DNA from: a virus | Lineage: Duplodnaviria; Heunggongvirae; Uroviricota; Caudoviricetes | Strand: one strand, 5' to 3' | DNA length: 49,704 bases | IMG/VR virus record: IMGVR_UViG_2703718837_000001 | Part shown: positions 1 to 49,704 of the stretch, one piece after another | Layout of the letters: each line of letters opens with the position of its first letter | Position numbering within the stretch: position 1 is the first letter of the stretch | Notes under the pieces: generated by a model | Seen by the model: only the letters and a program-made list of their open reading frames with translations | Databases searched by the model: none | What the model was told of the DNA's origin: nothing | Program-made: the position numbers and the translations under genes

Positions 1-12735: not shown

Positions 12736-13437
12736 ATGATTGAACAGCAAAAGCAATGGGTGTTTACTGAATTAGTAAAAGACCCCAATAACATCGAGCA
12801 ACTAATTTCATACACGATTTACAAAGGTTTCAAAAATGAAATAGCCGATAATGCTCGTAAGATGGGCAAGACTGAAGATGAGATCAATGAGGAGTTAGCA
12901 AAATATCACAACTATTGCATTAGTTCTCAAAAGCAATTAGATGTTTTTAGAGATAAAGCTAAAAACACTCTTGACGCTTATATTTTCACCGCTAACCATA
13001 ACATGATGAAACGGTTTAATGCGGAAATTATTAAAATAAAAAACAACTATGATAAAGAACTTGAACTAGCGCAAAAAAAGTTAAAAATTGCCGAAAAAAA
13101 AGCATTAAATAAGCTGTCCAAAGGTGCGGTTCTCTACAGCCAAAAAATTAAAGAGCCAGAGCATCTCTGGGATAAAATCCTTGATTTATTGTGGAGACTT
13201 ATGAAGTTTCTGTTCTCTGGCGTACCTAAACTTTTTGCTACTGCATTTTCTGTTGGTCTAATGTTCACAATTTATACAGCTTTCGACGAAGATGCCACGA
13301 CAGGTTTGAGAAAAGGGCTATATAAAATTGTTGATATGACTGTACCAGGAAAAGATATTCACGAAACCACAGATAATATAACCAATAGTGGCACAGAAAA
13401 AATGTCATCTTCAAATTCCCAAGCGCAGCAAGGATAG
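12736..13437 (+). CDS. Hypothetical protein with coiled coil and C-terminal transmembrane helix, AT-rich accessory gene
   Basis: 233 aa; hydrophobic segment LFATAFSVGLMFTIYTAF; Lys-rich helical N-terminal part; no good RBS. Confidence 0.5.
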   Translation: MIEQQKQWVFTELVKDPNNIEQLISYTIYKGFKNEIADNARKMGKTEDEINEELAKYHNYCISSQKQLDVFRDKAKNTLDAYIFTANHNMMKRFNAEIIKIKNNYDKELELAQKKLKIAEKKALNKLSKGAVLYSQKIKEPEHLWDKILDLLWRLMKFLFSGVPKLFATAFSVGLMFTIYTAFDEDATTGLRKGLYKIVDMTVPGKDIHETTDNITNSGTEKMSSSNSQAQQG

Positions 13438-13443
13438 GTGATG

Positions 13444-13872
13444 TTATAAGCCGCGCAGTGATTTCGGCGCGGCAAACGTCTCAATCATCTTTTCCGCGAT
13501 TGCCGACCAGGTGTGACACTGGACCTTTTCAGCATTTTTCACGCGATCAACGCGAGCAATAACCTCATCCCAATCAATCCGCGACTTGATAACCATATGG
13601 TTCACCAAATCCAGGCGATCCGGCGGAAGGCAATCGGGCGGCGTTAATATCAACGCTCCACACATTGCCGCCTCAAGAACAGTTAATCCAAGGCTTTCGG
13701 GATGCGTAACGATAAAAACGTCACTCTTACGCAATTCAGCTGCAAATTCGGTTGCTGGTACCGGCGTCCGTCTGTATGGGGTTACCGATATATTCCCCGG
13801 ATCAATGGTAATCAATCCGTCATCGGTCAACGTTCTGGCCTCATACGGAACGGTCAGACTCTGAAGGTTCAT
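13444..13872 (-). pseudogene. Glycosyltransferase C-terminal-domain fragment (GT-B fold), 5'-truncated
   Basis: 142-aa ORF with ...HPESLGLTVLEAAMCGALILTPP... typical of GT4 C-terminal domains; no N-terminal domain upstream (frame runs into a tRNA-like fragment and then the next gene). Confidence 0.45.
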
Positions 13873-13998
13873 AAGGATACTTAAGGAGTGATCAAAACCA
13901 CTAACATCAAATGCAGCGTGGTCTACAAAAATACGCAGAACATCGTCTGTTTTGGTTTCATCGACGCATGTGCCATACGCCGTACAACTACCAAATAA

Positions 13999-14030
13999 GG
14001 TGTCCCCTACCGGGCTTGAACCGGTGGCTG
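13999..14030 (-). other. tRNA 3'-end-like fragment (T-arm plus acceptor 3' strand)
   Basis: Minus strand reads ACCGG-TTCAAGC-CCGGT-AGGGGAC-A-CC: perfect 5-bp T-stem, canonical 7-nt T-loop, 7-nt acceptor strand; no matching 5' half upstream. Confidence 0.35.
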
Positions 14031-14168
14031 TGCGATTATGATCCCTTTGAAAAATAAATGCAGATCTAATAGGTTGTGTTATTTACTCATTGGCACAGAT
14101 TGCCATTACTTATCTAGTTTTAGCCATTTTTACCGCACTTCATCGCTACTAGCCTATGTTTCTTTATG

Positions 14169-15104
14169 TTAGAATGGTACATTGTCATCCATCTCAAAGT
14201 CTGGGGGTGCAACAGATATTCGATGAATTTCATTTCTTTCCATATCCATCATTTGATCCTCCTGCTCCCCATCATCGTACCACGATGAAGTGTCTACCTC
14301 TAAAGCTTCAGATATGACTTCAAATGTTTCAGGAGAGTCTAAGTGAGAAGCCATGTGCAACGTGAACGGATAACTTTCTTCTAGGCTAACCCCATCATTC
14401 CTAGAACCATATTCTTGAGTAACATAGACAGTACCGGAAGCATATATATTGATGTACTCATCATCAATCGACGTGATTCCAAATTCTTCGACTTCAGTGT
14501 AATCTACATACGCATGATTCGCGATAGTCACTAGGTTTTCAGGCATAGAGCTTACCGCCGTGTCAATAACTGCATTTCTAATTTTATCTTCGAGAGTACG
14601 AATTAATTCATCTCTACAAATATGTATACCATTTAGTATTTCTGTAGCGATCTGCAGTATTTGTTTGGCCTTCAGGAAGAACTCTTGAGGTGATGGATGC
14701 ATATATTTCTCTGTTATATGCGTATATTTATTTAAGAAGAAATAAAGCTTAAGCATCTCATCTATTCTTTCATTCGACTCCTCCAGGAACTCTTCCCCCA
14801 AGTACGCATCTGAAATTTTAGCTTGAGAACAGTATTTTAAACGCTGTCTTCTAGATATTTCGTAATGTTCATGTTCTCTCTTATACCACGATGCTTGTAA
14901 TAATTTATCATTCGGAGATTTTTTCTCGATAATATGCTTTATTAGCTCGCGAATTGAAAATGCAAAGTTATGAAAACGTAATGGGTTGCCATGTGATGCA
15001 TAATTTCGCAAACAAGCTGTGAATAATTCTTTTTCAAAATCAGCTTCGAGGTGACTCATAAAATCATTCACAAAATCAAGAGATTGTAGTTTTTTAAGCT
15101 TCAT
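14169..15104 (-). CDS. Hypothetical protein with SSB-like acidic C-terminal tip (…PPDFEMDDNVPF)
   Basis: 311 aa; AT-rich; helical N-terminal part with no OB-fold signature; last residues resemble the E. coli SSB tail PPMDFDDDIPF. Confidence 0.6.
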   Translation of the reverse strand: MKLKKLQSLDFVNDFMSHLEADFEKELFTACLRNYASHGNPLRFHNFAFSIRELIKHIIEKKSPNDKLLQASWYKREHEHYEISRRQRLKYCSQAKISDAYLGEEFLEESNERIDEMLKLYFFLNKYTHITEKYMHPSPQEFFLKAKQILQIATEILNGIHICRDELIRTLEDKIRNAVIDTAVSSMPENLVTIANHAYVDYTEVEEFGITSIDDEYINIYASGTVYVTQEYGSRNDGVSLEESYPFTLHMASHLDSPETFEVISEALEVDTSSWYDDGEQEDQMMDMERNEIHRISVAPPDFEMDDNVPF

Positions 15105-15914
15105 CGTGTAACCTTATATTCCTGTCTCAGATTTAATATCGGATTCAACCGAATCCTCTTCTTCTAAATTTTAAAGTCGTGTAACATTACAAAATATTCA
15201 AGGTTAAATTGAACATATATCATTGTTATTTAGATGTAAGTATATCTGAGCACTCGTTACAATACCAGAATATTACCATCATTCATCATAAAGTAACTAG
15301 CGAAGGTGTGGCGGAAACGTAAGTAAGTTGTTCTCCAGGTAATTCAATACCTGTTCTTTCTAAATAGCTGCGCGGAATAGTGATCTACTTTCGTCCGCCC
15401 TTGCAGGGCGAGACATTAGGTCGGCGTCCCCTACCTGACCGTGCTGCATCAGGCTTGAGTGTGTTGCCCATATGCAACATACCACACATCAGTAAACGGC
15501 AAGTGTAGTAGTATTAGGCGCAGAAATTTAGTACAGCCCAGAATGCGCCGTAACAATCAATAAACCACTACACCCGCGCCCTGGCTGCAATTCGGTAACA
15601 GGGGATCCCCCCTAGCTTCCAGCGTGATTAGCGCCTTCAGCATGACGGAATATACCCGTAAATACGAGGAACTCTACCCAAAGGCTGTTAAGAACCGGCT
15701 GTTACGCTGAATGAAAAAGGACGTAACAGGTAAGGACGCTGACCAGAAGATGGCCCCTTCTCGTTCATCTGGTTAATCAAACCAGCGCCCTTGCCTGTTA
15801 TGCCTCCTCGTTCCCTAATACACAGACGGGGACAACCCCGTGGTGTCAGGCTTCTTAGGCCGCAACCATCATCAGATCATCGTTTGCATTTACTTTAATG
15901 GTCAGTTTGTGACT

Positions 15915-17235
15915 GCTCCCCGCCCTGTCGGGCGAGGCTTCCCACTTCTCAGGCCACTACCGTCTGTGCGACGGATTTACGCTGGCCTCCATGGGCGGAG
16001 ACGACGAGTCCCGCCGCCTGTAGTTCCAGTATTCCTTTTTGCCGGATGTTGAGTGCCGCATTGATATCGCGGTCGTGCTCTGCTCCACATTCAGGGCATC
16101 GCCAGATGCGTTTATGAAGCGGCATTTCCGGCATTTTGTAACCACAACAATAGCAGGCTTTCGAACTGGCAAACCACTGGTCGAGTTTTACTAGGTGAAC
16201 GCCTTTTTCCGCTGCCTTGTACTCCAGCTTTGTGATGAAGCTATGCCAGCCTGCATCACCTATCGCTCTTGCCAGATTGTGGTTTTTCATCATGTTGGCT
16301 GTTTTCAGCGTCTCGACAATTACCGCTTGGTTTTCGTCAACAATTGCACGAGAGAGCTTGTGTTGAAAATCAGCACGGGCATTAGCCACCCGTTCGTGTA
16401 ACGCTGCCAGACGGATTGTGGCCTTTTTACGATTCGCGCTTCCCTTTTGCTTGCGGGATAAGGCTTTTTGTTTGCGTCGCAGATTACGGCTGGCATTGAT
16501 GAGATGGCGGGGATTTGCAATTTTTACCCCATCAGACTTGATGGCAAAGTGCGATAATCCCATATCTAGGCCAGTAACTGTTGATATCAACGTGGGTTTT
16601 GCCGGAGCTTCCATGCCATCATCACAGAGAATTGAAGCATAGTATTTCCCCGTTGCTGAACAGGTGATAGTGATGCTTTTCAGCTTTCCATGAAGTTCAC
16701 GGTGAAGGCGTGCTTCTATTAGGGACAGTTTTGGGATTTTGATGGCATTATCCAGCACCTTAATCCCGACACAGTGATAGCTCGATTGTTTTCCGTGTTT
16801 ACGTTTAAACGTCGGGAACCGCGCTTTCAGCTTCGGATTAAAAAAGTTGGAAAATGCCACATCAAGATTAATTACCGCCTGTTGCAACGCAATAGAATCA
16901 TATTCTTTAAGCCATCCATACCTGCGGGATTTCTTTGCCACTGCAAGCAGCGGTTTCAGATCGTTACGCGGACTTAAATTTACTCCATGTCGCTGGTAAG
17001 CATGTTTTTTGATGTGAAGAGCTTTGTTGTACGCAAAGCGCACTGCACCGAACTGGGCATTGAGGTACTCTGCCTGTTCTGGTGTCGGGTAAATGCGTAC
17101 TTTTGTTGCTCTTAACATAGTCACCGCTCATTGATACAGGCTTTTTATGCTAACACCGTAATGATTTTTTTAAAGCCCTGTTGGCTTTTCGCCTTATATA
17201 CCCGCCCGCATTAGGCGAGGGTTTACGGCGTTTTT
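15915..17235 (-). mobile_element. IS200/IS605-family element carrying tnpB only (boundaries approximate)
   Basis: Intact tnpB flanked by similar GC hairpins of the CCGCCC-loop-GGGCGAG type at 15925-15940 and 17196-17216; no tnpA. Confidence 0.55.
15949..17124 (-). CDS. tnpB: TnpB (OrfB) RuvC-like RNA-guided endonuclease homologue
   Basis: 391 aa; N-terminal MLRATKVRIYPTPEQAEYLNAQFGAVRFAYNKAL; RuvC-I D in TGLDMGL, RuvC-II E in IVETLK, zinc finger CYCCG...CPECG, RuvC-III D in HDRDINAALNI. Confidence 0.9.
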   Translation of the reverse strand: MTMLRATKVRIYPTPEQAEYLNAQFGAVRFAYNKALHIKKHAYQRHGVNLSPRNDLKPLLAVAKKSRRYGWLKEYDSIALQQAVINLDVAFSNFFNPKLKARFPTFKRKHGKQSSYHCVGIKVLDNAIKIPKLSLIEARLHRELHGKLKSITITCSATGKYYASILCDDGMEAPAKPTLISTVTGLDMGLSHFAIKSDGVKIANPRHLINASRNLRRKQKALSRKQKGSANRKKATIRLAALHERVANARADFQHKLSRAIVDENQAVIVETLKTANMMKNHNLARAIGDAGWHSFITKLEYKAAEKGVHLVKLDQWFASSKACYCCGYKMPEMPLHKRIWRCPECGAEHDRDINAALNIRQKGILELQAAGLVVSAHGGQRKSVAQTVVA

Positions 17236-17470
17236 CGCTAAACCGCCGCAAAGTCGCTAACCATGACGAAACCTCTGAAAAAAATGCCCACCCGAAGATG
17301 GGCAAACTGGATGGAAGCTCGTTACGCACTTCGGAGTTGCCTCTTAGGCGCATGGTCAACCTGGCAACTCGGTGGTTTGTCTGGGAGGACTAGGCCCAGC
17401 CATGCTTACCGCCGCGCCTGTCGCGGCTAACAGCTAAATCGCTCTAAAAATCACGATTCATTGATTCGAT

Positions 17471-17487
17471 ATTACACTAATAAATTT
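17471..17487 (+). promoter_or_regulatory. P1 C1-repressor operator-like site
   Basis: ATTACACTAATAAATTT (15/17 to consensus), between the IS left end and the 3' end of the methyltransferase gene. Confidence 0.4.
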
Positions 17488-17488
17488 A

Positions 17489-20400
17489 TTATAGCAATAT
17501 TGCTATAACGTCATGAGCAACACCACGAGTGTCTCCCTTACAAGACACAGAACGTCTGGCAAAAAGAGGTTCCACTCTGAAGCCACTGTCCTGATAAAGT
17601 TCTCTGATGTTTGGCGCGCCACTGTTAGTAATGAGAACCTTTGCACCTCGGCGATGAGCATCCGTCAACAGAGACACCAGGCGTTTTTGCTCTTCAAACT
17701 TAAAGTCATGACCGGAATAGTTCGTGAACCCCTCTGTATTGGGGAGCGGTTCATACGGCGGATCGCAAAAGATGACATCTCCTTCTCCGGCAGCTTCAAT
17801 CACCGCTGCAAAATCACCGCATACAAACTCAGACCGCCCTTCCGCACCGAGGAAGGCTTCCATCTCCTGTAATGGAAAATGCGTAGACTTATACTTCCCA
17901 TACCCGACATTGAACTCACCGGCCTGGTTGTAGCGCGTCAATCCATTAAAACAATGTCGGTTCAGGAACAAAAACGCCGCTGCGCGATGTAAATCATCAT
18001 AGACTTGTTTGTTAAACGCATTCCGTACTGCCAGGAATCCCTCCTGGGTGTTGTAGTCCAGGAAGAAACGATGTGCCAGAGTGATAAGTGAATGCGCCTC
18101 GCGTTGCAGAGTCTTGTAAAAGTTAATCAGGTCAGCATTCACATCATTTAGCAGATTTTCCTGATATCCGGCATTCATGAAGACAGCTCCGCCACCAACG
18201 AAAGGTTCAATCAGGCGCTTCCCTTCTGGCAAATAGCGAAAGATTTGTTCCAGAACACCAAATTTTCCACCAGCCCATTTGAATATGGGCCGTTCGAATT
18301 CTGCCGCTGGTTTAACCTTTCGCTCTTTTGTTTCACTCCCTTCTTTTTGCCGACATGCAGCCTTAGTAATCCGATCGCCAATCCAGCGCATTACTGGTAT
18401 TGCCATACTATTTCCGATCGCTTTGTAACGCGGTCCGTCAGCTGCAAGCATCGCGGCCTCTTCTTCGTTTAAATCAGGATAGTTATTGCGAAGGTATGCT
18501 AGTTCATCTGAAGAAACTTTTTTACGCTTTCCCGTAGGGATCAACGTATGCCAATCAGGAAAACCTTGCAGCCTTTCACATTCGACAGGGGTAAGACGGC
18601 GCATTCTATCGTCGCCGAGCAATACAATTGGTGCTTCATGGTTACATGTCAAAGTTGGTGCCGAATTATCGGTTTTTATCTCAGCCCCTCCTTGCCCATG
18701 TGCCATGGCAATTATGTTTGTATCATCGCAAGATCTGATAGCGATGTTTGAAGTATATCTGGTAGTTTCCTTCCCCTCGCCTCTGCTCGGCGCAATATCC
18801 CGGCGCTCGCCTTCGAACTCAAAAAGTACCGTTGCGGGATCGAGGTCTGTTCGAGCACTTGCGACAACAAACACGCGTCGGCGTCGTTGTGCCACTCCGA
18901 AGTATTGGGCATCAAGGATTCTCCAGGCCACCTTTCGCTGCGGTCCATAAATACAACCACACTGCGGCCACTTTGGAGCATGGCAACCGGTTTTGCCATC
19001 CCACCGCCAGAACGCGTTACTTTTTCCTGATTCAGGTCGATCACCTGGTTCAAATGGCGCATCTTCTCCAGCCAATCCGGCAAGGAAACATCCGAAGGCG
19101 TTATCTGCCGATGACAAGACCCCTGGGACATTTTCCCAGACGATAACGGCTGGTTTGAGAAATGACTCAGCCCGTTTGTCGTCAATTGCATTTGCAAGCT
19201 CCACATACTTTAAAGTTAGCGCGCCACGCTCATCATCAAGCCCACCACGTAATCCAGCGATACTGAATGCCTGACAGTTATGGACCACCGCACCATTGAG
19301 GATATAGGAATGATCACCTTCGACTTCTATGTTGTATACAGTATCTAGGCCTACCGATTTAAACTCTTTGACTGTTCGTAAAAGCATTCCATGAGCCAAT
19401 CTTGATTTACGTGACAATTTCTGCGGGCAGATTGTTACCTGATAATAATTCCGTTGATTTACCACGCGATCCTCAATCACTTTTTTGGGCTCAACTTCAA
19501 TAAAGCTGACCGAAGAAACATAACCACAAGTCTGTGACAACTCCGCAACGCCCCAAGCAAGCGCAGGACTAACACTATTAATTCTAAATCCCGCTTTACC
19601 ACTTGGTGTCCCATCAGTATCAAGATAGCCTTGTAAAAACACATGACGCAATGGATGCGACATCACCCATGCAGGGATACGCTTAGCATGGCTTAACTCG
19701 CCAAAATGTTCATTAAGCCAATTGGCATAACACGTATCATTCAAGGTTACTTTGATGCTCCCTCGGATTTCGCTTGCCACGGAAAATATGTTTTCTGGTA
19801 TGCGGCAATGAAACTTTCTCAATTTCTGGCAATTTATGCCAAAAACAACCGCCTTCTTAGATTTACCTCTCCATCTCCTAATATATCCATCGCCAACATA
19901 AGCGCCCGCAAGATACATAGCCTGTTCTTCAGACAAGAACCGAGAACAAATATCTGGAGATGCAATATTGAAATTAGTTAGAGCACACCATTGATATCCC
20001 GGCATATCACATGCTGCTCGCCATTCCGGTTCAGACAACAACTCTCTCTTAAAATATGTGCCATTTTTCCGGGTGTTTTGGGCTTTCCACCGAACCGCCA
20101 GGAAGGGATGGTCATTGGTTGTTCTTATACCTAAAGGCTGCCCAACGGCATTAAGTAACCCCGTATTAGCTATTTTTGAACCAACTCTTTTTACTTGTTG
20201 TAACCGCCCGAGATGACTGACTACGTAATCGCCAGGGCAAACATCTTCTATTGGTTTATAACCATTTTTACAAAGAACCATATGCCCCGCGGTAAAACAT
20301 GGTGTCCCTCCCACCAGCACATCAGGGGCTTCAATTTCTCCGGCCTGGACTTTTTGGGCGAGTTTTGTCATGTCGCCAAGGTTCGCGACATGGGGCCAGC

Positions 20401-20530
20401 GGTGCGCAAGAACGGCAGAGGGAAAAGGCTCGATTTCAGCAAACCACGCCGGACGCATACCCAACGGTTCCCATGCAATGCTCGCGGCTTCAATTCCACT
20501 GCAAACAGATCCATAGCACAGCTCTCTCAC
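17489..20530 (-). CDS. dmt: Bifunctional DNA methyltransferase: N-terminal C5-cytosine MTase (intein-interrupted) fused to C-terminal Dam-type N6-adenine MTase
   Basis: 1013 aa. C5 motifs: CSGIEAAS (I), GGTP/CQAFS (IV, split by intein), VWENVPG (VI), QRRRRVF (VIII). C-terminal about 270 aa match Dam: [21 protein letters not shown]. Confidence 0.9.
19277..20299 (-). other. Intein (Hint domain with LAGLIDADG homing-endonuclease core) inside the methyltransferase gene
   Basis: 341 codons from Cys78 ([28 protein letters not shown]) to ...ILNGAVVHN, followed by Cys(+1) of CQAFS; block B TTNDHPF; [11 protein letters not shown] and [10 protein letters not shown] motifs. Confidence 0.85.
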
Positions 20531-21432
20531 TGCTTAGCCTCTCCGCCCAGGGCATTTACCAGAGCATCAACCAGGCACGAAATTTCACTGGTTAACAGGA
20601 AGAAATCTGCGTCCAGTCGCTGCGCAACATCTTCACTATCAATATCAGAGTTCTGCTCAAGCAATTCATCCGCAAATTTGACGCTGGTAAGGCTGAAGTT
20701 ATGGTCCAGTGTAAATTTAATGCGGTTCTGCCAGTCGAGTGCCAACTTTGTGACGAGCTTGCCAGCTTCCAGGTGTGTGGAAATTTCATCGCTTCCCAAA
20801 TCCTGCTTTTTCACTCGGGCGATACCGCCATCCTCAAGCACTGCCTTAAGTTCTGCCGCATCCCCCATTTGAAATCCCTGTGGAGCACTACCATCACGTA
20901 CCCAGTCGGTCAGCGTTAATTCAATGGGATTTTCAACACTCAGGGGAACAACAGGAAGAGAACCCAGAGATTTACGCATAAGCGCGAGCATATCCTCTGC
21001 CTGCCGCGCGCTGGCATTGATATAGATACGTTTAGTTGAACCGTCGTAGATCGCCTGGATAACAGAAAACTTTGAAAAAGCCCGTGGCAGAAGAGAATGC
21101 AGAACTTCGTCTTTCAGGGAGTCCTTCTCTATTTTCTTCAGTTTACGCGCTTGTTCTTGCTCAAGTTTTTCAATTTTTTCTTGAATAGCTCGCTGGATAA
21201 CCGGCGGGGGAAGAATTTTTGTTTCGCGCTTTGCTTCAACAAGGATAAAGCCATTTCCATGCATAGCGATCACTTCGGAATTATCACCAAATGGCGATAC
21301 AAAACCGAACTTGGCCATATCCTGGCTACCGCATGGCGTGAATAGGATCATTTTATTTTTATCTTCTAAGTCGGTCAGATCCGCCTCACGAGAAACTTTA
21401 TAAATAGAAATGTTTTTCCAGTGCTTAAACAT
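20527..21432 (-). CDS. rdgC: RdgC-family recombination-associated protein homologue
   Basis: Colinear with E. coli RdgC ([62 protein letters not shown]...ALGGEAKQ); start placed at the second Met by alignment. Confidence 0.85.
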
Positions 21433-21709
21433 GTTGTAACCCTTGAATATCAACCACAGAAAGCTCGTCTTTGTAGAAGAAGGTCAGGTTATGGCACCCC
21501 CTCGTTTGAGCGTATGAGCTGGGACCAATTTCGTTCTTCCAGACAAATGGCTTCAGATCCGTACGGCGAAGCATAAAAACGCAATTTGTTCCGCTCTGAT
21601 TCCCAATGAGGCAAAAGCCTTCTTTCACCTTGATAGCCTGCAAGTTGTCGAGTTCACCGCTGGTTACACGGCTATCGAACTCCTTGCGGCTTATTAGCTC
21701 CATCTGCAT
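21425..21709 (-). CDS. Small hypothetical protein, first gene of the methyltransferase operon
   Basis: Start chosen at the ATG preceded by GGAG (7-nt spacer); the longer track ORF would begin inside the operator site. Confidence 0.45.
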
Positions 21710-21780
21710 CTGACGACTCCAAACAAATGCCCATTGAAGGGCGATGGCTGAATGGTACCGAAAACACGATATAAAAAACA

Positions 21781-21797
21781 ATATTTATTAGAGCAAT
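21781..21797 (-). promoter_or_regulatory. P1 C1-repressor operator-like site heading the minus-strand methyltransferase operon
   Basis: Reverse complement ATTGCTCTAATAAATAT (16/17 to consensus). Confidence 0.6.
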
Positions 21798-21878
21798 TTT
21801 GTGATAAGTAAACGCCATACAGACCACAAATAACCTAAGTTAAAATAACGAAAATCAGAGCAAATCATTGGTGATGAC

Positions 21879-22163
21879 GTGGCAAGTATTGCAACAAAAG
21901 ACAGCATTTGTTCGGGGCACGGAGGATTCCCATCCAGGCCTCCTGTAGAGAGTGAACCACTACTTAAAGTCAACGGAGTCGAAGTGTTAGTTGATGGTAA
22001 GCAATATGCACAGCATACCGATGGAAACAGTACGCACGGTGGGCAAGCTATATCAACCAGGGCATGGTTTACCGTCAATGGTAAAGGGGTCGTATGCGTT
22101 GGTGACCCTGTTTCATGCGGCTCTACCGTAGCGTCAGGAGACGGCCTAGTTCAGGTAAGTTAG
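21879..22163 (+). CDS. PAAR-like spike-tip protein
   Basis: 94 aa, GTG start; two HGG motifs plus GDPVSCGSTVASGDG, resembling PAAR repeats; weak RBS. Confidence 0.45.
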   Translation: MASIATKDSICSGHGGFPSRPPVESEPLLKVNGVEVLVDGKQYAQHTDGNSTHGGQAISTRAWFTVNGKGVVCVGDPVSCGSTVASGDGLVQVS

Positions 22164-22171
22164 GAGATATC

Positions 22172-22960
22172 ATGCTGGAAAAAGACTACCAGTTATCCGC
22201 ATATAAAAAATTGGCCGCAGCCGGTGGGATGAAAACACCTGGTGCCATAACATCGGCACGAAACAGTGCTAACACGGCAAAACAGCTTGCAGAAGAATTG
22301 ATCGGATTAATTCTGGATACAATTGTCTATCCCGACACTATTACCAGCTATGTTTCAACGATCAGAACAACCACAACCGGCTTAACGAACATTGGAGAAC
22401 TGGCAACTAAGCACGCGGACCTGTTGGCTGGTTATGCAGATCTGTCAATGCTGCTTCAACTCGATATTGGTTGGGATGTTTACTGCCGTGCTAATGAGCG
22501 AGAAGTTTCAGAACTGCCGATCTCTATTGCCATTGGTGATGTGAATATTACTAAATCGCTTGAGGACGCTGTTAACGCGCTTAATACATCAAGTTTAGTC
22601 GCTGCTATGGGTGAGATTAACCAGACCCTTAACACTGGCTCAGGAAGCTCGTCAGGCTCTGGTTCAGGCGGCGGCACTGCCATTCCCCCACCAGCACTAA
22701 CAGAAGAGCAAATTGAATCTCTGAAAGTAGCAACTGAACAGTTTGGGGTTGTTTTCAACCAGACAACAGCGCCCACAACTGCGTTACAACAGCAGTATGA
22801 ACGAGCGAATGAAAGCGCCAACGTAGCCATAACTGCTTATAACCATGCTATCGGTACCGCGCTTGCGGAAGCATCAGCAAATAAGGCCAGCACAGCCAGC
22901 GCAGTTGCCGCTTTGGTTCCTTATTCTGTTCTTGATGAATTAAACAAAGCGGCACAGTAA
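22172..22960 (+). CDS. Hypothetical protein with Gly/Ser-rich linker
   Basis: ATG at 22172 preceded by AGGAG; 262 aa; central GSGSSSGSGSGGG linker. Confidence 0.55.
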   Translation: MLEKDYQLSAYKKLAAAGGMKTPGAITSARNSANTAKQLAEELIGLILDTIVYPDTITSYVSTIRTTTTGLTNIGELATKHADLLAGYADLSMLLQLDIGWDVYCRANEREVSELPISIAIGDVNITKSLEDAVNALNTSSLVAAMGEINQTLNTGSGSSSGSGSGGGTAIPPPALTEEQIESLKVATEQFGVVFNQTTAPTTALQQQYERANESANVAITAYNHAIGTALAEASANKASTASAVAALVPYSVLDELNKAAQ

Positions 22961-22999
22961 CAAAGGACTTCATTGATAATTTTTCTTCAGGAGGAAGAC

Positions 23000-23422
23000 A
23001 TGTCATTCTTTTCTACGTTAAAAACAGCTTTGTCTTTGAAGGAGAAACTTGCTGCTACTGGTGTTCTTGTTCTGATTTGCGCACTTGTTGGTGCTGGGTT
23101 TGCATGGGAACGTCATCAGCTAAAGCAAGCCATGGAGAAAATTGGCAGTCTTGATCAGGCTGTTAAGGAACGTGATAAGTCAATAATGGATCTTAACCAG
23201 GCCATTGAGACGATGAACAAAGCAGAGCAACATTTTCACAGCCAGGAAGTGAAAAATGAATCAGAACAAGCCAAGTATGCTGACAGGCAAATGGAACGAA
23301 AAGCTGAAGTTCAGAAACAACTGGTTGCGGCGGGTAATGTTCGCCAGCGTATTCCTGCTGACACTCAGCGGTTGCTCCGGGAGTCGATCAGCGAATTTAA
23401 CGCCGACGCCGACAAAGGTTAA
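23000..23422 (+). CDS. Rz-like i-spanin candidate (N-terminal TM helix plus coiled coil)
   Basis: ATG at 23000 preceded by AGGAGGAAG; TM segment LAATGVLVLICALVGAGFAW then charged helical region; a lipoprotein gene overlaps its 3' end in the +1 frame. Confidence 0.55.
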   Translation: MSFFSTLKTALSLKEKLAATGVLVLICALVGAGFAWERHQLKQAMEKIGSLDQAVKERDKSIMDLNQAIETMNKAEQHFHSQEVKNESEQAKYADRQMERKAEVQKQLVAAGNVRQRIPADTQRLLRESISEFNADADKG

Positions 23423-23588
23423 CCACCCTGCCCCCAAAAGTGCATTTATGTGCAGGATGCCAGAATTTAGCAGTGAATATTTTGATGATCTGCCAGCCTA
23501 TATCCTTGATACAGAAACGATGCTGATGGGGATTAACAGGAAGAATCGCAACGTTAATGATTACAACCGCGCTATCAGCGGTAACTAA
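23337..23588 (+). CDS. Rz1-like o-spanin candidate (small Pro-rich lipoprotein)
   Basis: MFASVFLLTLSGC lipobox; Pro-rich mature part with one further Cys; starts inside the i-spanin-like gene and extends beyond it. Confidence 0.5.
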   Translation: MFASVFLLTLSGCSGSRSANLTPTPTKVNHPAPKSAFMCRMPEFSSEYFDDLPAYILDTETMLMGINRKNRNVNDYNRAISGN

Positions 23589-23599
23589 AAGGGATTTTT

Positions 23600-23992
23600 A
23601 TGTCTGATAAAGTAACAGTAAAGCAAACTATCAACAAAGCGACTTCAATCTACAAAATTGAGCAAATCACTGTTGGCAAGCTAGGATCTGAACAATACCG
23701 TCATGCTTTCGAGCTTGCCGATCAGCTTGGTTTAAAACACCCGGATTGCATCGAGCATGTATTTCCTACCTATGCTGATGAGCAATGTACTCATGTTCTT
23801 ACCGAAGAGGATTTTTTCAGCACTGAAGAACGAGAAGGCGTTGATCGCTGCATTGGTGTGATTTGTTCTTCGGTAAGTGATGAGTTATTCCCTAATGTGC
23901 CTGAATATGGTGGTATTGGATACCAATTCCTGTACGAGGGCGATGAGCTTAAATGTTATGAACATGGTCTTCTTATCGAAAGCGTAGAATAA
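23600..23992 (+). CDS. Hypothetical protein
   Basis: 130-aa ORF with RBS-like GGGATTTTT upstream; no motif recognised. Confidence 0.5.
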   Translation: MSDKVTVKQTINKATSIYKIEQITVGKLGSEQYRHAFELADQLGLKHPDCIEHVFPTYADEQCTHVLTEEDFFSTEEREGVDRCIGVICSSVSDELFPNVPEYGGIGYQFLYEGDELKCYEHGLLIESVE

Positions 23993-24039
23993 TACGGTTT
24001 CTTTCCAACCGGCTATGTTGGCCGGTTTTTCACTTATCC

Positions 24040-24290
24040 ACATTATCCACTGGGTAGATCCAATAATTAGGTCCATACAGATCCCAATTAGATCCATATA
24101 GATCCCTGATCGTTGCAGGCCGCGCCACGTCTGGCTTAGAAGTGTATCGCGATGTGTGCTGGAGGGAAAACGATGTGTGCTGGAGGGATAAAAATGTGTG
24201 CTGACGGGTTGCTAATGTGTGCTGGCGGGATATAGGATGTGTGCTGACGGGAAAGCCTGGGTAGTTATCATCACTTATAAAAGCTATCCA
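24040..24290 (+). promoter_or_regulatory. Plasmid replication origin (P1 oriR type): DnaA boxes, five GATC sites, five iterons
   Basis: Tandem TTATCCACA/TTATCCACT at 24044-24061; GATC at 24067, 24090, 24101, 24111, 24118; five direct repeats of ATGTGTGCTGGAGGG-type iterons at 24151-24257; another TATCCACA at 24274-24282. Confidence 0.8.
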
Positions 24291-24310
24291 CATAATTCGG
24301 AAAAAGTAAT

Positions 24311-25171
24311 ATGAATCAATCTTTTATCTCCGATATTCTTTACGCAGACATTGAAAGTAAGGCAAAAGAACTAACAGTTAATTCAAACAACACTGTGCAG
24401 CCTGTAGCGTTGATGCGCTTGGGGGTATTCGTGCCGAAGCCATCAAAAAGCAAAGGAGAAAGTAAAGAGATTGATGCCACCAAAGCGTTTTCTCAGTTGG
24501 AGATAGCTAAAGCCGAAGGTTACGATGACATTAAAATCACCGGTCCTCGACTCGATATGGATACTGATTTCAAAACGTGGATCGGTGTCATCTACGCGTT
24601 CAGCAAATACGGCTTGTCTTCAAACACCATCCAGTTATCGTTTCAGGAGTTCGCTAAAGCCTGTGGTTTCCCCTCAAAACGTCTGGATGCGAAACTGCGT
24701 TTAACCATTCATGAATCACTTGGACGCTTGCGTAACAAGGGTATCGCTTTTAAGCGCGGAAAAGATGCTAAAGGCGGCTATCAGACTGGTCTGCTTAAGG
24801 TCGGGCGTTTTGATGCTGACCTTGATCTGATAGAGCTGGAGGCTGATTCGAAGCTGTGGGAGCTGTTCCAGCTTGATTATCGCGTTCTGTTGCAACACCA
24901 CGCCTTGCGTGCCCTTCCGAAGAAAGAAGCTGCACAAGCCATTTACACTTTCATCGAAAGCCTTCCGCAGAACCCGTTGCCGCTATCGTTCGCGCGAATC
25001 CGTGAGCGCCTGGCTTTGCAGTCAGCTGTTGGCGAGCAAAACCGTATCATTAAGAAAGCGATAGAACAGCTTAAAACAATCGGCTATCTCGACTGTTCAA
25101 TTGAGAAGAAAGGCCGGGAAAGTTTTGTAATCGTCCATTCTCGCAATCCAAAGCTGAAACTTCCCGAATAA
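24311..25171 (+). CDS. repA: Plasmid replication initiator RepA (P1 type)
   Basis: 286-aa ORF placed exactly between an iteron origin and a second iteron array, the diagnostic P1 oriR-repA-incA layout. Confidence 0.85.
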   Translation: MNQSFISDILYADIESKAKELTVNSNNTVQPVALMRLGVFVPKPSKSKGESKEIDATKAFSQLEIAKAEGYDDIKITGPRLDMDTDFKTWIGVIYAFSKYGLSSNTIQLSFQEFAKACGFPSKRLDAKLRLTIHESLGRLRNKGIAFKRGKDAKGGYQTGLLKVGRFDADLDLIELEADSKLWELFQLDYRVLLQHHALRALPKKEAAQAIYTFIESLPQNPLPLSFARIRERLALQSAVGEQNRIIKKAIEQLKTIGYLDCSIEKKGRESFVIVHSRNPKLKLPE

Positions 25172-25172
25172 G

Positions 25173-25456
25173 TGTGTGCTGGAGGGCAGCTGCATTCAAA
25201 AAATGTGTGCTGCCGGGAAGGCTTGTCCAATTTCCCGTTTTTGATGTGCGCTGGAGGGGGACGCCCCGCAGTTTGCTCAGACTTTCCCTCCAGCACACAT
25301 CTGTCCATCCGTTTTTCCCTCCAGTGCACATGTAATTCTCTGTCTTTCCCTCCAGCACACATATTTGATACCAGCGATCCCTCCACAGCACATAATTCAA
25401 TGCGACTTCCCTCTATCGCACATTCTGGTCCTGCATCATCCCTCCAGCACACATCT
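25173..25456 (+). repeat. incA-type iteron array (copy-number control locus)
   Basis: Nine copies of the same iteron core (three forward TGTGTGCTGGAGGG-like, six reverse CCCTCCAGCACACAT-like) immediately after the repA stop. Confidence 0.8.
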
Positions 25457-25570
25457 AATAGCCTCATCGCCATTTCTTTACGTGCAATAATTGACGCACG
25501 AATCAAAAAAAGTTGCACGTAGCAGAATCAAACGTACAATTCACTCATACGAAATGATAAGGAGATGATG

Positions 25571-26776
25571 ATGAAACGCGATTACGGCGGTGTTGGCACC
25601 ATAGCTCTTCGTGCAAGCGCATTACTTAAGGCCATGAGTCAGGATATTGAAGATCAGCGCAAAGAGTTCAATCAGACCGAGTATTATCAGACGTTCACTC
25701 GTAACGCTGTGGCAAAGTTGCCGAAGCTGAGCCGCCGCATTGTGGAGCAGGCCATCAAAGAGATGGAAGATGATGGGTACCAGTTCAACAAGAAACAGGT
25801 CGGTAACGTTGAACAGTACGCGCTGACCATCCAGAACGTCATTGATATCTATGCCCACCGTAAGATCCCCAAATATCGCGACATTCACAAATCGCCTTAC
25901 GTTATTTTTGTCGTAAACCTGAAGGGTGGCGTATCCAAAACGGTTTCCACAGTCACGTTGGCGCACGCTCTGCGTGTGCATCAGGATTTACTGCGTCACG
26001 ATCTGCGCATTCTGGTAATTGACCTTGACCCTCAGGCATCCAGCACAATGTTCCTCGACCATACTCACAGTATTGGTTCCATCCTGGAAACCGCCGCGCA
26101 GGCGATGCTGAACGACCTGGACGCGGAGACGCTACGCAAAGAGGTGATTCGTCCGACCATCGTTCCTGGCGTAGACGTGATTCCAGCCTCTATCGACGAT
26201 GGCTTTGTTGCCAGCCAATGGAAAGAGCTGGTTGAAGAGCATCTTCCCGGACAAAATCAGTACGAAATCCTTCGACGCAATATCATTGATCGTGTTGCGG
26301 ATGATTATGACTTTATCTTTATTGATACCGGTCCACACCTGGATCCGTTCCTGCTCAACGGTCTGGCGGCCAGCGATTTGCTGCTTACCCCTACCCCACC
26401 AGCCCAGGTTGACTTCCACTCAACACTGAAATATCTCACCCGTCTGCCAGAAATGCTGGAGCAACTGGAGGAGGAAGGCGTAGAACCGCGTTTGAGCGCC
26501 AGCATTGGTTTTATGTCGAAGATGACCGGCAAGCGCGATCACGAGACATCACACAGCCTTGCGCGTGAGGTTTACGCCAGCAACATTCTGGACTCTTCTC
26601 TGCCTCGTCTGGATGGCTTTGAGCGATGTGGCGAGTCTTTCGACACCGTAATCAGTGCCAACCCGCAATCGTATCCAGGCAGTGCAGAGGCGCTGAAGAA
26701 GGCACGAACCGAGGCCGAGCGTTTCACTAAGGCTGTGTTTGATCGAATTGAGTTTGTTAGGGGTGAGGCGGCATGA
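25571..26776 (+). CDS. parA: Partition ATPase ParA (type Ia, Walker-type)
   Basis: Deviant Walker A NLKGGVSKTVST, VIDLDPQ, C-terminal LPRLDGFERCGESFDTVISANP...KAVFDRIEF; start set to the third ATG (spacing to AAGGAG); track ORF starts at 25565. Confidence 0.9.
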   Translation: MKRDYGGVGTIALRASALLKAMSQDIEDQRKEFNQTEYYQTFTRNAVAKLPKLSRRIVEQAIKEMEDDGYQFNKKQVGNVEQYALTIQNVIDIYAHRKIPKYRDIHKSPYVIFVVNLKGGVSKTVSTVTLAHALRVHQDLLRHDLRILVIDLDPQASSTMFLDHTHSIGSILETAAQAMLNDLDAETLRKEVIRPTIVPGVDVIPASIDDGFVASQWKELVEEHLPGQNQYEILRRNIIDRVADDYDFIFIDTGPHLDPFLLNGLAASDLLLTPTPPAQVDFHSTLKYLTRLPEMLEQLEEEGVEPRLSASIGFMSKMTGKRDHETSHSLAREVYASNILDSSLPRLDGFERCGESFDTVISANPQSYPGSAEALKKARTEAERFTKAVFDRIEFVRGEAA

Positions 26777-27738
26777 AAAAAATAGTTTCCCGTGGACGAG
26801 TGCTGGGCAAGAATAGCTCCGAGTTTGCTCGCATGCTTGAAGGCAGTGAAGGCACCAAAACCTTTACCCTAAAATCTGGCCGCCAGGCTAAATTTTTGCT
26901 TACCGTTGTGCTGAGTGGTGAGATTGAGTCGCGCACGTTCGTTGACCCGGCAGTTAACGGCCGCGATCAGTCTCTGCTCACCCCTGAGTCGGTAAGCGAT
27001 ATTTCCCGCACCATTAAATTGCAACAGTTCTTCCCGGCTATCGGCCGTATGGTTGGGGAGCGCATTGAGGTATTGGACGGATCACGTCGCCGCGCTGCGT
27101 GTATCTTCAATGAAACGAAATTTGAGATTCTGGTGACGAAAGATGAGATCAGCCTGGCAGATGCCCGCCAGCTGGCCATTGATATCCAGACAGCCCGCGA
27201 ACACACCCTGCGCGAGCTGGGTAAACGCTTCGAGGTTATGTACGGCAAGAATATGACCAAAGAAGAGATCGCCCGAGCTGAGAACATCTCAAAGGCTAAA
27301 GTGACGCGAGCTTTCCAGGCTGCGGCGGTGCCGGATGAGATGATTGCTGTCTTCCCTGTTGCCAGCGATCTCGCCCTGCCTGATTACCAGTTGCTGCTCC
27401 AGATCTCCGAAGATGCTAACGCTAAAAACGTACCGATTGGAGAACTGGTTGATACGGTGCGCGAGCGAATTGCAGAGACTGAGGGCGCGAAAGAGGATAA
27501 AGCGAAGATACTGGCTATCTTCAAAGCGGAAAGCAAAAGCCTGAAACCTGCGCCGGTTAAATCTGTAGTGGTAGAGAAGCTGCGAGATTTCTCTGACCGA
27601 CGCCAGTACGCACGAAAGAAGACCGATCCGAAAAAACGGGTAGTCGCCTACGAGTTCTCCAGACTCCCATCTGAAGTGCAAACTGAAATTGACGAAGCAA
27701 TAAAAAAAATCATTGAGAAAATGTCCGCAGGAAAATAA
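26773..27738 (+). CDS. parB: Partition protein ParB (centromere-binding)
   Basis: 321 aa, overlapping the parA stop; ...ILDGSRRRAA... ParB-box motif; HTH region ...KAKVTRAFQAA.... Confidence 0.85.
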   Translation: MKKIVSRGRVLGKNSSEFARMLEGSEGTKTFTLKSGRQAKFLLTVVLSGEIESRTFVDPAVNGRDQSLLTPESVSDISRTIKLQQFFPAIGRMVGERIEVLDGSRRRAACIFNETKFEILVTKDEISLADARQLAIDIQTAREHTLRELGKRFEVMYGKNMTKEEIARAENISKAKVTRAFQAAAVPDEMIAVFPVASDLALPDYQLLLQISEDANAKNVPIGELVDTVRERIAETEGAKEDKAKILAIFKAESKSLKPAPVKSVVVEKLRDFSDRRQYARKKTDPKKRVVAYEFSRLPSEVQTEIDEAIKKIIEKMSAGK

Positions 27739-27792
27739 ACCTGCTGGTGGGAGGTGGCGTTAGCCCCTCCCCTGCCTAAAATGTCCCGCACC

Positions 27793-27860
27793 GATTTCAT
27801 TATTAACATTATGATTTATATATGTTTTTTAGAAAAATTTCAGACTGAAATTCCCACGGT
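27793..27860 (+). promoter_or_regulatory. parS-like centromere candidate
   Basis: ATTTCAT and ATTTCAG heptamers flanking an AT-rich IHF-like core, then inverted TGAAAT and TCCCAC hexamer; resembles P1 parS box A/box B organisation (recalled from literature). Confidence 0.45.
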
Positions 27861-28003
27861 TTAACGCCTGTATTACTCGTCCCCACTCCCCGCACAAAAA
27901 AATTAAAAAATTACTTTTCGCGAGAAAGTCAACAAGTGACTTTCAATAAAATCTCTTCCGAAAAGGGATTCACACAAGTGCCTTGTGTTTAAGGAAGAGT
28001 AAC

Positions 28004-29710
28004 TTGAGTAACTTACGCGAATACCAGAATCGTATTGCAGATATCGCAAAACGCTCTAAAGCTGTGCTTGGCTGGGCAAGTACAGCACAGTTCGGTACTG
28101 ATAACCAATTCATCAAAGATGATGCCGCGCGTGCCGCATCTATCCTTGAAGCTGCACGCAAAGACCCGATTTTTGCAGGTATCTCTGATAATGCCACTGC
28201 TCAAATCGCTACAGCGTGGGCAAGTGCACTGGCTGACTACGCCGCAGCACATAAATCTATGCCGCGTCCGGAAATTCTGGCCTCCTGCCACCAGACGCTG
28301 GAAAACTGCCTGATTGAGTCCACCCGCAATAGCATGGATGCCACTAATAAAGCGATGCTGGAATCCGTCGCAGCAGAGATGATGAGCGTTTCTGACGGTG
28401 TTATGCGTCTGCCTTTATTCCTCGCGATGATCCTGCCTGTTCAGTTGGGGGCAGCTACCGCTGATGCGTGTACCTTCATTCCGGTTACGCGTGACCAGTC
28501 CGACATCTATGAAGTCTTTAACGTGGCAGGTTCCTCTTTTGGTTCTTATGCTGCTGGTGATGTTCTGGACATGCAATCCGTTGGTGTGTACAGCCAGTTA
28601 CGTCGCCGCTATGTGCTGGTGGCAAGCTCCGATGGCACTAGCAAAACCGCAACCTTCAAGATGGAAGACTTCGAAGGCCAGAATGTACCAATCCGAAAAG
28701 GTCGCACTAACATCTACGTTAACCGTATTAAGTCTGTTGTTGATAACGGTTCCGGCAGCCTACTTCACTCGTTTACTAATGCAGCTGGTGAGCAAATCAC
28801 TGTTACCTGCTCTCTGAACTACAACATTGGTCAGATTGCCCTGTCGTTCTCCAAAGCGCCGGATAAAGGCACTGAGATCGCAATTGAGACGGAAATCAAT
28901 ATTGAAGCCGCTCCTGAGCTGATCCCGCTGATCAACCACGAAATGAAGAAATACACCCTGTTCCCAAGCCAGTTCGTTATCGCGGCTGAGCACACGGTAC
29001 AGGCGGCGTATGAAGCACAGCGTGAATTTGGTCTGGACCTGGGTTCCCTACAGTTCCGCACCCTGAAGGAATACCTGTCTCATGAACAGGATATGCTGCG
29101 TCTTCGTATCATGATCTGGCGTACTCTTGCGACCGACACCTTTGACATCGCTCTGCCGGTTAACCAGTCCTTTGATGTATGGGCAACCATCATTCGTGGC
29201 AAATTCCAGACTGTATATCGCGACATTATTGAGCGCGTTAAATCTTCTGGTGCGATGGGGATGTTTGCTGGTGCTGATGCAGCATCTTTCTTCAAACAGT
29301 TGCCGAAGGATTTCTTCCAGCCAGCCGAAGACTATATCCAGACTCCGTATGTTCACTACATCGGTACCCTGTTCGGTAACGTGAAAGTGTACGAAGTACC
29401 TGCTGGTATTTGTAAGAACTTAACGACAGAGAACATTCAGTTCAGCTCGATGGATGTGCTGTGCTACGTCCGTGATGAAAATCCGGGTAAAGCAGGCTTC
29501 GTGACTGGTGATGCTGTCCCGGCCATCCCGTTCCAGCATCCGACCACTCCGGCGCTGGTCAACCGTACCACGCTGTGGGGTTCGGCTATCAACGATATGC
29601 ACCCACGCAACGGCGCTGATTACTTCACTCGTGTAACGCTGACAATGGCCAAAAAAGGCGGGCTTAACTTCATAAGCGGCGACACGATTGATGCCGGTGA
29701 CTCTGAGTAA
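28004..29710 (+). CDS. Putative major head protein (P1 gp23-like), about 62 kDa
   Basis: Long ORF directly after parS and before the sheath gene; probable TTG start at 28004 after AAGGAAG (track ORF starts at 27983). Product inferred from size and synteny only. Confidence 0.45.
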   Translation: MSNLREYQNRIADIAKRSKAVLGWASTAQFGTDNQFIKDDAARAASILEAARKDPIFAGISDNATAQIATAWASALADYAAAHKSMPRPEILASCHQTLENCLIESTRNSMDATNKAMLESVAAEMMSVSDGVMRLPLFLAMILPVQLGAATADACTFIPVTRDQSDIYEVFNVAGSSFGSYAAGDVLDMQSVGVYSQLRRRYVLVASSDGTSKTATFKMEDFEGQNVPIRKGRTNIYVNRIKSVVDNGSGSLLHSFTNAAGEQITVTCSLNYNIGQIALSFSKAPDKGTEIAIETEINIEAAPELIPLINHEMKKYTLFPSQFVIAAEHTVQAAYEAQREFGLDLGSLQFRTLKEYLSHEQDMLRLRIMIWRTLATDTFDIALPVNQSFDVWATIIRGKFQTVYRDIIERVKSSGAMGMFAGADAASFFKQLPKDFFQPAEDYIQTPYVHYIGTLFGNVKVYEVPAGICKNLTTENIQFSSMDVLCYVRDENPGKAGFVTGDAVPAIPFQHPTTPALVNRTTLWGSAINDMHPRNGADYFTRVTLTMAKKGGLNFISGDTIDAGDSE

Positions 29711-29770
29711 TCAGGGGAAGTTCTCCGTTTAACATAGCGCCCCCGTGCGGGGCGCATAACAGGGAAAGTT

Positions 29771-31360
29771 ATGTCTCAATATTCAATTCAACAGTCATTA
29801 GGTAATGCATCCGGCGTCGCGGTTAGCCCGATCAATGCCGATGCGACGTTATCTACCGGTGTTGCATTAAATAGCAGCTTGTGGGCTGGTATTGGCGTAT
29901 TTGCGCGTGGCAAGCCGTTTACTGTTCTTGCGGTTACTGAGTCCAATTACGAAGATGTTCTCGGCGAACCGCTGAAGCCGTCTTCCGGCTCACAGTTCGA
30001 ACCAATTCGCCATGTATACGAAGCTATTCAGCAAACGTCTGGTTATGTTGTCCGTGCTGTTCCGGATGATGCGAAGTTCCCGATTATTATGTTCGATGAA
30101 TCAGGCGAACCGGCTTACAGTGCGTTGCCATACGGTTCTGAAATTGAACTTGATAGTGGCGAAGCCTTTGCTATCTACGTTGATGATGGTGATCCGTGTA
30201 TTTCACCTACCCGTGAGTTAACCATCGAAACGGCAACAGCGGACAGCGCGGGTAATGAACGCTTCCTCTTAAAACTGACCCAGACGACTTCGCTCGGCGT
30301 GGTAACGACCCTGGAGACACACACTGTGTCTTTGGCGGAAGAAGCGAAAGATGACATGGGCCGCTTGTGTTATCTGCCTACGGCTCTGGAAGCCCGTTCT
30401 AAATATCTGCGCGCGGTTGTTAATGAAGAGCTGATTTCGACGGCGAAAGTAACAAATAAAAAATCGCTGGCGTTCACTGGCGGTACCAACGGCGATCAGT
30501 CGAACATTTCCACTGCTGCTTACCTGCGTGCGGTGAAAGTGCTGAACAATGCGCCGTACATGTACACCGCTGTTCTCGGCCTGGGTTGCTATGACAATGC
30601 GGCGATCACTGCGTTAGGTAATATCTGTTCTGATCGCCTGATTGATGGCTTCTTTGATGTCAAACCGACATTGACGTACACGGAAGCGATCTCTGCTGTT
30701 GAAGATACCGGTTTACTTGGTACCGATTATGTAAGCTGTGCTGTCTATCATTTCCCGTTCTCCTGCAAAGACAAATGGACCCAATCCCGCGTGGTCTTCG
30801 GTCTGTCTGGCGCGGCGTATGCGGCGAAAGCTCGTGGCGTCAAGAAAAACTCCGATGTCGGCGGTTGGCATTACTCACCGGCTGGTGAAGAACGTGCCGT
30901 CATTGCTCGTGCATCACTTCAGCCGCTGTATCCTGAAGACACCCCGGACGAAGAAGCTATGGTCAAGGGCCGACTCAATAAAGTATCTGTAGGTACTTCG
31001 GGCCAGATGATCATCGATGATGCTTTAACTTGCTGCACGCAGGACAACTATCTGCATTTCCAGCACGTCCCATCCCTGATGAACGCAATCAGCCGTTTCT
31101 TTGTCCAGTTAGCCCGACAGATGAAGCATAACCCGGACGGCATTACTGAGTATGGCCTGACTAAAGGGATGACCAAACTTTTGGATCGCTTTGTCGCCTC
31201 CGGCGCTCTGGTGGCTCCTCGTGATCCTGATGCTGACGGTACAGAACCGTATGTGCTGAAAGTTACGCAGGCGGAATTCGATAAATGGGAAGTAGTCTGG
31301 GCCTGCTGCCCGACTGGCGTAGCCCGTCGTATCCAGGGCGTACCGCTGCTTATTAAGTAA
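29771..31360 (+). CDS. Contractile tail sheath protein
   Basis: 529 aa; C-terminal region (...LTKGMTKLLDRFVASGALVAPRD...KWEVVWACCPTGVARRIQGVPLLIK) typical of myovirus sheath proteins. Confidence 0.75.
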   Translation: MSQYSIQQSLGNASGVAVSPINADATLSTGVALNSSLWAGIGVFARGKPFTVLAVTESNYEDVLGEPLKPSSGSQFEPIRHVYEAIQQTSGYVVRAVPDDAKFPIIMFDESGEPAYSALPYGSEIELDSGEAFAIYVDDGDPCISPTRELTIETATADSAGNERFLLKLTQTTSLGVVTTLETHTVSLAEEAKDDMGRLCYLPTALEARSKYLRAVVNEELISTAKVTNKKSLAFTGGTNGDQSNISTAAYLRAVKVLNNAPYMYTAVLGLGCYDNAAITALGNICSDRLIDGFFDVKPTLTYTEAISAVEDTGLLGTDYVSCAVYHFPFSCKDKWTQSRVVFGLSGAAYAAKARGVKKNSDVGGWHYSPAGEERAVIARASLQPLYPEDTPDEEAMVKGRLNKVSVGTSGQMIIDDALTCCTQDNYLHFQHVPSLMNAISRFFVQLARQMKHNPDGITEYGLTKGMTKLLDRFVASGALVAPRDPDADGTEPYVLKVTQAEFDKWEVVWACCPTGVARRIQGVPLLIK

Positions 31361-31369
31361 GGGAATACA

Positions 31370-32185
31370 ATGAGCAAAAACTTTTTTCAATCCGGGGCAT
31401 TTTTGGGGAATGGACTGTCCCGTTTCGCTTTGAACTCTGATCCTGTGCAGCTGATGGAGTCTGCCCGAGCAAGCGCCGAACCGCCAACAGATCCGGTTAT
31501 TAATAATAATCCGGAACCGGCGGCACAGACTAACGATAACGTTCCATCTGACCCGGCTCCTGAGCAAATCCTGGAAGGGAAAGACGGTAAAGAATGGACC
31601 GTCGAACAGGCGCACCAGATGATTCTGGAAGCCGCAAATCGAAGTGCTATGCAGAATGCGTTGAGTGATGCGGCCGACGCCGTTTTCGCCTGGGCTGATA
31701 GCGGTGATCTGACTTTCGACTCCCTTGATGGTTTCGTTCAGGCTATCGCTGGTATCTCTGATGACGACGACTCCGAAGTTACAGAAGAACAGGACGATGC
31801 CTATAACGAAGCATGGGCAAATGTTGCTGACTTCCTCGCAGTATGCGGTGTAGATGATGACCTGATCGAAGCACTGGCTGACGATGAAGACGACGACGCA
31901 GCTGCTGATGTTGGTGCCTCTATCGCTGGTTTAGATAGCGACGACCGCGACGAACTGGAAGCGGCGTTTGTTGTTGCTGGCACTTCTGATGAAATGCTGA
32001 CTGAAGCATTTAAGAAGGTTGTTCGTAACGGTGAGATCAAACTCATCCGTAAACGCCTGCGTAAAAAACGTCTGACTGCGGCTCAAAAATCGGCGCTGAA
32101 AAAAGCGCGTCGAAAAGCCCAGACCGGCGCGGCAAAACTTGCCCGCAAAAAGTCAATGAAACTGCGCCGTAAGCGCCTTGGCTAA
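31370..32185 (+). CDS. Acidic protein with Lys/Arg-rich C-terminal tail (hypothetical structural protein)
   Basis: 271 aa; Asp/Glu-rich core, C-terminus KRLRKKRLTAAQKSALKKARRKAQ.... Confidence 0.55.
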   Translation: MSKNFFQSGAFLGNGLSRFALNSDPVQLMESARASAEPPTDPVINNNPEPAAQTNDNVPSDPAPEQILEGKDGKEWTVEQAHQMILEAANRSAMQNALSDAADAVFAWADSGDLTFDSLDGFVQAIAGISDDDDSEVTEEQDDAYNEAWANVADFLAVCGVDDDLIEALADDEDDDAAADVGASIAGLDSDDRDELEAAFVVAGTSDEMLTEAFKKVVRNGEIKLIRKRLRKKRLTAAQKSALKKARRKAQTGAAKLARKKSMKLRRKRLG

Positions 32186-32220
32186 AGGAGGAGGCCGGAG
32201 AACTCCGGCCTTTAACTTGA

Positions 32221-32802
32221 ATGGCACCTATTCCTTATGGGGTTTACAGCCAGGCTGACGGTGTATCGCCATTTCTGAAAGTTACTTTAACGAACTCTCA
32301 GTACCAGGTTACCGGATATATCAGCCAGGGGGCGGCAATGAACATGGCCCAGAATTGGGAAGCGCCGTTTACCGGTATGTCCATGGGATCTGTTGCTGGT
32401 GCTTTCAGTGGTTTTGCGCAGGTTGGTACTGAAACAACGTCGGTTGCCCGTTGGAACAGCTTAATGGTTTGGGAAGGGGGAACACCGCCGACTTTCACGC
32501 TGCCAGTAACTTTCATCGCTTTGTTTGACCCATTCACGGAGGTTTCAGGAGCTATCGCCGCATTGTCAGCGATGATTAGCCCGGAACTTAAAGATGCCAG
32601 TATTGGTGGTCGAATCCCGGAGCGTGTGACGCTAAACATTGGTCGCCGGATCAACATCATTGATGTCGCTATCCAGGACATAAGTTTCGATCTCGATGCG
32701 ACCAGGGACAGCAATGGGCATTTCCTGAAAAACACCGTCAACCTCCAGTTGACCGGTTCTTCGATATATAACAGCTCCGATATTGTTCGGGCGTTCCAGT
32801 AA
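32221..32802 (+). CDS. Hypothetical tail/baseplate protein
   Basis: 193-aa ORF in the sheath operon. Confidence 0.5.
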   Translation: MAPIPYGVYSQADGVSPFLKVTLTNSQYQVTGYISQGAAMNMAQNWEAPFTGMSMGSVAGAFSGFAQVGTETTSVARWNSLMVWEGGTPPTFTLPVTFIALFDPFTEVSGAIAALSAMISPELKDASIGGRIPERVTLNIGRRINIIDVAIQDISFDLDATRDSNGHFLKNTVNLQLTGSSIYNSSDIVRAFQ

Positions 32803-32813
32803 AAGGATTTTAT

Positions 32814-33323
32814 ATGGGGCACAATAACACTAAGGGAAACCGTAAATTTATTAAGGGCCGCTATACTGCCAACGCGGCCAAAGGCGAACGACTGGTATCT
32901 TCTGAATTCCAGCTCACTTTTGCAGGCCATGAAGATATCAGCGTACTGGTTCGCACGTCGCAAATTCCTGAAATGACCCGCGAGGATGTGGAGGACTATG
33001 GTCCGAATGGTGTGAAGTTCAACCAGCACGGTCCAATCCGTAACTCCGGGGAAATCCAGGTCCAGTGCGTGGAGACTATCGAAGGTGATATTCTTCAGTT
33101 CATTAAAGATCGCATTGCGGCGAAGGACTATGTTGATATCACGATGGCTGCGACCCCTGAATCCAAATCTTCCGGGGTTAACGCCGTGACAAAAGCTGCT
33201 ACAACAATTGAAATGTTGGACTGCAAAATCTACAGTGATGCAATCGACTTTAGTACCGAAGATGTGACTGCCGCTGTGCGTCCGTCACTTCGTATCGTCT
33301 ACAACTGGATTGATTGGGATTAA
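32814..33323 (+). CDS. Hypothetical tail protein
   Basis: 169-aa ORF with RBS; followed by a terminator. Confidence 0.5.
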   Translation: MGHNNTKGNRKFIKGRYTANAAKGERLVSSEFQLTFAGHEDISVLVRTSQIPEMTREDVEDYGPNGVKFNQHGPIRNSGEIQVQCVETIEGDILQFIKDRIAAKDYVDITMAATPESKSSGVNAVTKAATTIEMLDCKIYSDAIDFSTEDVTAAVRPSLRIVYNWIDWD

Positions 33324-33342
33324 GAGTCATCCCTTGTATTTT

Positions 33343-33367
33343 AAAGCTCCTTCGGGAGCTTTTTTGT
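33343..33367 (+). terminator. Rho-independent terminator closing the sheath operon
   Basis: AAAGCTCC-TTCG-GGAGCTTT followed by T-run. Confidence 0.7.
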
Positions 33368-33406
33368 GCTTAAATCATGTCAATATAGCGAAATTTTGAG
33401 CATATT

Positions 33407-33703
33407 ATGGAAATTGATTTTTCATACTCTCCTGAAACGATAGAACGAAGATTCGAAATAATTGGATGCAAAACTATTTCCGAGGAGCATTATTGGATTC
33501 TCTATGATGCCAATACATGGTTATGTGCCTTAGCAGAATGTCAGCCATCGTTATGTGTAGGGGAGGGGGCTTTTCGACATAAGGTGCTGGCTACACTTGA
33601 AGTGAACACGTTACGATATTGGTGTGTAGAAATACTTAGTGATAACAAAGAATTGCACTTATTATTGCTGAATAAGTGTGCTTCTCTGCGCAGAAAAGCA
33701 TGA
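33407..33703 (+). CDS. Cys-rich small hypothetical protein (AT-rich island gene)
   Basis: 98 aa, six Cys; low GC; convergent with the two-gene minus-strand cassette. Confidence 0.45.
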   Translation: MEIDFSYSPETIERRFEIIGCKTISEEHYWILYDANTWLCALAECQPSLCVGEGAFRHKVLATLEVNTLRYWCVEILSDNKELHLLLLNKCASLRRKA

Positions 33704-33829
33704 GAAAACCCAACCGCTCTCCCGGAATTATCAGAAGAATATGTGCGGAAAGTTATAGCTAGCTATTGAAAAGCTAAAGTAGATCGGTTAGATTTGCATT
33801 ACTCATCTACCATGTGTAGAAAGAGCGAT

Positions 33830-33870
33830 CGAACCCGATACATAGCAATATGTGTCGGGTTCAGCTTTTT
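33830..33870 (+). terminator. Hairpin terminator between convergent island genes
   Basis: GAACCCGA...TCGGGTTC stem followed by AGCTTTTT. Confidence 0.5.
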
Positions 33871-34333
33871 ATGTCCCAAGTGCTCTTTTTCTGCTTTGTT
33901 TGAGTGTTCTGATTTTACTGTCATAGGTTACAACATAGGCTGTTTTGAGAAGCCAATAGTCTCTACGTGCGGATAGCACAACAACGTAGTTTTCACACTC
34001 ATTCCAGATTACCCACTCTTCAGTTGGTCCTCGTCTTTCAGACCAACATGATATATCGCAATGGTTATAATTCCTTATCATATGCGCGATCCAGCGAATT
34101 CGCTTGCACCGTTCAAGATCGGGTATACGTTCTTCTTCTTTTTTTCCCTCTGATACTAAATGCCAAAATCCGAACTCTTTCCCATCATATTCCGGTGAAT
34201 AACGTAATCGAACAGGGAGACCCTTAAACGTTATATTAGAGATTAAAATGTCTTCTCTGACAATATCATATACATCGTCTATATACTCTTGCCAACTTCC
34301 ATTGAAGTACAATAAATCTGGCATTTGAAGCAT
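33869..34333 (-). CDS. Hypothetical protein, downstream gene of AT-rich two-gene cassette
   Basis: ATG at 34333-34331 overlaps the upstream stop in a TGATG arrangement, GGGAGG 7 nt upstream; 154 aa; Cys/His-containing; no family recognised. Confidence 0.55.
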   Translation of the reverse strand: MLQMPDLLYFNGSWQEYIDDVYDIVREDILISNITFKGLPVRLRYSPEYDGKEFGFWHLVSEGKKEEERIPDLERCKRIRWIAHMIRNYNHCDISCWSERRGPTEEWVIWNECENYVVVLSARRDYWLLKTAYVVTYDSKIRTLKQSRKRALGT

Positions 34334-35037
34334 CAGCGAGCCTCCCACACGAAAATATTAAATTTACTTTCTGTTGGAAGAGTGCTTTTTAGTAACTCCC
34401 TGTTTGTATGTGATTTTATCCTGTTTATGACTTGGATTTTTCCCGCGTTGCTATTCATTCCTCGATGAACGTAGCCTAATGCACCAATGAAAAGATCCGT
34501 TAGCTGCAATTGTTGCACTTCATGAGATCGTATATGTTGAATTCTGTTTATCGACTCATGATTGTAATCATAGCGATCATTGTGAAGAACCCCTCTTAAT
34601 TTCTCAATTTTTTCAATACCTAAAGTATCTTTTATATCTAGGTAGATATTGTATGTGTTGTTACTTTCTATTATGTTTTTTAAGACATAAAAAAACATCT
34701 TATAATAGAAAGTATTATGATCTTGATGGAATCGAGCATGGTCCAGTTGCTCTTTATCAGGAACAACAACACCTCTAAAGCGCAATGCTGGGTTGCTGAA
34801 GAAGTAATCTACGACATCTAAGTAAAATTCAACTTTGGACGCAGATACTTTAGTCCACTTGATTTCGAAATCAGGTTTTAGATTGTGTTTTAATTTTAAT
34901 TCCTTGATGTCTCTAGCAATTTTTTTTGTGATAGTACCAGGACACCAAAGCGCACCCAATACCATGACTTTATTATGATCATTTAGTAGGTGACAGGATT
35001 CATCGCAGAATACATTAAATGTTCTTCGGTTCAACAT
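34333..35037 (-). CDS. Hypothetical protein with N-terminal FCDESCH motif, upstream gene of AT-rich two-gene cassette
   Basis: 234 aa; GGAG RBS; N-terminal NVFCDESCH resembles a DES-type acidic catalytic signature (reminiscent of DUF3800-like proteins, from memory). Confidence 0.55.
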   Translation of the reverse strand: MLNRRTFNVFCDESCHLLNDHNKVMVLGALWCPGTITKKIARDIKELKLKHNLKPDFEIKWTKVSASKVEFYLDVVDYFFSNPALRFRGVVVPDKEQLDHARFHQDHNTFYYKMFFYVLKNIIESNNTYNIYLDIKDTLGIEKIEKLRGVLHNDRYDYNHESINRIQHIRSHEVQQLQLTDLFIGALGYVHRGMNSNAGKIQVINRIKSHTNRELLKSTLPTESKFNIFVWEAR

Positions 35038-35184
35038 GTTAACTCCACTTATTGTTAGGTAGAATTGTCCGTTAGTTGTTTATTAATTGCAATAATGGGA
35101 CGTCCAGTTTTGGCAACTGTGTCCTCTTACCAAGACGCCTATGAGTTTGCCTCATGGCAAACTAGAAGTGTTGAAAGCATGCAT

Positions 35185-35201
35185 GGTTCTAATTAGAGCA
35201 A
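35185..35201 (-). promoter_or_regulatory. Weak C1-operator-like site upstream of the AT-rich cassette
   Basis: Reverse complement ATTGCTCTAATTAGAAC (first 11 positions match consensus, 12/17 overall). Confidence 0.3.
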
Positions 35202-35205
35202 TTCA

Positions 35206-36051
35206 TTAACCTCTGAATCCTGCCGGTATACCCCATTGTTCGTTATCTTTATTTTTGGCTAAAACCGCATTAAGAGCTTCGTTTACCGTCATGCAATGCG
35301 GCAGATTATCGAAGTTTGATACCCCGCCAATATCAGGAGAACGCTTGTTCTTCAGGTAAGCATATTTCCGCGCTGCCGCCTCTACTTTCTGCTTGAACTC
35401 ATGTTTTTGAGCGCGTTTTTTGGATAACCGCAGATTGTCAGCCTTTGCTTTTGCCTCAGCGATCCATGAAGTCAATTTTTTGAGTCTGGTCGTTCCGGCA
35501 CCGCCGGAAACTGATCTTTTTGTTTTTTTAACTTGTGACTTCTTATTCTTTATTGCCACGTCATCCTGACAGGGGGAGGGGGTATCATTTTGACATGGGG
35601 GTGTGGATAAAAAATTAAATAAAGCCAATGTCTTAGCGAGAACAGCTTTAACCTTGGTTGCCGCTGAAGAGATCTTTAATTTGCTTTCAATCAGCGCATT
35701 TTTGGCTTGTTGTGCGAAGGCCAAAAAGGATGGTGTAAACCGGTACAGGTTAGCGCGACGTTCACGGTGATCGCCGATAACAATCTCTACAGACAGGATT
35801 CCTTTGTTTACAGCTTCACGGAATGCACGAACGACGGTTGATTGGCTATAACCAGTTTCTGCCGCGATCAGGCGGTGAGGCTTGTGAATGAAGTATTCAC
35901 TGGTTGTTGCCGCGAGATTTGCACATTGCGACAGGATATGCCCGGCGCTACGGGATAGACCGGAGTGTGTTACAAAGCAGGCCAATTCATAGCCAGAAAA
36001 AGTAAAATCGCTCATCGTTATACAGCTCAGGAAAGTGACTTTAGCCAGCAT
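35206..36051 (-). CDS. repL: Lytic-replicon initiator-like HTH protein (RepL-like)
   Basis: 281 aa, immediately downstream of the KilA-N gene with an operator upstream, matching the P1 kilA-repL arrangement; HTH-like TGYSQSTVVRAFREAVNKGIL. Confidence 0.5.
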   Translation of the reverse strand: MLAKVTFLSCITMSDFTFSGYELACFVTHSGLSRSAGHILSQCANLAATTSEYFIHKPHRLIAAETGYSQSTVVRAFREAVNKGILSVEIVIGDHRERRANLYRFTPSFLAFAQQAKNALIESKLKISSAATKVKAVLAKTLALFNFLSTPPCQNDTPSPCQDDVAIKNKKSQVKKTKRSVSGGAGTTRLKKLTSWIAEAKAKADNLRLSKKRAQKHEFKQKVEAAARKYAYLKNKRSPDIGGVSNFDNLPHCMTVNEALNAVLAKNKDNEQWGIPAGFRG

Positions 36052-36080
36052 TACAATGCTGGTGGTTCTTACTACGTCTG

Positions 36081-36881
36081 TTAGTGCGTTGCCGCGACAG
36101 GTACCAGCACACCAGCATCAAGCAATCGCTTCATCAGCCACTGCTGACCTTTGCCGGTTATACGAGTCGTGAAAGAAATCCTGCTTCCATTGCTTGTATC
36201 GATCACGGTTTCTTTAAGGGTGAAATACCCACGGGATATGTATTCTTGTTTGGGGACGTTCCTGCGTTCACCGGTTGCGATCAGAATTCCGTTATCACGC
36301 AACCAGGTGAAGAGATAGTTTTGGCCCAGGCCGAGCACTTTGGCATAGTTGCCGATTAGAACCCCGCTGGCGGTAGCAACGCGTTCGGCGAATTCGACTT
36401 TAGGTGCATCCATCAGCATTTTTTGCTCCAGCCGTTGCTTTTGCTCTGCCAGGTCAGCAGCCAAACGGAGAGCTTCTGGGAGACTCTGCGGAATAGCAGG
36501 TTGTAATCTTCCAGCTCGATAGTCGATAAATGTCTGGTTTACCTTCAGCCGAAACGCGGGAGAAATCCAACCTGCGTACTCCACTGCGAGCAATTCATGG
36601 GCAAAAGTGCCGCCGCCACGGCCTTCGAACGAAACTATGCAATTCTGCATAGTTTCTTTTTCAAGCTCTTCGATGAGCTGTTTAGCTGACAGCGTTCTTA
36701 GCCATTGAGCTGGCGCTTTATGGGCACCGAGTCCGCTCGCTCTGTGTAGAGCATTAAGGTTGTAACGGCCAGCGCGGTCGGTCGTAATTTCAACACCACA
36801 AATAACGGGCAGAGTGGTTGAAGGATCGACATTTTGATGAAGGTTTGATATATTCATATCCGCATTGAATGTTTGTTGCAT
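36081..36881 (-). CDS. kilA: KilA-N domain protein with antirepressor-type C-terminal domain
   Basis: 266 aa; N-terminal KilA-N-like region (YNLNALHRASGLGAHKAPAQWLR); C-terminal domain paralogous to that of 37522-38535. Confidence 0.65.
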   Translation of the reverse strand: MQQTFNADMNISNLHQNVDPSTTLPVICGVEITTDRAGRYNLNALHRASGLGAHKAPAQWLRTLSAKQLIEELEKETMQNCIVSFEGRGGGTFAHELLAVEYAGWISPAFRLKVNQTFIDYRAGRLQPAIPQSLPEALRLAADLAEQKQRLEQKMLMDAPKVEFAERVATASGVLIGNYAKVLGLGQNYLFTWLRDNGILIATGERRNVPKQEYISRGYFTLKETVIDTSNGSRISFTTRITGKGQQWLMKRLLDAGVLVPVAATH

Positions 36882-36951
36882 TTTTTCTCCAAATTTGCAT
36901 CAACCTTCAATCACCAGCTCGAAATGGTGATTTCTTTGTACTCAGAAAACA

Positions 36952-36968
36952 AAAATTATTAGAGCAAA
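36952..36968 (-). promoter_or_regulatory. P1 C1-repressor operator-like site upstream of kilA-repL
   Basis: Reverse complement TTTGCTCTAATAATTTT (15/17 to consensus). Confidence 0.55.
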
Positions 36969-37521
36969 TTTTTCTGACTCGATCCAGATCGGGTTGGTCG
37001 ATCTGCTCAGAAACCTGCCAGTTCGCTGGCAGGTTTTTTTGTATAAGGCGTTTTTCAATGTGGATTTGTGGCTGGCTAAAACGAAAAAGGCCACAGGTTT
37101 TACCCTGTGGCCTGTTCGGGCGCAACGCGCTGCTGTTACACTGCGAACTAACGCCCTTCAATATTGTTATGCAATGTGGAGAAGTGAGGCAATCACTGAT
37201 GCCAACACAGAACTTGAAGCTCCGATGATGACAGGAACAATGATGTTGGTCACAATCCACTTGCAAGCTTTTTGAAGAGTCATTACGAAGCTCCGCATAC
37301 TTGCAACAGCAACTGCTTGCGGCTATCCTCTTGTTGTTCAGACATAAGGAATGCCCTCGCTGGTTGCCTCCATGCAACGTTGTGGCGAGGGTTTTTTCTG
37401 TCTGGAGGCTACGCATCCAGGAGTTCATAACCCCCGCATAACGTTGCGCCTCCCCTGAAAAACAGGGTTGGGCATATCGTACACATGCCTGTAATTTATG
37501 GCAAATCCTGGTCTGAATACG

Positions 37522-38535
37522 TTAAGACAAGGACGCCACTGGTTTTAACAAACCAGCATCAAGTAGCTTGCGAGTTAACCACTGCTGGCCTTTACCCGTT
37601 AATTGGGGCGTCAGCCGTATCTGGTAGCCATTTTCATCATCCAGCACCACTTCTTTCACCGTGAAATACCCGGCGTTGATGTACTGTTGGCGCGGTACGT
37701 TTTTGCGCGCTCCAAAAGCCATGAGAATGCCATTCTGGCGCAACCATGAGAAAAGGGCGTTTTGCTTAAGTCCAACGACCTTTGCAAAGTTCCCGATCAG
37801 GATTCCATTGGCCACTGATACCCGGTCGGCAAAATCGACTTTAGGGGCTGCGGCCACCAGCTGCTGTTCCAACTGCATTTTCTGTTCTGCCAACTCGGCA
37901 GCCAGGCGTAGAGCTTCTGGTAATGTTTGGGGGATCGATGGGGCAGGGGAGTTTGCCTGCTGCAATTCTTCCAGTTTGTCGATCAGCGAACGGCGGACCG
38001 CTTTCGATTCGCGCGCGGCGACTCGCAGGGCTTGTTTGTAGGTCATGGTTATAATATCTATTTCTGCGCCGTTTTTTTGACCTACGAAAATTTCGTAGGT
38101 TTCTCCTTCAAGCTCATCCTTAACTCTGGCAATGAAATCATTGTTGCGAACTGGTTTTTCGCTACATAATTTCCGTGCCTCATTGACCATCTTCAACAAT
38201 GTTTGGCTGTCGATTGTGTCTCCGGTGTTGGGGATGACATTCAGGGCTGGTGCTGGTTTTTCAACATTTAAATTATTACCGGTCATTCTATGTGCCTCCT
38301 TTCTCATTTCTGCTGCCACTGTTGCGTAACGTAGACGTCCTTGTTCAATCAAATAATCCCTGATCTCGGCTATCAGTAGCCTGTTGATCACAGCCTTATC
38401 TGTTCGGGTATAAAAACGTCTGGTTATCATGAAATAGTTGGCAATTGCGCCGGGGATCTCCCGTGTCGGCATACAGGTTGTATGCAAAGCGATCGCTTCG
38501 GCTATTTCATTACGGGTGACGAGAGGTTTTTTCAT
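37522..38535 (-). CDS. Antirepressor-like protein (Ant C-terminal domain)
   Basis: 337 aa; C-terminal 130 aa nearly colinear with the kilA C-terminus (PQTLPEALRLAAELAEQK...GKGQQWL); translationally coupled to an upstream 73-codon ORF. Confidence 0.65.
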   Translation of the reverse strand: MKKPLVTRNEIAEAIALHTTCMPTREIPGAIANYFMITRRFYTRTDKAVINRLLIAEIRDYLIEQGRLRYATVAAEMRKEAHRMTGNNLNVEKPAPALNVIPNTGDTIDSQTLLKMVNEARKLCSEKPVRNNDFIARVKDELEGETYEIFVGQKNGAEIDIITMTYKQALRVAARESKAVRRSLIDKLEELQQANSPAPSIPQTLPEALRLAAELAEQKMQLEQQLVAAAPKVDFADRVSVANGILIGNFAKVVGLKQNALFSWLRQNGILMAFGARKNVPRQQYINAGYFTVKEVVLDDENGYQIRLTPQLTGKGQQWLTRKLLDAGLLKPVASLS

Positions 38536-38753
38536 AAAACCCCCTGAACGTCGGCAGAGAAGGGGAGGTTCCAGTAACTAAGTGAATTGCGCGAGTTAGT
38601 CGAAAAACGGGCAGTAAAAATGCAGGGGCCATCAGGCAATTGAGAGCGTGCTTCGTCTTCTGTTGCTGCGATGACGAAGTGATAGTGGTGTTTTTTACAG
38701 GAATAGAAACGCCAGATGAATTCAGGGCGTGCGCAAGGATTGGCATTAACCAT
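38532..38753 (-). CDS. Small protein coupled to the antirepressor gene (icd-like position)
   Basis: 73 codons; ATG preceded by GAGG; stop overlaps the ant start (ATGA-type). Matches the position of icd in the P1 immI operon. Confidence 0.45.
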   Translation of the reverse strand: MVNANPCARPEFIWRFYSCKKHHYHFVIAATEDEARSQLPDGPCIFTARFSTNSRNSLSYWNLPFSADVQGVL

Positions 38754-38809
38754 AGTTACGGCCTCACAATCAGGTTTAACAACCTGCTACCCGCTGCTAA
38801 ACAGGTGGC

Positions 38810-38900
38810 AGGACGTGACGGGGTTAGCAGACTGGCGATTGTGAAACCAGCAGGCCGAAGCCTCCCCATCACGCCCCACCATAATTTGGGCGTAACGCGG
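38810..38900 (-). ncRNA. Candidate c4-like antisense RNA of the immI region
   Basis: Segment contains TCACAATC, complementary to GATTGTGA next to the SD of the 73-codon ORF, and CTGCTAACC, complementary to two GTTTAGCAG copies at 38794-38806 and 38961-38973 on the same transcript. Confidence 0.35.
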
Positions 38901-39067
38901 TTTTACGGACACAAAAATACCGCAATATCGGATATCTGCGGCTGTCCGCACAATCATTCAGGCTGCTAAACCCGGTCGCAGAATTTGCTACGACGGCGAA
39001 ACTATAAGCCTGAACGATTAAAAGGTCAATATGATGCGAAAAGATAGCATTCGCGACTTAAAAATAC

Positions 39068-39084
39068 AAATTTATTAGAGCAGG
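39068..39084 (-). promoter_or_regulatory. P1 C1-repressor operator-like site heading the immI-like operon
   Basis: Reverse complement CCTGCTCTAATAAATTT (15/17 to consensus). Confidence 0.55.
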
Positions 39085-39365
39085 TGAGTGTCGTGCAATA
39101 GATGTATTATTTGTGATGAAAAATAATGCAGAGGGATATTGTTACTTTAAGATGGATATCAATAATCGATACATAAATTAAGTTAGCAATAAACTATTAA
39201 CTTAAGAAATAATGCAGATGGTGAACTTATCTCTGACTTTTCAGCTATACACAATAAGTTAGGGATAGCTTATAAAAAGTTGATTAATTGATATAAGTCA
39301 ATGGGAGTATTCTTGTTTACTTTCCGTTCTCGTGGTAACTTCTCGCCGGTTTTTGTTTTTCTGGG

Positions 39366-39887
39366 ATGATTCTTATGTCTAAAAAGTATACTTTATGCGC
39401 TCTTGTTGTATCTGCAATTCTTCTTTCTGGGTGTCAATCTAGCGGTGCTGATTATGCTGCCGATGTTTATGATACCGCTCAATTGAATTCGAAGCAGGAA
39501 ACAAAGACAGTCAATATTATCTCTGTGCTTCCAGCTAAAGTGAAAGTTGATAATAAAGCTAATAAAGAAGCGGCACAGACATTTGGTGCGGTACTGGGAG
39601 CTGTTGCTGGGGGCGTTGCCGGTTATAATGTTAAAGGCACATCGACACTGGGTGCTGTAGCTGGCGGTACTGGTGGTGCGGCTCTTGGTGCAGCGACTGG
39701 TTCTTTGGTTAGTGATAAAACAATTGTTGAAGGTGTTTCACTGACTTATAAAGAAGGAACTAAGGTGTTCACTTCAACTCAAGTTGGTAAAGCATGCCAG
39801 TTTACAACGGGGCTTGCTGTGCTTATTTCAACTAAAGATAATGAAACTCGAATTCAGCCAAATGCTACTTGTCCAGAAAAGAAATAA
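39366..39887 (+). CDS. Lipoprotein with glycine-zipper region
   Basis: Lipobox LLSGC after a hydrophobic signal; Gly/Ala-rich GAVLGAVAGGVAG...GAVAGGTGGAALGAATG zipper; AT-rich. Confidence 0.7.
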   Translation: MILMSKKYTLCALVVSAILLSGCQSSGADYAADVYDTAQLNSKQETKTVNIISVLPAKVKVDNKANKEAAQTFGAVLGAVAGGVAGYNVKGTSTLGAVAGGTGGAALGAATGSLVSDKTIVEGVSLTYKEGTKVFTSTQVGKACQFTTGLAVLISTKDNETRIQPNATCPEKK

Positions 39888-39890
39888 TTT

Positions 39891-40430
39891 ATGAATAAAA
39901 TTATTTTATTTCTAATCTTTTCTACGTTTAGTGTAGGCACTGCCTTGGCTAACTCGTTGCAAAGTCAAATTGCTGCTATTGCTCAAGCGGAAAATGAAGG
40001 GCGAGCTAAAGAGCAGCAAGCTGAGGATGCCAGAAAAGAACTTATTCGCCAACAAGCACAAGCTGAACGTATTAGAAGAGAAAAAGCAGCATCTGCCGCT
40101 GCTGCACGCGAAAAACAGCGTGTTGCTGCAGAAAATGAACGTAGAGCGAAACGAGAAGCCGAGCTAGCAAATGACAAGAAGCGAGATCAAGCTTATGAGG
40201 ATGAGCTTCGCAAGCTGCAACTCGAAAGCATGAAACTCGAACTGCAAGCAAAAGCGGCTCGTGTCCAGCGAGAAAACGATTTTATAGAGCAGGAGTTGAA
40301 GGAGAGAGCAGCTAAGACAGATGTAATTCAGTCTGAGGCTGATGCAAATAGAAATATTTCTACAGGAAGTAAAGATTTACTGCAAAGCGAAGGAAAAGCT
40401 AGAGAGAAGAAAGCTAGCAGTTGGTGGTAG
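39891..40430 (+). CDS. Secreted coiled-coil protein
   Basis: Signal peptide MNKIILFLIFSTFSVGTALA; long charged helical region rich in E/R/K/A/Q. Confidence 0.6.
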   Translation: MNKIILFLIFSTFSVGTALANSLQSQIAAIAQAENEGRAKEQQAEDARKELIRQQAQAERIRREKAASAAAAREKQRVAAENERRAKREAELANDKKRDQAYEDELRKLQLESMKLELQAKAARVQRENDFIEQELKERAAKTDVIQSEADANRNISTGSKDLLQSEGKAREKKASSWW

Positions 40431-40486
40431 TAATCACTACGATTGCGAGCATACTGTCACAAATGACAACTCGTAGAATCTGTTAA

Positions 40487-41077
<591 letters not shown>

Positions 41078-41087
41078 GGGAGCTGAT

Positions 41088-41699
41088 ATGGGGCTTAATG
41101 TTGCTTCAGTAAAGTCTTATGTATCTTCGGCATTAACGACGACATTATTTGGCTCCGGCGTTGGTGAGCGGGAAGTTGGTAAGCTGACGTCAATCATCAT
41201 GAACAAAATGTTGTTCGCGCAAGGATGGCAGTTCTCTGTCGAAGTTGATGGACTGGAGGGGGCAGACTTCTTTGCCAAAGATATTACCTACCACGATTAC
41301 AGTATCGAATATGAAACGATTAAAATCGGCGGAGGGAATATCCTTCAACCAACGGAGCGTTCGCCTGGGCAGATAACAATGATGGTCAGGGATACCGTTG
41401 ATGGCCTCGTTTTGGACTGGTTTAAGACGGCAAAAAGTCGGGTGATTAATCCAGACGGTACCGGGAATATACCGTCTAAATATTTGCTCAATGTGCGTAT
41501 TTATCGGTTGCTGTCTTCCGGCTTAACCAAACTGGAAAATGAGATGACTGTATTCCCTGTCACTACCGGCGATGTCACCTATGCGCGGGATCAGGTTACG
41601 GAATTTAAGTCATTCCCAATGACCTTCGCATTGCACAGCACGTTTAACCAATCCTCAAGTTCTTTGGCTTCCCTTCTGGGCTTTAGTTTTTCTCTTTGA
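41088..41699 (+). CDS. Putative tail tube protein
   Basis: 203 aa, size and position (upstream of tape measure) consistent with a myovirus tube protein; no motif-level proof. Confidence 0.45.
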   Translation: MGLNVASVKSYVSSALTTTLFGSGVGEREVGKLTSIIMNKMLFAQGWQFSVEVDGLEGADFFAKDITYHDYSIEYETIKIGGGNILQPTERSPGQITMMVRDTVDGLVLDWFKTAKSRVINPDGTGNIPSKYLLNVRIYRLLSSGLTKLENEMTVFPVTTGDVTYARDQVTEFKSFPMTFALHSTFNQSSSSLASLLGFSFSL

Positions 41700-41713
41700 A
41701 TTAAGGAGCAAGG

Positions 41714-42595
41714 ATGCTTTTACCCCTTTTCCCGTTACCATCGCGGCCAACTGAATTGATCCAGTTTCGTCAACCAAATATTGCTGATGCGATGCGTTTC
41801 AACTCGATAACACCGGAGGAACAAGAACAACAGACAACGGCGTATTTAAAAGCCTTGCTGGCTGAACCCGCGAAACATGACCCCCTGACATGGACGGCGC
41901 AGGACCGGATTACCGCGTTATGGTGGATATTTACCGGCTCCCGTGAAACACCGGTCGAGACATTCACCTACACCTGTAAACATTGCGGTAAAGAGCATTA
42001 TTACGATTGCGATATGAATGCTCTGGCTGAAGATATTCAGGTCCTGGAAGTGGAACCGTTCATTGACGATATTGAGGTGTCTGTAGAGGGAGTGCCTTAT
42101 CAATGGCGTATCGTGCCGCTTGATGGTTGGGCAATGGAAATGCTGGAGATGCGCCGTGCAGCATTGCCACCTGAAGACGACGCGGAATTCAAAGAAGCGA
42201 TCGTTGATTTGCGTTTTTGGGAATTCGCTTATCAGTGTGAGCTTTATAACGATGTTAGTGGTACTCGTGAAGATCAGGCTGAGCGTCGTTATGAAACGAT
42301 TAAACGGATGGCCATTGATACTGAATTTATGAAGCTGGCGGCACACATCCGACTGGCTCATGAAAAGCTCGAACATGGTTTACCGTGCTACATCGATAAA
42401 GGTGAAATGCGTCTTCGTCTCCCGCCGCACAAATGCCCAAACCAGGATCAAAAGGAGTCCACAGAGGGTGCGTATACCCGTCTGTGGGTGCCCTTTCGGG
42501 CTACCGACTTCATTCCACAGGTGGGGATTGAAAAGCTATCAGACCTTAGTGTCCAACCTGGTTTTGTATGGGGGTATACCGATTCAGGACGCTGA
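41714..42595 (+). CDS. Hypothetical tail protein with C4 zinc ribbon
   Basis: 293 aa; CKHCGKEHYYDCD cluster. Confidence 0.5.
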   Translation: MLLPLFPLPSRPTELIQFRQPNIADAMRFNSITPEEQEQQTTAYLKALLAEPAKHDPLTWTAQDRITALWWIFTGSRETPVETFTYTCKHCGKEHYYDCDMNALAEDIQVLEVEPFIDDIEVSVEGVPYQWRIVPLDGWAMEMLEMRRAALPPEDDAEFKEAIVDLRFWEFAYQCELYNDVSGTREDQAERRYETIKRMAIDTEFMKLAAHIRLAHEKLEHGLPCYIDKGEMRLRLPPHKCPNQDQKESTEGAYTRLWVPFRATDFIPQVGIEKLSDLSVQPGFVWGYTDSGR

Positions 42596-42676
42596 AAGGC
42601 TTACTGAATCCTATGCGTTTTTCCTGTTGGAGAAACTGGAAGAAAAACTTAAACCGAAACGGTAGGCGATAAGATC

Positions 42677-45600
42677 ATGGAAAGAAAAAACGCCAACATT
42701 GACGATGTGATAAGGACAGTTGAAACCGCCAGCGCAAAAGAGCTGGAAGAGCTTGCTGGTATCCGGGAAGCTGTTGAAGATTTGAAAGGTGGGCGAGTTG
42801 CAACTGTTGATCCTGTCTCTCGCAGTGTGTCGGCATTAAATCGCACAATCGAAAATTCCCGGCCAGACTTTGTGGCCAATGCGCCATCAGTGGACCCTAT
42901 TGTTGAGGCAATGAAACGGCTTAATTTAGGGGACGTTTCTCGTGTAGTTCAGGAGGATGTTGCTCTACAGGAACCGCAGGCCAAATCAACTACGCGAAAG
43001 GGTAAAAAACGACGCAGGAAGGCTATACCAGAGGATGTAAAGGCACAACGGACCGAAGCAGCCGAACACGCTCGCGAAATGTTCGGTCAAAAAGGCGGTG
43101 CGCAAAAAAGCCAAAACCAACGCGATGCGCGTGGTCGTTTTATTGGAAAGTCAGGGAGTAAGGCCGCAGCGGAAGATGCCCGTGCTGAACGTGCTGAAAA
43201 GGCCAGGCGCAAAGAGGATGATGAGCGTCTAAATGCTGAATCAGGTTTATTAAAAAAACTGTCAAAAGTAGCTGAAGGCATAGGTAACCCTTCAGAGACA
43301 CGTGCCGTCGATGCGTTAGGTTATGCCGTTGCTGGTCCATTGTGGGCAGCAGGGAAGGAGCTTGGCGGGATATCAAAAGAAGTTGGTGGATCGCTTAATG
43401 GTGCCAGAAAGTCTATTGCCGATGTGATTCGTGGCAATGACGATAACAGCCGTAAAAAAGGTTTTTTTAGGCGTAAATCGCAAAGTAGTGCCGATGTCGT
43501 TCAGGTTAACACTCAAAAACGGACGGTTCAGGAACTTCAGGATCAGACCAGCGAAATTAAAGAGGGCAATGATAAGATTCTCAGCGCCCTTGAGCAGATA
43601 GCCAAAAACACCGGGAAAAAGAAGGGCGGCTTGCTGTCCAAATTATTTAGCCTGTTAGGGAAGGGGGCCGGAGGCGTCGCGTCGTTATTAATGGGGCGTG
43701 GCATGCTGAAAAAAGCGGGAGCACTCGCTTTTGGCGCTCTGGGGGCAAAGAGACTCGTAGGAATGCTACGCGGTGGGGGCAAGAAGACTCTCGCCCATGA
43801 AGGCGGAGATTTGGCTGCCCGGGCAGCAGGTAAACTTGGATTAAAGGCAGTTGGTAAAGGGGCGTTACGCGCAATTCCCCTAGTCGGCACAGTGGCTGGA
43901 GGTATTTATGATGCGGTAACCGGTTGGAATGATACAGAAGCGCAACGTCGAGCGTTTGGGCTTAAATCAGGACAAGATCCATCATTCCAGCAAAAAGCCG
44001 CTTATACGTTAGCTAATGTTCTTGATATGGGGGGACTGGTATCTGGTATTAGCAGCGCCATTGGTGAGGTTCTCAAATCACTTGGATTTGAGGATATCGG
44101 CAATATGTTGCAATCATTTTCGACGGAAAGTATTGCCCAGGCCATTGATAGTGGGATTACCAACTTAGAAACATATATTTCTAACCTTGGCGACACGATT
44201 TCTACCAAGTTCGATGATTACACAGCAAAGATTGGTGATGCTGTTTCAGCATGGTTTAGCGATACATCTAATAAGCTGCTTGAAAAGCTGGATGCCATCA
44301 AAGACTTCTTTACTGTCGATAACCTGAAACAGGTTTTCAGTGATGCAATTGATAGTGCAATTGACTTCATTAAGAACCCAGGGAAACACATTAAAGAGGC
44401 GGCTGGTAATATTTGGGATGGGGTTAAAAATTTACCCGGTAAAGCATTAGATGCAGCGGTTGATGCCGTTAAAAATACCCCTGCGGCAATGATTGTATCA
44501 AAAATACCCAATCCGATCGGCGAGGCTAATGCAAAAGAAATCACTCCAGAGTTAAAAGCTCCGGTTAATAGCCACCAGGAGACATCTGATTCTAAAACTG
44601 AATCCGATGCTAAACAGACTAATATTGCTACCCGCGTGATAAATGCGGCACTGGACACGGCGAAAGATAGCAATAAAACAGTTAAAGAAACTGCCAATCA
44701 GATTATCAATGCAAATGCCGTAGAAACGGGCAATAGCGCGGTGCGGAAAATTGATTCAGCTATTGGTCAAAATAGCTCGTCATCATCGTCGCTTAATACC
44801 ACTGGCACCAGGAATGACATTCAGAAAGCTGCGGATACTTACAACAATGGCAACTTAGATGTAAAAGTCGGAAGTCTTGGCGCTGAAGGTAAGGCAAATC
44901 TCGATAAGTTGGCTCCGTATTTTGCCGAACTAGAGAATAAATACGGTCTTCCAGAAGGCACTCTTTACGCGATTGCTGCAACTGAATCTGGTGGTAATCC
45001 GTATGCAAAATCCCAAACCGGTGCTCTGGGGATGTTTCAGTTCACGGGGATTGCTCGTGAAGAGACTGGCTTAGCTGAAGGTGAATCGTTTGATCCTGTG
45101 AAATCGGCAGAAGCTGCGGCTCTTCTCATGAGCAAGTATCTGAAGCAAGCCAATGGAGACTTAAACGAGGCCATCACTGCATATAATGCTGGGTTTGGCA
45201 CTATTAATAAGTGGAAAAAAGGCACAGGTGACTTATCGAAAGAAAACCGTGAGTACGCGATCAAGGTCAATACTCATCGTGCTCGCTATTTAGGTGGTGA
45301 AATCTATACACCTGGAGCAGGAGCACAGGGTGGGGCGCAATATGGAGTGAGGGGACCACTGCCTGATAACGCTGTTATCGATCAGTCTACTGGCCTGGCG
45401 TTTACCCTTGGTGATAGCCCGTTTGAGAAAGGCGGTCTGGTCGACAAAATCGGCAATGCTGTTGGCGTTAACGATCTGGTCAACAAATTCATGAATGGCC
45501 GGGGGATGCGTCGGGAAGTCGTTCAGGGAACGCTCGAAGAACGTGCACGAGGGAAGGGGACTGCAACAGCAGCTGGCAATGTGTACGTTGATACTCCGAT

Positions 45601-46069
45601 GCCAGTTGAGGAGGCGCGTCCGGTGGCCAGCAACTCAAGTTACTTTGACCAACTCGGTGCACAAATGGGGATTGATGGGCTGTATGACAAACTCATTAAT
45701 ACCCGGGGAATGCGCTCAAATAATTCTCCTCAACCAGCTTCCACGTCCCAGATGACGACTGTCGCCAACGATTTGCAGCAACCAACCGGTCGTATGCAGA
45801 TAGACGGGCAGGTTATTAGTGACCTTGGCGGTTCCGGTGCCAAGCCGACAATGCAGTTGGCTGATAATACCGTTTCACTTGATGGTGAAACGAAGCGGCT
45901 GTTTGCGCAGATGACCTCATTGCTTGCCAGGATTGAAGAGCACACCAAAGACTCGGCGAAAGGCCAGGGAACTGTCGTAAAGGTCAGCACGCCTCAGCCG
46001 GGCGTTATGCGCACGGTACCACTGTCAATTGATGATCCGTTGATGAATGACTACGCGAGAGTTGATTGA
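42677..46069 (+). CDS. sit: Tape-measure-like protein with soluble lytic transglycosylase domain (Sit-like)
   Basis: 1130 aa; Gly/Lys-rich repeats; SLT signature near the C-terminus (AIAATESGGNPYA...GALGMFQFT...AYNAG). Confidence 0.75.
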   Translation: MERKNANIDDVIRTVETASAKELEELAGIREAVEDLKGGRVATVDPVSRSVSALNRTIENSRPDFVANAPSVDPIVEAMKRLNLGDVSRVVQEDVALQEPQAKSTTRKGKKRRRKAIPEDVKAQRTEAAEHAREMFGQKGGAQKSQNQRDARGRFIGKSGSKAAAEDARAERAEKARRKEDDERLNAESGLLKKLSKVAEGIGNPSETRAVDALGYAVAGPLWAAGKELGGISKEVGGSLNGARKSIADVIRGNDDNSRKKGFFRRKSQSSADVVQVNTQKRTVQELQDQTSEIKEGNDKILSALEQIAKNTGKKKGGLLSKLFSLLGKGAGGVASLLMGRGMLKKAGALAFGALGAKRLVGMLRGGGKKTLAHEGGDLAARAAGKLGLKAVGKGALRAIPLVGTVAGGIYDAVTGWNDTEAQRRAFGLKSGQDPSFQQKAAYTLANVLDMGGLVSGISSAIGEVLKSLGFEDIGNMLQSFSTESIAQAIDSGITNLETYISNLGDTISTKFDDYTAKIGDAVSAWFSDTSNKLLEKLDAIKDFFTVDNLKQVFSDAIDSAIDFIKNPGKHIKEAAGNIWDGVKNLPGKALDAAVDAVKNTPAAMIVSKIPNPIGEANAKEITPELKAPVNSHQETSDSKTESDAKQTNIATRVINAALDTAKDSNKTVKETANQIINANAVETGNSAVRKIDSAIGQNSSSSSSLNTTGTRNDIQKAADTYNNGNLDVKVGSLGAEGKANLDKLAPYFAELENKYGLPEGTLYAIAATESGGNPYAKSQTGALGMFQFTGIAREETGLAEGESFDPVKSAEAAALLMSKYLKQANGDLNEAITAYNAGFGTINKWKKGTGDLSKENREYAIKVNTHRARYLGGEIYTPGAGAQGGAQYGVRGPLPDNAVIDQSTGLAFTLGDSPFEKGGLVDKIGNAVGVNDLVNKFMNGRGMRREVVQGTLEERARGKGTATAAGNVYVDTPMPVEEARPVASNSSYFDQLGAQMGIDGLYDKLINTRGMRSNNSPQPASTSQMTTVANDLQQPTGRMQIDGQVISDLGGSGAKPTMQLADNTVSLDGETKRLFAQMTSLLARIEEHTKDSAKGQGTVVKVSTPQPGVMRTVPLSIDDPLMNDYARVD

Positions 46070-46425
46070 TGGCCAACAATAACGAAATTGATCCTTTGCT
46101 GACGCTGGAGTTATCCGGCGTAAAAACGTATGAGTCCCAGGAGGAGGCCTGGGGCGCTCGTTTATATGAGTGGCTAAACACTTATCAGGGTGAGGTATAC
46201 GGAGATCCGTCATGGGGCAATGTTTTACCGCAGTTTAAACACGAACCGACCAACTTGTCGCATGTTCAAATTGCGGTTGAGGCAATGCTGTTGCAAAAAC
46301 TGACGGTAGATTTACCTGACATACCGATTTCTGGCTTGTCAGTAGCCGAGGGAGATGCTTTTGATAAGTTGAAAATATCCATTCGTATCAGGGATATAAC
46401 TATCACACAGGACGTGGTGCTATGA
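46066..46425 (+). CDS. Putative baseplate protein (gpW/gp25-like by size and position)
   Basis: 119 aa; start overlaps the sit stop. Confidence 0.4.
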   Translation: MMANNNEIDPLLTLELSGVKTYESQEEAWGARLYEWLNTYQGEVYGDPSWGNVLPQFKHEPTNLSHVQIAVEAMLLQKLTVDLPDIPISGLSVAEGDAFDKLKISIRIRDITITQDVVL

Positions 46426-47855
46426 GTAAAACAACACCGACTAAAGACAGTATTCGTGCAGAGTTTGAAGAGCTTGTCGAGAAAGATTCATTCTGGTCGA
46501 AGTTTGTCGGCTCTCAATTTGTCTCGATGCTGACATTGTTTATTACCCAGATTGTCTACAGGTGCTTTCAGTATGCCGATGCGGCGCTGGCTGAAGGCTT
46601 TATATCGACCGCGACGCGGCGTTCCTCTATCCTGGCAGCGGCAGAAACGAATAGTTACGTTGGTACCAAGCCAACACCGTCATCGGGGATGATTGAGATC
46701 ACCGCCACAAGTGAAGATGCCCCAGCGGTAATCCCCAAAAACATGCCTTTAATATCTGACGACCAGTACCCTTACATGACTATGGATGTATGCAGGTTGG
46801 TTGACGGCACCGGTACGGTAGAAGTGGCACAGTTGGAAATCCAGGAGGTGACATATACCGTTACGGCAGCCAAAGAATTTCTGGAAGTCGTGTTATCAAA
46901 GGCTCTCACTGCTGTCTGCTATAAGCTGGAAGTATTCGTGACGACCGATGGTAAGACCACGCAGTGGTCTTCCAGCACTATGTTCCGGTTAGCCGGTAGT
47001 AAAAGCCAGGTCTACGTTGAGTTTTATAAACCATCCGAGCAGTTGGGGGTTCGATTCGGTGATGGGCTAATTGGGCAAATACCGCCAGAAGGCTCGACCA
47101 TTACACTTAAGGTATGGTGCACCAACGGAGATATAACCTTGGTTGCTGGCCAAAATCTGACGCCTGTCGATTCTGCGGCTAATTTAGCTAATTTGATTTC
47201 AGTTAAGACAACGACACCCATAACCGCAGGTACCGATGCCGAAACAACGGAGATCACACGTAATCGTGCACAATATTACCTTGCCTATGATGATCAGGTC
47301 GTATGGGGCGGGGACTATACGTATTTTCTGGTGCGTAACATCCCGGGACTGTCCTGGGTAAAGGCATGGGGCGAAGGCCAGCAAGAGAAATTAGATGGTG
47401 CTTATAATGTTCGGAATATCAATAAGATATTTATTTCAGGATGGCATCCAAACAAAAGCCAGTCAGAGCTTGAAGAAATGATCCTGGCTGCTTTTAAGAA
47501 GGTGCCGAATGAGTTGAACAAGAAATTCTCGTATAAAGAGGTCAGAAAACTACCCTTTAAGATCACCATCACTGGGCGGATATCGGCAAGCCTGACCATT
47601 GAGAACGTGACCGATGAGCTGAAGTCGGCACTGGAAACAAAATTTGGGCGCGACTCAACTTTCTTTGATCCGAACCGCGTCGGAAAGTACATCCTGATTA
47701 AGAAAAAAGACGTTTGGGCGTTTATCGAAACGCTGGGTTATTTCCGCGACTTTTATCTGGAATTTGTCGAGTGGAATGAGTCCAACGGCTTTTACGATTT
47801 CGTCTATCTGGATACAGAAAACTCCACCTTTAATATTTCGTATGAGGATGAGTGA
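46422..47855 (+). CDS. Putative baseplate wedge protein (gpJ-like by position)
   Basis: 477 aa, translationally coupled to flanking genes. Confidence 0.45.
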   Translation: MSKTTPTKDSIRAEFEELVEKDSFWSKFVGSQFVSMLTLFITQIVYRCFQYADAALAEGFISTATRRSSILAAAETNSYVGTKPTPSSGMIEITATSEDAPAVIPKNMPLISDDQYPYMTMDVCRLVDGTGTVEVAQLEIQEVTYTVTAAKEFLEVVLSKALTAVCYKLEVFVTTDGKTTQWSSSTMFRLAGSKSQVYVEFYKPSEQLGVRFGDGLIGQIPPEGSTITLKVWCTNGDITLVAGQNLTPVDSAANLANLISVKTTTPITAGTDAETTEITRNRAQYYLAYDDQVVWGGDYTYFLVRNIPGLSWVKAWGEGQQEKLDGAYNVRNINKIFISGWHPNKSQSELEEMILAAFKKVPNELNKKFSYKEVRKLPFKITITGRISASLTIENVTDELKSALETKFGRDSTFFDPNRVGKYILIKKKDVWAFIETLGYFRDFYLEFVEWNESNGFYDFVYLDTENSTFNISYEDE

Positions 47856-48691
47856 TGCAGCGTTCCTGGTTTAATAACCGGCTTACATCAGCTAAGCAAA
47901 AGTCATTGCTCTATAAATCATTGGCTGATTTGGTTCAGTCAATGATGGACACCTTTGTTGACCCATGGTTGGAGCGAATTACCAACCGGAAGTCTATTTT
48001 CTCCATGAGCAAGGAAGATCTGGAGACTAGGACAAATGAACTTGGCCAGTTCTTTACTATCAGAACCTCGAACTCATCTTCCGTTCCGATGTTGTTACAA
48101 CAGCGGTTTGATGAGATCCATTTTAAGGGTACTGAACGCCCTATAAACCAGACAATTTATCGCGAATTTAACGGTATATCGGTTTTATGGGATCCCATAT
48201 ATGCTCCGGTGGACTTTGAACGTCATCCCTATGGCACGGTCCTGATTCCAGAAAGCACACTGGAAACCACCGGCGGCACATTCGGCGAGATGTTTCTGAC
48301 TTCCAGAGGAATGATCAGTATTCCCATAAACGACCTGGCCCGGACAATGGGTATTACTGGAACGATAGATCAGTCCGCAATTACAGAAGAAATTCTCAGA
48401 AAGTTTAATCAGTTCGTAAAGCCTCTACTACCACTGCATATAGTGTTTGATGGGCTTACGCTCTATTTGTCGGTTGTTGTAAATGAACAGGCCGACATGA
48501 TCACTTTGAATGAGATTTCTGATACCGAAAAAGCATTCTGCTGGTTTGAAACTTCGGATACAACTTCGCTTACAGGAGTTACGTCGATTAGCGCCCCGAT
48601 CACCGCAACGCCGGGCGGCACTATTGTGAAAGCGACACCTACGTTTGATCGCACCCGCGCAGATGATTTGTTGCTGGATAGCGATGCCTGA
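47852..48691 (+). CDS. Putative baseplate/tail protein
   Basis: 279-aa ORF overlapping the previous stop. Confidence 0.45.
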   Translation: MMQRSWFNNRLTSAKQKSLLYKSLADLVQSMMDTFVDPWLERITNRKSIFSMSKEDLETRTNELGQFFTIRTSNSSSVPMLLQQRFDEIHFKGTERPINQTIYREFNGISVLWDPIYAPVDFERHPYGTVLIPESTLETTGGTFGEMFLTSRGMISIPINDLARTMGITGTIDQSAITEEILRKFNQFVKPLLPLHIVFDGLTLYLSVVVNEQADMITLNEISDTEKAFCWFETSDTTSLTGVTSISAPITATPGGTIVKATPTFDRTRADDLLLDSDA

Positions 48692-48769
48692 CAATCACCC
48701 CGTCCGCAGGGCGGGGTGACAAGTTACTTCTCTTACAATGTGGTTCCACAACGTTGATTAAGGAAAATC

Positions 48770-49204
48770 ATGTCTGACGTCTCAACAAACCTCTATAAGA
48801 GTCAGTTGTTGGACTATTACTATCAGCGGCGCGCTGAATCGTCCATTAACAAAGGCTCTCGATTTTTAATCAGCAAGGCCGTTTTCGGTACCAGTTCGCT
48901 GGTTACTAAGAAAGGAGATGGCACTTATGAGATTGGAGAACTGCCAAAGGCTTTCGATCTGGCAGAACTGACCAGTCAATTTTGCACCATCAACCTCGTG
49001 CCAACCTACTCAGGTGGGACAATTACTGTCCGAATGGACCTTGATCAAAGCCAGTTGCAGGAAGGGAAAAACTACCCATTCAACACTCTGGTTGTTCTGG
49101 ATAACGAGAACAAGCCAATCGCCATTATTTGTGTCCAGGAAGACTCGCTGTATGTGGGCAAAACATATACCGCAGTTATGGCCATAAACACGACTACAGC
49201 ATAA
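48770..49204 (+). CDS. Hypothetical tail protein
   Basis: 144-aa ORF after a GC hairpin at 48697-48722. Confidence 0.45.
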   Translation: MSDVSTNLYKSQLLDYYYQRRAESSINKGSRFLISKAVFGTSSLVTKKGDGTYEIGELPKAFDLAELTSQFCTINLVPTYSGGTITVRMDLDQSQLQEGKNYPFNTLVVLDNENKPIAIICVQEDSLYVGKTYTAVMAINTTTA

Positions 49205-49215
49205 GGATATGCTTG

Positions 49216-49704
49216 ATGAATGACGTTACAGTTGTCACATCGGTTACTTACCCATCACCCGAGTCGTTGGCTCTGGTGGCTGATGTGCAATACCACGAAC
49301 CATATCTGTCAGCCGCGCTAAACCGAAAATTCAGGGGAATTGTTGATCCTGGATTTTATGCCGGTTTCTTGCCTAAGCCTGGTGGTGGGATGAACCTGTT
49401 AATCACCTCAGTGGATGGTGATAAAACCGCTGGCGCGGCGTCAGTGGATGTAGGTGAATTCTACCAGGTAACTATTCAGCACCGTAAGGATATTTCTCTT
49501 GCACTTAGCGCAGGTAAGAAATATGCAATTGTTCTGAAGGGAAGATACCTCCTTGGAGAAGATACCTATCAGGTGAATATCGCGTCACATATTTATGCGG
49601 CCGAATTTGTTGCCAGAACCTATACCGATTCATATCAGTTAGGAGATGGGGAGCTGCTTGTTTGTACGGTGAATATCCCTGCTGGTTGGATTTGCCCCTA
49701 TATT
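49216..49704 (+). CDS. Putative tail fibre protein, N-terminal part (partial, continues beyond window)
   Basis: ATG at 49216; frame open for 163 codons to the window end; positioned after baseplate genes. Confidence 0.4.
   Translation, partial: MNDVTVVTSVTYPSPESLALVADVQYHEPYLSAALNRKFRGIVDPGFYAGFLPKPGGGMNLLITSVDGDKTAGAASVDVGEFYQVTIQHRKDISLALSAGKKYAIVLKGRYLLGEDTYQVNIASHIYAAEFVARTYTDSYQLGDGELLVCTVNIPAGWICPYI

Follow-up and report, generated by a model that had tools for sequence, protein, structure and literature searches.

The DNA between a truncated glycosyltransferase gene and a broken integrase gene in this P1-like phage-plasmid is best explained as a non-functional recombination scar, in which a 186-like phage would have integrated into the P1-like tRNA gene trnI and two deletions would then have followed. 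We put the probability of this reading at roughly 85%. The window, meaning the whole stretch of DNA analysed (49,704 nucleotides; IMG/VR virus record IMGVR_UViG_2703718837_000001), holds here the remnants of a glycosyltransferase gene (dbn'), a tRNA-Ile gene (trnI'), an attachment arm of a 186-like phage and an integrase gene (int'). All four are dead, and an intact nuclease gene carried with them as cargo is the exception.

Position of the region on the P1 map

Most of the window runs collinear with P1 (NC_005856), with 95-98% identity, and by this measure the window is a P1-like phage-plasmid. On the strand considered here, the P1 order is trnA, trnT, (plp, upl), tciA, tciB, tciC, trnI, ban, dbn, with the segment trnI-ban-dbn at NC_005856 70933-73657. 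A blastn map to P1 showed that the window departs from this order only at the scar points:

13451-13959: P1-matching block, equal to P1 73647-73139 (blastn, 95.3% identity)
13962-14041: P1-matching block, equal to P1 71044-70965 (blastn)
14042-15573: foreign DNA of 1,532 bp, replacing the P1 sequence upstream of tRNA nucleotide 33
15574-15908: P1-matching block, equal to P1 69292-68923; P1 homology resumes at 15574

Lost relative to P1 are trnA, trnT, plp, upl, tciABC, nucleotides 1-32 of trnI, ban, and codons 1-160 of dbn. The backbone at 15574-15908 is 82% identical to P1, far more diverged than the rest of the window. In a CRISPRi screen of P1, trnT, plp, upl, tciABC, trnI, ban and dbn were listed as non-essential, a comparison limited to those lost P1 genes that are covered by the table retrieved from that study (PMC10695390). 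Deletions of this kind are therefore tolerated.

The glycosyltransferase and tRNA remnants

The following features lie on the P1-derived side of the scar:

13444..13959, minus strand: dbn' pseudogene, codons 161-331 and stop of the P1 Dbn / P7 Glt GT4 glycosyltransferase
13444..13872, minus strand: 142-aa open reading frame, which begins at internal Met190 of the full protein
13960..13961, minus strand: deletion junction, where AT joins the trnI 3' flank to dbn codon 161
13962..13997, minus strand: P1-type spacer of 36 nt, aligning to P1 71044-71009, which follows trnI in P1-family genomes
13998..14041, minus strand: trnI' remnant of 44 nt, nucleotides 33-76 of a P1-family tRNA-Ile(CAU) gene, from inside the anticodon loop
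14025 to 14009, minus strand: T arm ACCGG-TTCAAGC-CCGGT
14008 to 14002, minus strand: acceptor 3' strand AGGGGAC
14001 to 13998, minus strand: A-CCT, with CCT in place of CCA

The first-pass annotation had described the 142-aa frame as the C-terminal half of a GT-B glycosyltransferase, and comparison with intact proteins bore this out. By megablast, positions 13462/13474-13959 correspond to the 3' portion of dbn in P1 (short for 'downstream of ban'), a possible glycosyltransferase gene that is named glt in P7 and 'glycosyltransferase family 4' by PGAP. When intact proteins were used as tblastn queries, the part retained was codons 161-331 of the 331/332-aa Dbn/GT4 protein, with 95% identity to P1 Dbn and 98% identity (167/171) to the intact GT4 protein of the E. 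albertii plasmid p2RM15116. From the latter figure, homology to a GT4 glycosyltransferase is certain. The Pfam profile Glycos_transf_1 matched in its distal half only (profile positions 83-169 of 172; 26.3 bits, cut-off 26.4), and the N-terminal acceptor-binding domain of the GT-B fold is missing from a protein type, GT-B/GT4, that needs two Rossmann-like domains.

As had also been claimed, the reading frame continues upstream into the tRNA-like sequence. It is open to ~14084, and no ATG, GTG or TTG start occurs in that extension; nor does a Shine-Dalgarno sequence precede the ATG of the 142-aa frame in the upstream GATCACTCCTTAAGTATCCTT. The same stretch in sister plasmids is a pseudogene in the PGAP annotation ('glycosyltransferase, incomplete, missing N-terminus'). 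The observation named beforehand as speaking against a scar was a short protein with its own start, together with the lack of any tRNA matching the fragment. What we found was an internal methionine with no Shine-Dalgarno sequence, a pseudogene call, and a matching tRNA gene.

Relative to P1, the truncation of dbn corresponds to a deletion of 2,094 bp (P1 71045-73138) that took away ban entirely and dbn as far as nucleotide 480, and its endpoint lies 36 nt downstream of the tRNA half. No useful microhomology was seen when the junction was aligned three ways, with the P1 sequence on either side of the deletion. It is this separate deletion that cuts the glycosyltransferase gene, and not the integration itself.

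Upstream of dbn', a perfect T arm and acceptor 3' strand with no 5' half had been reported, in a fragment put at 27-32 nt. Both elements were located and the 5' half is indeed missing, but the length had been underestimated: alignment to P1 trnI, the tRNA-Ile2 gene with anticodon CAT at P1 70933-71008, gives 44 nt. These hold the anticodon CAT, the 3' anticodon stem, the variable loop, the T arm and the acceptor 3' strand. Only nucleotides 33-76 align, and the acceptor 5' strand, D arm and full anticodon stem of a complete cloverleaf are absent from the remnant. The TCATAA at 14041-14036 is what is left of a CTCATAA crossover core, the base at tRNA position 32 being altered or deleted.

Aligned to tRNA genes, the fragment matched trnI of the P1 family. 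Positions 13962-14041 were 87.5% identical over 80 nt (E=2e-19) to trnI and its 3' flank in the P1-family phages listed (P1, P7, SJ46, RCS47 and others), and 86.3% identical to phage D6. A match of this length and E-value indicates a genuine remnant and not a chance hairpin. ARAGORN called 0 tRNAs in the whole window and Rfam gave no tRNA match in 13300-14300 at E<=10, a silence that we attribute to the presence of only a 44-nt half gene. The proposed tRNA identity was thus upheld by blastn homology to trnI and received no call from the tRNA gene finders. Folding of the remnant was not unusually stable compared to shuffled expectation (z = -1.4), no minus-strand terminator was predicted at it, and promoter and terminator scans gave nothing beyond shuffled expectation.

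At 12.5%, the divergence of the remnant and its flank from every P1-family trnI gene sampled exceeds that of the adjoining backbone. The variant T arm and acceptor of the window (ACCGGTTCAAGCCCGGTAGGGGAC), sought in an intact tRNA, turned up only in five IMG/VR contigs, all with the identical scar, and in no GTDB species genome. Taken together, the divergence of the remnant and that of the backbone at 15574-15908 suggest, more than decay alone, that the whole tRNA/tci module derives from a divergent allele not present in the sample.

The 186-like segment and the switch of parentage

The foreign DNA was compared with coliphage 186 and with 186-like prophages of Klebsiella aerogenes, Klebsiella michiganensis and Yersinia alsatica (L009-L013). 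It contains the following features:

14042..14168, minus strand: P' (int-proximal) arm of a 186-like attP, 127 bp, by blastn to 186 attP
~14119-14151, minus strand: degenerate Int arm-type repeats, TAGTAGCGATG, AAGT-GCGGTA and AAATGGCTAAA, compared with the consensus RARTGGCGRTR
14169..15104, minus strand: intact cargo gene of 311 aa, a pPIWI-associating nuclease with domains pP_pnuc_1 and pP_pnuc_2
15105..15377, minus strand: int' pseudogene, C-terminal catalytic part of a 186-type tyrosine integrase (~residues 258-333), with in-frame stops and a frameshift
15378..15537: unrelated block of 160 nt that interrupts the int remnant
15538..15573, minus strand: further int' piece (~residues 250-263), matched by blastn to nucleotides 753-780 of the L009 int and by tblastn (FIDCYGAFWAVL)
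15573/15574: left deletion junction, joining int' to the P1 backbone at 69292

In the 186 record, attP includes a truncated tRNA-Ile, with 36 nt common to attB 'in the 3' end of ileY', and the crossover is predicted at 21023-21029, in the anticodon loop, whose sequence on the tRNA strand is CTCATAA. Beyond the crossover follow an IHF site, five sites for Apl and two of the Int arm type; orf69, int and cI come next, on the strand of the tRNA like the rest. The window repeats this arrangement. In the terms used for 186, the int-proximal junction is attL, as this arm bears the sites of Apl, which 'binds to attL'. Integration of 186 into tRNA-Ile, with ileY and ileX positions in MG1655, and a preference of 186-type integrases for tRNA genes are stated in a published account (PMC3448106). 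As the attP copy of the tRNA lies downstream of int on the same strand in 186-type elements, their int-proximal end carries, once they have integrated, the displaced 3' half derived from the target. Such a displaced half is seen at the int-proximal end in both the window and the Klebsiella prophages.

Positions 13993-14146 matched 186 attP 20980-21142 at 70.3% identity (blastn, E=1e-10), across the annotated Int, Apl and IHF sites. The arm also falls within a contiguous alignment, from the 3' end of int at 15377 through the tRNA half to 13999, to the ends of the Klebsiella and Yersinia prophages, with 81.5% DNA identity over ~1.39 kb in the comparison with Klebsiella. In complete relatives the order is gpA ... 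Fil, CII, Apl, CI, Int, pP_pnuc, host genes. Each arm-type repeat in the window carries a mismatch or a 1-nt deletion relative to the RARTGGCGRTR of the relatives. These damaged repeats, the altered position 32 and the change of CCA to CCT are consistent with decay.

The cargo gene takes the place that orf69 has in 186. Pfam identified pP_pnuc_1 and pP_pnuc_2 in its product (1.8e-34 and 2.1e-33; 118.7 and 115.5 bits), and PADLOC assigned it to Aga_Nuclease over the full length (2.3e-62). Homologues with 89% (Klebsiella) and 70% (Yersinia alsatica) protein identity directly follow int in the 186-like prophages, and a tblastn search with the pP_pnuc protein against 50,697 phage records returned nothing. 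No Argonaute or PIWI gene neighbours the nuclease, which is flanked by int' and the att arm here and by int and host genes in Klebsiella and Yersinia. The gene is 99-100% conserved on many contigs, and as it is the sole intact gene of the segment, this suggests that it has probably been kept by selection.

The integrase gene is present and non-functional. Its remnant amounts to ~85 codons in broken form, tblastn covering residues 252-332 of 186 Int, and lies on the same strand as the arm. At the DNA level int' is 76-78% identical to the integrase genes of 186/P2-like phages, including 77% to 186 int, and 72% identical to nucleotides 775-1019 of the L009 int. PGAP annotates it as 'site-specific integrase, frameshifted, incomplete'. 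The 160-nt block inside it is 77% identical to non-coding DNA of phage SfII and 72.5% identical to the DNA between intA and yfjH of CP4-57, which is present once in K-12. We considered whether this block was a multicopy MITE and rejected the idea, as it occurs once per genome, or at most twice, next to intA of CP4-57. No homology was found at the left junction, where int nucleotide ~745 meets P1 69292.

Two alignments, A1 and A2, located the change of parent. The window tracks the 186-like arm as far as the anticodon loop and follows P1 from TCATAATCGCAC onward, including the P1-specific 3' spacer. Over nucleotides 43-76 it agrees with P1 at 29 of 34 positions, compared to 23 of 34 for 186 and 22 of 34 for ileY, and the T-stem pairs of trnI' are the P1-type ACCGG/CCGGT and not GCTGG/CCAGC. 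The change is confined to 11 nt common to both parents, CTCATAATCGC, which contain the annotated 186 crossover. Throughout the anticodon stem-loop GGCGA-CTCATAA-TCGC, P1 trnI has the sequence of ileY, the natural target, and so offers the same crossover core; one position of the 5' half differs. As the exchange can be placed only within the shared 11 nt, catalysis by the integrase is deduced and not proven.

What identifies a 186-type att junction is present: a switch at the CTCATAA loop, the adjoining arm, and a cognate int on the same strand. Its partner junction, in which the other arm would adjoin a reconstituted tRNA, is absent from the window, in which there is no tRNA and no other match to the 186 att region. 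The first-pass annotation had offered two explanations for the tRNA fragment, the footprint of an integrase-mediated insertion or the relic of a phage-borne tRNA gene. The tRNA half adjoins a 186-like P' arm, a cargo gene and an int pseudogene, with the switch at the anticodon loop, and its source is P1 trnI; the segment trnI-ban-dbn of P1, in which these genes are intact, shows what is missing. The alignments therefore support both explanations together.

Origin of the scar and comparison with known systems

The history that we favour begins with a temperate 186-like (P2-family) phage, which would have integrated by means of its tyrosine integrase into the anticodon loop of the plasmid-borne trnI. 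The original 3' half of trnI would thereby have been displaced to the int-proximal end, giving the order int, cargo gene, P' arm, crossover core, trnI 3' half, P1 flank. The partner junction would have consisted of the P1 tciC-trnI 5' half fused to TCGCTTGGTCGCTGG and the 186-type P arm. One large deletion of ~30 kb may then have run from inside int (~nucleotide 745) through the prophage, the reconstituted tRNA and P1 69293-70964 (tciCBA, upl, plp, trnT, trnA). A second deletion, of 2.1 kb and starting 36 nt past the tRNA half, would have taken ban and the first 160 codons of dbn. We infer that Int acted on the plasmid itself from where the junction lies and what adjoins it, and which deletion came first is likewise inferred. 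P1 packages its DNA by the headful, and a genome enlarged by ~30 kb would exceed the headful and lose terminal redundancy; an excess of this size would select strongly for deletion derivatives.

Intermediates of this pathway were sought in PLSDB, IMG/VR, GTDB genomes and JGI metagenomes, and these yielded neither a P1-like replicon whose trnI is occupied by an intact 186-like prophage nor one that combines the scar with intact ban-dbn. A hybrid tRNA (P1 flank, trnI 5' half, 186-type 3' half) gave 0 matches in IMG/VR, GTDB genomes and JGI metagenomes, and in a tblastn search of plasmids with the Klebsiella Int, no P1-like plasmid proved to have the gene intact. A 67-kb Enterobacter 'plasmid' that matched was discarded as a P1-like carrier, its flanks being chromosome-like T6SS genes and not P1 genes. 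A chimeric BLAST query against PLSDB retrieved only pJIE250_3, in which the body of trnI (nucleotide 26 to CCA+1) is of the ileX/186 type between P1 flanks, ban-dbn is intact and the prophage is absent. This converted gene indicates that trnI does exchange sequence with ileX/Y-type DNA.

Another explanation is that a 186-like phage integrated into a bacterial chromosome, at ileX or ileY, and that its int-proximal junction was later copied into the P1-like plasmid through recombination, homologous or illegitimate, over the short tRNA homology, so that P1 itself was never the target. P1 trnI and chromosomal ileY/ileX are close enough to recombine, and pJIE250_3 has a converted trnI body with intact P1 flanks and no prophage. 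In the window, however, the 3' half from nucleotide 43 and the 36-nt flank are P1-type, so that a copying exchange would have to fall in the same 11 nt as the Int crossover, and the left end, from int nucleotide ~745 to P1 69292, has no homology and would need a second illegitimate event anyway. We therefore regard the copying of a chromosomal junction as improbable.

We considered it still less probable that there was no site-specific event at all, and that a random illegitimate insertion or deletion replaced the trnI 5' half and its neighbours and ended in the tRNA by chance. The junctions at 13959/13962 and 15573/15574 do look like plain illegitimate deletions without microhomology. However, the breakpoint in the tRNA is exactly at the annotated 186 crossover, and the cognate arm, cargo and int adjoin it in native order and orientation, which is not expected by chance; as far as homology can tell, the arm and int effectively refute this explanation. 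Least credible was the suggestion that the 142-aa frame is a functional, stand-alone glycosyltransferase C-domain protein with the tRNA-like hairpin as its regulatory element or terminator. Although the frame is intact, 98% identical to full-length relatives and open further upstream, it has an internal Met190 start with no Shine-Dalgarno sequence and no start codon in the upstream extension, lacks the GT-B N-terminal domain and is a pseudogene to PGAP, while the hairpin is neither unusually stable (z = -1.4) nor a predicted minus-strand terminator. We give this last possibility almost no credence and retain integration into trnI followed by two deletions as the preferred reading.

The scar is not confined to the window. 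The foreign segment occurs in 24 PLSDB plasmids, from Escherichia (including E. fergusonii) and one Klebsiella, and all 24 have identical junctions and the dbn truncation. As 471 PLSDB plasmids carry the dbn 3' region, the scar sublineage makes up 24/471. The segment was also present in 18 of 5,426 complete E. coli genomes, and the identical core junction in five IMG/VR contigs, four of which, those whose fetched sequence reaches that far, share the deletion junction as well. Both junctions are identical in the sublineages L005 and L006, which are ~4% apart (95.8% identity). The plasmid pMB7206_1, from one of two sublineages, has the scar and lacks two extra open reading frames at 12285-13437 and a TnpB element at 15909-17237, so these inserts represent separate events that do not track the scar.

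With some hesitation, and rating it as less than an even chance, we suggest that tRNA genes of P1-family phage-plasmids may be real attachment sites for 186-like phages, and that integration followed by size-restoring deletions may capture P2/186-like cargo. If this were true, it would constitute a 'phage inside a phage' route, the cargo here being a solo Argonaute-associated nuclease and possibly a stand-alone defence gene. The scar would provide a concrete example of a temperate phage landing in a tRNA gene of another mobile element, and of a candidate defence gene moved between phage families. It also accounts for puzzling annotations, called as pseudogenes or missing altogether, at three features (the glycosyltransferase, the tRNA half and the integrase fragment). 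They recur in a sublineage of P1-like plasmids from which ban, the three P1 tRNA genes and the tci operon are all gone. A limited search of the searchable literature yielded only the facts on 186 at ileY and the data on the essentiality of P1 genes, and no account of this scar or of a 186-like phage integrating into P1 trnI.

Half-tRNA footprints and decayed prophage ends are textbook features. What we describe is of a known kind, the half-tRNA footprint that a tyrosine-integrase element leaves, but its location in a tRNA gene of a P1-like phage-plasmid is unusual; it involves no new mechanism. As in the 3'-half repeats of tRNA-targeting integrative elements, the displaced half starts in the anticodon loop at one end of the insert; unlike the direct-repeat footprints of those elements, only one of the two repeats survives here. 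Williams reportedly defined in 2002 a class of tRNA-targeting elements with the anticodon loop as its sublocation. Compared to P1 trnI-ban-dbn, the window retains trnI nucleotides 33-76, the 36-nt spacer and dbn codons 161-331 in P1 order and orientation, and differs in the loss of trnI nucleotides 1-32, ban and dbn codons 1-160, with trnA, trnT, plp, upl and tciABC also gone upstream.

The prophages L009-L013 share with the window the int 3' end, pP_pnuc, the arm and the tRNA-Ile 3' half. They differ in having intact int, cI, apl, cII, fil and gpA, tRNA halves of the ileX/Y type and host flanks, whereas the window is P1-type from the anticodon stem onward. The closest named model is coliphage 186 (Eganvirus, Peduoviridae) at its int-proximal junction with E. 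coli ileY/ileX: both have the crossover in the CTCATAA loop of a tRNA-Ile(CAU), arm repeats of the RARTGGCGRTR type, a gene between arm and int, and int on the strand of the displaced tRNA 3' half. Unlike in 186, int is wrecked, the arm sites are degenerate, pP_pnuc stands instead of orf69, and the prophage body and partner junction are gone; and the target, chromosomal in 186, is here a tRNA gene on a P1-like phage-plasmid.

Insertions in the P1-like backbone and the integrase remnant

Two extra ORFs separate P1 gene 5 from the glycosyltransferase gene dbn, and an IS200/IS605-family element lies on the other side of the 186-like foreign segment. The decayed integrase remnant within that segment is itself interrupted.

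12285-12677 (+), ORF of 130 aa, phrog_34496
12736-13437 (+), ORF of 233 aa, phrog_25194
15378-15537, 160-nt block interrupting the integrase remnant
15909-17237, IS200/IS605-family element, inserted at P1 68922/68923
15949-17124 (-), TnpB ORF of 391 aa within this element

Both ORFs of the pair are present in E. albertii plasmid p2RM15116 and missing in P1 and in pMB7206_1, a sister plasmid with the same scar; pMB7206_1 also lacks the IS200/IS605-family element. A weak match to the Rfam family 'tmRNA_permuted' at 15855-15946 (-), which scores 29.9 bits and so misses the gathering score of 47, covers the 3' end of tnpB and the end of the IS. It is probably the structured end of the element, not a tmRNA.

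The 160-nt block matches non-coding DNA of Shigella phage SfII at 77% identity and, at 72.5%, the single-copy intergenic DNA that separates intA from yfjH in CP4-57, a prophage of E. coli K-12. It is not a multicopy repeat: genomes hold one copy, or two at most.

Divergence of the P1 backbone and trnI alleles

Identity to P1 falls to 82% (15574-15908) and 87.5% (13962-14041) on the two sides of the foreign segment, compared to 95-98% elsewhere in the window. No sequence other than copies of this scar was found to share the exact T-arm/acceptor variant of the tRNA half. In the IncY P1-like plasmid pJIE250_3 (NZ_MN510445.1, 9108-9190), the trnI body is of the ileX/186 type (A26, TTGGTCGCTGG...CCAGC, CCAAAT) within normal P1 flanks, and ban and dbn are intact. 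This allele looks like the product of gene conversion with chromosomal ileX/Y, or the footprint of a 186-like element that integrated and was then lost.

As the parA/parB region (25817-26755) is only ~64% identical to P1, its sequence suggests a partition and incompatibility type other than that of P1.

The nuclease gene and related 186-like prophages

The foreign segment carries one intact gene, with no Argonaute gene adjoining it in the window:

14169-15104 (-), solo pPIWI-associating/Argonaute-associated nuclease gene (PADLOC Aga_Nuclease, 2.3e-62)

It may act in defence on its own, or be a moron gene. In 186-like prophages of Klebsiella and Yersinia, homologues of the nuclease take the place between int and attP that orf69 has in phage 186. 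At the Yersinia alsatica prophage end, the DNA downstream of the tRNA half (4299-4540 of that locus) does not look like host DNA but like the P arm of the 186 attP, terminator hairpin included; the site may therefore hold tandem or remnant elements.

Follow-up and report, generated by a model that had tools for sequence, protein, structure and literature searches.

The gene at positions 14169..15104 on the minus strand of the window (that is, of the whole 49,704-nucleotide stretch of DNA that was analysed) encodes, according to the ORF list and its translation, 311 residues and a stop, the product being a stand-alone protein of the pP_pnuc family that ends in an SSB-like C-terminal tail. It belongs to a known family of predicted nucleases occurring alone in prophage and defence loci, and differs from most of the family in bearing the tail. 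As to what it does, the reading we prefer, at a little short of an even chance, is that it would be an immunity effector of the superinfection-exclusion or abortive-infection type, stand-alone and borne by mobile elements, with its SSB-like tip docking onto proteins that bind SSB tails. We take as shown the family membership, the architecture, the disorder of the tail, the conservation and convergent origin of the tip, the solitary context in prophage or defence loci and the P2-like origin of the cassette. We infer the defence role, the enzymatic activity, the binding target of the tip and the choice between targeting and triggering, and among what is so inferred it is a docking or bait function of the SSB type for the tail that the evidence best supports.

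The coding sequence begins with an ATG at 15104 and stops at 14171-14169, so that the ORF lies exactly where an AT-rich gene for a 311-residue product had originally been predicted; its GC content is 0.32-0.41, as against about 0.48-0.54 in the flanks. The start codon is correctly assigned, since the N-terminal sequence MKLKKL is invariant in homologues, and the plus-strand frame over the same interval is closed by many stops. In translation the protein ends ...RISVAPPDFEMDDNVPF immediately before the stop codon, or, taking a longer C-terminal stretch, ...SVAPPDFEMDDNVPF. Proteins 100% identical to it are present on many P1-like plasmids of E. coli.

Both Pfam pP_pnuc models are matched, in order, across the full length of the protein: pP_pnuc_1 (PF18165; E 1.8e-34, 118.7 bits against a curated cut-off of 26.3) at aa 17-152 (14649..15056, minus strand), and pP_pnuc_2 (PF18166; E 2.1e-33, 115.5 bits against a curated cut-off of 25) at aa 163-276 (14277..14618, minus strand). 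The PADLOC model Aga_Nuclease PDLC02413 is matched over positions 5-267 of its 267 (208.7 bits, 2e-62), and all 46 of the 46 aligned relatives match PF18165 and PF18166 alike. It must be remembered that, while both Pfam domains bear the name “predicted pPIWI-associating nuclease”, the “nuclease” activity of this family is a database prediction rather than a finding. PHROGs places the gene product in a family of “unknown function” (phrog_29508), NCBIfam holds no model for the 311-residue protein, and a search of the literature on the family name, the Pfam accessions and defence proteins that bear an SSB tip found nothing relevant, and no experimental study of any member of the family; in the passages found, the 2013 pPIWI paper does not describe the pP_pnuc domain. 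In a search of 1.84 billion representatives the family formed 777 clusters at 50% identity, with members typically of 275-290 aa, so that the two-domain core normally makes up the whole protein and the gene as a rule occurs alone.

An AlphaFold2 (AF2) model computed with the 46 relatives as input (pLDDT 86, pTM 0.75) shows, in order, a helical N-domain corresponding to pP_pnuc_1, a long helix with a sheet of 3-4 long beta strands corresponding to pP_pnuc_2, and a low-confidence tail. No match was found in a sequence search against all PDB chains at E up to 1, nor was any sequence or fold similarity to solved structures detected, and a weak-match Pfam scan of the 46 members for HEPN or other nuclease families gave nothing recurrent. 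The helical N-domain, together with the failure of the SSB model (PF00436) to match, bears out the earlier statement that the N-terminal region is not OB-fold-like.

Two polar motifs stand out in the helical domain, one of them being a candidate active site. This is the RNxxxH string R33-N-Y-A-S-H38 (14991..15008, minus strand), which is followed by GNPxRFxNF; in the 46-sequence alignment every sequence has R33, and H38 is conserved in at least 90%. These residues match the Rx4-6H motif of HEPN ribonucleases as a sequence string only. The other motif, T128-H129-I-T-E132-K133 (14706..14723, minus strand), is invariant or nearly so in the alignments. The N-domain has a near-neutral pI of 7.8, while that of the C-domain and tail is 4.05; the pP_pnuc_2 domain, which terminates in a conserved DTSSWY, contains 18 Asp or Glu against 1 Lys or Arg. 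Overall the core has a net charge of about -16 to -19, which is odd for a nucleic-acid enzyme and counts against reading the protein as an effector enzyme.

The tail itself occupies aa 278-311 (14172..14273, minus strand), as delimited from the C-termini of homologues, pLDDT and charge. It is acidic (net about -10), is missing from relatives of 277 aa, and is predicted to be disordered, pLDDT dropping along it from 55 to 34 and lying below 50 for aa 295-311 in the AF2 model. Its last twelve residues, PPDFEMDDNVPF (aa 300-311; 14172..14207, minus strand), form an SSB-Ct look-alike, characterised further by the counts in 20 clade representatives given below. The E. coli SSB protein has the C-terminal tip PPMDFDDDIPF; the protein in the window ends E-M-D-D-N-V-P-F, which agrees with the SSB-type pattern of a disordered linker and an acidic tip ending D-D-D-[IL]-P-F. 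In an alignment to E. coli SSB anchored at the C-terminus, the F, the P, two D and one further P are identical, and I/V, D/N, F/M, D/E and M/F are conservative pairs. The two share a disordered linker that leads to an acidic peptide closing in P-F-COOH, Asp at both -4 and -5, and hydrophobic residues at -2 and at -6/-8, giving a consensus D-[D/E]-x-x-P-F. There are also differences: the peptide is here carried by a protein that is neither an SSB nor OB-folded, its linker, of about 34 aa, is short and acidic where that of SSB is rich in Gly, Gln and Pro, and position -3 is N or S instead of D. When the window was translated in all six frames, this protein alone of 401 segments of 50 aa or longer had an acidic end with PF; in the fetched loci (620 kb), the ORFs of 80 aa or longer with such an end all belong to this family (0 of about 1713 others). 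The resemblance of the tip to that of SSB exceeds chance. That the tail resembles the E. coli SSB tip had been proposed at the outset, and both the C-terminal alignment and the conservation within the clade support it.

Comparison of relatives shows where the tail begins and how it is distributed. Proteins of 277 aa from Pseudomonas, Shewanella, Vibrio, Methylomonas and others terminate at ...VDTSSWYE, whereas those of 305-316 aa, from E. coli, Klebsiella, Yersinia, Enterobacter, Pantoea, Ewingella and Edwardsiella, carry an extension of 29-40 aa with a net charge of -7 to -13. Among 20 representatives of this, the window clade (A), the terminal F(0) is found in all 20, P(-1) in 17, D/E(-4) in 19, D/E(-5) in 19 and a hydrophobic residue at -8 in 15, the consensus being hydrophobic(-8)-E-x-D-[DE]-x-x-P-F-COOH; the middle of the linker varies across the clade and the tip is kept. 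A second tailed clade (B), from Huaxiibacter, Rahnella and Serratia, consists of proteins of 338-355 aa about 35-36% identical to those of the window clade, in which AF2 predicts the extension to comprise an extra helical subdomain, modelled with confidence, and then a disordered tail of 26 aa ending in DDDLPF, YDDLPF, DNDIPF or x-[D/E]-F. The extensions of the two clades can be aligned at the tip only.

The history of the tip was approached using a neighbour-joining (NJ) distance tree and pairwise identities (A to B, 35%; A to untailed relatives, up to 60%; B to untailed relatives, up to 45%). For each member of either tailed clade, some untailed relative is nearer than the other tailed clade is, which implies that the tip was gained at least twice, or else was kept despite repeated loss. 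More distant members of the family end in ...NNFDDDVPF, ...FLKESPF, ...ADNEPF, ...DNDDLDF or ...DIRSDF, many others have short acidic stubs with no terminal Phe (GDDA and GVENELEEIEA, for example), and most of the family has no tail. To judge from this distribution, acidic disordered linkers that close with Phe, often in the exact form D-D-x-x-P-F, have been added repeatedly and under selection, and the tail is very likely functional, since relatives evolved it more than once. Two qualifications follow from the same comparisons: many tailed relatives end in [DE]F with no Pro, so that the target need not be a classical SSB-Ct pocket, and untailed alleles occupy the same slot in P2-like prophages (loci L061 and L062), so that the tail would be dispensable for the basic function of the family.

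The setting of the gene in the window is best understood as that of an import. The window is a P1-like (IncY) phage-plasmid, of which phage SJ46, likewise P1-like, is a close relative. In the P1 annotation the order is gene 5, dbn, ban, trnI, tciCBA, upl/plp, tRNAs, dmt; in the window it is gene 5, two AT-rich ORFs, a dbn fragment, the coding sequence discussed here, an integrase remnant, an IS605-family tnpB and dmt. The imported cassette, defined by blastn, extends over 13999..15377 and comprises the 3' end of int, the coding sequence and about 170 nt downstream, its DNA being 81% identical to the end of a P2/186-like prophage of Klebsiella (L003:7756-9115). Directly upstream of the coding sequence, at 15125..15372 on the minus strand, lies what is left of a P2-like integrase gene, frameshifted and covering about aa 260-333, which tblastn detected with three P2-like integrase queries (E about 1e-15 to 1e-17); the PGAP annotation of CP080139 has a “site-specific integrase” pseudogene at the corresponding position. 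At the other end, homology to P2-like prophages stops exactly at 13999, where the sequence can be read as the 3' half of a tRNA (13999..14025, minus strand), a probable att core, with a T-arm (ACCGG/TTCAAGC/CCGGT), an acceptor strand (AGGGGAC), a discriminator A, and CC. ARAGORN found no complete tRNA on scanning the region, and an Rfam scan of it returned only the P1 C4 RNA, located elsewhere. The window copy is a P2-like cassette, made up of an integrase remnant, the gene and a probable att core from a tRNA, that has been moved into the ban region of P1. The two AT-rich ORFs (12285-12677 and 12736-13437) were considered as members of the same unit and rejected, as plasmid CP103610 carries the cassette in their absence; it also carries it with no IS, implying that the cassette is autonomous.

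Transplantation may have altered when the gene is expressed. A search for C1 operators in the window gave 8 matches against 0.39 expected, and two of these, at 17471..17498 on the minus strand at the end of dmt, make up a P1 bivalent C1 operator together with the Pban promoter, as identified by alignment with P1 Pban/Obanab. Pban is the nearest recognisable upstream promoter that is co-oriented with the coding sequence, the IS lying between them. The window copy has lost the cI-int promoter and has the C1-repressed Pban upstream of it, and its expression may be lytic rather than belonging to the lysogen, which counts against the preferred reading.

Relatives lie in several other settings. In P2/186-like prophages the tailed gene begins 1-17 nt after the integrase stop codon and is co-directional with cI-int, and presumably, given this arrangement, it belongs to the lysogenic transcript. 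The int-adjacent slot is occupied in this way in Klebsiella, Enterobacter, Pantoea, Yersinia and others, representing five to seven independent lineages. One clade-B relative lies in a P4-like satellite, adjoining an Mrr nuclease, and another shares an integrase island with a Gabija-like pair; one untailed relative adjoins Dsr1 and PD-Lambda-1, and others are found in a prophage carrying umuDC and close to genes for SieB and H-NS. The gene is present in only 18 of the 5426 complete E. coli genomes, in 17 of these on a P1-like plasmid. No recurrent partner gene emerged among 101 neighbours at 26 genome loci, where the commonest neighbour families are integrases, NERD, Abi_C and IS110. A context that is patchy, mobile and solitary in this way has the hallmarks of a putative immunity or exclusion gene, and the defence islands and the position in the lysogenic operon point to such a gene rather than to an anti-defence gene.

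Were the preferred reading correct, the conserved core (aa 1-277) would carry the activity, with the R33-N-x-x-x-H38 / T-H129-x-T-E-K cluster as candidate site, while the acidic, disordered linker of about 34 aa would present the copy of the SSB tip. The tip would serve as a docking peptide for those sites, composed of a hydrophobic pocket and a basic ridge, that are used to bind SSB tails. Its candidate partners would be host ExoI, RecQ, PriA and chi, which, like RecO and others, are proteins for which the SSB tip is a handle; alternatively they might be phage polymerases, helicases or recombinases that use SSB-type tails. Docking could place the effector where phage DNA is being replicated; as a second option, the binding of a protein to the tail as bait could switch the effector on. 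A reading along the latter lines, which we regard as possible but doubtful, is that the tail is an SSB-tail decoy that would be bound by phage replication or recombination proteins, or by redeployed host proteins, so activating or positioning a solitary toxic effector. A consideration that counts against docking is that in uninfected cells the tail would have to compete with thousands of genuine SSB tails.

There are alternatives. The main one, which we think unlikely, would make the acidic tail an intramolecular autoinhibitor, a pseudo-substrate folded on the active site of the N-domain until displaced on infection by ssDNA, a basic phage protein or proteolysis, in which case its likeness to the SSB tip would reflect the same physical solution and not common partners (cf. 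T7 gp2.5, T4 gp32, SSB and the Hfq CTD). Such a role would fit an N-domain that is the sole non-acidic part of the protein, and also the acidic stubs with no terminal Phe that are common in the family; moreover, C-termini acting as fused sensor and autoinhibitor do occur in prophage Abi proteins, for example CapRel of SJ46. The acidic tails of SSBs and Hfq are known autoregulators (PMC10359462, PMC5606850). However, AF2 leaves both tail and tip undocked on the core in its models of either tailed clade (pLDDT 30-45), much as SSB carries its own tip on a disordered linker, an electrostatic plug would need neither a near-invariant P-F-COOH nor the D-[DE] spacing, and a search for a docking site among core substitutions common to both tailed clades relative to untailed relatives found none that was convincing, there being no basic or hydrophobic changes of that kind. 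It is still less probable that the extension is neutral, a functionless product of chance; we would give this hardly any credence, and the same applies to the protein being a divergent SSB. The linker is indeed disordered and poorly conserved, but the tip is kept while the linker drifts, has arisen repeatedly in non-homologous extensions, and has no counterpart among the roughly 1700 control ORFs. The divergent SSB, which the original prediction had named beforehand as the outcome that would count against it, is rejected on the Pfam result, the AF2 model and the fold comparison, in which there is neither an OB fold nor a match to the SSB family.

The remaining alternatives concern what the protein is for. 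In the original prediction the tip could recruit or titrate SSB-binding host enzymes, as a means of counter-defence or replication hijacking; ExoI, RecQ, PriA and chi would on this reading be titrated or re-routed to the benefit of the phage-plasmid. Of this, the part concerning a tip on a non-SSB protein has stood, the tip being real and conserved; the role proposed for it we now consider improbable. It could be said in its favour that the protein is strongly acidic overall, like DNA-mimic inhibitors, that the gene sits at the place of the early, C1-controlled ban operon, and that phage replication proteins likewise bear DDDIPF tips. Against this, relatives reside in defence islands of chromosomes or, in prophages, as part of the lysogenic operon, settings in which an inhibitor of host repair enzymes would be costly; the invariant R/N/H/E/K motifs point to an enzyme or a ligand site and not to a passive mimic; the majority of the family is without the tail; the PADLOC model of the family is that of a defence-system component; and a prophage protein present in low copy would be unlikely to titrate partners away from thousands of SSB tails. 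As for the names themselves, “pPIWI-associating nuclease” in Pfam and “Aga_Nuclease” in PADLOC might suggest the effector of an Argonaute system that requires a pAgo encoded elsewhere, the tail being incidental. This we think very improbable indeed, given that no PIWI domain is present in the large ORFs of the window, at 8 annotated loci of close and distant relatives, or among the 25 Pfam families that occur most often in the 101 neighbours at 26 genome loci; nor was an Argonaute gene seen nearby in the window or at 31 genome loci. The protein is also unrelated to EcbAgaN, the BPAN nuclease of a long-B pAgo system, which is a PD-(D/E)xK enzyme of 390 aa (PMC10620215, PMC13535254). Comparison with the EcbAgaN sequence by hhalign gave a probability of 0.1%; EcbAgaN falls under another PADLOC model, Aga_Helical-REase, and has a PD-(D/E)xK D-EVK site, while neither an REase fold nor a motif of D-EVK type was found in the model of the 311-residue protein, and membership of BPAN bAgaN was accordingly rejected.

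Should docking prove to be true, the protein would be the first effector of immune type demonstrated to enter the SSB interaction hub with a peptide that is the hub's own; it would supply a simple and testable rule for how a system of one gene locates or senses the replication of phage DNA, and a first functional handle on a family of about 800 clusters that is labelled “Argonaute-associated nuclease” and is mostly solitary. Should the tail instead be a decoy, it would represent sensing through “guard by mimicry of SSB”, convergent at least twice within one effector family, and the peptide would be the portable one that phages also attach to their helicases and primases. As a separate observation, in a scan of viral contigs only about a third of 114 ORFs with a DDDIPF end match the Pfam SSB model, the remainder including three SF2 helicases, one protein with an AEP primase domain and one DnaB-like protein. 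The presence of the tip on such proteins implies that it is a portable module in phage replication proteins, and its presence on many phage proteins other than SSB suggests that it is widely traded in phage-host conflicts.

It remains to compare the protein with systems that are already known. Stand-alone abortive-infection proteins encoded by prophages include CapRel of phage SJ46 and Tin and Old of P2, and of these P2 Tin targets a phage SSB. A further likeness is to HepS of Gifsy-1 (PMC13043305), in that the system is one gene, borne by a prophage and lacking any conserved partner; genes of the HepS type and the window gene would presumably, by analogy, each combine sensor and effector in one. 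Homology to HepS was rejected, there being no similarity of sequence or fold, so that it is an analogue. With regard to the tail, that of the T7 gp4 helicase, also acidic and ending in Phe, docks on T7 DNA polymerase. The same polymerase is bound by the acidic tail of T7 gp2.5, in which the C-terminal Phe is essential (PMC12339929), and the [DE]F ends of many relatives of the window protein resemble this. There is thus precedent for an acidic tail of SSB type, with an essential terminal Phe, serving as a docking handle and occurring on more than one protein; however, the T7 tails belong to components of the replisome, whereas the window protein is a predicted effector from defence-type loci. 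The tip of SSB itself binds many partners, ExoI and RecO among them (10.64898/2026.04.29.721553; PMC7913777). With the BPAN bAgaN proteins the likeness lies in the label, that of a two-domain “pAgo-associated nuclease”, and in the concept of an autoinhibited effector. Finally, compared with the pP_pnuc / Aga_Nuclease family at large, the window protein is a full-length and high-scoring member, which differs in that no Argonaute neighbour was found here or at any of the loci covered, and in that it adds a tail that most of the family lacks.

The homology between the cassette and the Klebsiella P2-like prophage stops exactly at the 3' half of a tRNA (window 13999-14025, minus strand), comprising the T-arm, acceptor strand, discriminator and CC, which lies at the cassette end. 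This tRNA half is probably the att core, and its position at the limit of the homology suggests that the cassette was captured as a unit of the form int' - gene - att'. On two viral contigs (L061 and L062, 6001-6804) an untailed allele of the family, ending ...VDTSSWYE, occupies the same slot following a P2-like integrase that is 94% identical to the Klebsiella integrase, implying that tailed and untailed variants swap at one prophage locus. In Pseudomonas aeruginosa (L006) an untailed relative is found directly upstream of the genes for Dsr1 (SIR2, 1277 aa; 8944-12777) and PD-Lambda-1 (13280-14512).

For the second tailed clade, the predicted model of a Huaxiibacter-type protein of 345 aa (P0121, model m3ad2c8cbdc33) has an extra three-helix subdomain, confidently predicted at residues 280-322, that contains a conserved KRKLFPEL stretch and separates the core from the disordered DDDLPF tail. 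A survey of viral contig loci L073-L192 gave 114 phage ORFs that are 60 aa or longer and end in DDDIPF followed by a TAA stop; only 33-35 of them matched Pfam SSB models. SF2 helicases (ResIII/DEAD plus Helicase_C, 562-610 aa), DUF669 proteins and Pam3_Gp34 proteins each accounted for three, while an AEP primase domain and a DnaB C-domain occurred in one ORF apiece; roughly 70 had no Pfam match at all, and among these there was a recurrent family of 73-76 aa (MRExFxEALxxKYEAEI...). Examples from the survey are L096:4839-6524, L120:942-2771, L185:4519-6078 and L077:2622-2846. Judging from these sequences, non-SSB phage proteins seem to carry the SSB tip as a portable module.

Tail gene 5 is separated from the dbn fragment by two inserted AT-rich ORFs, both on the plus strand (12285-12677, 130 aa, phrog_34496; 12736-13437, 233 aa, phrog_25194), neither of which is present in P1 or in plasmid CP103610; PADLOC gave only marginal matches for them, to PDC-M64B and LeoBC (E about 0.004-0.009).

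When window 13999-17488 is compared with P1 (L001, 6966-10948), the cargo of the P1 ban operon, namely the tRNA genes, tciABC, ban (a DnaB-like helicase) and most of dbn, is missing, and in its place are an IS605-family tnpB (15949-17124), the remnant of a P2-like int, and the tailed gene. Both the dicF-like region and the C1 operators with Pban (17471-17498) have been kept. Also present are the C4 antisense RNA of P1 and the a1/b1 target of this RNA (38801-38886 and 38955-39007, minus strand; Rfam RF01695 and RF03163), which confirms that the window has a P1-type immunity region. The P1 methyltransferase gene dmt is longer still in CP103610 (1095 aa) than in the window (17489-20530, minus strand), where it encodes 1013 aa as against 754 aa in P1; residues 77-361 of the window product, within the C5-methylase part, carry Hint and LAGLIDADG domains, and this insert is an intein with a homing endonuclease.

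Follow-up and report, generated by a model that had tools for sequence, protein, structure and literature searches.

A probable tnpA-less relative of ISEc46 with an intact-looking TnpB–omega-RNA module in the ban-operon leader of a P1-like phage-plasmid

Introduction

The 49.7-kb stretch of viral DNA analysed here (the window) carries a tnpB gene on its minus strand, which raises the question of what element the gene belongs to, whether a guide RNA accompanies it and which DNA the pair would cut. The TnpB–omega-RNA mechanism is established for ISDra2 and GstIS608. A first-pass annotation of the window had proposed an intact TnpB with an overlapping omega RNA at its 3′ end and a guide taken from the flanking DNA.

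Element boundaries and insertion site

We compared the window with phage P1 by blastn and found that tnpB lies within an insertion whose breakpoints fall between 15908 and 15909 and between 17237 and 17238, where P1 has an uninterrupted empty site (...GGCGGTTTAG/AAACTGACC..., the slash marking the insertion point). Relative to that site, the occupied one has gained exactly 1329 bp after TTTAG with nothing duplicated, and other E. coli copies of the element span precisely 15909–17237. The insertion lies in the C1-controlled ban-operon leader of the phage-plasmid; the neighbouring dmt gene contains a LAGLIDADG-domain intein, a homing element. The element and its ends are as follows.

15909–17237, minus strand: whole element, 1329 bp, very probably a tnpA-less, ISEc46-related member of the IS200/IS605 family, in the order left end (LE), tnpB, right end (RE)
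17238–17242, minus strand: TAM and transposon target motif TTTAG (conserved core TTAG), directly 5′ of the LE, read from the P1 empty site
17125–17237, minus strand: LE, 113 nt, with an imperfect subterminal hairpin CCCTCGCC/GGGCGGG at about 17201–17221
15909–15950, minus strand: RE, with a subterminal hairpin (the sequence of RNA helix H5) and the invariant tail GAGCAGTCAC; cleavage junction after ...GTCAC

The LE sequence CGAAAAACGCCGTAAACCCTCGCC... is kept in relatives and is nearly identical to the LE of ISEc46, and TTAG also stands 5′ of the LE in ISEc46 and most relatives. The right end at 15909, 40 nt beyond the tnpB stop codon, was checked independently against about 70 relatives from other genera (57–87% amino acid identity), which share the ending ...GGGAGCAGTCAC and then diverge; GTCAC or a one-base variant terminates 71 of 74 relatives, with flanks that differ immediately beyond it. 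The termini, CGAAAAAC... and ...GCAGTCAC, form no inverted repeats. As DNA folds, the LE stem CCCTCGCC/GGGCGGG and the RE stem CCTCGCCC/GGGCGGGG have the same stem sequence, and the fold energies of the two hairpins are not significant by themselves. IS200/IS605 elements insert 3′ of one particular motif of four or five nucleotides without target duplication, have no terminal inverted repeats and carry imperfect subterminal hairpins at both ends, and all of these features were found here.

Across the 49.7 kb we found no TnpA-like ORF (best tblastn E = 1.2) and no second tnpB. Autonomous relatives have a divergent HUH/Y1 tnpA, and because this copy is without the Y1 HUH transposase TnpA it is a non-autonomous derivative of the family and not a complete IS. 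Together, these data make it very probable that the minus-strand stretch 15909–17237, in the leader of the ban operon of a P1-like phage-plasmid, is an IS200/IS605-family insertion sequence of the non-autonomous kind, a tnpA-less relative of ISEc46 with a functional-looking TnpB–omega-RNA module.

The TnpB protein

The element contains one long reading frame.

15949–17124, minus strand: tnpB ORF, 391 aa from a GTG or 389 aa from the ATG at 17118 (the RefSeq start), with RuvC residues D187/E271/D353 and zinc-finger residues C324/C327/C343/C346

Pfam models PF12323, PF01385 and PF07282 (HTH_OrfB_IS605, OrfB_IS605 and Cas12f1-like_TNB) all match the protein above their cutoffs, giving an architecture of N-terminal HTH/WED-REC, RuvC-like OrfB_IS605 core and zinc-ribbon TNB domain. 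Among NCBIfam models, guided_TnpB (cutoff 100) matches at 347 bits, and the stricter "exception" model IS200_TnpB scores 387.7, under its cutoff of 425. Residues 5–382 align with the ISDra2 TnpB structures 8H1J and 8EXA (E = 3e-79, ~50% identity), D187/E271/D353 match ISDra2 D191/E278/D361 in the alignment, and the four zinc-finger cysteines (CxxC...CxxC) are all present. Judged from its sequence, TnpB is full-length with catalytic triad and zinc finger intact, which upholds the first-pass reading of its RuvC motifs and zinc finger. In RefSeq the protein is already labelled an RNA-guided endonuclease.

E. coli variants inserted after TCAG instead of TTAG carry A61S, G70A, Y75F and I78M in a REC helix that corresponds to the part of ISDra2 TnpB contacting the TAM, a pattern resembling co-variation with the TAM. 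We treat these substitutions as lineage markers and not as demonstrated TAM determinants, because a mosaic element in plasmid HB-Coli0, inserted at the same P1 site, has them beside an LE of the TTAG type.

The active site also bears on whether this TnpB has been exapted as a TldR-like repressor or another fixed-guide device kept by the phage-plasmid, in place of a transposon maintenance nuclease. Such a role would suit the missing tnpA, the fixed position in the C1-controlled leader and a guide that matches a site highly conserved in competing P1-like elements. TldRs, however, have lost RuvC residues and the transposon ends, whereas D187/E271/D353 are intact here, and the copy keeps LE, RE and TAM as mobile copies do, within a family that occupies many different sites with different flanks. 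With the catalytic triad intact and both transposon ends and the TAM present, we rejected a TldR or domesticated identity and consider exaptation highly unlikely; a nuclease serving its transposon is the reading followed below.

A promoter scan for tnpB found nothing promoter-like above shuffled expectation, the one weak intra-ORF site lying below it. A strong terminator at 17304–17285, at the end of the P1 dicF-like region, stands shortly upstream of the element and may leave little read-in from Pban. The lack of a convincing promoter and the nearby terminator are what would be seen if the element were an inert passenger, its ORF and RNA intact merely through recent insertion and its module unexpressed or inactive and of no use to element or phage-plasmid. 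The absence of tnpA from the window, two substitutions in the LE hairpin relative to ISEc46 and the scarcity of the insertion itself (about 14–18 records, against 569 with an empty site) point the same way. Against this, published TnpB systems are expressed from inside the element, the same insertion, its ORF intact, is still found in plasmids of pig, chicken, sheep and human origin, a plasmid record of Klebsiella pneumoniae matches the element itself, and the RNA helices described below are all perfectly paired in this copy. We consider an inert passenger improbable and favour a functional-looking module.

The omega-RNA scaffold

An omega RNA had been proposed across the 3′ end of the ORF and the right end, at about 15800–16100 on the minus strand. 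A consensus structure computed with RNAalifold from 72 sequences, together with covariation, agrees with that placement and narrows its limits to 15909–16024.

15909–16024, minus strand: predicted omega-RNA scaffold, ~116 nt, five helices (RNAalifold and covariation)
16019–16013/16005–15999, minus strand: predicted helix H1, loop GGGACUC
15995–15991/15945–15941, minus strand: predicted helix H2 (RNAalifold)
15987–15981/15957–15952, minus strand: predicted helix H3 (RNAalifold)
15974–15970/15964–15960, minus strand: predicted helix H4 (RNAalifold)
15937–15930/15925–15918, minus strand: predicted helix H5, GACA loop
16010–16007 with 15914–15911, minus strand: candidate pseudoknot of loop and 3′ tail (GACU/AGUC), conserved, tentative

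The scaffold takes in the last ~25 codons of tnpB, the stop codon (15951–15949) and the 40-nt right end, and terminates exactly at the element boundary. Across the 72 sequences the helices are paired in 97.0% of cells, compared with 34–53% in slid controls; 19–20 of 35 pairs have compensatory changes, and the observed pair statistic was equalled in 0 of 500 shuffles. The covariance-model search proposed in the first-pass annotation was run with model R1, built from relatives of ≤76% amino acid identity with the window and close relatives left out, and gave a sole match in the window, at 15909–16033 (126.9 bits, E = 2.9e-34). Third-codon-position entropy falls to 0.77 at codons 371–380, compared with 1.2–1.6 over most of tnpB. 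The single-sequence fold energy of the region is not significant (z = −1.66), so the structure claim rests on covariation; a search of Rfam 15 at permissive thresholds, over 14000–19000 of the window and the uninterrupted P1 site, gave no omega-RNA family match, so support for the RNA is comparative. These results support a structured omega RNA that is predicted to overlap the 3′ end of tnpB and run to the right end.

The candidate pseudoknot is conserved but essentially without covariation, with any double change in 1 of its 4 pairs, and one clade of relatives (L019–L024) is down two of the four pairs. We dropped an extra RNAalifold helix (columns 64–66 with 259–261), which would compete with the pseudoknot and lacks covariation. 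A tmRNA was also rejected: tmRNA_permuted and beta_tmRNA gave sub-threshold matches (29.9 and 24.1 bits, gathering score 47), owing to a tag-like mini-ORF in the P1 flank, and ARAGORN found none.

Covariation in H5 could reflect TnpA recognition instead of RNA, because H5 doubles as the right-end DNA hairpin. IS200/IS605 ends are subterminal DNA hairpins, and the shared stem sequence of H5 and the LE hairpin would fit a reading of the whole 3′ structure as a DNA-level transposition signal, hairpins bound by TnpA on single-stranded DNA. H1–H4, however, lie 33–111 nt inside the right end, in coding sequence, and we know of no TnpA-binding structures so far inside an element and within a coding sequence. 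Their positions reproduce the experimentally solved stems of the ISDra2 omega RNA, and G–U pairs are common and conserved (GU at columns 115/131 in 65 of 72 sequences, UG at columns 197/252 in 66 of 72); stable in RNA, these would be C–A mismatches on the complementary strand. We give the DNA-signal reading almost no credence and take the structure to be an RNA scaffold.

Guide, target and proposed mechanism

The guide was expected to come from flanking DNA, and the relatives agree with this, their flanks diverging right after GTCAC; the flank beyond the right end is different at every locus, as it should be if the guide is drawn from it.

15893–15908, minus strand: putative 16-nt guide AAACUGACCAUUAAAG, directly 3′ of the RE, in the P1 flank; length assumed from ISDra2

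Both the 16-nt length and the exact TAM (TTAG, TTTAG or TYAG) are assumptions. The feature had originally been drawn at 15800–17124, which overshoots on the 3′ side: the ORF runs only to 15949 and the element to 15909, and a 16-nt guide would reach 15893. The remaining 15800–15892, earlier counted as part of the RNA, is P1 backbone that lies outside the element, the scaffold and the guide.

The guide sequence is identical to the stretch after TTTAG in the P1 empty site and occurs once in the window, preceded there by AGTCAC and not by a TAM. In the empty site, TTTAG/AAACTGACCATTAAAG..., the TAM corresponds to the LE target motif and the guide to the rejoined site, on geometry only (the target stretch 3′ of the TAM is also written AAACTGACCATTAAAGTAAA). 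Because the TAM is the LE target and the guide is the RE flank, the rejoined donor site would be the only perfect target. The TTTAG-plus-guide target is intact in the 569 plasmid records with an empty site and in 20 of 20 P1-like phage records.

On the paradigm of ISDra2 and GstIS608, the tnpB transcript would read through the right end into the flank, and TnpB would bind it and trim it to a ~130-nt RNA with the last ~16 nt as guide. The complex would then cut DNA in which TTAG is followed by the guide sequence, either the rejoined donor site or an insertion-free P1-like genome, and repair of the break from an element-bearing copy would retain or spread the element. The occupied site would be immune to cutting because the element separates TAM from target. 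Transposition would need a Y1 TnpA in trans, for example from a chromosomal ISEc46, whose LE and RE nearly equal those here.

The module could also be a homing or exclusion device between phage-plasmids that cuts superinfecting or co-resident P1-like genomes lacking the element. Such a role is possible because the guide is hard-wired to TTTAG plus AAACTGACCATTAAAG, a site that practically every other P1-like phage or phage-plasmid keeps intact, with the insertion present in only about 15 records, and we put it forward as a doubtful proposal. If it were true, the competitor would be destroyed, or the element would be copied into it by recombinational repair, much as with a homing endonuclease, and the dmt intein would be a second homing element beside it.

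Discussion

As a TnpB–omega-RNA pair this is an ordinary but intact example of a well-known class and adds little conceptually. It gives an enterobacterial TnpB clade an omega-RNA model supported by covariation, with the element ends placed exactly and a TAM and guide defined, and thereby a TnpB system open to direct testing in E. coli, where it occurs naturally. For this copy, the natural target would be a conserved site in a large P1-like phage-plasmid population, a simple system for the question of TnpB homing and competition.

The closest solved counterpart is ISDra2 TnpB of Deinococcus radiodurans (8H1J, 8EXA/8BF8), with ~50% identity over the whole length and the same domains, catalytic residues and zinc-finger residues. 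The ISDra2 omega RNA has the same ~116-nt scaffold size, element order and near-equal distances from the right end, and in both a stem-loop 1, with its loop paired (tentatively here) to the 3′ tail, is followed by a long-range stem 2 that encloses the nested stems 3a and 3b, and by a terminal stem 4 with a tetraloop. The positions (ISDra2 first, from PMC10097598; this element second) are −116..−111/−91..−86 and −111..−105/−97..−91 for stem 1, −5..−3 with −105..−103 and −6..−3 with −102..−99 for the pseudoknot, −84..−81/−35..−32 and −87..−83/−37..−33 for stem 2, −77..−71/−48..−42 and −79..−73/−49..−44 for stem 3a, and −20..−17 and −21..−18 for the stem 4 loop, with the ISDra2 stem 3b region corresponding to H4. 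With the proteins diverged by about 50%, the register of the solved architecture thus appears kept nearly to the nucleotide. Both scaffolds are encoded in the part of tnpB for the C-terminal tail beyond the zinc finger; the stop codon lies 41–43 nt before the right end here, and in ISDra2 the overlap of ORF and RNA extends to −10. The TAM and target is TTAG (TTTAG) here and TTGAT in ISDra2, and the present system further differs in its short stem 3b, its lack of tnpA and its enterobacterial phage-plasmid host.

ISEc46, an IS200/IS605-family element of the E. coli chromosome, has the same TTAG target, tnpB orientation and omega-RNA region. Its LE differs at 2 positions in the first 45 nt and the last 36 nt of its RE are identical, whereas nucleotide identity over tnpB is only about 81%; ISEc46 measures 1763 bp with a divergent tnpA, compared with 1329 bp without tnpA here.

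Cas12f and other type V CRISPR effectors have in common with this TnpB the RuvC and zinc-finger (TNB) core, as seen in NCBIfam and PDB matches, and the guide-RNA pseudoknot topology, with TnpB matching the Cas12f models far below their cutoffs. Unlike type V CRISPR, the present module has no CRISPR array and no Cas1/Cas2, and its guide is hard-wired by the insertion site.

Retention and homing by GstIS608-type TnpB reportedly follow the "peel-and-paste with cut-and-copy" model of Meers et al. 2023. GstIS608 has the same geometry, with the target motif beside the LE as TAM and the RE flank as guide; unlike in the GstIS608 model, the empty-site allele here is also the majority allele among competing phage-plasmids.

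Element boundaries and insertion site

The window is a P1-like phage-plasmid whose region 15500–17500 is matched at 96–99.7% by E. coli plasmids of 65–370 kb, in which tnpB adjoins the dmt methyltransferase gene. Phage P1 matches both flanks and lacks the middle, with blastn breakpoints at window positions 15908/15909 and 17237/17238.

15909–17237, minus strand: IS200/IS605-family element of 1,329 bp, ordered left end (LE), tnpB, right end (RE)
17124–15949, minus strand: tnpB ORF, 391 aa from GTG, the single long ORF of the region

On the minus strand, the empty P1 site reads ...GGCGGTTTAG/AAACTGACCATTAAAGTAAATGC... and the occupied site reads ...TTTAG/CGAAAAACGCCGTAAACCC...(1,329 bp)...GGGGAGCAGTCAC/AAACTGACC..., a comparison that reveals zero target duplication and ends that are not inverted repeats. 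Insertion 3′ of a short specific motif, no duplication and no inverted-repeat ends are hallmarks of the IS200/IS605 family. To check the RE, we fetched 80 related loci of 57–87% amino acid identity from other genera (Photorhabdus, Serratia, Aeromonas, Vibrio, Idiomarina, Halomonas and others). An RE was recognisable in 73 of the 80 (74 sequences including the window), all close to ...GGGAGCAGTCAC, with a terminus of exactly GTCAC in 69 of the 73 relatives and a one-base variant in 3 more. The relatives' flanks are unrelated from the very next base, and this divergence together with the P1 breakpoint places the end of the element at 15909, 40 nt past the stop codon (15951–15949). The stretch 15800–15892, which the first-pass annotation had counted as part of the system, is instead P1 backbone.

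The backbone near the insertion site differs from P1. Window 15300–15573 has no P1 counterpart; P1 carries tRNA-Thr and tRNA-Asn genes ~430 bp downstream of the insertion site (P1 locus L001:1292–1445), and no tRNA genes were found in the whole window (1–49704). On the other side, the dmt ORF (Dam plus C5 methyltransferase; window 17489–20530, minus strand) encodes 1013 aa versus 754 aa in P1 and the near-identical LHM10-1 plasmid, with Pfam matches to Hint_2 (77–126) and LAGLIDADG_3 (298–361) inside the C5-methylase domain. These domains point to an intein carrying a homing endonuclease, inserted at the catalytic GGTP/C...HN/CQAFS motif, and the long dmt form also occurs in the HB-Coli0 plasmid.

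An intact TnpB in a non-autonomous element

RefSeq records of near-identical plasmids start tnpB at an ATG at 17118, two codons downstream of the GTG, and already name the protein RNA-guided endonuclease. Pfam matches to HTH_OrfB_IS605, OrfB_IS605 and Cas12f1-like_TNB give the three domains typical of TnpB, and the NCBIfam model 'guided_TnpB' scores 347 bits (cutoff 100). In a PDB search, residues 5–382 align end to end with the Deinococcus radiodurans ISDra2 TnpB structures 8H1J and 8BF8/8EXA (E = 3e-79, ~50% identity). The earlier call of an intact TnpB is borne out: D187, E271 and D353 correspond to the ISDra2 RuvC residues D191, E278 and D361 in the PDB-based alignment, and all four zinc-finger cysteines (C324, C327, C343 and C346) are kept. 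By all sequence-level criteria, the predicted protein is a bona fide TnpB.

Many relatives, including the E. coli chromosomal ISEc46 (~81% nucleotide identity), carry a divergent HUH/Y1 tnpA between LE and tnpB. In the window copy a 113-nt LE is followed directly by tnpB, and because no TnpA-like sequence was found across the 49.7-kb window we class the element as a non-autonomous IS200/IS605-family member. ISEc46, already catalogued (PMC9956272), differs from the window copy at 2 of the first 45 nt of LE and is identical over the last 36 nt of RE, making mobilisation in trans by the ISEc46 TnpA plausible. The element family has a match in 802 of 5,426 complete E. coli genomes, on chromosomes and plasmids alike. 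The element's terminal 38 nt (RE hairpin plus tail) also occur alone, at 100% identity and with no gene annotated there, in sampled E. coli plasmids of ~77–190 kb (H76–H80, database matches of the RE tail, such as NZ_CP178692.1:76333-76370); they could represent isolated right ends, or what is left of copies that were excised or deleted.

Variants 90–93% identical to the element, on an E. coli chromosome (L083), a ~92-kb plasmid (L084) and an IncF plasmid (L085), are sited after TCAG, not TTAG. Their LE reads CGAGAACCC, and the window-type LE (17221–17242 compared) reads CGTAAACCC. Target choice by IS200/IS605 transposases is guided by LE-internal sequence, and the apparent co-variation of target motif and LE-internal sequence is consistent with LE-guided target recognition by TnpA. 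At the same P1 site, the HB-Coli0 plasmid (NZ_CP020936.1) holds an element 5.6% different from the window copy within flanks that differ by ~0.2–0.5%. The IncF allele L085 accounts for 75 of the 76 differences, and the HB-Coli0 copy is window-type over its first ~110 nt (LE); it is therefore a recombinant, a mosaic in which element alleles were combined by recombination or gene conversion. The mosaic rules out reading the TnpB substitutions of TCAG-sited alleles as determinants of the target motif adjoining LE (TAM).

Covariation supports a predicted omega-RNA

As a scan of Rfam 15 returned no matching family for the omega-RNA, we tested the RNA comparatively, aligning the last 220 nt up to RE from 72 distinct sequences. 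RNAalifold reported compensatory double changes in 19 of 35 pairs. We then wrote out five helices (H1–H5) and a candidate pseudoknot and counted pairs, with 3′ partners slid by 1–3 columns and 500 column shuffles as controls. Standard pairs fill 97.0% of cells, versus 34–53% with slid partners; both-sided changes occur at 20 pairs (315 cells), and none of the 500 shuffles came up to the observed values. H4 alternates between CCGUC/GACGG and CUGGC/GCCAG, CCGGU/ACCGG, CUCGA/UCGAG or CGAGU/ACUCG; H2 between CCCAU/GUGGG and CCAAU/GUUGG or CUUAU/AUAAG; and H1 between GCGGC/GUCGU and GCCGA/UCGGU. H5 doubles as the RE DNA hairpin. The pseudoknot is a candidate based on conservation and analogy, not on covariation, and part of the pairing is lost in one clade. 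Folded as a single sequence, the RNA has an unexceptional energy (z = −1.66).

A covariance-model search, which the first-pass annotation had proposed as a check, was run with a model built from 53 relatives of at most 76% protein identity, leaving out the window and its close kin; across the whole window it returned a single match, at 15909–16033 on the minus strand (126.9 bits, E = 2.9e-34). Of the scaffold first placed at about 15800–16100, covariation and this match uphold the overlap with the tnpB 3′ end and the RE, and 15800–15892 drops out. The scaffold overlaps only the TnpB C-terminal tail (~residues 367–391), past the zinc finger. Third-codon-position entropy is 0.77 at codons 371–380 versus 1.2–1.6 over most of tnpB, and amino acid variability is high at the H4-covarying positions. 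Far from the omega-RNA, third-position variability among relatives also dips to 0.84 at codons 261–280 (window ~16285–16344, minus strand), around the catalytic E271, which could reflect codon bias, strong amino acid conservation or another overlapping signal.

Proposed guide, target and mechanism

A guide derived from flanking DNA, as first proposed, agrees with the unrelated flanks directly past RE in relatives, without the backbone further out. If 16 nt long as in ISDra2, the guide would be AAACUGACCAUUAAAG (15908–15893), starting at the first base past the scaffold. The motif 5′ of LE is TTTAG, of which TTAG is kept in ISEc46 and most relatives. Because the guide is the RE flank and TTTAG precedes LE, the sole perfect target is predicted to be TTTAG+AAACTGACCATTAAAG, the empty site, present verbatim in P1. 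The guide sequence occurs once in the window, preceded by AGTCAC with no TAM, so the occupied locus is predicted to be self-immune. An 80-nt empty-site probe spanning the P1 junction had matches in 569 plasmid records, of which almost all are P1-like and non-mobilisable and 394 match with at least 99% identity; the site is uninterrupted in 20 of 20 P1-like phage records. Insertion at the P1 site was seen in only 14 E. coli genome records, and ~18 plasmid records hold a complete copy with at least 94% identity (site individually checked for a minority).

Five bases 3′ of the guide, the P1 backbone holds a mini-ORF (window 15855–15887, minus strand; P1 L001:1817–1921), GCAAACGATGATCTGATGATGGTTGCGGCCTAA, encoding ANDDLMMVAA-stop and resembling a tmRNA tag-coding sequence. 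The Rfam model tmRNA_permuted stays below its gathering score of 47, at 29.9 bits for the window and 24.1 bits for uninterrupted P1, and ARAGORN found no tmRNA in the window or P1 locus.

By the TnpB paradigm, tnpB transcription would continue past RE into the flank, TnpB would bind and trim the transcript to an omega-RNA of ~130 nt, the ribonucleoprotein would cut TAM-flanked empty sites, and recombinational repair off the element-bearing copy would restore or spread the element. A promoter scan gave no promoter-like site above shuffled expectation. A strong terminator-like intrinsic hairpin (17285–17304, minus strand; TGCCCATCTTCGGGTGGGCA then T7) lies 48 nt upstream of LE, within a stretch aligning to the P1 'dicF-like region' of the C1-controlled ban operon, with which the element is co-oriented; Rfam reported no DicF in P1 at E ≤ 1. 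The least ordinary reading, in which the window copy would work in homing or exclusion between P1-like phage-plasmids, is possible though unlikely. We found no paper on the omega-RNA of this element or on TnpB in P1-like phage-plasmids.

Comparison with the ISDra2 omega-RNA

The ISDra2 omega-RNA has been described by cryo-EM with a 116-nt scaffold (PMC10097598).

Helices of the window and ISDra2 omega-RNAs, numbered from RE (−1 = 15909).
Stem 1 (H1): window −111..−105 / −97..−91; ISDra2 −116..−111 / −91..−86
Pseudoknot (candidate): window loop GACU (−102..−99) with AGUC (−6..−3); ISDra2 −105..−103 with −5..−3
Stem 2 (H2): window −87..−83 / −37..−33; ISDra2 −84..−81 / −35..−32
Stem 3a (H3): window −79..−73 / −49..−44; ISDra2 −77..−71 / −48..−42
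Stem 3b (H4): window −66..−62 / −56..−52; ISDra2 −70..−49
Stem 4 (H5): window −29..−22 / −17..−10, loop −21..−18; ISDra2 loop −20..−17

The helices agree almost position for position, and in both systems the scaffold overlap is confined to the C-terminal tail of the protein.

What the first reader, a model, noticed from the sequence alone, without database searches (positions are those of the whole stretch)
19277..20299. Intein with homing-endonuclease core splitting the catalytic Pro-Cys motif of the cytosine methyltransferase
The translation reads ...VLVGGTP | CFTAGHMVL...TTNDHPF...[11 protein letters not shown]...[10 protein letters not shown]...ILNGAVVHN | CQAFSIAGL.... Removing the 341-aa insert restores the canonical C5-MTase motif IV (GGTPCQAFS). 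The insert starts with Cys, has a block-B TxxH, two LAGLIDADG-type motifs and ends His-Asn before a +1 Cys, which is the methyltransferase catalytic cysteine. Activity of the cytosine-methylating half should therefore depend on protein splicing.
Basis: partly seen in the sequence, partly recalled or inferred. Interest (0 to 1): 0.8.

Follow-up and report, generated by a model that had tools for sequence, protein, structure and literature searches.

The report
Homing intein in P1-family Dmt methyltransferase
A P1-type phage-plasmid carries a self-splicing, mobile protein insert (an intein with its own DNA-cutting domain) exactly at the catalytic site of its cytosine methyltransferase; this is a textbook kind of element, but it is unannotated, sits in about a quarter of P1-like plasmids and in a laboratory P1vir stock, and I found no report of it.

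Summary
Window 19277-20299(-) encodes a 341-aa in-frame insert in dmt (17489-20530(-), 1013 aa: C5-cytosine MTase half plus Dam half). It starts with Cys, ends with His-Asn and is followed by Cys. Phage P7 and reference P1 lack exactly these 1023 nt and read GGTP|CQAFS.

Pfam and NCBIfam profiles hit Hint, LAGLIDADG and the intein C-terminus. An AlphaFold2 model (pLDDT 96) matches the intein endonucleases PI-SceI, TliVMA and PI-PfuI (E 1e-16 to 1e-10).

About 45 full-length relatives (21-53% identity) keep C1, T61, H64 and N341 and an acidic residue at both LAGLIDADG positions (one Asn exception). Most sit at the same Pro|Cys site of phage C5-MTases.

The insert occurs in 133 of 498 dmt-bearing plasmids and 152 of 5426 complete E. 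coli genomes, and in P1vir stock OP279344, always at least 99% identical. It occurs with both target-recognition variants. Its synonymous diversity is 2-8 times lower than that of the flanking exteins, and its link to flanking variants fades within about 150 bp. This fits recent spread by homing.

Splicing and DNA cleavage are inferred, not shown; the -1 proline is a caveat. Verdict: a real canonical intein, a new member of a known kind, of moderate interest.

The parts
17489..20530 (-). dmt ORF (1013 aa, GTG start, includes stop). It encodes a bifunctional DNA methyltransferase precursor: C5-MTase half interrupted by the intein, then a Dam half.
   Evidence: ORF list. Pfam PF00145 and PF02086, NCBIfam TIGR00571 dam. 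97-98% nucleotide identity to dmt of P1-family phages.
20300..20530 (-). N-extein, aa 1-77. Carries C5-MTase motif I (SVCSGIEA, 20486-20509) and the first half of motif IV (GGTP). Pro77 is the -1 residue.
19277..20299 (-). Intein, 341 aa (precursor aa 78-418), predicted 38.3 kDa: a Hint splicing domain split by a LAGLIDADG endonuclease domain.
   Evidence: Translation. Exact presence/absence polymorphism. Profiles. AF2 pLDDT 96.3. Foldseek matches to PI-SceI, TliVMA, PhoVMA, PI-PfuI and PI-PkoII.
20273..20299 (-). Splicing block A (CFTAGHMVL). Cys1 (20297-20299) is the nucleophile for the N-S acyl shift.
   Evidence: C1 is invariant in 45/45 family members. Pfam Hint_2 covers intein residues 1-49.
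20102..20122 (-). Splicing block B (TTNDHPF) holding the TxxH motif, T61 and H64.
   Evidence: T61 and H64 are invariant in 45/45.
19883..19912 (-). First LAGLIDADG motif ([10 protein letters not shown]). D137 (precursor D214) is the predicted catalytic acidic residue.
   Evidence: Position 137 is Asp or Glu in 45/45; G132 and G138 are invariant. Helix 124-137 in the model.
19607..19636 (-). Second LAGLIDADG motif ([10 protein letters not shown]). D229 (precursor D306) is the predicted catalytic acidic residue.
   Evidence: D229 in 44/45; G224 invariant. Pfam LAGLIDADG_3 covers intein residues 221-284, E 5.9e-9. Helix 218-229 in the model.
19277..19339 (-). Splicing blocks F and G ([21 protein letters not shown]): block F Asp329, penultimate His340, terminal Asn341.
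   Evidence: NCBIfam intein_Cterm. N341 in 45/45, H340 in 38/45, D329 in 36/45. phmmer alignment to the C-terminus of the Spl DnaX mini-intein.
19274..19276 (-). The +1 Cys (precursor Cys419). It is the nucleophile for trans-thioesterification and also the catalytic cysteine of C5-MTase motif IV (P-C-Q).
   Evidence: +1 Cys in 44/44 relatives. The continuous PF00145 match through motif IV is restored on in-silico splicing.
18296..19273 (-). Rest of the C5-MTase C-extein: motif VI (WENVPG, 19121-19138), motif VIII (QRRRRVF, 18869-18892), a short P7-type variable target-recognition region, and motif X (GNSMAIPV, 18392-18415).
17492..18295 (-). Dam-type N6-adenine MTase domain (aa 746-1013; DPPY at 17753-17764). 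It is part of the same C-extein.
   Evidence: PF02086 E 2.3e-55; TIGR00571 E 2.3e-73.
21781..21797 (-). C1-repressor operator-like site upstream of the uhr-hrdC-dmt operon, corresponding to Op(dmt)/Op68 of P1. It implies that the intein precursor is made on de-repression or lytic growth.
   Evidence: One mismatch to ATTGCTCTAATAAATTT; 8 sites in the window against 0.39 expected. Operator position and role are taken from the P1 and P7 annotation.
17471..17498 (.). Pair of overlapping C1 operator-like sites at the 3' end of dmt, corresponding to the bivalent Op(ban) of P1 and P7.
   Evidence: annotation of P1 and P7.
20527..21453 (-). hrdC/rdgC homologue immediately upstream. Its stop overlaps the dmt start, so the two are in one operon.
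   Evidence: ORF list. Pfam RdgC E 4e-97.

Best explanation
The segment is a genuine class 1 intein carrying a two-motif (monomeric) LAGLIDADG homing endonuclease. It is inserted between Pro77 and the catalytic Cys of motif IV (P-C-Q) in the C5-cytosine methyltransferase half of the Dmt protein of a P1-family phage-plasmid.

Proposed working (inferred, not shown):
- dmt is transcribed with uhr and hrdC from a C1-repressed promoter and gives a 113-kDa precursor.
- Cys78 (intein C1) makes a thioester with Pro77.
- Cys419 (+1) attacks that thioester, giving a branched intermediate.
- Asn418 cyclises with the help of His417, releasing the 38-kDa intein.
- An S-N shift then yields a 74.6-kDa Dmt with an intact GGTPCQAFS motif. 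The C5-MTase half should be active only after splicing.
- The Dam half is C-terminal to the intein, in the same polypeptide. It is not interrupted and may work either way.

The freed intein is predicted to cut intein-less dmt alleles at the GGTACGCCT|TGTCAGGC junction when two P1-type genomes share a cell. Repair from the intein-bearing copy would then copy the intein plus roughly 100-160 bp of flank (homing).

What is shown: the anatomy, the fold, the exact presence/absence polymorphism, the conservation of all catalytic residues across a large family at this same site, and a population pattern that fits recent horizontal spread. What is not shown: splicing and cleavage themselves.
For: Anatomy and fold:
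- The frame is intact, with C1, TxxH, two LAGLIDADG motifs, HN and a +1 Cys.
- P7 and reference P1 lack exactly these 1023 nt. RCS47 and P1vir OP279344 carry them.
- Pfam Hint_2 and LAGLIDADG_3 and NCBIfam intein_Cterm all reach their cutoffs.
- AF2 with a 45-sequence alignment gives pLDDT 96.3 and pTM 0.92.
- Foldseek against the PDB puts PI-SceI at E 2.6e-16, TliVMA at 3.2e-16, PhoVMA at 1.3e-10, PI-PfuI at 5.7e-10 and PI-PkoII at 3.8e-9. The endonuclease domain alone matches I-DmoI and I-SceI.

Family:
- 76 database relatives were found. In the 45 aligned sequences (the query plus 44 full-length relatives, 21-53% identical to it), C1, T61, H64 and N341 are invariant, position 137 is Asp or Glu in all, D229 is kept in 44/45 and K206 in 44/45. 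All 44 relatives have a +1 Cys.
- 30 of the 44 relatives have Pro at -1, which is the P|C site. Most carry PF00145.
- An exhaustive search gives 193 representatives of 50%-identity clusters at E<=1e-30. Most have the match starting near residue 70-90. At least 84 of 147 show a P|C...N|CQ junction.

Population:
- The intein DNA is in 133 of 498 dmt-bearing plasmids, with 129 of them at least 99% identical. The whole gene is only 95-99% identical.
- It is in 152 of 5426 complete E. coli genomes, all at least 99% identical, and in 29 of the 110 loci examined: 27 of the 106 IMG/VR hits, plus RCS47 and P1vir among the four reference loci.
- All 25 fully sampled copies are intact.
- It occurs with both target-recognition variants: 15 short and 11 long against 23 and 37 without it.
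- Nucleotide diversity is 0.63% in the intein, 3.7% in the N-extein and 1.2% in the C-extein.
- Synonymous diversity is 0.015 in the intein against 0.126 and 0.030 in the exteins. pN/pS is 0.25 in the intein and 0.13-0.20 in the exteins of intein-bearing alleles.
- Association of flanking variants with intein presence is r2=1.0 at -1, 0.78 at -22, 0.59 at -48 and -104, and about 0 beyond -150. On the other side, variants are fixed to +66 and nearly fixed to +160.
- Intein GC is 42.8% (GC3 36.7%) against 56.7% and 48.8% in the exteins.
Against: - There is no experimental evidence for splicing or cleavage.
- The -1 residue is proline. Characterised inteins generally splice poorly or not at all after a -1 Pro (PMC6486613). 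This lineage must be specially adapted, or it splices slowly.
- All P1-family copies are at least 99% identical, so conservation within P1 says little by itself.
- General homologous recombination among P1-like plasmids could spread the insert without an active endonuclease.
- The C5 activity of Dmt is itself only annotated as 'perhaps' in the P1 and P7 records. dmt is non-essential in Dam+ hosts.
- IS-truncated copies exist.
- Pfam Intein_splicing stays below its cutoff (22 against 35.8 bits), and Hint_2 only just passes.
Confidence: 0.82

Rival explanations
1. The intein splices, but its endonuclease is inactive or nearly so. Its patchy distribution then reflects one old insertion, shuffled among P1-like plasmids by ordinary homologous recombination and hitch-hiking, and not by site-specific homing.
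For: - P1-like dmt alleles are visibly mosaic: two target-recognition variants and several flank haplotypes in all combinations.
- One relative has Asn in place of the second catalytic Asp, so endonuclease decay does occur in the family.
- Frequency is intermediate (about 27%) and not near fixation.
- Intein-less alleles with an intein-like flank (GGAACACCT|...GGATTA) are common, 23 loci.
Against: - Both catalytic Asp residues and K206 are intact here and in nearly all relatives.
- pN/pS across the whole intein, including the endonuclease domain, is 0.25.
- Intein synonymous diversity is 2-8 times lower than that of the flanking exteins, and linkage fades within about 150 bp. That is the size of a co-conversion tract, not of typical recombination blocks.
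- One relative (P0032) has an intein 46% identical to this one but exteins only 28-35% identical, which suggests the lineage can move between divergent MTases.
Confidence: 0.2
2. The insert is a dead or non-splicing intein remnant, in effect a tolerated domain insertion. Carriers would have lost C5-methylation but kept Dam activity from the uninterrupted C-terminal half, and that is all P1 needs.
For: - A -1 Pro is unfavourable for splicing in studied inteins.
- dmt is dispensable in Dam+ hosts, and only its Dam activity has a documented role, in pac-site methylation.
- The C5 function is annotated only as 'perhaps'.
- In Mannheimia the homologous MTase is frameshifted just after an intact intein.
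Against: - All splice-site residues are intact in 25/25 sampled copies and invariant across 21-53%-identical relatives.
- The C5-MTase exteins of intein-bearing alleles remain under purifying selection, with pN/pS 0.13-0.20, the same as intein-less alleles.
- A lineage of at least 84 clusters at the same P|C site could hardly persist if a -1 Pro blocked splicing.
Confidence: 0.07
3. The intein acts as a conditional switch. Splicing, and so C5-methylation, would be gated by redox state, temperature or DNA binding. This would delay or limit cytosine methylation relative to Dam methylation during P1 development.
For: - The +1 nucleophile is the MTase catalytic Cys.
- The intein has 11 cysteines, including C1, C10 and C21, which could form regulatory disulfides.
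- The slow-splicing -1 Pro could make the reaction rate-limiting.
- Conditional splicing is documented for other inteins in the titles and abstracts listed (RadA, PMC4513877 and PMC5790916; DnaB, PMC6195587).
Against: - Nothing in the sequence demonstrates regulation.
- C10 and C21 are not conserved in relatives.
- About three quarters of P1-like plasmids do without the intein, so no essential regulatory role is implied.
Confidence: 0.1

Closest known systems
PI-SceI (Sce VMA1 intein) and the archaeal VMA inteins TliVMA and PhoVMA: class 1 inteins with an embedded LAGLIDADG homing endonuclease
   Same: Same two-part architecture: a Hint splicing domain interrupted by a double-motif LAGLIDADG endonuclease. 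Same Cys1, TxxH, His-Asn and +1 Cys. These are the best structural matches (E 2.6e-16 to 1.3e-10, TM 0.55-0.63). Like them, it is inserted at a catalytic motif of the host enzyme.
   Different: Only 12-17% sequence identity. The insert is shorter, 341 aa against 454 aa for PI-SceI, so it lacks part of the extra DNA-recognition region. The host protein is a DNA methyltransferase of a phage-plasmid. The native -1 residue is Pro.
Inteins in phage DNA methyltransferases: N6/N4 methylases of mycobacteriophages (Kelley et al. 2016, PMC5050341) and the C-5 methylase inteins listed for actinobacteriophages (bioRxiv 10.1101/2025.01.02.630785)
   Same: The same kind of host gene, a phage DNA methylase. 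These are class 1 inteins with LAGLIDADG endonucleases and a patchy distribution among related phages. Actinobacterial relatives of the present intein, at the SPE|C...N|CTNHS site, were recovered here at 28-30% identity.
   Different: Those surveys cover actinobacteriophages only. The text I could read does not give the C-5 insertion site. The present copy is in an enterobacterial Punavirus-type phage-plasmid and in a bifunctional C5+Dam protein.
Unnamed family of motif-IV (P|C) inteins in prophage C5-MTases found here, for example in a Mannheimia haemolytica prophage (P0011) and in metagenomic Dmt-like proteins (P0078, P0079)
   Same: Identical insertion point, length of 322-371 aa among the PF00145-hosted members, and all catalytic residues. 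Intein identity to the window is 45-57%. The genes lie in prophage early regions with RecT, repressor and integrase genes.
   Different: No closer than 57% identity to the P1-family copy, so no recent donor was found. Some are decaying: the Mannheimia C-extein is frameshifted, and Rodentibacter P0024 begins within the last roughly 50 intein residues.
Intein-less Dmt/Dam of phage P7 (YP_009914544) and reference P1 (YP_006537)
   Same: The exteins are 97% (P7) and about 89% (P1) identical to the window protein. The operon and C1 operators are the same.
   Different: They lack the 341-aa insert and read GGTP|CQAFS. They differ at synonymous sites next to the junction: ACG CCT against ACA CCA before it, and GCG GGC against GCT/GCG GGA after it.

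Membership tests
Class 1 intein (Hint/HINT splicing domain) | Cys, Ser or Thr at intein position 1 | tested here: met
   Cys1 (TGT at 20297-20299, minus strand); invariant in 45/45 aligned sequences.
Class 1 intein (Hint/HINT splicing domain) | Block B TxxH motif | tested here: met
   T61-N-D-H64; both residues invariant in 45/45.
Class 1 intein (Hint/HINT splicing domain) | C-terminal (His)-Asn followed by a +1 Cys, Ser or Thr on the C-extein | tested here: met
   The insert ends ...VVHN|C. N341 in 45/45, H340 in 38/45, +1 Cys in 44/44. NCBIfam intein_Cterm scores 25.9-28.8 bits against a 15.6 cutoff.
Class 1 intein (Hint/HINT splicing domain) | In-frame insertion at a conserved site of a host protein whose homologues exist without it | tested here: met
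   P7 and reference P1 lack exactly the 341 aa or 1023 nt. 365 of 498 plasmid dmt genes lack it.
Class 1 intein (Hint/HINT splicing domain) | Hint fold | tested here: met
   Pfam Hint_2 scores 28.5 bits against a 28.4 cutoff, which is marginal. The AF2 model has pLDDT 96.3. Foldseek matches full-length PI-SceI, TliVMA and PI-PfuI at E 1e-16 to 1e-10 and a splicing branched-intermediate structure, 4oz6.
Class 1 intein (Hint/HINT splicing domain) | Autocatalytic protein splicing that yields ligated exteins and free intein | not testable with these tools
   This needs expression with western blot or mass spectrometry. The predicted products are 113.0 kDa going to 74.6 and 38.3 kDa. The -1 Pro is a caveat.
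LAGLIDADG homing endonuclease (monomeric, two-motif) | Two LAGLIDADG motifs, each ending in a catalytic acidic residue | tested here: met
   LAGAYVGD137G and LQGYLDTD229G. Position 137 is Asp or Glu in 45/45 and D229 is kept in 44/45.
LAGLIDADG homing endonuclease (monomeric, two-motif) | Pseudo-dimeric alpha-beta-beta-alpha-beta-beta-alpha fold | tested here: met
   Pfam LAGLIDADG_3 E 5.9e-9. The secondary-structure order in the model fits. Foldseek matches I-DmoI (E 3.5e-5, TMt 0.6) and I-SceI.
LAGLIDADG homing endonuclease (monomeric, two-motif) | Site-specific cleavage of the intein-less allele, followed by homing | not testable with these tools
   Only indirect population evidence is available: low intein diversity, presence on several extein backgrounds, and short-range linkage to flanks. 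This is compatible with homing but does not prove it.
C5-cytosine DNA methyltransferase (PF00145), as the host protein | Conserved motifs I, IV (PCQ), VI (ENV), VIII (QRR) and X (GNS) in order | tested here: met
   All are present once the insert is removed. PF00145 scores E 7e-38 with a continuous match across motif IV.
C5-cytosine DNA methyltransferase (PF00145), as the host protein | 5mC-forming activity | not testable with these tools
   The P1 and P7 records say only 'perhaps C5 cytosine'. Purifying selection on this half, pN/pS about 0.13-0.2, argues that it is functional.
Class 3 intein (considered) | No position-1 nucleophile; a WCT triplet with an obligate block F Cys | tested here: not met
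   Cys1 is present and invariant. Block F reads [12 protein letters not shown] and has no Cys.
Bacterial intein-like (BIL) domain (considered) | A Hint domain without an endonuclease, located in variable regions of non-conserved proteins, usually lacking a +1 nucleophile | tested here: not met
   The only match to a BIL structure is not significant (2lwy, E 0.9). An endonuclease domain is present, the +1 Cys is present, and the insertion is at a conserved catalytic motif.

The most novel reading that the evidence does not exclude
This could be a still-active homing intein now spreading through the P1-type phage-plasmids of Escherichia, Salmonella and Shigella, and present in the laboratory workhorse P1vir. 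It belongs to a large uncharacterised lineage that natively splices after a -1 proline and uses the methyltransferase's own catalytic cysteine as the +1 nucleophile. If splicing after proline is slow or redox-gated, the intein would make cytosine-5 methylation of P1 DNA conditional while Dam methylation proceeds. The lineage would also supply a natural proline-tolerant intein for protein engineering.
Probability: 0.15. Interest if true: 0.65.

Novelty: new member of a known kind. Interest (0 to 1): 0.45.

Why it matters
- **Annotation.** A mobile intein sits unannotated in P1, one of the best-studied phages. In public records the gene is called only 'Dmt' or 'Dam family methyltransferase'.
- **Tractable system.** It is present in a sequenced P1vir stock and absent from the P1 and P7 reference genomes. 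Natural intein-bearing and intein-less partners therefore already exist for homing, co-conversion and splicing experiments in E. coli.
- **E. coli as an intein host.** E. coli is generally treated as an intein-free host (my own knowledge). Yet 2.8% of complete E. coli genomes carry this intein through P1-like plasmids.
- **Chemistry.** The family's obligatory -1 proline conflicts with the usual rule that inteins do not splice after proline. A working member would be of practical use.
- **Caveat for users.** Work on the anti-restriction or epigenetic roles of Dmt should note that about a quarter of alleles need a post-translational step to make the C5 active site.

Tried and rejected
- **Single-sequence AlphaFold2.** It gave an unusable model (pLDDT 32.5), so I redid it with a 45-sequence alignment.
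- **Direct PDB sequence search.** It gave only weak hits: Spl DnaX mini-intein at E 0.0015 and PI-PkoII at E 0.025. These are too weak alone, so fold comparison was needed.
- **Literature.** Searches combining intein with P1, Dmt, P1-like, phage-plasmid, LAGLIDADG or cytosine methylase found no report of this intein. Hits that mentioned both terms were unrelated. Three searches failed on term syntax.
- **Class 3 intein and BIL domain.** Both were considered and rejected (see the membership tests).
- **Three apparent odd N-junctions.** Three intein-bearing IMG/VR loci seemed to have unusual N-junctions. They were an artefact of loci cut short by the stored stretch.
- **Internal late promoter.** The predicted LPdam2 annotated in P7 could let the Dam half be expressed separately. 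I looked at it, but the sequence and a consensus scan gave nothing I could evaluate, so it is left as an annotation-level lead.
- **Possible pAgo partner.** I looked for a partner next to the pPIWI-associated nuclease homologue noticed downstream. No PIWI domain was found in the neighbouring ORFs.
- **Recent donor.** I looked for a recent donor of the intein. The closest copy outside the P1 family is only 57% identical.
Full report
**1. What is in the sequence.**
The finding's coordinates are exact, but the coding strand is the minus strand. The plus-strand translation of 19277-20299 is full of stops. The minus strand gives an open 341-codon frame: CFTAGHMVL...TTNDHPF...[10 protein letters not shown]...[10 protein letters not shown]...[21 protein letters not shown].

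The segment lies in a single ORF, 17489..20530(-), of 1013 aa. The ORF reads ...VLVGGTP before the segment and CQAFSIAGL... after it. Pfam and NCBIfam place a C5-cytosine methylase (PF00145) in the N-terminal two thirds and a Dam-type N6-adenine methylase (PF02086, TIGR00571) in the C-terminal third. Hint_2, LAGLIDADG_3 and intein_Cterm hit inside the segment.

**2. What the gene is.**
The gene is dmt of a P1-family (Punavirus-type) phage-plasmid. It is 97-98.6% identical over its whole length to dmt of phage RCS47, a P1vir stock (OP279344) and many Escherichia and Salmonella plasmids.

The neighbours fit. The upstream gene is the RdgC homologue hrdC. C1-repressor operator-like sites lie at 21781-21797, the position of Op(dmt), and at 17471-17498, the position of the Op(ban) pair. 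Eight such sites occur in the window against 0.39 expected by chance (roles taken from the P1 and P7 annotation).

**3. The insert is a discrete, optional element.**
Aligning the window protein with four reference alleles shows that P7 and reference P1 lack exactly the 341 residues and read GGTP|CQAFS (WGTP|CQAFS in P1). RCS47 and P1vir OP279344 carry the insert (DNA junctions).

A second, independent polymorphism lies in the target-recognition region, with a short P7-type and an 82-aa-longer P1-type form. Across the four reference alleles and the window, all four combinations occur. Among IMG/VR loci the insert occurs with both types: 15 short and 11 long with it, 23 short and 37 long without it.

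Removing the insert in silico gives one continuous PF00145 match through motif IV and improves the E-value from 2.4e-30 to 7e-38.

**4. It has the anatomy and fold of an intein with a LAGLIDADG endonuclease.**
The sequence landmarks are:
- Cys1
- block B T61-x-x-H64
- LAGLIDADG motifs ending in D137 and D229
- block F Asp329
- His340-Asn341
- the +1 Cys, which is the catalytic Cys of motif IV

A single-sequence AlphaFold2 run failed (pLDDT 32.5). With a 45-sequence alignment the model reached pLDDT 96.3 and pTM 0.92. Foldseek against the PDB ranks solved intein endonucleases first:

| Structure | E-value |
|---|---|
| PI-SceI | 2.6e-16 |
| TliVMA | 3.2e-16 |
| PhoVMA | 1.3e-10 |
| PI-PfuI | 5.7e-10 |
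| PI-PkoII | 3.8e-9 |

The free-standing LAGLIDADG enzymes I-DmoI and I-SceI match the central domain. Sequence-only comparison with the PDB was weak.

**5. It belongs to a large lineage tied to this exact site.**
Two homology searches recovered 76 relatives, most with PF00145 exteins. In the 45 aligned sequences (the query plus 44 full-length relatives, 21-53% identical to it):
- C1, T61, H64 and N341 are invariant.
- Position 137 is always Asp or Glu.
- D229 and K206 are each kept in 44/45.
- All 44 relatives have a +1 Cys.
- The -1 residue is Pro in 30 of them (the P|C site) and Glu in the actinobacterial SPE|C...N|CTNHS subgroup.
- A side branch sits before the first Cys of a CxxC in HNH/McrA-like proteins.

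An exhaustive search of 1.84 billion cluster representatives gives 193 hits at E<=1e-30. Most begin near residue 70-90 of the protein, and at least 84 of 147 inspected show a P|C...N|CQ junction.

Two relatives I placed in their genomes lie in prophage early regions with RecT, repressor, AntA and integrase genes. In Mannheimia haemolytica the MTase is frameshifted just after an intact intein.

Intein and extein identities broadly track each other. One exception (P0032) suggests transfer to a divergent MTase. The nearest relatives outside the P1 family are only 55-57% identical, including a Dmt-like C5+Dam protein, P0078. No recent donor was found.

**6. The population pattern in P1-like elements.**

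*Frequency.* The intein DNA alone is found in:
- 133 of the 498 plasmid records that carry dmt (27%), from Escherichia, Salmonella and Shigella
- 152 of 5426 complete E. coli genomes
- 29 of the 110 loci examined: 27 of the 106 IMG/VR hits sharing the 20-mer after the junction, plus RCS47 and P1vir among the four reference loci

*Identity.* Identity is at least 99% in 129 of 133 plasmid records and in all 153 E. coli records. The whole gene is only 95-99% identical. All 25 fully sampled copies are intact.

*Diversity among intein-bearing alleles:*

| Region | Nucleotide diversity | Synonymous diversity | pN/pS |
|---|---|---|---|
| Intein | 0.63% | 0.015 | 0.25 |
| N-extein | 3.7% | 0.126 | 0.13 |
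| C-extein | 1.2% | 0.030 | 0.20 |

*Linkage to flanks.* Flanking variants associate with intein presence in a steep gradient:
- r2 is 1.0 at -1, where CCA occurs in all carriers and CCT in all non-carriers.
- r2 is 0.78 at -22 and 0.59 at -48 and -104.
- r2 is about 0 beyond -150.
- On the C side, variants are fixed to +66 and nearly fixed to +160.

*Composition.* The intein is poorer in GC (42.8%, GC3 36.7%) than either extein (56.7% and 48.8%).

*Reading.* These data point to a compositionally foreign element that entered P1-type dmt once and recently. It has since been copied into diverged alleles with short co-conversion tracts, while both it and the host MTase stayed under purifying selection. 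That is what homing predicts, but ordinary recombination is not excluded.

**7. How it most likely works.**

*Shown:* anatomy, fold, site, optionality, conservation and population pattern.

*Inferred from the established class 1 intein mechanism* (reviewed in PMC4031507, listed):
- An N-S acyl shift at Cys78.
- Trans-thioesterification by Cys419.
- Asn418 cyclisation.
- An S-N shift that restores Pro77-Cys419.

This turns a 113.0-kDa precursor into 74.6-kDa Dmt plus a 38.3-kDa intein. The active-site Cys is the +1 nucleophile, and motif IV is split by a 341-aa domain, so the C5-MTase half should be inactive until it is spliced. The Dam half is uninterrupted and may function regardless.

The operon is C1-repressed in P1 and P7. 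The precursor and endonuclease should therefore appear on induction or infection, when several phage genomes can meet in one cell.

**8. Caveats.**
- Nothing here tests splicing or cleavage.
- The native -1 proline is notable. Characterised inteins generally fail or are slow with Pro at -1 (PMC6486613). The persistence of a large lineage at a P|C site argues that these inteins cope, but kinetics could be unusual.
- dmt is dispensable in Dam+ hosts, and only its Dam role is documented.
- The C5 activity is annotated only as 'perhaps'.
- Some copies are truncated by IS elements, and one E. coli copy is 1 nt short and split into two annotated genes.

**9. Comparison with what is known, and novelty.**
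Inteins with LAGLIDADG endonucleases at catalytic motifs are textbook. Inteins in phage DNA methylases have been reported: N6/N4 methylases in mycobacteriophages (PMC5050341), and C-5 methylases listed for actinobacteriophages (bioRxiv 10.1101/2025.01.02.630785).

I found no paper mentioning an intein in P1 Dmt or in P1-like plasmids. Public records label the gene only as Dmt or a Dam-family methyltransferase. It is therefore a new member of a known kind.

The points of interest are:
- its presence in a laboratory P1vir stock alongside intein-less reference strains
- its intermediate frequency in natural E. coli plasmids
- the obligatory -1 proline of the lineage

Noticed in passing
window 14169-15104 (-): A 311-aa ORF matches both 'predicted pPIWI-associating nuclease' domains (pP_pnuc_1 at E 1.8e-34, pP_pnuc_2 at E 2.1e-33). 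This may be defence-related cargo in the variable region downstream of dmt. No PIWI/Argonaute domain was found in the neighbouring ORFs at 7906-13437.
   Followed up: partly
window 15949-17124 (-): An IS200/IS605-family OrfB/TnpB gene of 391 aa (HTH_OrfB_IS605, OrfB_IS605 and Cas12f1-like TNB domains). It is about 82% identical in nucleotides to ISEc46 of phage RCS47 and lies about 365 bp downstream of dmt.
   Followed up: partly
window 1-49704, expected near 16700-16900: ARAGORN finds no tRNA gene anywhere in the window. P1, P7, RCS47 and P1vir all carry tRNA-Asn and tRNA-Thr about 700 bp downstream of dmt. Only about 15% of 13500-17488 matches P1-family phages, so this stretch has been remodelled, with the IS605-family element inserted.
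   Followed up: partly
L004 (OP279344, P1vir) 1501-4542; L002 (NC_005856, reference P1) 1501-3765: Laboratory P1 strains differ at this locus. A sequenced P1vir stock carries the intein and the short target-recognition region. The reference P1 c1-100 genome lacks the intein, has the long target-recognition region, and has Trp in place of the first Gly of GGTPCQ.
   Followed up: yes
dmt C-extein, window about 18420-18800 (precursor aa about 577-703): There are two sharply different target-recognition-region variants of the C5-MTase half: a short P7-type, as in the window, and an 82-aa-longer P1-type. They presumably have different cytosine target specificities and assort independently of the intein.
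   Followed up: partly
L111 (NZ_CP057105) about 1-1500; L112 (NZ_CP070875) 2501-3329: Two E. fergusonii P1-like plasmids have the intein truncated near its 5' end by insertion sequences. An IS91-family transposase lies next to intein nt 20, and an IS1 follows intein nt 76.
   Followed up: partly
L113/L114 (Mannheimia haemolytica chromosome) 6001-8321: A prophage C5-MTase carries an intact homologous intein (about 47% identity), but the C-extein is frameshifted about 20 residues after the junction. An HNH_3/I-HmuI-like endonuclease gene follows. The same protein sequence is indexed in 859 collection blocks. This looks like an intein outliving its host gene.
   Followed up: partly
L010, L044, L045, L059, L061, L062 (IMG/VR): Non-P1 C5-MTase genes with clearly divergent flanks share the identical 20-mer TGTCAGGCATTCAGTATCGC immediately after the insertion point, and none carries the intein. 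The DNA of the C-side half of the presumed homing site is therefore conserved beyond P1, so these are potential further targets.
   Followed up: no
intein-less IMG/VR loci such as L006, L012, L013: About 23 intein-less alleles carry the flank haplotype typical of intein-bearing alleles (GGA ACA ... GGA TTA) but have CCT, not CCA, at the -1 codon. They could be the ancestral haplotype the intein first entered, products of intein loss, or cleavage-resistant sites. This is unresolved.
   Followed up: partly

What the first reader, a model, noticed from the sequence alone, without database searches (positions are those of the whole stretch)
17489..20530. Single polypeptide fusing a C5-cytosine and a Dam-type adenine methyltransferase under an operator-headed operon
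The N-terminal two-thirds (minus the intein) carry C5-MTase motifs I, IV, VI, VIII; the C-terminal about 270 aa carry Dam motifs (KWAGGK, DPPY). The same element's origin holds five GATC sites, so the phage-plasmid may methylate its own origin independently of the host, as well as broadly protecting against restriction.
Basis: partly seen in the sequence, partly recalled or inferred. Interest (0 to 1): 0.45.

Follow-up and report, generated by a model that had tools for sequence, protein, structure and literature searches.

The report
Phage P1 Dmt methylase, intein-bearing allele

Summary
Window 17489..20530 (-) is one 1013-aa ORF with a C5-cytosine methyltransferase, a 341-aa intein and a C-terminal Dam-type methyltransferase. 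It is the last gene of an operon headed by a C1-repressor operator, and the plasmid origin has five GATC sites.

It is not new. It is the uhr-hrdC-dmt operon of phage P1/P7, 98% identical to Dmt of a deposited P1 isolate. Dmt has been annotated as bifunctional since the P1 genome record. About 9% of complete E. coli genomes carry this dmt, and a third of those carry the intein.

The intein sits exactly at the catalytic Cys of motif IV (GGTP|C...HN|CQAFS). Removing it gives a 672-aa protein that aligns without gaps to P7 Dam.

The origin-methylation idea is not supported. The promoter and operator are identical or near-identical to P1's Pdmt/Op68, and published RT-qPCR shows dmt is a C1-controlled lytic gene. 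It should therefore be off while oriR is in use. Its documented role is GATC methylation of the pac packaging site.

The cytosine activity and its target remain untested. The intein shows a recent gene-conversion signature, but C5-methylase inteins are already reported in actinophages.

The parts
21781..21797 (-). C1 repressor operator Odmt (former Op68), ATTGCTCTAATAAATAT
   Evidence: One mismatch to the C1 operator consensus. Identical to the P1 operator annotated in AF234172.
21752..21781 (-). Sigma-70 promoter Pdmt (-35 TTGTTT at 21776-21781, -10 TACCAT at 21752-21757), abutting the operator
   Evidence: Position transferred from the AF234172 annotation. Both hexamers are identical to P1.
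21425..21709 (-). uhr, first gene of the operon (94 aa, function unknown)
   Evidence: 98% identical to P1 Uhr. No Pfam hit.
20527..21432 (-). hrdC, an RdgC-family protein (301 aa). Its stop overlaps the dmt start as GTGA.
   Evidence: PF04381 RdgC, E = 4e-97. 98% identical to P1 HrdC.
17489..20530 (-). dmt precursor ORF, 1013 aa
   Evidence: 98% identical to Dmt of P1 isolate OP279344.1.
20300..20530 (-). N-extein, aa 1-77: C5-methyltransferase motifs I-III and the GGTP of motif IV
   Evidence: Alignment A1. Alignment to M.HhaI.
19277..20299 (-). Class 1 intein with a LAGLIDADG homing-endonuclease domain, aa 78-418 (CFTAGH...AVVHN). It is followed by Cys419, the catalytic Cys of motif IV.
   Evidence: Exact indel relative to P1 reference Dmt and P7 Dam. 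Hits to Hint_2, LAGLIDADG_3 and TIGR01443. Matches the Spl DnaX mini-intein C-terminus and PI-PkoII. Has Cys1, TNDH (block B), the two LAGLIDADG motifs LAGAYVGDG and LQGYLDTDG, terminal HN and +1 Cys.
18365..19276 (-). C-extein part of the C5 methyltransferase, aa 419-722: motifs IV (CQAFS) to X
18602..18814 (-). Variable target-recognition region between motifs VIII and IX, 'short' allele. P1 reference and RCS47 carry a different allele 82 aa longer.
   Evidence: Alignment A1. The short allele is present at 80% coverage or more in 184 PLSDB plasmids.
18296..18364 (-). Lys/Glu-rich linker between the two methyltransferase modules, aa 723-745
   Evidence: Lies between the Pfam/TIGRFAM domain boundaries. 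That it acts as a linker is inferred.
17492..18295 (-). Dam-type (D12 class) N6-adenine methyltransferase domain, aa 746-1013 (FKWAGGK, DPPY)
   Evidence: PF02086 and TIGR00571 above their cut-offs. About 96% nucleotide identity to P1 dmt in this part.
17471..17498 (.). Bivalent C1 operator (P1 Op72ab / Oban) with Pban, overlapping the dmt stop codon
   Evidence: Two overlapping operator matches on opposite strands. Annotated at the same position in P1 and P7.
24057..24111 (.). Five GATC sites of the plasmid origin oriR, followed by five RepA iterons and repA (24311..25171). This is context cited by the finding, not part of the dmt operon.
   Evidence: Spacing identical to the annotated P1 oriR Dam sites.

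Best explanation
This is the dmt gene of a P1/P7-type phage-plasmid (Punavirus), the last gene of the uhr-hrdC-dmt operon.

In the lysogenic plasmid state, C1 repressor bound at Odmt (Op68) next to the -35 box keeps the operon off. On infection or induction it is transcribed as an early lytic operon.

The primary product is a 1013-aa precursor.
- Its C-terminal Dam module is a separate domain. It should methylate GATC, and its established biological target is the GATC-rich pac site, which must be methylated for pacase cleavage and headful packaging. This makes the phage independent of host Dam during rapid lytic replication or in Dam- hosts.
- The N-terminal C5-cytosine module is split at its catalytic Pro-Cys dipeptide by a 341-aa class 1 intein. 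Only after protein splicing, which uses that same Cys as the +1 nucleophile, is motif IV (GGTPCQAFS) restored. The result is a 672-aa enzyme collinear with P7 Dam.
- The spliced C5 module probably methylates a short cytosine motif set by its variable region. That would protect progeny DNA from some restriction enzymes.
- The intein itself is a selfish homing element that spreads among dmt alleles through its LAGLIDADG endonuclease.

Shown here: identity, synteny, operator and promoter conservation, domain content, exact intein boundaries, prevalence and the conversion-tract signature.

From the literature: C1 control, lytic expression and pac methylation.

Inferred: splicing competence, Dam activity of the unspliced precursor, C5 activity and an anti-restriction role.
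For: Identity and synteny:
- The region matches P1-family phages at 96-98% nucleotide identity, with dmt, hrdC and uhr annotated under the match.
- AF234172 annotates Dmt as a 'bifunctional DNA methyltransferase; methylates DNA at N6 adenine in GATC sequences and perhaps at C5 cytosine' and annotates Odmt (Op68) and Pdmt.
- The operator and both promoter hexamers are identical in the window.

Domains and intein:
- All domains are confirmed.
- The intein boundaries are exact, and the predicted spliced product (672 aa) aligns gaplessly to P7 Dam (672 aa) with 18 mismatches.

Literature:
- dmt is grouped with the C1-controlled lytic genes by RT-qPCR (PMC4713147).
- pac methylation by host Dam or phage Dmt is needed for progeny production.
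- dmt is non-essential in a Dam+ host by CRISPRi (PMC10695390).

Prevalence:
- The Dam part is found in 480 of 5426 complete E. coli genomes and the intein in 152.
- In PLSDB the counts are 471 and 133 plasmids.

Intein mobility:
- Every intein copy in complete E. coli genomes, and 129 of 133 in PLSDB plasmids, is at least 99% identical. The Dam part is mostly 95-99% identical.
- Between the window and OP279344, the N-extein differs at 22 of 231 nt. The next roughly 1500 nt (intein plus C-flank) differ at 0-2 per 150 nt.
- All four combinations of intein presence/absence with short/long variable region occur among phage records. Three were aligned directly; the additional records assigned to each combination are inferred from coverage.
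Against: - No experiment shows splicing, C5-cytosine methylation or its target for any Dmt. I found no paper reporting any of these.
- Repression in this particular element is inferred from sequence identity to P1, not measured.
- A P7-annotated predicted late promoter (LPdam2) lies inside the gene, so part of the gene's expression may not depend on C1.
- P1vir is reported as sensitive to all RM systems tested in BASEL. Any anti-restriction benefit is therefore narrow.
Confidence: 0.85

Rival explanations
1. One reading: the element uses its own Dam domain to keep the five GATC sites of oriR methylated. Plasmid replication would then be independent of host Dam.
For: The five GATC sites are real and identical in spacing to the functional Dam sites of P1 oriR. 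The Dam domain is intact. Leaky expression, or the predicted internal late promoter LPdam2, could give some enzyme.
Against: The operon is headed by the C1 operator Op68, identical to P1. dmt behaves as a C1-controlled lytic gene (PMC4713147), whereas oriR works in the repressed state. Lytic replication uses the kilA-repL replicon (own knowledge; its promoter region matches P1's kilA region). Reviews assign Dmt to pac methylation. P1 oriR plasmids were reported to need methylated DNA supplied by host Dam (title cited; details from my own knowledge).
Confidence: 0.07
2. The gene works only as a Dam. The C5 half is a dispensable or inactive passenger, and that is why a parasitic intein at its catalytic Cys is tolerated.
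For: The P1 and P7 records say only 'perhaps' for C5 activity. No m5C activity was found in the literature. The reference P1 carries Trp instead of Gly in motif IV (VWGTPC). Some records annotate the two halves as separate genes or as incomplete. dmt is non-essential.
Against: Motifs I, IV, VI, VIII, IX and X, the ones checked, are intact, and the 1013-aa frame is open. The same intein-bearing gene is annotated as a single CDS in nearly all listed records. The intein retains every canonical splicing residue. The variable region exists as distinct alleles, as expected for enzymes under selection for specificity. More than 8000 stand-alone homologs of this C5 family exist in prophages.
Confidence: 0.2
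3. The intein is a regulatory switch. Splicing is conditional (for example on redox state, through Cys78 and Cys419, or on timing), so Dam acts at once and cytosine methylation is delayed or gated.
For: The insertion is exactly at the catalytic nucleophile. The unspliced protein therefore cannot be an active C5 enzyme, while the Dam module is untouched. Homologous inteins at the same site in other Proteobacteria and in Actinobacteria show that the site is used repeatedly.
Against: Insertion at conserved catalytic residues is the general habit of selfish inteins. About two thirds of dmt alleles lack the intein, and intein-less P1 and P7 are fully viable. The conversion-tract pattern points to selfish spread. 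No data on splicing kinetics exist.
Confidence: 0.1

Closest known systems
Dmt (Dam) of phage P1 and P7, uhr-hrdC-dmt operon under operator Op68/Odmt
   Same: Same gene, same synteny, and the same operator and promoter. Uhr and HrdC are 98% identical to P1's. The Dam part is about 96% identical at the nucleotide level. The spliced product is 97% identical to P7 Dam and collinear with it. The whole precursor is 98% identical to Dmt of P1 isolate OP279344.1.
   Different: Compared with the P1 reference (754 aa), this allele has the 341-aa intein and a variable region 82 aa shorter. Compared with P7, only the intein is extra. The downstream tRNA genes are replaced by TnpB and other cargo.
Dam family (D12 class) GATC adenine methyltransferases (E. 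coli Dam, T4 Dam)
   Same: PF02086 and TIGR00571 score above their cut-offs, and the FxGxG-type and DPPY motifs are present.
   Different: It is fused behind a C5 methyltransferase. It scores below the E. coli Dam equivalog cut-off (235.7 against 441 bits). It is about 50% identical to chromosomal enterobacterial Dams.
Type II C5-cytosine methyltransferases (M.HhaI, M.HaeIII) and prophage orphan C5 methyltransferases
   Same: Conserved motifs I, IV, VI, VIII, IX and X are present. The best solved-structure matches are M.HhaI and M.HaeIII. There are thousands of prophage homologs.
   Different: Motif IV is interrupted by an intein. There is an extra insertion of about 35 aa between motifs VI and VIII. 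The target sequence is unknown. No cognate restriction enzyme was seen in the neighbouring genes scanned.
Inteins in phage DNA methylases (mycobacteriophage DNMT-1/2 inteins; actinophage N6/N4 and C-5 methylase inteins)
   Same: A class 1 intein with a LAGLIDADG endonuclease in a phage DNA-modification gene, with patchy distribution and signs of horizontal transfer (PMC5050341, PMC9957025, bioRxiv 10.1101/2025.01.02.630785).
   Different: The host here is an enterobacterial phage-plasmid and the extein is a two-enzyme fusion. I found no paper describing the intein in P1-type dmt. Related inteins at the same site are only 47-52% identical (Pasteurellaceae and metagenomes) or about 30% identical (Actinobacteria).

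Membership tests
P1/P7 Dmt (Punavirus bifunctional DNA methyltransferase) | Last gene of the uhr-hrdC-dmt operon, between the upfC/upfB side and Pban/Op72 | tested here: met
   Gene order and 98% identity of Uhr and HrdC. An Op72-like bivalent operator overlaps the stop codon.
P1/P7 Dmt (Punavirus bifunctional DNA methyltransferase) | C1-controlled operator Op68/Odmt with Pdmt upstream of uhr | tested here: met
   The operator and both hexamers are identical to P1. Repression itself was not measured here and is taken from PMC4713147.
P1/P7 Dmt (Punavirus bifunctional DNA methyltransferase) | N-terminal C5-methyltransferase module fused to a C-terminal Dam module, with high identity to the P1/P7 protein | tested here: met
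   The spliced product matches P7 Dam at 654 of 672 residues without gaps.
Dam family N6-adenine methyltransferase (GATC) | Profile match above the curated cut-off, with SAM-binding and DPPY catalytic motifs | tested here: met
   PF02086 188.5 bits (cut-off 22) and TIGR00571 247.2 bits (cut-off 114.85). [10 protein letters not shown] and DPPY are present.
Dam family N6-adenine methyltransferase (GATC) | Methylates adenine in GATC | not testable with these tools
   Inferred from about 96% nucleotide identity to the P1 gene, whose GATC activity is stated in the record and in reviews.
C5-cytosine DNA methyltransferase | Conserved motifs, including the catalytic Pro-Cys of motif IV and ENV of motif VI | tested here: met
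   Motifs I, IV, VI, VIII, IX and X are present. Motif IV is contiguous only after the intein is removed. PF00145 scores 106.5 bits. TIGR00675 scores 95.8 bits, just under its cut-off of 100.65, on the unspliced sequence.
C5-cytosine DNA methyltransferase | Forms 5-methylcytosine at a defined target | not testable with these tools
   No published activity was found. Matches to solved structures are confined to the conserved motifs, so no target can be inferred.
Class 1 intein with LAGLIDADG homing endonuclease | Cys/Ser at position 1, block B TxxH, C-terminal His-Asn, and a nucleophile at +1 | tested here: met
   Cys78, T-N-D-H, H417-N418 and Cys419. TIGR01443 scores 28.8 bits (cut-off 15.6) and Hint_2 scores 28.5 bits (cut-off 28.4).
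Class 1 intein with LAGLIDADG homing endonuclease | In-frame insertion absent from otherwise collinear homologs, at a conserved site | tested here: met
   An exact 341-aa indel against P1 reference Dmt and P7 Dam. Homologous inteins lie at the same motif IV site in other C5 methyltransferases.
Class 1 intein with LAGLIDADG homing endonuclease | Two LAGLIDADG motifs with their acidic residues | tested here: met
   LAGAYVGDG and [11 protein letters not shown]14528 scores 32.6 bits (cut-off 22.5). Alignment to PI-PkoII.
Class 1 intein with LAGLIDADG homing endonuclease | Protein splicing and homing actually occur | not testable with these tools
   Only indirect support: all 153 intein copies in complete E. 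coli genomes are at least 99% identical, there is a conversion tract, and all four intein/variable-region combinations exist.

The most novel reading that the evidence does not exclude
The intein, sitting on the catalytic cysteine of the C5 module, is an actively homing element now sweeping through P1-type phage-plasmids. It also acts as a post-translational gate: the precursor is a Dam-only enzyme, and cytosine methylation begins only after splicing, possibly dependent on redox state or timing. The two methylation activities of one polypeptide would then be uncoupled during lytic growth.
Probability: 0.1. Interest if true: 0.5.

Novelty: already known. Interest (0 to 1): 0.18.

Why it matters
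As stated, the finding rediscovers P1 Dmt, a gene known for decades as P1 dam and annotated as bifunctional in the 2004 genome record. It has little news value.

The follow-up does correct a tempting but wrong inference. Origin GATC sites together with a self-encoded Dam do not imply self-sufficiency, because the enzyme is repressed in the plasmid state.

It also flags three small open points in a classic model phage:
- The C5 activity and its target have apparently never been shown.
- The variable region exists as at least two alleles.
- About a third of natural dmt genes carry a near-identical intein at the catalytic Cys, apparently unremarked in the P1 literature. This gives a convenient E. 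coli system for studying intein homing between co-resident phage-plasmids.

Tried and rejected
Papers not held. Three primary papers could not be read: the P1 genome paper (PMC523184) and the two oriR methylation papers (PMC553761, PMC206955). Statements about them rest on GenBank annotation, on citing reviews, or on my own knowledge, and are marked as such.

Literature searches.
- Searches for an intein in P1 dmt, or for Dmt C5 activity, found nothing relevant.
- One search failed on a term that was too short.
- The O111:H- STEC methylome paper does not discuss the P1-plasmid methyltransferase.

Target of the C5 module. Comparison with solved structures matched only the conserved motifs of M.HhaI and M.HaeIII, so no specificity can be inferred. 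Source names of homologs carry no specificity either.

Regulatory RNAs near dmt. Rfam found nothing at gathering threshold in 12000-25000, and ARAGORN found no tRNA in the window.

Ideas considered and rejected.
- That the fusion might be an ORF-calling artefact or read-through of two genes. The same single ORF is annotated in P1, P7, RCS47 and hundreds of plasmids.
- That GATC is globally enriched or avoided in the element. It is not (198 observed, 191 expected).

Not run. Structure prediction was not run. Domain calls and the exact indel already settle the architecture, and the spliced sequence is not a contiguous window sequence.
Full report
**1. What is there**

Window 17489..20530 on the minus strand is a single open reading frame of 1013 codons. 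Its GTG start overlaps the stop of the preceding gene as GTGA.

Pfam finds four things in it:
- a C5-cytosine methylase (PF00145) in three stretches;
- a D12-class N6-adenine methylase (PF02086) at residues 752-985;
- a Hint domain at residues 77-126;
- a LAGLIDADG domain at residues 298-361.

NCBIfam adds the 'dam' subfamily model well above its cut-off and the intein C-terminal splicing model.

**2. Identity**

The region matches phage P1-family genomes at 96-98% nucleotide identity, and dmt, hrdC and uhr are annotated under the match.

The reference P1 record (AF234172) calls Dmt a 'bifunctional DNA methyltransferase; methylates DNA at N6 adenine in GATC sequences and perhaps at C5 cytosine'. 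The P7 record says the same of its Dam.

The two upstream genes are 98% identical to P1 Uhr and to HrdC, an RdgC-family protein.

It lies at 21781..21797 (-), reads ATTGCTCTAATAAATAT, and is identical to the P1 site. It abuts a promoter whose -35 and -10 hexamers are also identical to P1 Pdmt.

A second, bivalent operator (Op72ab, Pban) overlaps the dmt stop codon, as in P1 and P7.

The five origin GATC sites (24057-24111) have exactly the spacing of the five annotated Dam sites of P1 oriR. Five iterons and repA follow them.

The whole picture is the textbook P1 arrangement.

**3. The intein**

Aligning the window protein with three phage Dmt proteins shows a clean 341-residue insertion (residues 78-418, nt 19277..20299). 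It is absent from reference P1. It is present in P1 isolate OP279344.1 (1013 aa, 98% identical overall) and in RCS47.

The insertion starts with Cys (CFTAGH...). It has the block B T-x-x-H (TNDH) and two LAGLIDADG motifs with their Asp residues. It ends in His-Asn and is followed by Cys419.

That Cys is the catalytic cysteine of C5 motif IV. The motif reads GGTP|intein|CQAFS.

Removing the insertion gives a 672-residue protein. It aligns without a single gap to the 672-residue Dam of phage P7, with 18 mismatches. That is strong evidence for the predicted splice product.

The unspliced precursor cannot have an intact C5 active site. The Dam module, behind a Lys/Glu-rich linker, is untouched. 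Whether the precursor is already an active Dam is an inference.

**4. How common it is**

| Collection | Carry the Dam part of this dmt | Carry the intein DNA |
|---|---|---|
| Complete E. coli genomes (5426) | 480, almost always on plasmids | 152 |
| PLSDB plasmids | 471 | 133 |

The PLSDB carriers are Escherichia, Salmonella, Shigella and a few Klebsiella.

PGAP names the gene simply 'Dam family site-specific DNA-(adenine-N6)-methyltransferase'.

C5-Dam fusions also occur outside the P1 clade. Relatives of the Dam module at about 70% and about 50% identity include proteins with both Pfam domains. The C5 module belongs to a family with thousands of stand-alone prophage members.

The architecture is therefore ordinary for enterobacterial temperate phages.

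**5. Signs that the intein moves**

- All 153 intein copies in complete E. coli genomes, and 129 of 133 in PLSDB plasmids, are at least 99% identical. The Dam part is mostly 95-99% identical.
- Between the window and OP279344, the N-extein differs at 22 of 231 nt. The next roughly 1500 nt (intein plus C-terminal flank) differ at only 0-2 positions per 150 nt. The rest of the gene differs at 1-8 per 150 nt, mostly 3-8.
- The two intein-less alleles examined share synonymous codons around the site (GGTACGCCT|TGTCAG...GCGGGC) that differ from those of all three intein-bearing alleles.
- The variable region between motifs VIII and IX exists as a short allele (window, OP279344, P7) and an 82-aa longer allele (reference P1, RCS47). 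All four combinations with intein presence or absence occur.

Together these fit homing with co-conversion. They are not proof of it.

Related inteins occupy the same motif IV site in other C5 methyltransferases:
- 47-52% identical ones in Mannheimia haemolytica, a Rodentibacter remnant and metagenomic proteins;
- about 30% identical ones in actinobacterial proteins, at SPE|C...N|CTNHS.

**6.

Published RT-qPCR places dmt with ssb and kilA among the C1-repressor-controlled genes that are induced on lytic induction (PMC4713147). A transcriptome preprint also treats hrdC and dmt as induced lytic functions.

Reviews state that P1 needs Dam methylation of pac for packaging, which makes dmt essential only in Dam- hosts (PMC12707154; PMC11437467). 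A CRISPRi screen scores dmt as non-essential in a normal host.

oriR works in the repressed prophage-plasmid state, and the operator here is intact. The enzyme should therefore not be available to methylate oriR. The classical result that P1 plasmid replication needs methylated DNA refers to host Dam (title cited; experimental details from my own knowledge, because the paper was not held).

I therefore rate the origin-autonomy idea as unlikely, at about 0.07.

Anti-restriction by the C5 module is plausible but untested. P1vir was found sensitive to all restriction systems tried in the BASEL study, so any protection is narrow rather than broad.

**7. Novelty**

The fusion, the operon, the operator and the origin GATC sites are all previously described features of P1. 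The intein-bearing allele is already deposited many times, including in a phage labelled P1.

Inteins in phage DNA methylases are a known kind. They are reported in mycobacteriophage N6/N4 methylases, in an actinophage methylase family, and in C-5 methylases listed in a recent actinophage survey.

I found no paper noting the intein in P1-type dmt. That is a modest gap in annotation and description, not a new kind of system.

My verdict is 'already known', with low interest.

The residual open questions are whether the C5 half is active and on what motif, whether the two variable-region alleles differ in target, and whether the intein is merely selfish or also gates C5 activity.

Noticed in passing
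window 18602..18814 (-); L002 and L003 dmt: The variable (target-recognition) region of the C5 module exists as at least two unrelated alleles: short in the window, OP279344 and P7, and 82 aa longer in reference P1 and RCS47. All four combinations with intein presence or absence occur. A metagenomic homolog (P0014) carries modules resembling both alleles in tandem, like the multispecific phage methyltransferases.
   Followed up: partly
window 14169..17124 (-): Directly downstream of dmt and Pban/Op72, where P1 has tRNA genes, the window carries other cargo in the same orientation as Pban. It comprises a TnpB-only IS605-type gene (15949..17124) and an ORF with both 'pPIWI-associating nuclease' domains (14169..15104). 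No Argonaute gene was seen among the ORFs scanned nearby. This cargo may be read from the C1-controlled Pban promoter. The same 5-kb block is 99% identical in 18 plasmids, including one from Klebsiella pneumoniae.
   Followed up: partly
whole window: ARAGORN finds no tRNA gene, whereas P1 and RCS47 have tRNA-Asn and tRNA-Thr just downstream of dmt. Rfam finds nothing at gathering threshold in 12000-25000, although homology to P1's dicF-like region begins near 17238.
   Followed up: no
window 18501..18519 (-): A sequence identical to the predicted late promoter LPdam2 annotated inside P7 dam lies within the C5 part, upstream of the Dam module. If real, it could give C1-independent late transcription of the 3' part of the gene.
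   Followed up: no
L002 (AF234172) dmt, residue 74: The reference P1 Dmt has Trp where the four other alleles examined have Gly, just before the catalytic Pro-Cys (VWGTPC against VGGTPC). The classic lab strain's C5 module may be atypical or impaired.
   Followed up: no
window 36952..37003: Three GATC sites within 23 bp (36981, 36987, 37000) lie immediately upstream of a C1 operator-like site (36952..36968). They sit at the promoter of the kilA-repL lytic replicon. Homology to P1 ends at about 37040.
   Followed up: partly
P0011 (Mannheimia haemolytica) and P0024 (Rodentibacter): A 47%-identical intein at the same motif IV site occurs in a Mannheimia haemolytica protein seen on 578 contigs. 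That protein's C-extein is truncated right after CQS. A Rodentibacter C5 methyltransferase starts with only the last roughly 50 residues of such an intein. Both look like decaying copies.
   Followed up: no
P0033: A partial C5 + Dam protein from E. coli is named 'multidrug DMT transporter permease' in NCBI/nr. This is apparently an annotation error caused by the gene symbol dmt.
   Followed up: no
window 3757..3822, 7430..7446, 39068..39084: Further C1 operator-like sites occur, for a total of 8 in the window against 0.39 expected. They include a facing pair at 3757..3822 just upstream of a 420-aa minus-strand ORF with no Pfam hit (2260..3522).
   Followed up: no

Follow-up and report, generated by a model that had tools for sequence, protein, structure and literature searches.

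The low-GC block examined here, in a window of 49,704 nucleotides of DNA from a Caudoviricetes virus, is by its sequence phage P1's own, long-annotated rlfA-rlfB-pmgF region. We think it fairly probable that the two minus-strand genes, rlfA and rlfB, are a horizontally mobile two-gene nuclease module, the PADLOC candidate PDC-M04, which is defence-like cargo and not replication or morphogenesis machinery of P1. Functionally, the pair would most likely be an abortive-infection or toxin-like defence module.

The block is 98.7% identical in nucleotides to P1 (AF234173) across all 1876 bp. Gene order, the Orlf operator and the flanking genes bplB and repL are identical in the two, and the differences are point changes only, e.g. 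one base within the operator. All three open reading frames that a sequence-only reading had listed are present where it placed them, with the overlaps and motifs it described: pmgF (33407–33703, plus strand; 98 aa with 6 Cys, 100% identical to P1 PmgF), rlfB (33869–34333, minus strand; 154 aa from ATG) and rlfA (34333–35037, minus strand; 234 aa, a DUF3800 protein that starts MLNRRTFNVFCDESCH). That reading had taken the cassette to be undescribed, which is not the case, as the three genes are annotated in P1 and the pair is already catalogued as a defence candidate. In the P1 and P7 records the P7 names are rapA for rlfA, rapB for rlfB and upf52.1 for pmgF. The P1 record labels rlfA and rlfB as "possibly lytic replication" and pmgF as "putative morphogenetic"; these two labels are guesses from position, without experimental origin.

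Its low GC content and sharp junctions identify the block as cargo that came from elsewhere. The variable cassette (33366–35191, 1826 bp), delimited by breakpoints, GC statistics and P1 identity, has a GC content of 0.375 compared to 0.465 for the whole window, which confirms the proposed AT-rich island and belongs to the lowest ~1% of same-size stretches. By gene, the values are 0.348 for rlfA, 0.482 for bplB and 0.455 for repL. The breakpoints against six other P1-like phages (blastn) are sharp, at 33365/33366 and 35191/35192. The block is kept in 99 of 633 matching plasmid records, corresponding to about 16% of P1-like plasmids, and it is present in 121 of 5426 complete E. coli genomes; in phi456 and MH445380, a filler of ~0.7 kb is found where the cassette would be. 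These breakpoints and counts agree with the earlier suggestion of mobile cargo in a variable spot of a phage-plasmid, as does the name "variable region 5" given to the region in the literature (PMC9603915). Other cargo at this spot in the P1-like phages checked includes an Ail/Lom porin, an IS605 transposase and small unknown ORFs. Because the alternative cargo in RCS47, SJ46 and Ro157c2YLVW gave no PADLOC match, we do not call the spot a defence hotspot: it is variable, yet not demonstrably such a hotspot. A CRISPRi screen found rlfA, rlfB and pmgF to be non-essential for P1 (PMC10695390). With labels that are positional and genes that are neither essential nor conserved in the family, homology does not place all three as conserved structural or replication genes of this phage family; such a placement would have spoken against the defence proposal.

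The left edge of the block is marked by an intrinsic terminator 3' of the baseplate gene bplB (33343–33362, plus strand), for which the terminator scan found a GC-rich stem of 8 bp with a T-run behind it; the homology shared with other P1-like phages runs as far as 33365. The same scan located a 14-bp palindromic hairpin (33831–33862) between the convergent pmgF and rlfB, 7 nt past the rlfB stop codon, and this is probably a two-way terminator. At the right side, sequence and RNA folding give only an 8-bp hairpin downstream of repL (35144–35163, minus strand), which has no T-run and is, judged on these features, no canonical terminator. The block had been described as bracketed by terminators, and this is accordingly correct for the left side only.

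A sigma-70 promoter, PrlfA, is predicted at 35064–35092 (minus strand) by transfer of the P1 annotation, the sequence being identical in the window. It consists of TTGCAA, a 17-nt spacer and GACAAT, and we call it weak because only 8 of 12 consensus positions match, which is below the threshold of 9 of 12 used in the promoter scan. The C1 repressor operator Orlf (former Op55; ATTGCTCTAATTAGAAC, 35186–35202, minus strand), assigned from the P1 annotation and alignment, agrees with the consensus at 12 of 17 positions and spans the right cassette junction. Its 11-nt core, ATTGCTCTAAT, belongs to the backbone common to elements that lack the cassette, and adjoins the repL stop codon in five of the six cassette-less P1-like phages checked, SJ46 being the one that differs. 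The operator-like site that had been noticed in the promoter region is thus real, being the Orlf of P1, but it is placed 94 bp upstream of the −35 hexamer of PrlfA and not in the promoter. DUF3800 genes elsewhere pair with RNA motifs (PMC5737381). A structured RNA partner was considered for this locus and rejected, since an Rfam scan of 33200–35400 returned zero matches, with no structured RNA even at E≤10 and no DUF3800 RNA motif. The 168-nt leader of rlfA folds only modestly better than shuffled sequences (z −2.3).

This layout bears on the possibility that the two genes are accessories of the lytic cycle, where RlfA would be the processing enzyme for RNA:DNA hybrids or primers at oriL, the transcription-activated origin inside repL, and RlfB would serve in host shutoff or mRNA processing as an RNase comparable to T4 RegB. 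In its favour, rlfAB immediately follows kilA-repL on the same strand, no canonical terminator separates the two, and their junction carries a C1 operator. In addition, a P1vir RNA-seq preprint groups rlfA and rlfB with the replication genes induced in lytic infection, treating repL, rlfA and rlfB as lytically induced. The RNase H-type fold predicted for RlfA would also be compatible with such a role. We nevertheless consider it unlikely. The genes are non-essential for plaque formation (PMC10695390). About 84% of P1-like plasmids lack them, and so do viable P1-like phages that still have repL. Indeed, repL is retained and rlfAB absent in all six P1-like phages examined, and likewise in most plasmids, so that rlfAB is not co-conserved with the P1 lytic replicon (kilA-repL-oriL). 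Furthermore, the pair spans phyla where no repL is nearby, typically in or beside restriction-modification genes, and the low GC and sharp junctions are those of imported cargo.

It should be stressed that the mobile module comprises two genes, and not the three that the sequence-only reading had grouped into one island. A homologue of pmgF is absent from all 80 loci carrying rlfAB, and PmgF has no match in Pfam, NCBIfam or PADLOC. Over its N-terminal 65 aa it shares 43% identity with a 210-aa protein encoded at the corresponding position of SJ46, and homologues are also found in RCS47 and D6. In these three elements the homologous gene occupies a backbone position, and the P1-like phages without rlfAB have a version of ~200 aa. 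We therefore rule out pmgF as a third component; from these comparisons it stands apart from the rlfAB module and goes with the P1/D6 backbone position.

RlfA matches the Pfam family DUF3800 (PF12686) with 54.2 bits at a cut-off of 21 (E 3.5e-14) over profile positions 1–148 of 149. The hallmarks of this family are an N-terminal DE motif and a C-terminal QxxD motif (PMC7736814), and both are present in RlfA as D12-E13 and Q178-x-x-D181, which are invariant in 24 diverse homologues. The conserved acidic residues are D12, E13, D134, D137 and D181. The predicted structure has an RNase HII-like fold over the full length, but the sequence identity to type 2 RNase H (RNase HII/H2A) is only 7–12%, and neither a Pfam RNase_HII match nor a PDB sequence match was obtained. 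The residues S14-C15-H16 are invariant in the family, alongside many other family-specific residues, and this conservation points to a substrate or a regulation unlike that of type 2 RNase H.

RlfB belongs to a family of small proteins that has no Pfam model, and has one invariant His and three near-invariant Arg residues. Neither RlfB nor its listed homologues match Pfam, a PDB profile search gave nothing at E≤10, and Foldseek against the PDB gave nothing significant. All sequence and profile searches (Pfam, NCBIfam, PDB profiles and two further profile searches, one exhaustive over 1.84 billion representatives and the other word-indexed) returned only unannotated proteins of ~160 aa; the names "oxidoreductase" and, in PHROG, "replication protein" attached to homologues look like propagated labels. 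The structural model gives a weak hint of a distant fold resemblance to RelE/colicin-D RNases, and RlfB may be an RNase of this kind or a regulatory partner. In sequence it resembles none of RelE, YoeB, HigB, colicin D and CdiA-CT (BECR fold), and neither sequence nor profile relates RlfB to any known family of toxins; when the RlfB family was compared by hhalign with approximate sequences of RelE, YoeB, YafQ and HigB, the probability was 0.8%. RlfB is also ~60 residues longer than the BECR toxins, and its conserved His and Arg are located in the N-terminal helical half.

The two genes are closely linked. The rlfA stop and rlfB start codons overlap in TGATG (34331–34335), giving a gene overlap of 1 nt, and a ribosome-binding site GGGAGG, read from the sequence at 34341–34346 (minus strand), is located inside the 3' end of rlfA, 7 nt upstream of the rlfB start. 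Both signals invoked earlier for a translationally coupled minus-strand pair are hence in place. In 79 of 80 genomes from many phyla, rlfB immediately follows rlfA in the same orientation, with the two genes overlapping or adjoining. In the reciprocal check, each of 31 viral contigs with rlfB has rlfA upstream of it, 2 of these being cut by the contig end. The identities of RlfA and RlfB co-vary across loci (Spearman 0.39), and no rlfA-rlfB fusions or other domain architectures were found. The pair amounts to at least 581 genomic loci and about 1,800 RlfB sequence clusters.

Such a coupled pair could also be a plasmid-addiction toxin-antitoxin system, which would consist of a stable RNase toxin (RlfB) and its neutraliser (RlfA) and would kill cells that lose the P1 plasmid, as with phd-doc of P1. 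The order, with the neutraliser first and the small toxin second, and the translational coupling fit this possibility, and so does the pattern of gene disruption: rlfB is broken beside an intact rlfA in locus L121 (7-bp duplication) and in L101/L102 (cut short at codon ~74), with L020, L061 and L070 as possible further cases, while a genuine broken rlfA with an intact rlfB was never found. The numbers are small, though, and the rlfA-anchored sets are biased towards intact rlfA; in the unbiased set the count of broken rlfB versus broken rlfA is 2 versus 0. One apparent converse case, vB_EcoM-813R1, was rejected as sequencing error because all five indels are 1-nt homopolymer losses, three of which also break repL. 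A strain-specific DUF3800 gene scored as essential alongside antitoxins in Legionella Tn-seq (10.1101/2020.10.01.323287), a parallel that applies at the DUF3800 level only. On the other side, RlfA is an enzyme-like protein of 234 aa with invariant catalytic-type residues, in which no DNA-binding antitoxin domain is seen, and it is conserved above RlfB in 75 of 75 loci (median 52% vs 37%), where the opposite would be expected for typical type II pairs. The small DNA-binding antitoxin and the toxin at least as conserved that characterize type II systems are thus both lacking here. The relatives are, moreover, mostly chromosomal and within restriction operons, where addiction makes less sense. 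We regard the addiction scenario as improbable.

The defence reading draws on the match to PDC-M04 and on the genomic neighbourhood. RlfA matches PDC-M04A at 1e-95 and RlfB matches PDC-M04B at 5.8e-53, and the genes are adjacent and co-oriented, as the system is defined in PADLOC. The entry is a computational candidate, which both window proteins match strongly. The statement that none of the proteins belongs to a recognizable family can consequently not be maintained, given the DUF3800 assignment of the 234-aa protein and the PDC-M04 matches of both minus-strand proteins. In the literature we found no paper that names or tests PDC-M04, and no experiment showing protection or toxicity by rlfAB; in the one study found that tested PDC candidates, M04 is not among them. 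Type III RM, dGTPase, PrrC and CapRel are among the defences listed for P1-like elements in a survey with DefenseFinder, and no listed system corresponds to rlfAB (10.1101/2025.09.12.675607). Two features of the P1 copy likewise weigh against the defence reading, namely its position, immediately behind repL with a C1 operator at the junction and outside any restriction operon, and its grouping with lytically induced replication genes in the P1vir RNA-seq preprint.

Among 72 loci, the nearest upstream gene encodes a type I specificity subunit in 16–18, and the nearest downstream gene codes for a restriction enzyme of type I, III or IIG in at least 13. The slot between hsdS and hsdR of type I systems is occupied in 18 of the 72 judged by the upstream neighbour and in 8 judged by the downstream one. 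Genes for GmrSD, KwaB and AIPR are also neighbours, and the closest relatives adjoin the integrase of an Enterobacter prophage and that of an E. coli integrative element. The defence or abortive-infection cassette proposed from the sequence therefore survives for the minus-strand pair as a genomic signature, made up of PDC-M04, relatives in restriction-modification operons and relatives at integrases, and it does not extend to the 98-aa gene.

The same neighbourhood makes it highly improbable that the proteins act in counter-defence, i.e. as nucleases that would destroy a host immune component (retron msDNA or a signalling RNA) and aid the establishment of P1, like the Dar proteins. Anti-defence genes are abundant in P1-like elements (10.1101/2025.09.12.675607), and the RNA:DNA hybrid in retron msDNA is a conceivable target for an enzyme of the RNase H type. 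However, the relatives are located in bacterial restriction operons and in integrase-side cargo positions, a placement typical of defence and not of anti-defence genes, and the pair matches PADLOC models for defence candidates.

Type VII retrons as well as Cas12 and Cas13 loci have recruited DUF3800 nucleases (PMC7736814, PMC10910872, PMC12669027). The nucleases of type VII retrons, Cas12a2/a3 and Cas13 share with RlfA the Pfam family, the DE and QxxD motifs and a predicted RNase H2-like fold. The locus studied here differs from theirs in lacking a reverse transcriptase, ncRNA, CRISPR array and TPR domain, and the partner is instead RlfB. It is not a type VII retron, as no RT ORF is found in or beside the cassette and no Rfam match in 33200–35400.

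A parallel in terms of location is offered by PrrC and RloC, which are anticodon nucleases within type I restriction-modification operons (for PrrC, the prr locus). The relatives of rlfAB occupy the same slot, between specificity and restriction genes, which by analogy hints at an RNase that stands by behind restriction. The two are unrelated in sequence and in domains. PrrC is a single ABC-ATPase-nuclease protein, and rlfAB consists of an RNase HII-like protein with a 154-aa partner. The location, furthermore, is true of many relatives but not of the P1/window copy, which sits between bplB/pmgF and repL, directly downstream of repL and outside any restriction operon.

Within the defence reading, the following course of events can be envisaged. 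A P1 lysogen would use rlfAB against other phages or mobile DNA. RlfA and RlfB would be made together and form a complex, and RlfA would recognise or cut a nucleic-acid intermediate of the infection, such as RNA:DNA hybrids. Its action would then free or activate RlfB to cut tRNA or mRNA, and translation would stop. The relatives in type I restriction operons would serve as a back-up that fires once restriction has been defeated, like PrrC. We put forward only tentatively, as a possibility that we would not bet on, that RlfAB is a mechanistically new two-enzyme immune module, in which an RNase HII-like sensor or cutter of the invader's RNA:DNA hybrids or other replication intermediates licenses a partner RNase to arrest translation, and which in many bacteria forms a second line in type I restriction operons that acts once restriction is blocked.

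P1 is among the most used phages in genetics, and two of its genes bear a function label that the present results do not support. If rlfAB works as a defence or toxin module, a widespread system would join the known immune repertoire. It would then also provide a tractable model for the DUF3800 nucleases found beside retrons and CRISPR loci, and would follow PrrC as the second case of a reserve RNase within restriction operons. Should the two-enzyme immune reading be true, P1 would, ever since it was first annotated, have carried a defence system that went unnoticed behind the label "replication".

The low-GC feature is genuine and corresponds to a locus that is already known and named. Over its full length, the block at 33366-35191 shares 98.7% identity with phage P1 (AF234173, NC_005856), whose genes there are called rlfA, rlfB and pmgF; the P7 counterparts are rapA, rapB and upf52.1. 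The sequence-only reading, which had called the locus undescribed, has to be corrected on this point. Its description of the sequence was accurate, since the open reading frames, the overlap, the ribosome-binding site and the composition are all as read. The three genes lie within 33330-35205: pmgF at 33407-33703 (+ strand, 98 aa), rlfB at 33869-34333 (− strand, 154 aa) and rlfA at 34333-35037 (− strand, 234 aa, N-terminus MLNRRTFNVFCDESCH). rlfA and rlfB overlap by TGATG, with GGGAGG located 7 nt 5′ of the rlfB start. The GC content of the block is 0.375 vs 0.465 for the whole window, among the lowest ca 1% of windows of that size, and the flanking bplB and repL have 0.48 and 0.46.

The homology to six other P1-like phages ends exactly at 33365, past the bplB terminator, and restarts at 35192. 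This puts the cassette's right-hand recombination junction inside the C1 repressor operator Orlf (formerly Op55), which the P1 record annotates directly past the repL stop codon and which was located from that annotation at 35186-35202 (− strand, 12 of 17 consensus positions). The 11-nt operator core ATTGCTCTAAT, beside the repL stop codon, is part of the backbone in five of the six compared P1-like alleles; it is kept despite different cargo at loci L082, L084 and L122-L124, and the distal 6 nt of the operator vary. The half-operator at the junction may regulate read-through from repL into whichever cargo is present. Orlf sits 94 bp 5′ of the −35 hexamer of PrlfA, a predicted promoter that was also located from the P1 annotation (35064-35092, − strand, 8 of 12 consensus positions) and that is below the threshold of the promoter scan.

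At the position of the block, RCS47 carries a ca 200-aa protein of no known function and an IS605 transposase. SJ46 has an Ail/Lom porin there, and phi456 and MH445380 have only ca 0.7 kb of filler; PADLOC gave no match for the cargo proteins scanned, which came from RCS47, SJ46 and Ro157c2YLVW. The block is kept in only 99 of the 633 plasmid records matching the query, and among 5426 complete E. coli genomes 121 carry it, nearly always on a plasmid. In the literature the three genes appear as "variable region 5", a low-GC part of P1-like elements (PMC9603915), replacements of the region have been reported (PMC6906374), and a CRISPRi screen of P1 scored all three as non-essential (PMC10695390).

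Elsewhere in the window, the C1 operator consensus has eight matches with at most three mismatches (0.39 expected by chance), at 3757, 3806, 7430, 17471, 17482, 21781, 36952 and 39068, two of which, at 17471-17498, overlap on opposite strands. Two Rfam matches above the gathering thresholds, at 38801-38886 and 38955-39007 (both − strand), are to the P1 immunity C4 antisense RNA and its a1/b1 target element and confirm the P1 immI region just past kilA and ant. Two further stretches are low in GC. Positions 1-2154 (GC ca 0.35) have no megablast match among 50,697 phage records, encode a 186-aa Phage_integrase-family protein at 880-1440 (+ strand), and give way to P7-like sequence from 2155 onwards. 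The region ca 11900-16000 (GC 0.39) is element-specific, with only ca 20% covered by any phage record. It contains a 311-aa ORF (14169-15104, − strand) with both "pPIWI-associating nuclease" domains, pP_pnuc_1 and pP_pnuc_2, and a PADLOC Aga_Nuclease match (2e-62), neighboured by a glycosyltransferase fragment (13444-13872) and an IS605 TnpB (15949-17124). No Argonaute-sized ORF adjoins it; it is possibly an Argonaute-associated nuclease that stands as an orphan in a further variable spot.

The functional unit of the cassette is the rlfA-rlfB pair and not the trio with pmgF. A scan with one genome per species gave at least 581 loci with RlfA relatives. Of the best 80 loci, which span Proteobacteria, Bacteroidota, Nitrospirota, Chloroflexota, Cyanobacteria, Acidobacteriota and other phyla, 79 have an RlfB relative directly 3′ on the same strand, with the two genes overlapping or abutting; the sole exception is cut by a contig end. 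Searching viral contigs in reverse, from RlfB, gave RlfA upstream in all 31 cases, two of which are cut by a contig end. No PmgF relative was found in the 80 loci. Such relatives occur only in P1/D6-type phages: over its N-terminal 65 residues, PmgF has 43-45% identity to a ca 200-aa protein that occupies the same position in SJ46 and RCS47, and its residues 2-75 match a D6 protein with 42% identity. An RlfA homologue (43.7% identity, annotated "RlfA phagic protein") is also present in the actinobacterial prophage-like element Bbif-1 (Bifidobacterium, GQ141189.1, 34961-35653), so the module occurs in unrelated temperate phages as well.

RlfA belongs to Pfam DUF3800 (54.2 bits, cut-off 21), and residues D12, E13, S14, C15, H16, D134, K136, D137, Q178 and D181 are invariant across 24 homologues, which share only 52-88% identity with it. 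RlfB has no sequence match in Pfam, NCBIfam or PDB. Its family comprises ca 1,770 clusters at 50% identity, almost without exception stand-alone proteins of ca 160 aa; H58 and R75 are conserved in 99% of 225 sequences, and F56, R69, R78, W81 and W97 in 94-97%. Foldseek gave no significant match, and the profile comparison with RelE-family sequences was negative. An RNase-toxin fold of RlfB is a lead rather than a result. NCBI records call some relatives (P0002, P0007, P0008, P0012 and P0016) "oxidoreductase", and the label of their PHROG family, phrog_16230, is "replication protein"; unsupported by domain searches, these names look like propagated mis-annotations.

As to which partner does what, the evidence points both ways. 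RlfB could be the costly or toxic one: it is frameshifted by a 7-bp duplication (AAGAAAA) next to an intact rlfA in E. coli DAFUPF010000011.1 (8699-9180; L121), removed past ca codon 74 by a rearrangement in two P1-like contigs with intact rlfA (L101/L102), and possibly broken in three metagenome-assembled genomes, and no genuine case of broken rlfA with intact rlfB was found. A strain-specific Legionella DUF3800 gene, whose subfamily may differ from that of RlfA, was scored essential (10.1101/2020.10.01.323287). An apparently broken rlfA in phage vB_EcoM-813R1 (ON470617.2) was rejected as a homopolymer artefact; there and in 673R5, 1-nt deletions fragment both repL and rlfA, and being probably long-read errors they make these gene calls unfit as pseudogene evidence. 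An addiction toxin-antitoxin pair is improbable. Against a classical antitoxin role, RlfA is enzyme-like and, in 75 of 75 loci, better conserved than RlfB (median 52% vs 37%). The faster-evolving RlfB could equally be a sensor.

A role as lytic or replication accessory, although unlikely, keeps some weight because the P1 copy lies downstream of kilA-repL without a canonical terminator between, a C1 operator marks the junction, and a P1vir RNA-seq preprint regards rlfA/B as induced in lytic infection. The pair is, on the other hand, dispensable, patchy in the P1 family, and found across phyla without repL. A counter-defence function is very doubtful.

The genomic neighbourhood points to defence. 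The nearest upstream gene is a type I specificity subunit in 16 (Pfam) to 18 (PADLOC) of 72 loci, with DNA methylases, a KwaB-like protein and an AIPR protein among the others; the nearest downstream genes include eight type I, three type III and two type IIG restriction enzymes, plus GmrSD. In the prr locus, the anticodon nuclease PrrC sits between hsdS and hsdR, the same slot as in the hsdS-[rlfA-rlfB]-hsdR layout. The closest relatives of the P1 copy are neighbours of an integrase at the end of a mobile element, in one case an Enterobacter ludwigii prophage (88% identity), in the other an integrative element at guaA of E. coli (67%). Recruited DUF3800 proteins are also known from type VII retrons and from Cas12a2/a3 and Cas13 loci (PMC7736814, PMC10910872, PMC12669027); no Rfam DUF3800 RNA motif accompanies the copy in the window.

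The defence-system scan suggested earlier, run with PADLOC, matched both RlfA (1e-95) and RlfB (5.8e-53) to the computational candidate PDC-M04 and neither to a validated system. PDC-M04 is named in no searchable paper, a study testing PDC candidates picked others, the pair is not among the systems that a DefenseFinder survey of P1-like elements lists (10.1101/2025.09.12.675607), and our literature search found no published experiment on its defence activity. Mobile defence-type cargo, as originally proposed for all three genes, is wrong for pmgF and reasonable for rlfAB, where PADLOC already anticipates it, and we consider it rather probable that the pair is a defence or abortive-infection module.

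Follow-up and report, generated by a model that had tools for sequence, protein, structure and literature searches.

The minus-strand segment 37522-39084 almost certainly represents immI, the immunity operon of a plasmid prophage of the P1/P7 family (Punavirus) carried by E. coli, with the immunity specificity of P7. It lies within a 49,704-nucleotide stretch of viral DNA, which was analysed as a whole (the window) and is collinear with the 40.2-86.2 kb region of P7 at ~97% identity. By megablast, the part from the operator through ant was 97.1% identical to RCS47, 94.8% to P7 and 92.2% to P1. The GenBank features of P1 and P7 (operator, P1c4/P2c4, a1, b1, c4, a2, b2, icd, ant1, ant2) mapped onto it base for base. 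Downstream of immI we found KilA (266 aa) and RepL (281 aa), that is, the kilA-repL lytic replicon adjoins the operon; these neighbours and the structural genes are ~97% identical to those of P7. The c4/icd/ant circuit has been textbook knowledge since 1990 and is present in both Rfam and GenBank. A preliminary description, made from the letters alone, had proposed that this is an immI-like module in which a candidate c4 antisense RNA accompanies an operator, a leader, a 73-codon ORF and an antirepressor-like gene. Each of these parts was found on the minus strand where it had been placed, and in view of the Rfam matches, the homology to P7 and P1 and the covariation described below, the word "candidate" is no longer needed. 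The analysis identifies every part of the operon and shows the fold as well as a complementarity that covaries strictly. The module itself is an ordinary one that has already been described, and nothing in the sequence contradicts reading it as immI, the mechanism of which is set out in PMC8198154, PMC12197685 and PMC6906374.

The operon begins with the C1 repressor operator Op(c4) (formerly Op51), CCTGCTCTAATAAATTT, at 39068-39084 on the minus strand, as are all features below. It aligns to the annotated Op(c4) of P7, from which it differs by one base, and to Oc4 of P1. The site agrees with the C1 consensus ATTGCTCTAATAAATTT at 15 of 17 bases, both mismatches being the first two bases. Eight operator-like sites were observed in the window, compared to 0.39 expected. 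The equivalent of promoter P2c4 (P51a; 39041-39070) has hexamers identical to those annotated in P1, and its -35 element overlaps the operator. The equivalent of P1c4 (P51b; 39001-39029), TTGACC-17-TATAGT, maps onto the -35 and -10 elements of P1c4 in P1 and matched the consensus at 10 of 12 positions in a promoter consensus scan. Transcription would start from these two promoters, with the C1 operator overlapping the upstream one.

The genes of the operon were readily assigned. icd (38532-38753) encodes a host cell-division inhibitor of 73 aa that is 96-97% identical to Icd of P1, P7 and RCS47 and matches NCBIfam NF033153 (E 3e-14); the exact Icd sequence is found on ~1000 contigs. The antirepressor gene ant1 (37522-38535) encodes 337 aa with 92-98% identity to Ant1 of P1, P7 and RCS47. 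The protein contains the Pfam ANT/KilAC domain PF03374 (E 1e-30) and is exactly WP_061359697.1. The start codon of ant1 overlaps the stop codon of icd in the sequence ATGA (38535-38532), bearing out the coupling of the 73-codon ORF to the antirepressor ORF that had been suggested. AGGAGG precedes an internal in-frame start, Met84 of Ant1, which defines ant2 (37522-38286); its codon offset of 83 is the offset annotated for ant2 in P1, P7 and RCS47. Compared to Ant1 of RCS47, P7 and P1, the protein is shorter by 7-8 residues in a Pro/Ala-rich linker, and its C-terminus reads SLS instead of IG.

This deletion and the changed C-terminus, together with a 0.5-kb foreign cassette that directly abuts the ant stop codon, might be taken to mean that the module has decayed or lost its function and no longer serves as an immunity switch. 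Moreover, the window covers just one contig of 49.7 kb, in which c1 is not expected. However, every ORF is intact, the promoters have the hexamers of P1, the operator is nearly that of P7, and c4 and its targets are those of P7. The Ant1 deletion is in frame and falls in a low-complexity linker that is variable among relatives. The cassette-bearing arrangement recurs in ~20-26 complete P1-like plasmids, and the neighbouring kilA, repL and structural genes show the high identity to P7 given above. We consider decay of the module very unlikely, and an intact immI operon remains the preferred reading.

The cassette just downstream of ant is rare and unannotated, and resembles a type I toxin-antitoxin system, with a 38-codon ORF (37283-37167) as putative toxin gene and a candidate antisense region on the plus strand at 37262-37406. 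Its boundaries were read from the conserved flanks. It had no match in Pfam or NCBIfam, and tblastn against plasmids returned near-identical unannotated copies only. A search of a 5.8-billion-protein set gave one match, which is unnamed. Assignment to Ldr/Rdl was not supported, the Rfam rdlD match being weak (21 bits, E 0.62).

The leader contains the gene for the 77-nt c4 antisense RNA (38804-38880), which is identical to the annotated c4 of P7 and is therefore the P7 allele. Note that the c4 ends were assigned by identity to the P7/P1 annotation alone. The Rfam model C4 (RF01695) was matched over its full length at 38886-38801 with 69.6 bits (gathering score 45). Together with c4-a1b1 (RF03163; 54.6 bits, gathering score 46.7), it was the sole RNA match at gathering level in an Rfam scan of the entire window. 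The predicted minimum free energy of c4 is -44.9 kcal/mol (z -5.7), with a long closing stem and with the loop UUCACAAUC and the joint CUGCUAA unpaired; the stems are 99.9-100% paired across 40 homologues. The hairpin loop carries b', CACAATC(+T), as TCACAATC at 38844-38837, and the single-stranded joint carries a', CTGCTAA (38830-38824), within CTGCTAACC (38830-38822). Both motifs lie inside the segment 38821-38880 in which they had been noted. The 5' end of that segment is exactly the 5' end of c4, whereas by homology to the P7/P1 annotation the 3' end is 17 nt further on.

Each c4 loop has two targets, and a precedes b in either pair. The a target GTTTAGCAG occurs twice in the leader, at 38971-38963 and at 38802-38794. 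The second copy (38794-38802; core TTAGCAG, 38800-38794) maps to the annotated a2 of P1. Both copies had been recognized in the preliminary description, but CTGCTAACC and GTTTAGCAG do not pair over all nine bases as it had implied: there are seven contiguous pairs (CTGCTAA/TTAGCAG), followed by one mismatch and one further pair. The b2 target, comprising GATTGTGA and its overlap with the icd Shine-Dalgarno sequence (38762-38771), maps to the annotated b2 of P1. GATTGTGA at 38771-38764 overlaps GAGG (38765-38762), 9 nt upstream of the icd ATG, and is the complement of TCACAATC that had been located at the ribosome binding site of the 73-codon ORF. The upstream copy complementing the b' loop, b1 (GATTGTG, 38955-38949), assigned from the P1 annotation and covariation, had been overlooked. 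The predicted b'-b2 duplex has 12 bp and spans the Shine-Dalgarno sequence. Its energy is -15.1 kcal/mol with the cognate c4, compared to -8.2 kcal/mol for the same b2 with the c4 of P1. The energies of the a' duplexes did not discriminate, as the short probe also paired at other, GC-rich positions, and the duplex comparison is one of b' values alone.

To what extent these pairings are preserved in relatives was apparent from 118 related loci, which carry two a alleles and eight b alleles. The c4 loops were exactly complementary to both target copies in every one of the 118; ACTTACG is an example of the other natural alleles of the b'/b2 pair. Among 40 distinct sequences, 100% of cells were paired and 8 of the 14 intermolecular pairs covaried, with zero one-sided changes; slid controls gave 27-54% pairing, compared to 100% in the true register. 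In these sequences, 6 of 7 b'-b2 pairs covaried with none broken, and b'-b1 pairing was 100% conserved, again with 6 of 7 pairs covarying. Pairing of a' with a2 was 100% conserved with two covarying pairs, and covariation of a1/b1 with c4 was 100%. Such exceptionless covariation amounts to a natural compensatory-mutation experiment, by which the predicted pairing is strongly supported. The allele survey further argues that P1-like plasmids may have at least 16 combinatorial immI specificities (2 x 8 reassorted alleles), beyond "P1" and "P7". Full-text literature searches found no description of such a multi-allele set of c4 specificities.

These data also bear on the idea that the leader merely contains chance motif matches without an RNA regulator, with regulation by the C1 operator alone. 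Single 7-8-mers are indeed common, the window containing TCACAATC 4 times and TTAGCAG/CTGCTAA 9 times, and in dinucleotide shuffles of the 247-nt leader one 7-mer with two complementary copies was present in 6.7% of cases. In contrast, two independent 7-mers, each with its reverse complement present twice, arose in only 56 of 20,000 shuffles (0.28%). By sequence alone the arrangement is thus moderately unlikely, and it is homology and covariation that are decisive. The E values of the Rfam hits (~1e-12) and the identity of c4 with the experimentally defined c4 of P7 leave a chance origin with a negligible probability, and the perfect three-way covariation of eight b alleles and two a alleles already refutes it. 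Equally improbable is regulation by a small protein (the early "C4 protein") made from a 56-codon ORF overlapping c4 (38957-38787): this ORF does begin with ATG, and X15639 still lists c4 as a CDS, but its start codon falls within b1 and is missing from 17 of the 40 distinct homologues, the length among homologues ranges from 10 to >66 codons and the variation tracks RNA pairing rather than codons, so that the protein reading was rejected. According to the accounts given in PMC8198154 and PMC12197685, c4 was established as an RNA by Citron & Schuster in 1990.

With c4 acting as an antisense RNA in an immI operon, the leader RNA would give rise to the 77-nt stem-loop, probably cut from its precursor by RNase P as in the published work on P1 and P7. 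The b' and a' sequences of c4 would then pair in trans with b2 and a2 on the mRNA of the same operon. Because b2 overlaps the icd Shine-Dalgarno sequence, binding of c4 would mask this site and block icd translation, in line with PMC8198154 and PMC12197685 and with the covariation. Expression of ant1 and ant2, with overlapping start and stop codons, would in turn need translation of icd, and the untranslated icd RNA would probably be subject to Rho-dependent termination, as in P1. The antirepressor, which from the published P1/P7 work is expected to bind C1, would therefore not be made. C1 repression would be kept, resulting in lysogeny or plasmid maintenance. The second target pair, a1/b1, is located upstream of c4 in the leader.

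Comparison with the two reference systems defined the specificity of the module. The immI region of P7 (AF503408, 50853-52448) has the same gene order, with upf50.5/upf50.0 upstream and kilA-repL downstream. The c4 RNA, a1, b1, a2 and b2 of P7 are identical to those in the window, and thus the immunity specificity is P7-type. Ant1 of P7 has 348 aa, compared to 337 here, where the linker deletion is accompanied by an RCS47-like variable middle segment, and P7 lacks the 0.5-kb cassette that here separates ant from the kilA control region. P1 immI (Oc4/Op51, P51a/b; AF234172, 48140-49731) shares the architecture and has identical promoter hexamers, and its sites correspond one-to-one. However, every base in a', b', a1, b1, a2 and b2 that discriminates between P1 and P7 is that of P7, with two differences per element from P1. 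In P1, a is TTGACAG and b is GTTAGTG; here they are TTAGCAG and GATTGTG, and c4 is changed to match. Thus, the P1-like arrangement that had been proposed holds, but its specificity is not of the P1 type. Because the recognition sequences differ from those of P1, the module should be heteroimmune to P1. A further difference lies upstream, where P1 has the sim genes and this element has upf50.5, as in P7.

We also analyzed the leader upstream of c4. The c4-a1b1 motif (38955-39007; RF03163) consists of two hairpins, the second of which carries a1 (TTAGCAG, 38969-38963) in its loop. As the covariation of a1/b1 with c4 is as strict as that of the functional a2/b2, pairing between c4 and a1b1 appears to be under selection. 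A terminator-like element, recognized by fold and conservation, is located between b1 and c4 (38905-38949). It comprises the hairpin CCGCAGATATCCGATATTGCGG (38941-38920) followed by TATTTTT (38919-38913), with an outer stem enclosing both in the predicted fold. Across 40 distinct homologues the hairpin was 99% paired, and the T-rich tract was present in all 40, with at least five T in 38 and four T in 2. This element is the 3' part of a full-length match to the isrK model (RF01394) at 38994-38914, which scored 43.7 bits (E 2.5e-7) and thus remained below the gathering score of 50, as did the D6 isrK score (46.5 bits). The match indicates homology or a similar architecture rather than membership in the curated family.

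A tentative possibility is that the leader encodes a second small RNA, IsrK-like and ~80 nt in length, which would contain a1 and b1 and serve as a decoy, or anti-antisense RNA, titrating c4 and setting the threshold for ant expression. Such a putative a1b1 RNA would be transcribed from the P51b-type promoter with a start site at ~38994 and would end at the hairpin and U-tract (38941-38913). We found no report in the literature of a short a1b1 RNA in P1/P7-type elements. The isrK-STnc1160-orf45-anrP locus of Gifsy-1 in Salmonella (RF01394; PMC4825925) offers a parallel. There, promoter-proximal hairpins precede a Rho-independent terminator, to which the putative terminator-like element of the window would correspond. 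In both loci a stable RNA, complementary to the first one, would be processed from further downstream, processing in the window being presumed from P1 and P7, and in both an antirepressor gene is coupled in translation to a small ORF. The short Gifsy-1 RNA reportedly activates translation, and the locus also feeds its output into the antiterminator AntQ (PMC4825925). The same paper compares the CI RNA of P4, an immunity sRNA processed from the leader of its own operon. CI resembles c4 in having two pairing sites (seqA/seqC) on either side of its own sequence, one upstream and the other downstream, but it acts by terminating transcription of replication genes prematurely and involves no icd/ant translational-coupling step. 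No P4 genes are present in this element.

In conclusion, the modest added value of this analysis is the survey of c4 loops with both target pairs. The survey also points to a selected role of the upstream a1/b1 sites. The contig can be annotated as a fragment of a P1/P7-like plasmid prophage with secondary immunity of the P7 type. At the level of immI, relatives of the P7 type should be excluded by the element, whereas those of the P1 type should not.

The window carries an immI-type operon, the immunity operon of P1/P7-like plasmid prophages, which spans 39084 to 37522 on the minus strand. At its upstream end, a 17-bp operator-like sequence, CCTGCTCTAATAAATTT (39084..39068), aligned to P7 Op(c4) and P1 Oc4. 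The two promoter-like elements that come next map to P1 P2c4 (P51a) and P1c4 (P51b); the P51b-type promoter (TTGACC-17-TATAGT, 39029..39001) was also recovered by a consensus scan independent of the P1 alignment. A leader of ~240 nt then precedes a 73-codon ORF (icd, 38753..38532), the stop of which is overlapped (ATGA) by the ATG of a 337-codon ORF (ant1, 38535..37522). An internal start at Met84 of Ant1, with AGGAGG, corresponds to ant2. Within the leader, the c4 recognition motifs b' (TCACAATC, 38844..38837) and a' (CTGCTAACC, 38830..38822) face the b2 target GATTGTGA (38771..38764), which overlaps the Shine-Dalgarno (SD) sequence GAGG 9 nt before the icd ATG, and two copies of the a target GTTTAGCAG (38971..38963 and 38802..38794), all on the minus strand. 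A preliminary description from sequence alone had placed every motif it named correctly. Of its 9-base a'/a complementarity, however, 7 contiguous bases hold, and beside its b target at 38771..38764 it had overlooked a second copy, b1 (GATTGTG, 38955..38949, minus). C1-operator-like sites occur eight times in the window, against 0.39 expected, one of them at kilA (36968..36952).

An Rfam scan of 36000-40000 identified the C4 antisense RNA (RF01695) at 38886..38801 with 69.6 bits (gathering score 45) and c4-a1b1 (RF03163) at 39007..38955 with 54.6 bits (gathering score 46.7). In the whole window, Rfam returned no further RNAs at gathering level, and no tRNA genes were found by ARAGORN or Rfam. 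By megablast against phage records, 37400-39300 was 97.1% identical to RCS47, 94.8% to P7 and 92.2% to P1, and the aligned features are annotated as c4, icd, ant1 and ant2. We retrieved the annotated regions of these three phages and aligned their leaders with the window. Each of the following features could be placed base for base on the window: P7 Op(c4), P1 Oc4, both P1 promoters, the P1 sites a1, b1, a2 and b2, and c4 as annotated in P1 and in P7 (misc_RNA, 77 nt). Thus, c4 corresponds to 38880..38804, with exactly the 5' end proposed in the preliminary description.

Compared with their P1, P7 and RCS47 counterparts, Icd shows 96-97% and Ant1 92-98% identity. Ant contains an ANT/KilAC domain, Icd matches the NCBIfam Icd-like model, and KilA and RepL are encoded downstream of ant. 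The exact Icd sequence was found on ~1000 contigs, and the exact Ant1 is an E. coli protein (WP_061359697.1 / KXP63089.1). The Pro/Ala-rich repeat of Ant1 just past the Ant2 start is 7-8 residues (PAPVASAT-like) shorter than in RCS47, P7 and P1 (window 38256-38258 region, after codon 93, alignment columns 94-101); the resulting 337-residue protein occurs on only 2 contigs in a collection of 15 billion proteins. The whole window is collinear with P7 40.2-86.2 kb at ~97% identity. Note that in megablast comparisons, P1, P7 or RCS47 account for only 70-76% of positions 1-25000; the first ~2.15 kb is without match, and several gaps occur besides. The immI copy itself is a system already known in detail for more than 30 years and present in curated databases.

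The leaders of P1 and P7 differ almost exclusively in the recognition elements, and the window carries the P7 base at every such position. Targets a1 and a2 read TTAGCAG in the window and TTGACAG in P1, and b1 and b2 read GATTGTG as opposed to GTTAGTG. Likewise, c4 a' is CTGCTAA instead of CTGTCAA and b' is CACAATC instead of CACTAAC; the 77-nt c4 is identical to that of P7. These differences are the basis of P1/P7 heteroimmunity (PMC6906374, PMC12197685). Judged by its recognition elements, the immI specificity of the window is P7-type. The b' loop was computed to form a 12-bp duplex with the icd start region of the window (-15.1 kcal/mol), covering the SD, and P1 c4 on the same region gave -8.2 kcal/mol.

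The computed fold of the 77-nt c4 (-44.9 kcal/mol, z = -5.7 relative to shuffles) consists of a 17-bp closing stem and two hairpins, leaving unpaired the loop UUCACAAUC (b') and the joint CUGCUAA (a'). This predicted structure agrees with published views of the recognition sequences as lying in accessible regions. A 56-codon ORF overlapping c4 (38957..38787), formerly annotated as a CDS for a C4 protein, shows no conservation as a coding sequence: the ATG falls within b1, 17 of 40 distinct homologues lack it, and the ORF is highly variable in length.

Could the complementarity be fortuitous? When the 247-nt leader was shuffled 20,000 times with dinucleotides preserved, 0.28% of the shuffles contained a pair of independent 7-mers that each had two complementary copies, so that the window sequence alone makes a moderate case against chance. 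Searching IMG/VR for the c4 core with no constraint on either loop, we obtained at least 120 loci, some contigs carrying two (e.g. L020 + L059, L017 + L083 and L062 + L070). Among the matches listed, the 118 loci with full flanks contained at least 2 a-alleles and at least 8 b-alleles (GATTGTG, ACTTACG, GTTAGTG, ACGAATG, GTACATG, GTTCAAG, ACTTGTG and ACCAAAG), which reassort freely in at least 14 of 16 combinations. In all 118 of these listed loci, b' was the exact complement of b1 and b2, and a' of a1 and a2; the combination of the window was the commonest (28/118). Formal counts were made on an alignment of 40 distinct homologues. Pairing in the c4-a2/b2 helices was 100%; of their 14 pairs, 8 were altered on both sides and none on one side only, and the c4-a1/b1 helices gave the same values. 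Sliding the partner by 1-3 columns lowered pairing to 27-54%. This covariation among relatives argues strongly for pairing and is, at the level of sequence, nature's version of the compensatory-mutation experiment that had been proposed. Together with the Rfam matches and the P1/P7 homology, it bears out the original reading of an immI-like module with a c4 antisense RNA.

Between b1 and c4, a hairpin, CCGCAGATATCCGATATTGCGG, is followed by TATTTTT (38941..38913, minus). All 40 distinct sequences have this hairpin and, behind it, a T-rich tract (at least 5 T in 38, 4 T in 2). The segment from the predicted P51b start (~38994) to the U-tract (38994..38914, minus) fits the isrK model of Rfam over its full length with 43.7 bits (E 2.5e-7), under the gathering score of 50; D6 matched with 46.5 bits. 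IsrK of Gifsy-1 is a short RNA that ends by termination and shares its promoter with a read-through mRNA; a processed RNA from further downstream, STnc1160, is complementary to IsrK, and translation of the antirepressor gene anrP is coupled to that of orf45 (PMC4825925). This layout parallels a1b1 plus terminator, c4 and icd-ant in the window. Because of the isrK match, the Gifsy-1 layout and the perfect a1/b1 covariation, a short a1b1 RNA that titrates c4 is a reasonable idea, if a tentative one and less likely than not.

Three codons before the ant stop, the window departs from P7, P1 and RCS47 (…PVA-SLS versus …PVA-IG). Here, the two terminal Ant codons (IG) have given way to SLS through a ~0.5-kb cassette (37034-37537, minus), which separates the ant1 stop from the control region of kilA. 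Homology resumes ~500 bp on, at the hairpin CCTGCCAGCGAACTGGCAGG-TTT (37033..37011, minus), which in P7 and RCS47 comes immediately after ant and probably serves as the operon terminator. The cassette displaces this hairpin 0.5 kb downstream, and therefore ant read-through would first meet a strong terminator with a T-run inside the cassette (37113..37088, minus). The cassette further contains a promoter-like site (37504..37476, minus), a structured leader of ~190 nt and a hydrophobic 38-codon ORF with GGAG (MTLQKACKWIVTNIIVPVIIGASSSVLASVIASLLHIA, 37283..37167, minus); its opposite strand bears a long hairpin with TTTTTT after it, ending near 37398. No phage record searched, P1, P7 and RCS47 included, contains the cassette. 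Among 5,426 complete E. coli genomes only 10 have it, as do 26 plasmid records, and it is essentially without annotation. Of the plasmid records, 21 were E. coli, E. albertii or Salmonella plasmids (identity at least 95%), 17 of which contain at least 80% of the cassette. Leader and ORF recur, at 71-74% identity of the DNA, in a Lelliottia plasmid and in a Pantoea plasmid of 4.5 kb (peptide MMFVNACKWIGNIILQIAIGVAGSVLASVILAHFHLA). Searches of Pfam, NCBIfam and proteins gave no family or named-protein match for the cassette, and an Rfam rdlD match reached only 21 bits. The layout resembles a type I toxin-antitoxin system; if it is one, the cassette would be a plausible plasmid-stabilising addition.

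In conclusion, the operon has intact, identified parts, the c4 fold and strictly conserved complementarity, with b2 over the SD, overlapping icd stop and ant1 start, and an ant2 start at Met84 with AGGAGG. By analogy with P1/P7 work (Citron & Schuster 1990 and later papers, as relayed in PMC8198154, PMC12197685 and the GenBank notes AF234172/AF503408), C1 would bind the operator and c4 would be excised from the precursor transcript. Its pairing would block icd translation and consequently ant expression, and Ant1/Ant2, when made, would inactivate C1. The set of c4 alleles points to an immI repertoire far beyond the two classical specificities of P1 and P7.
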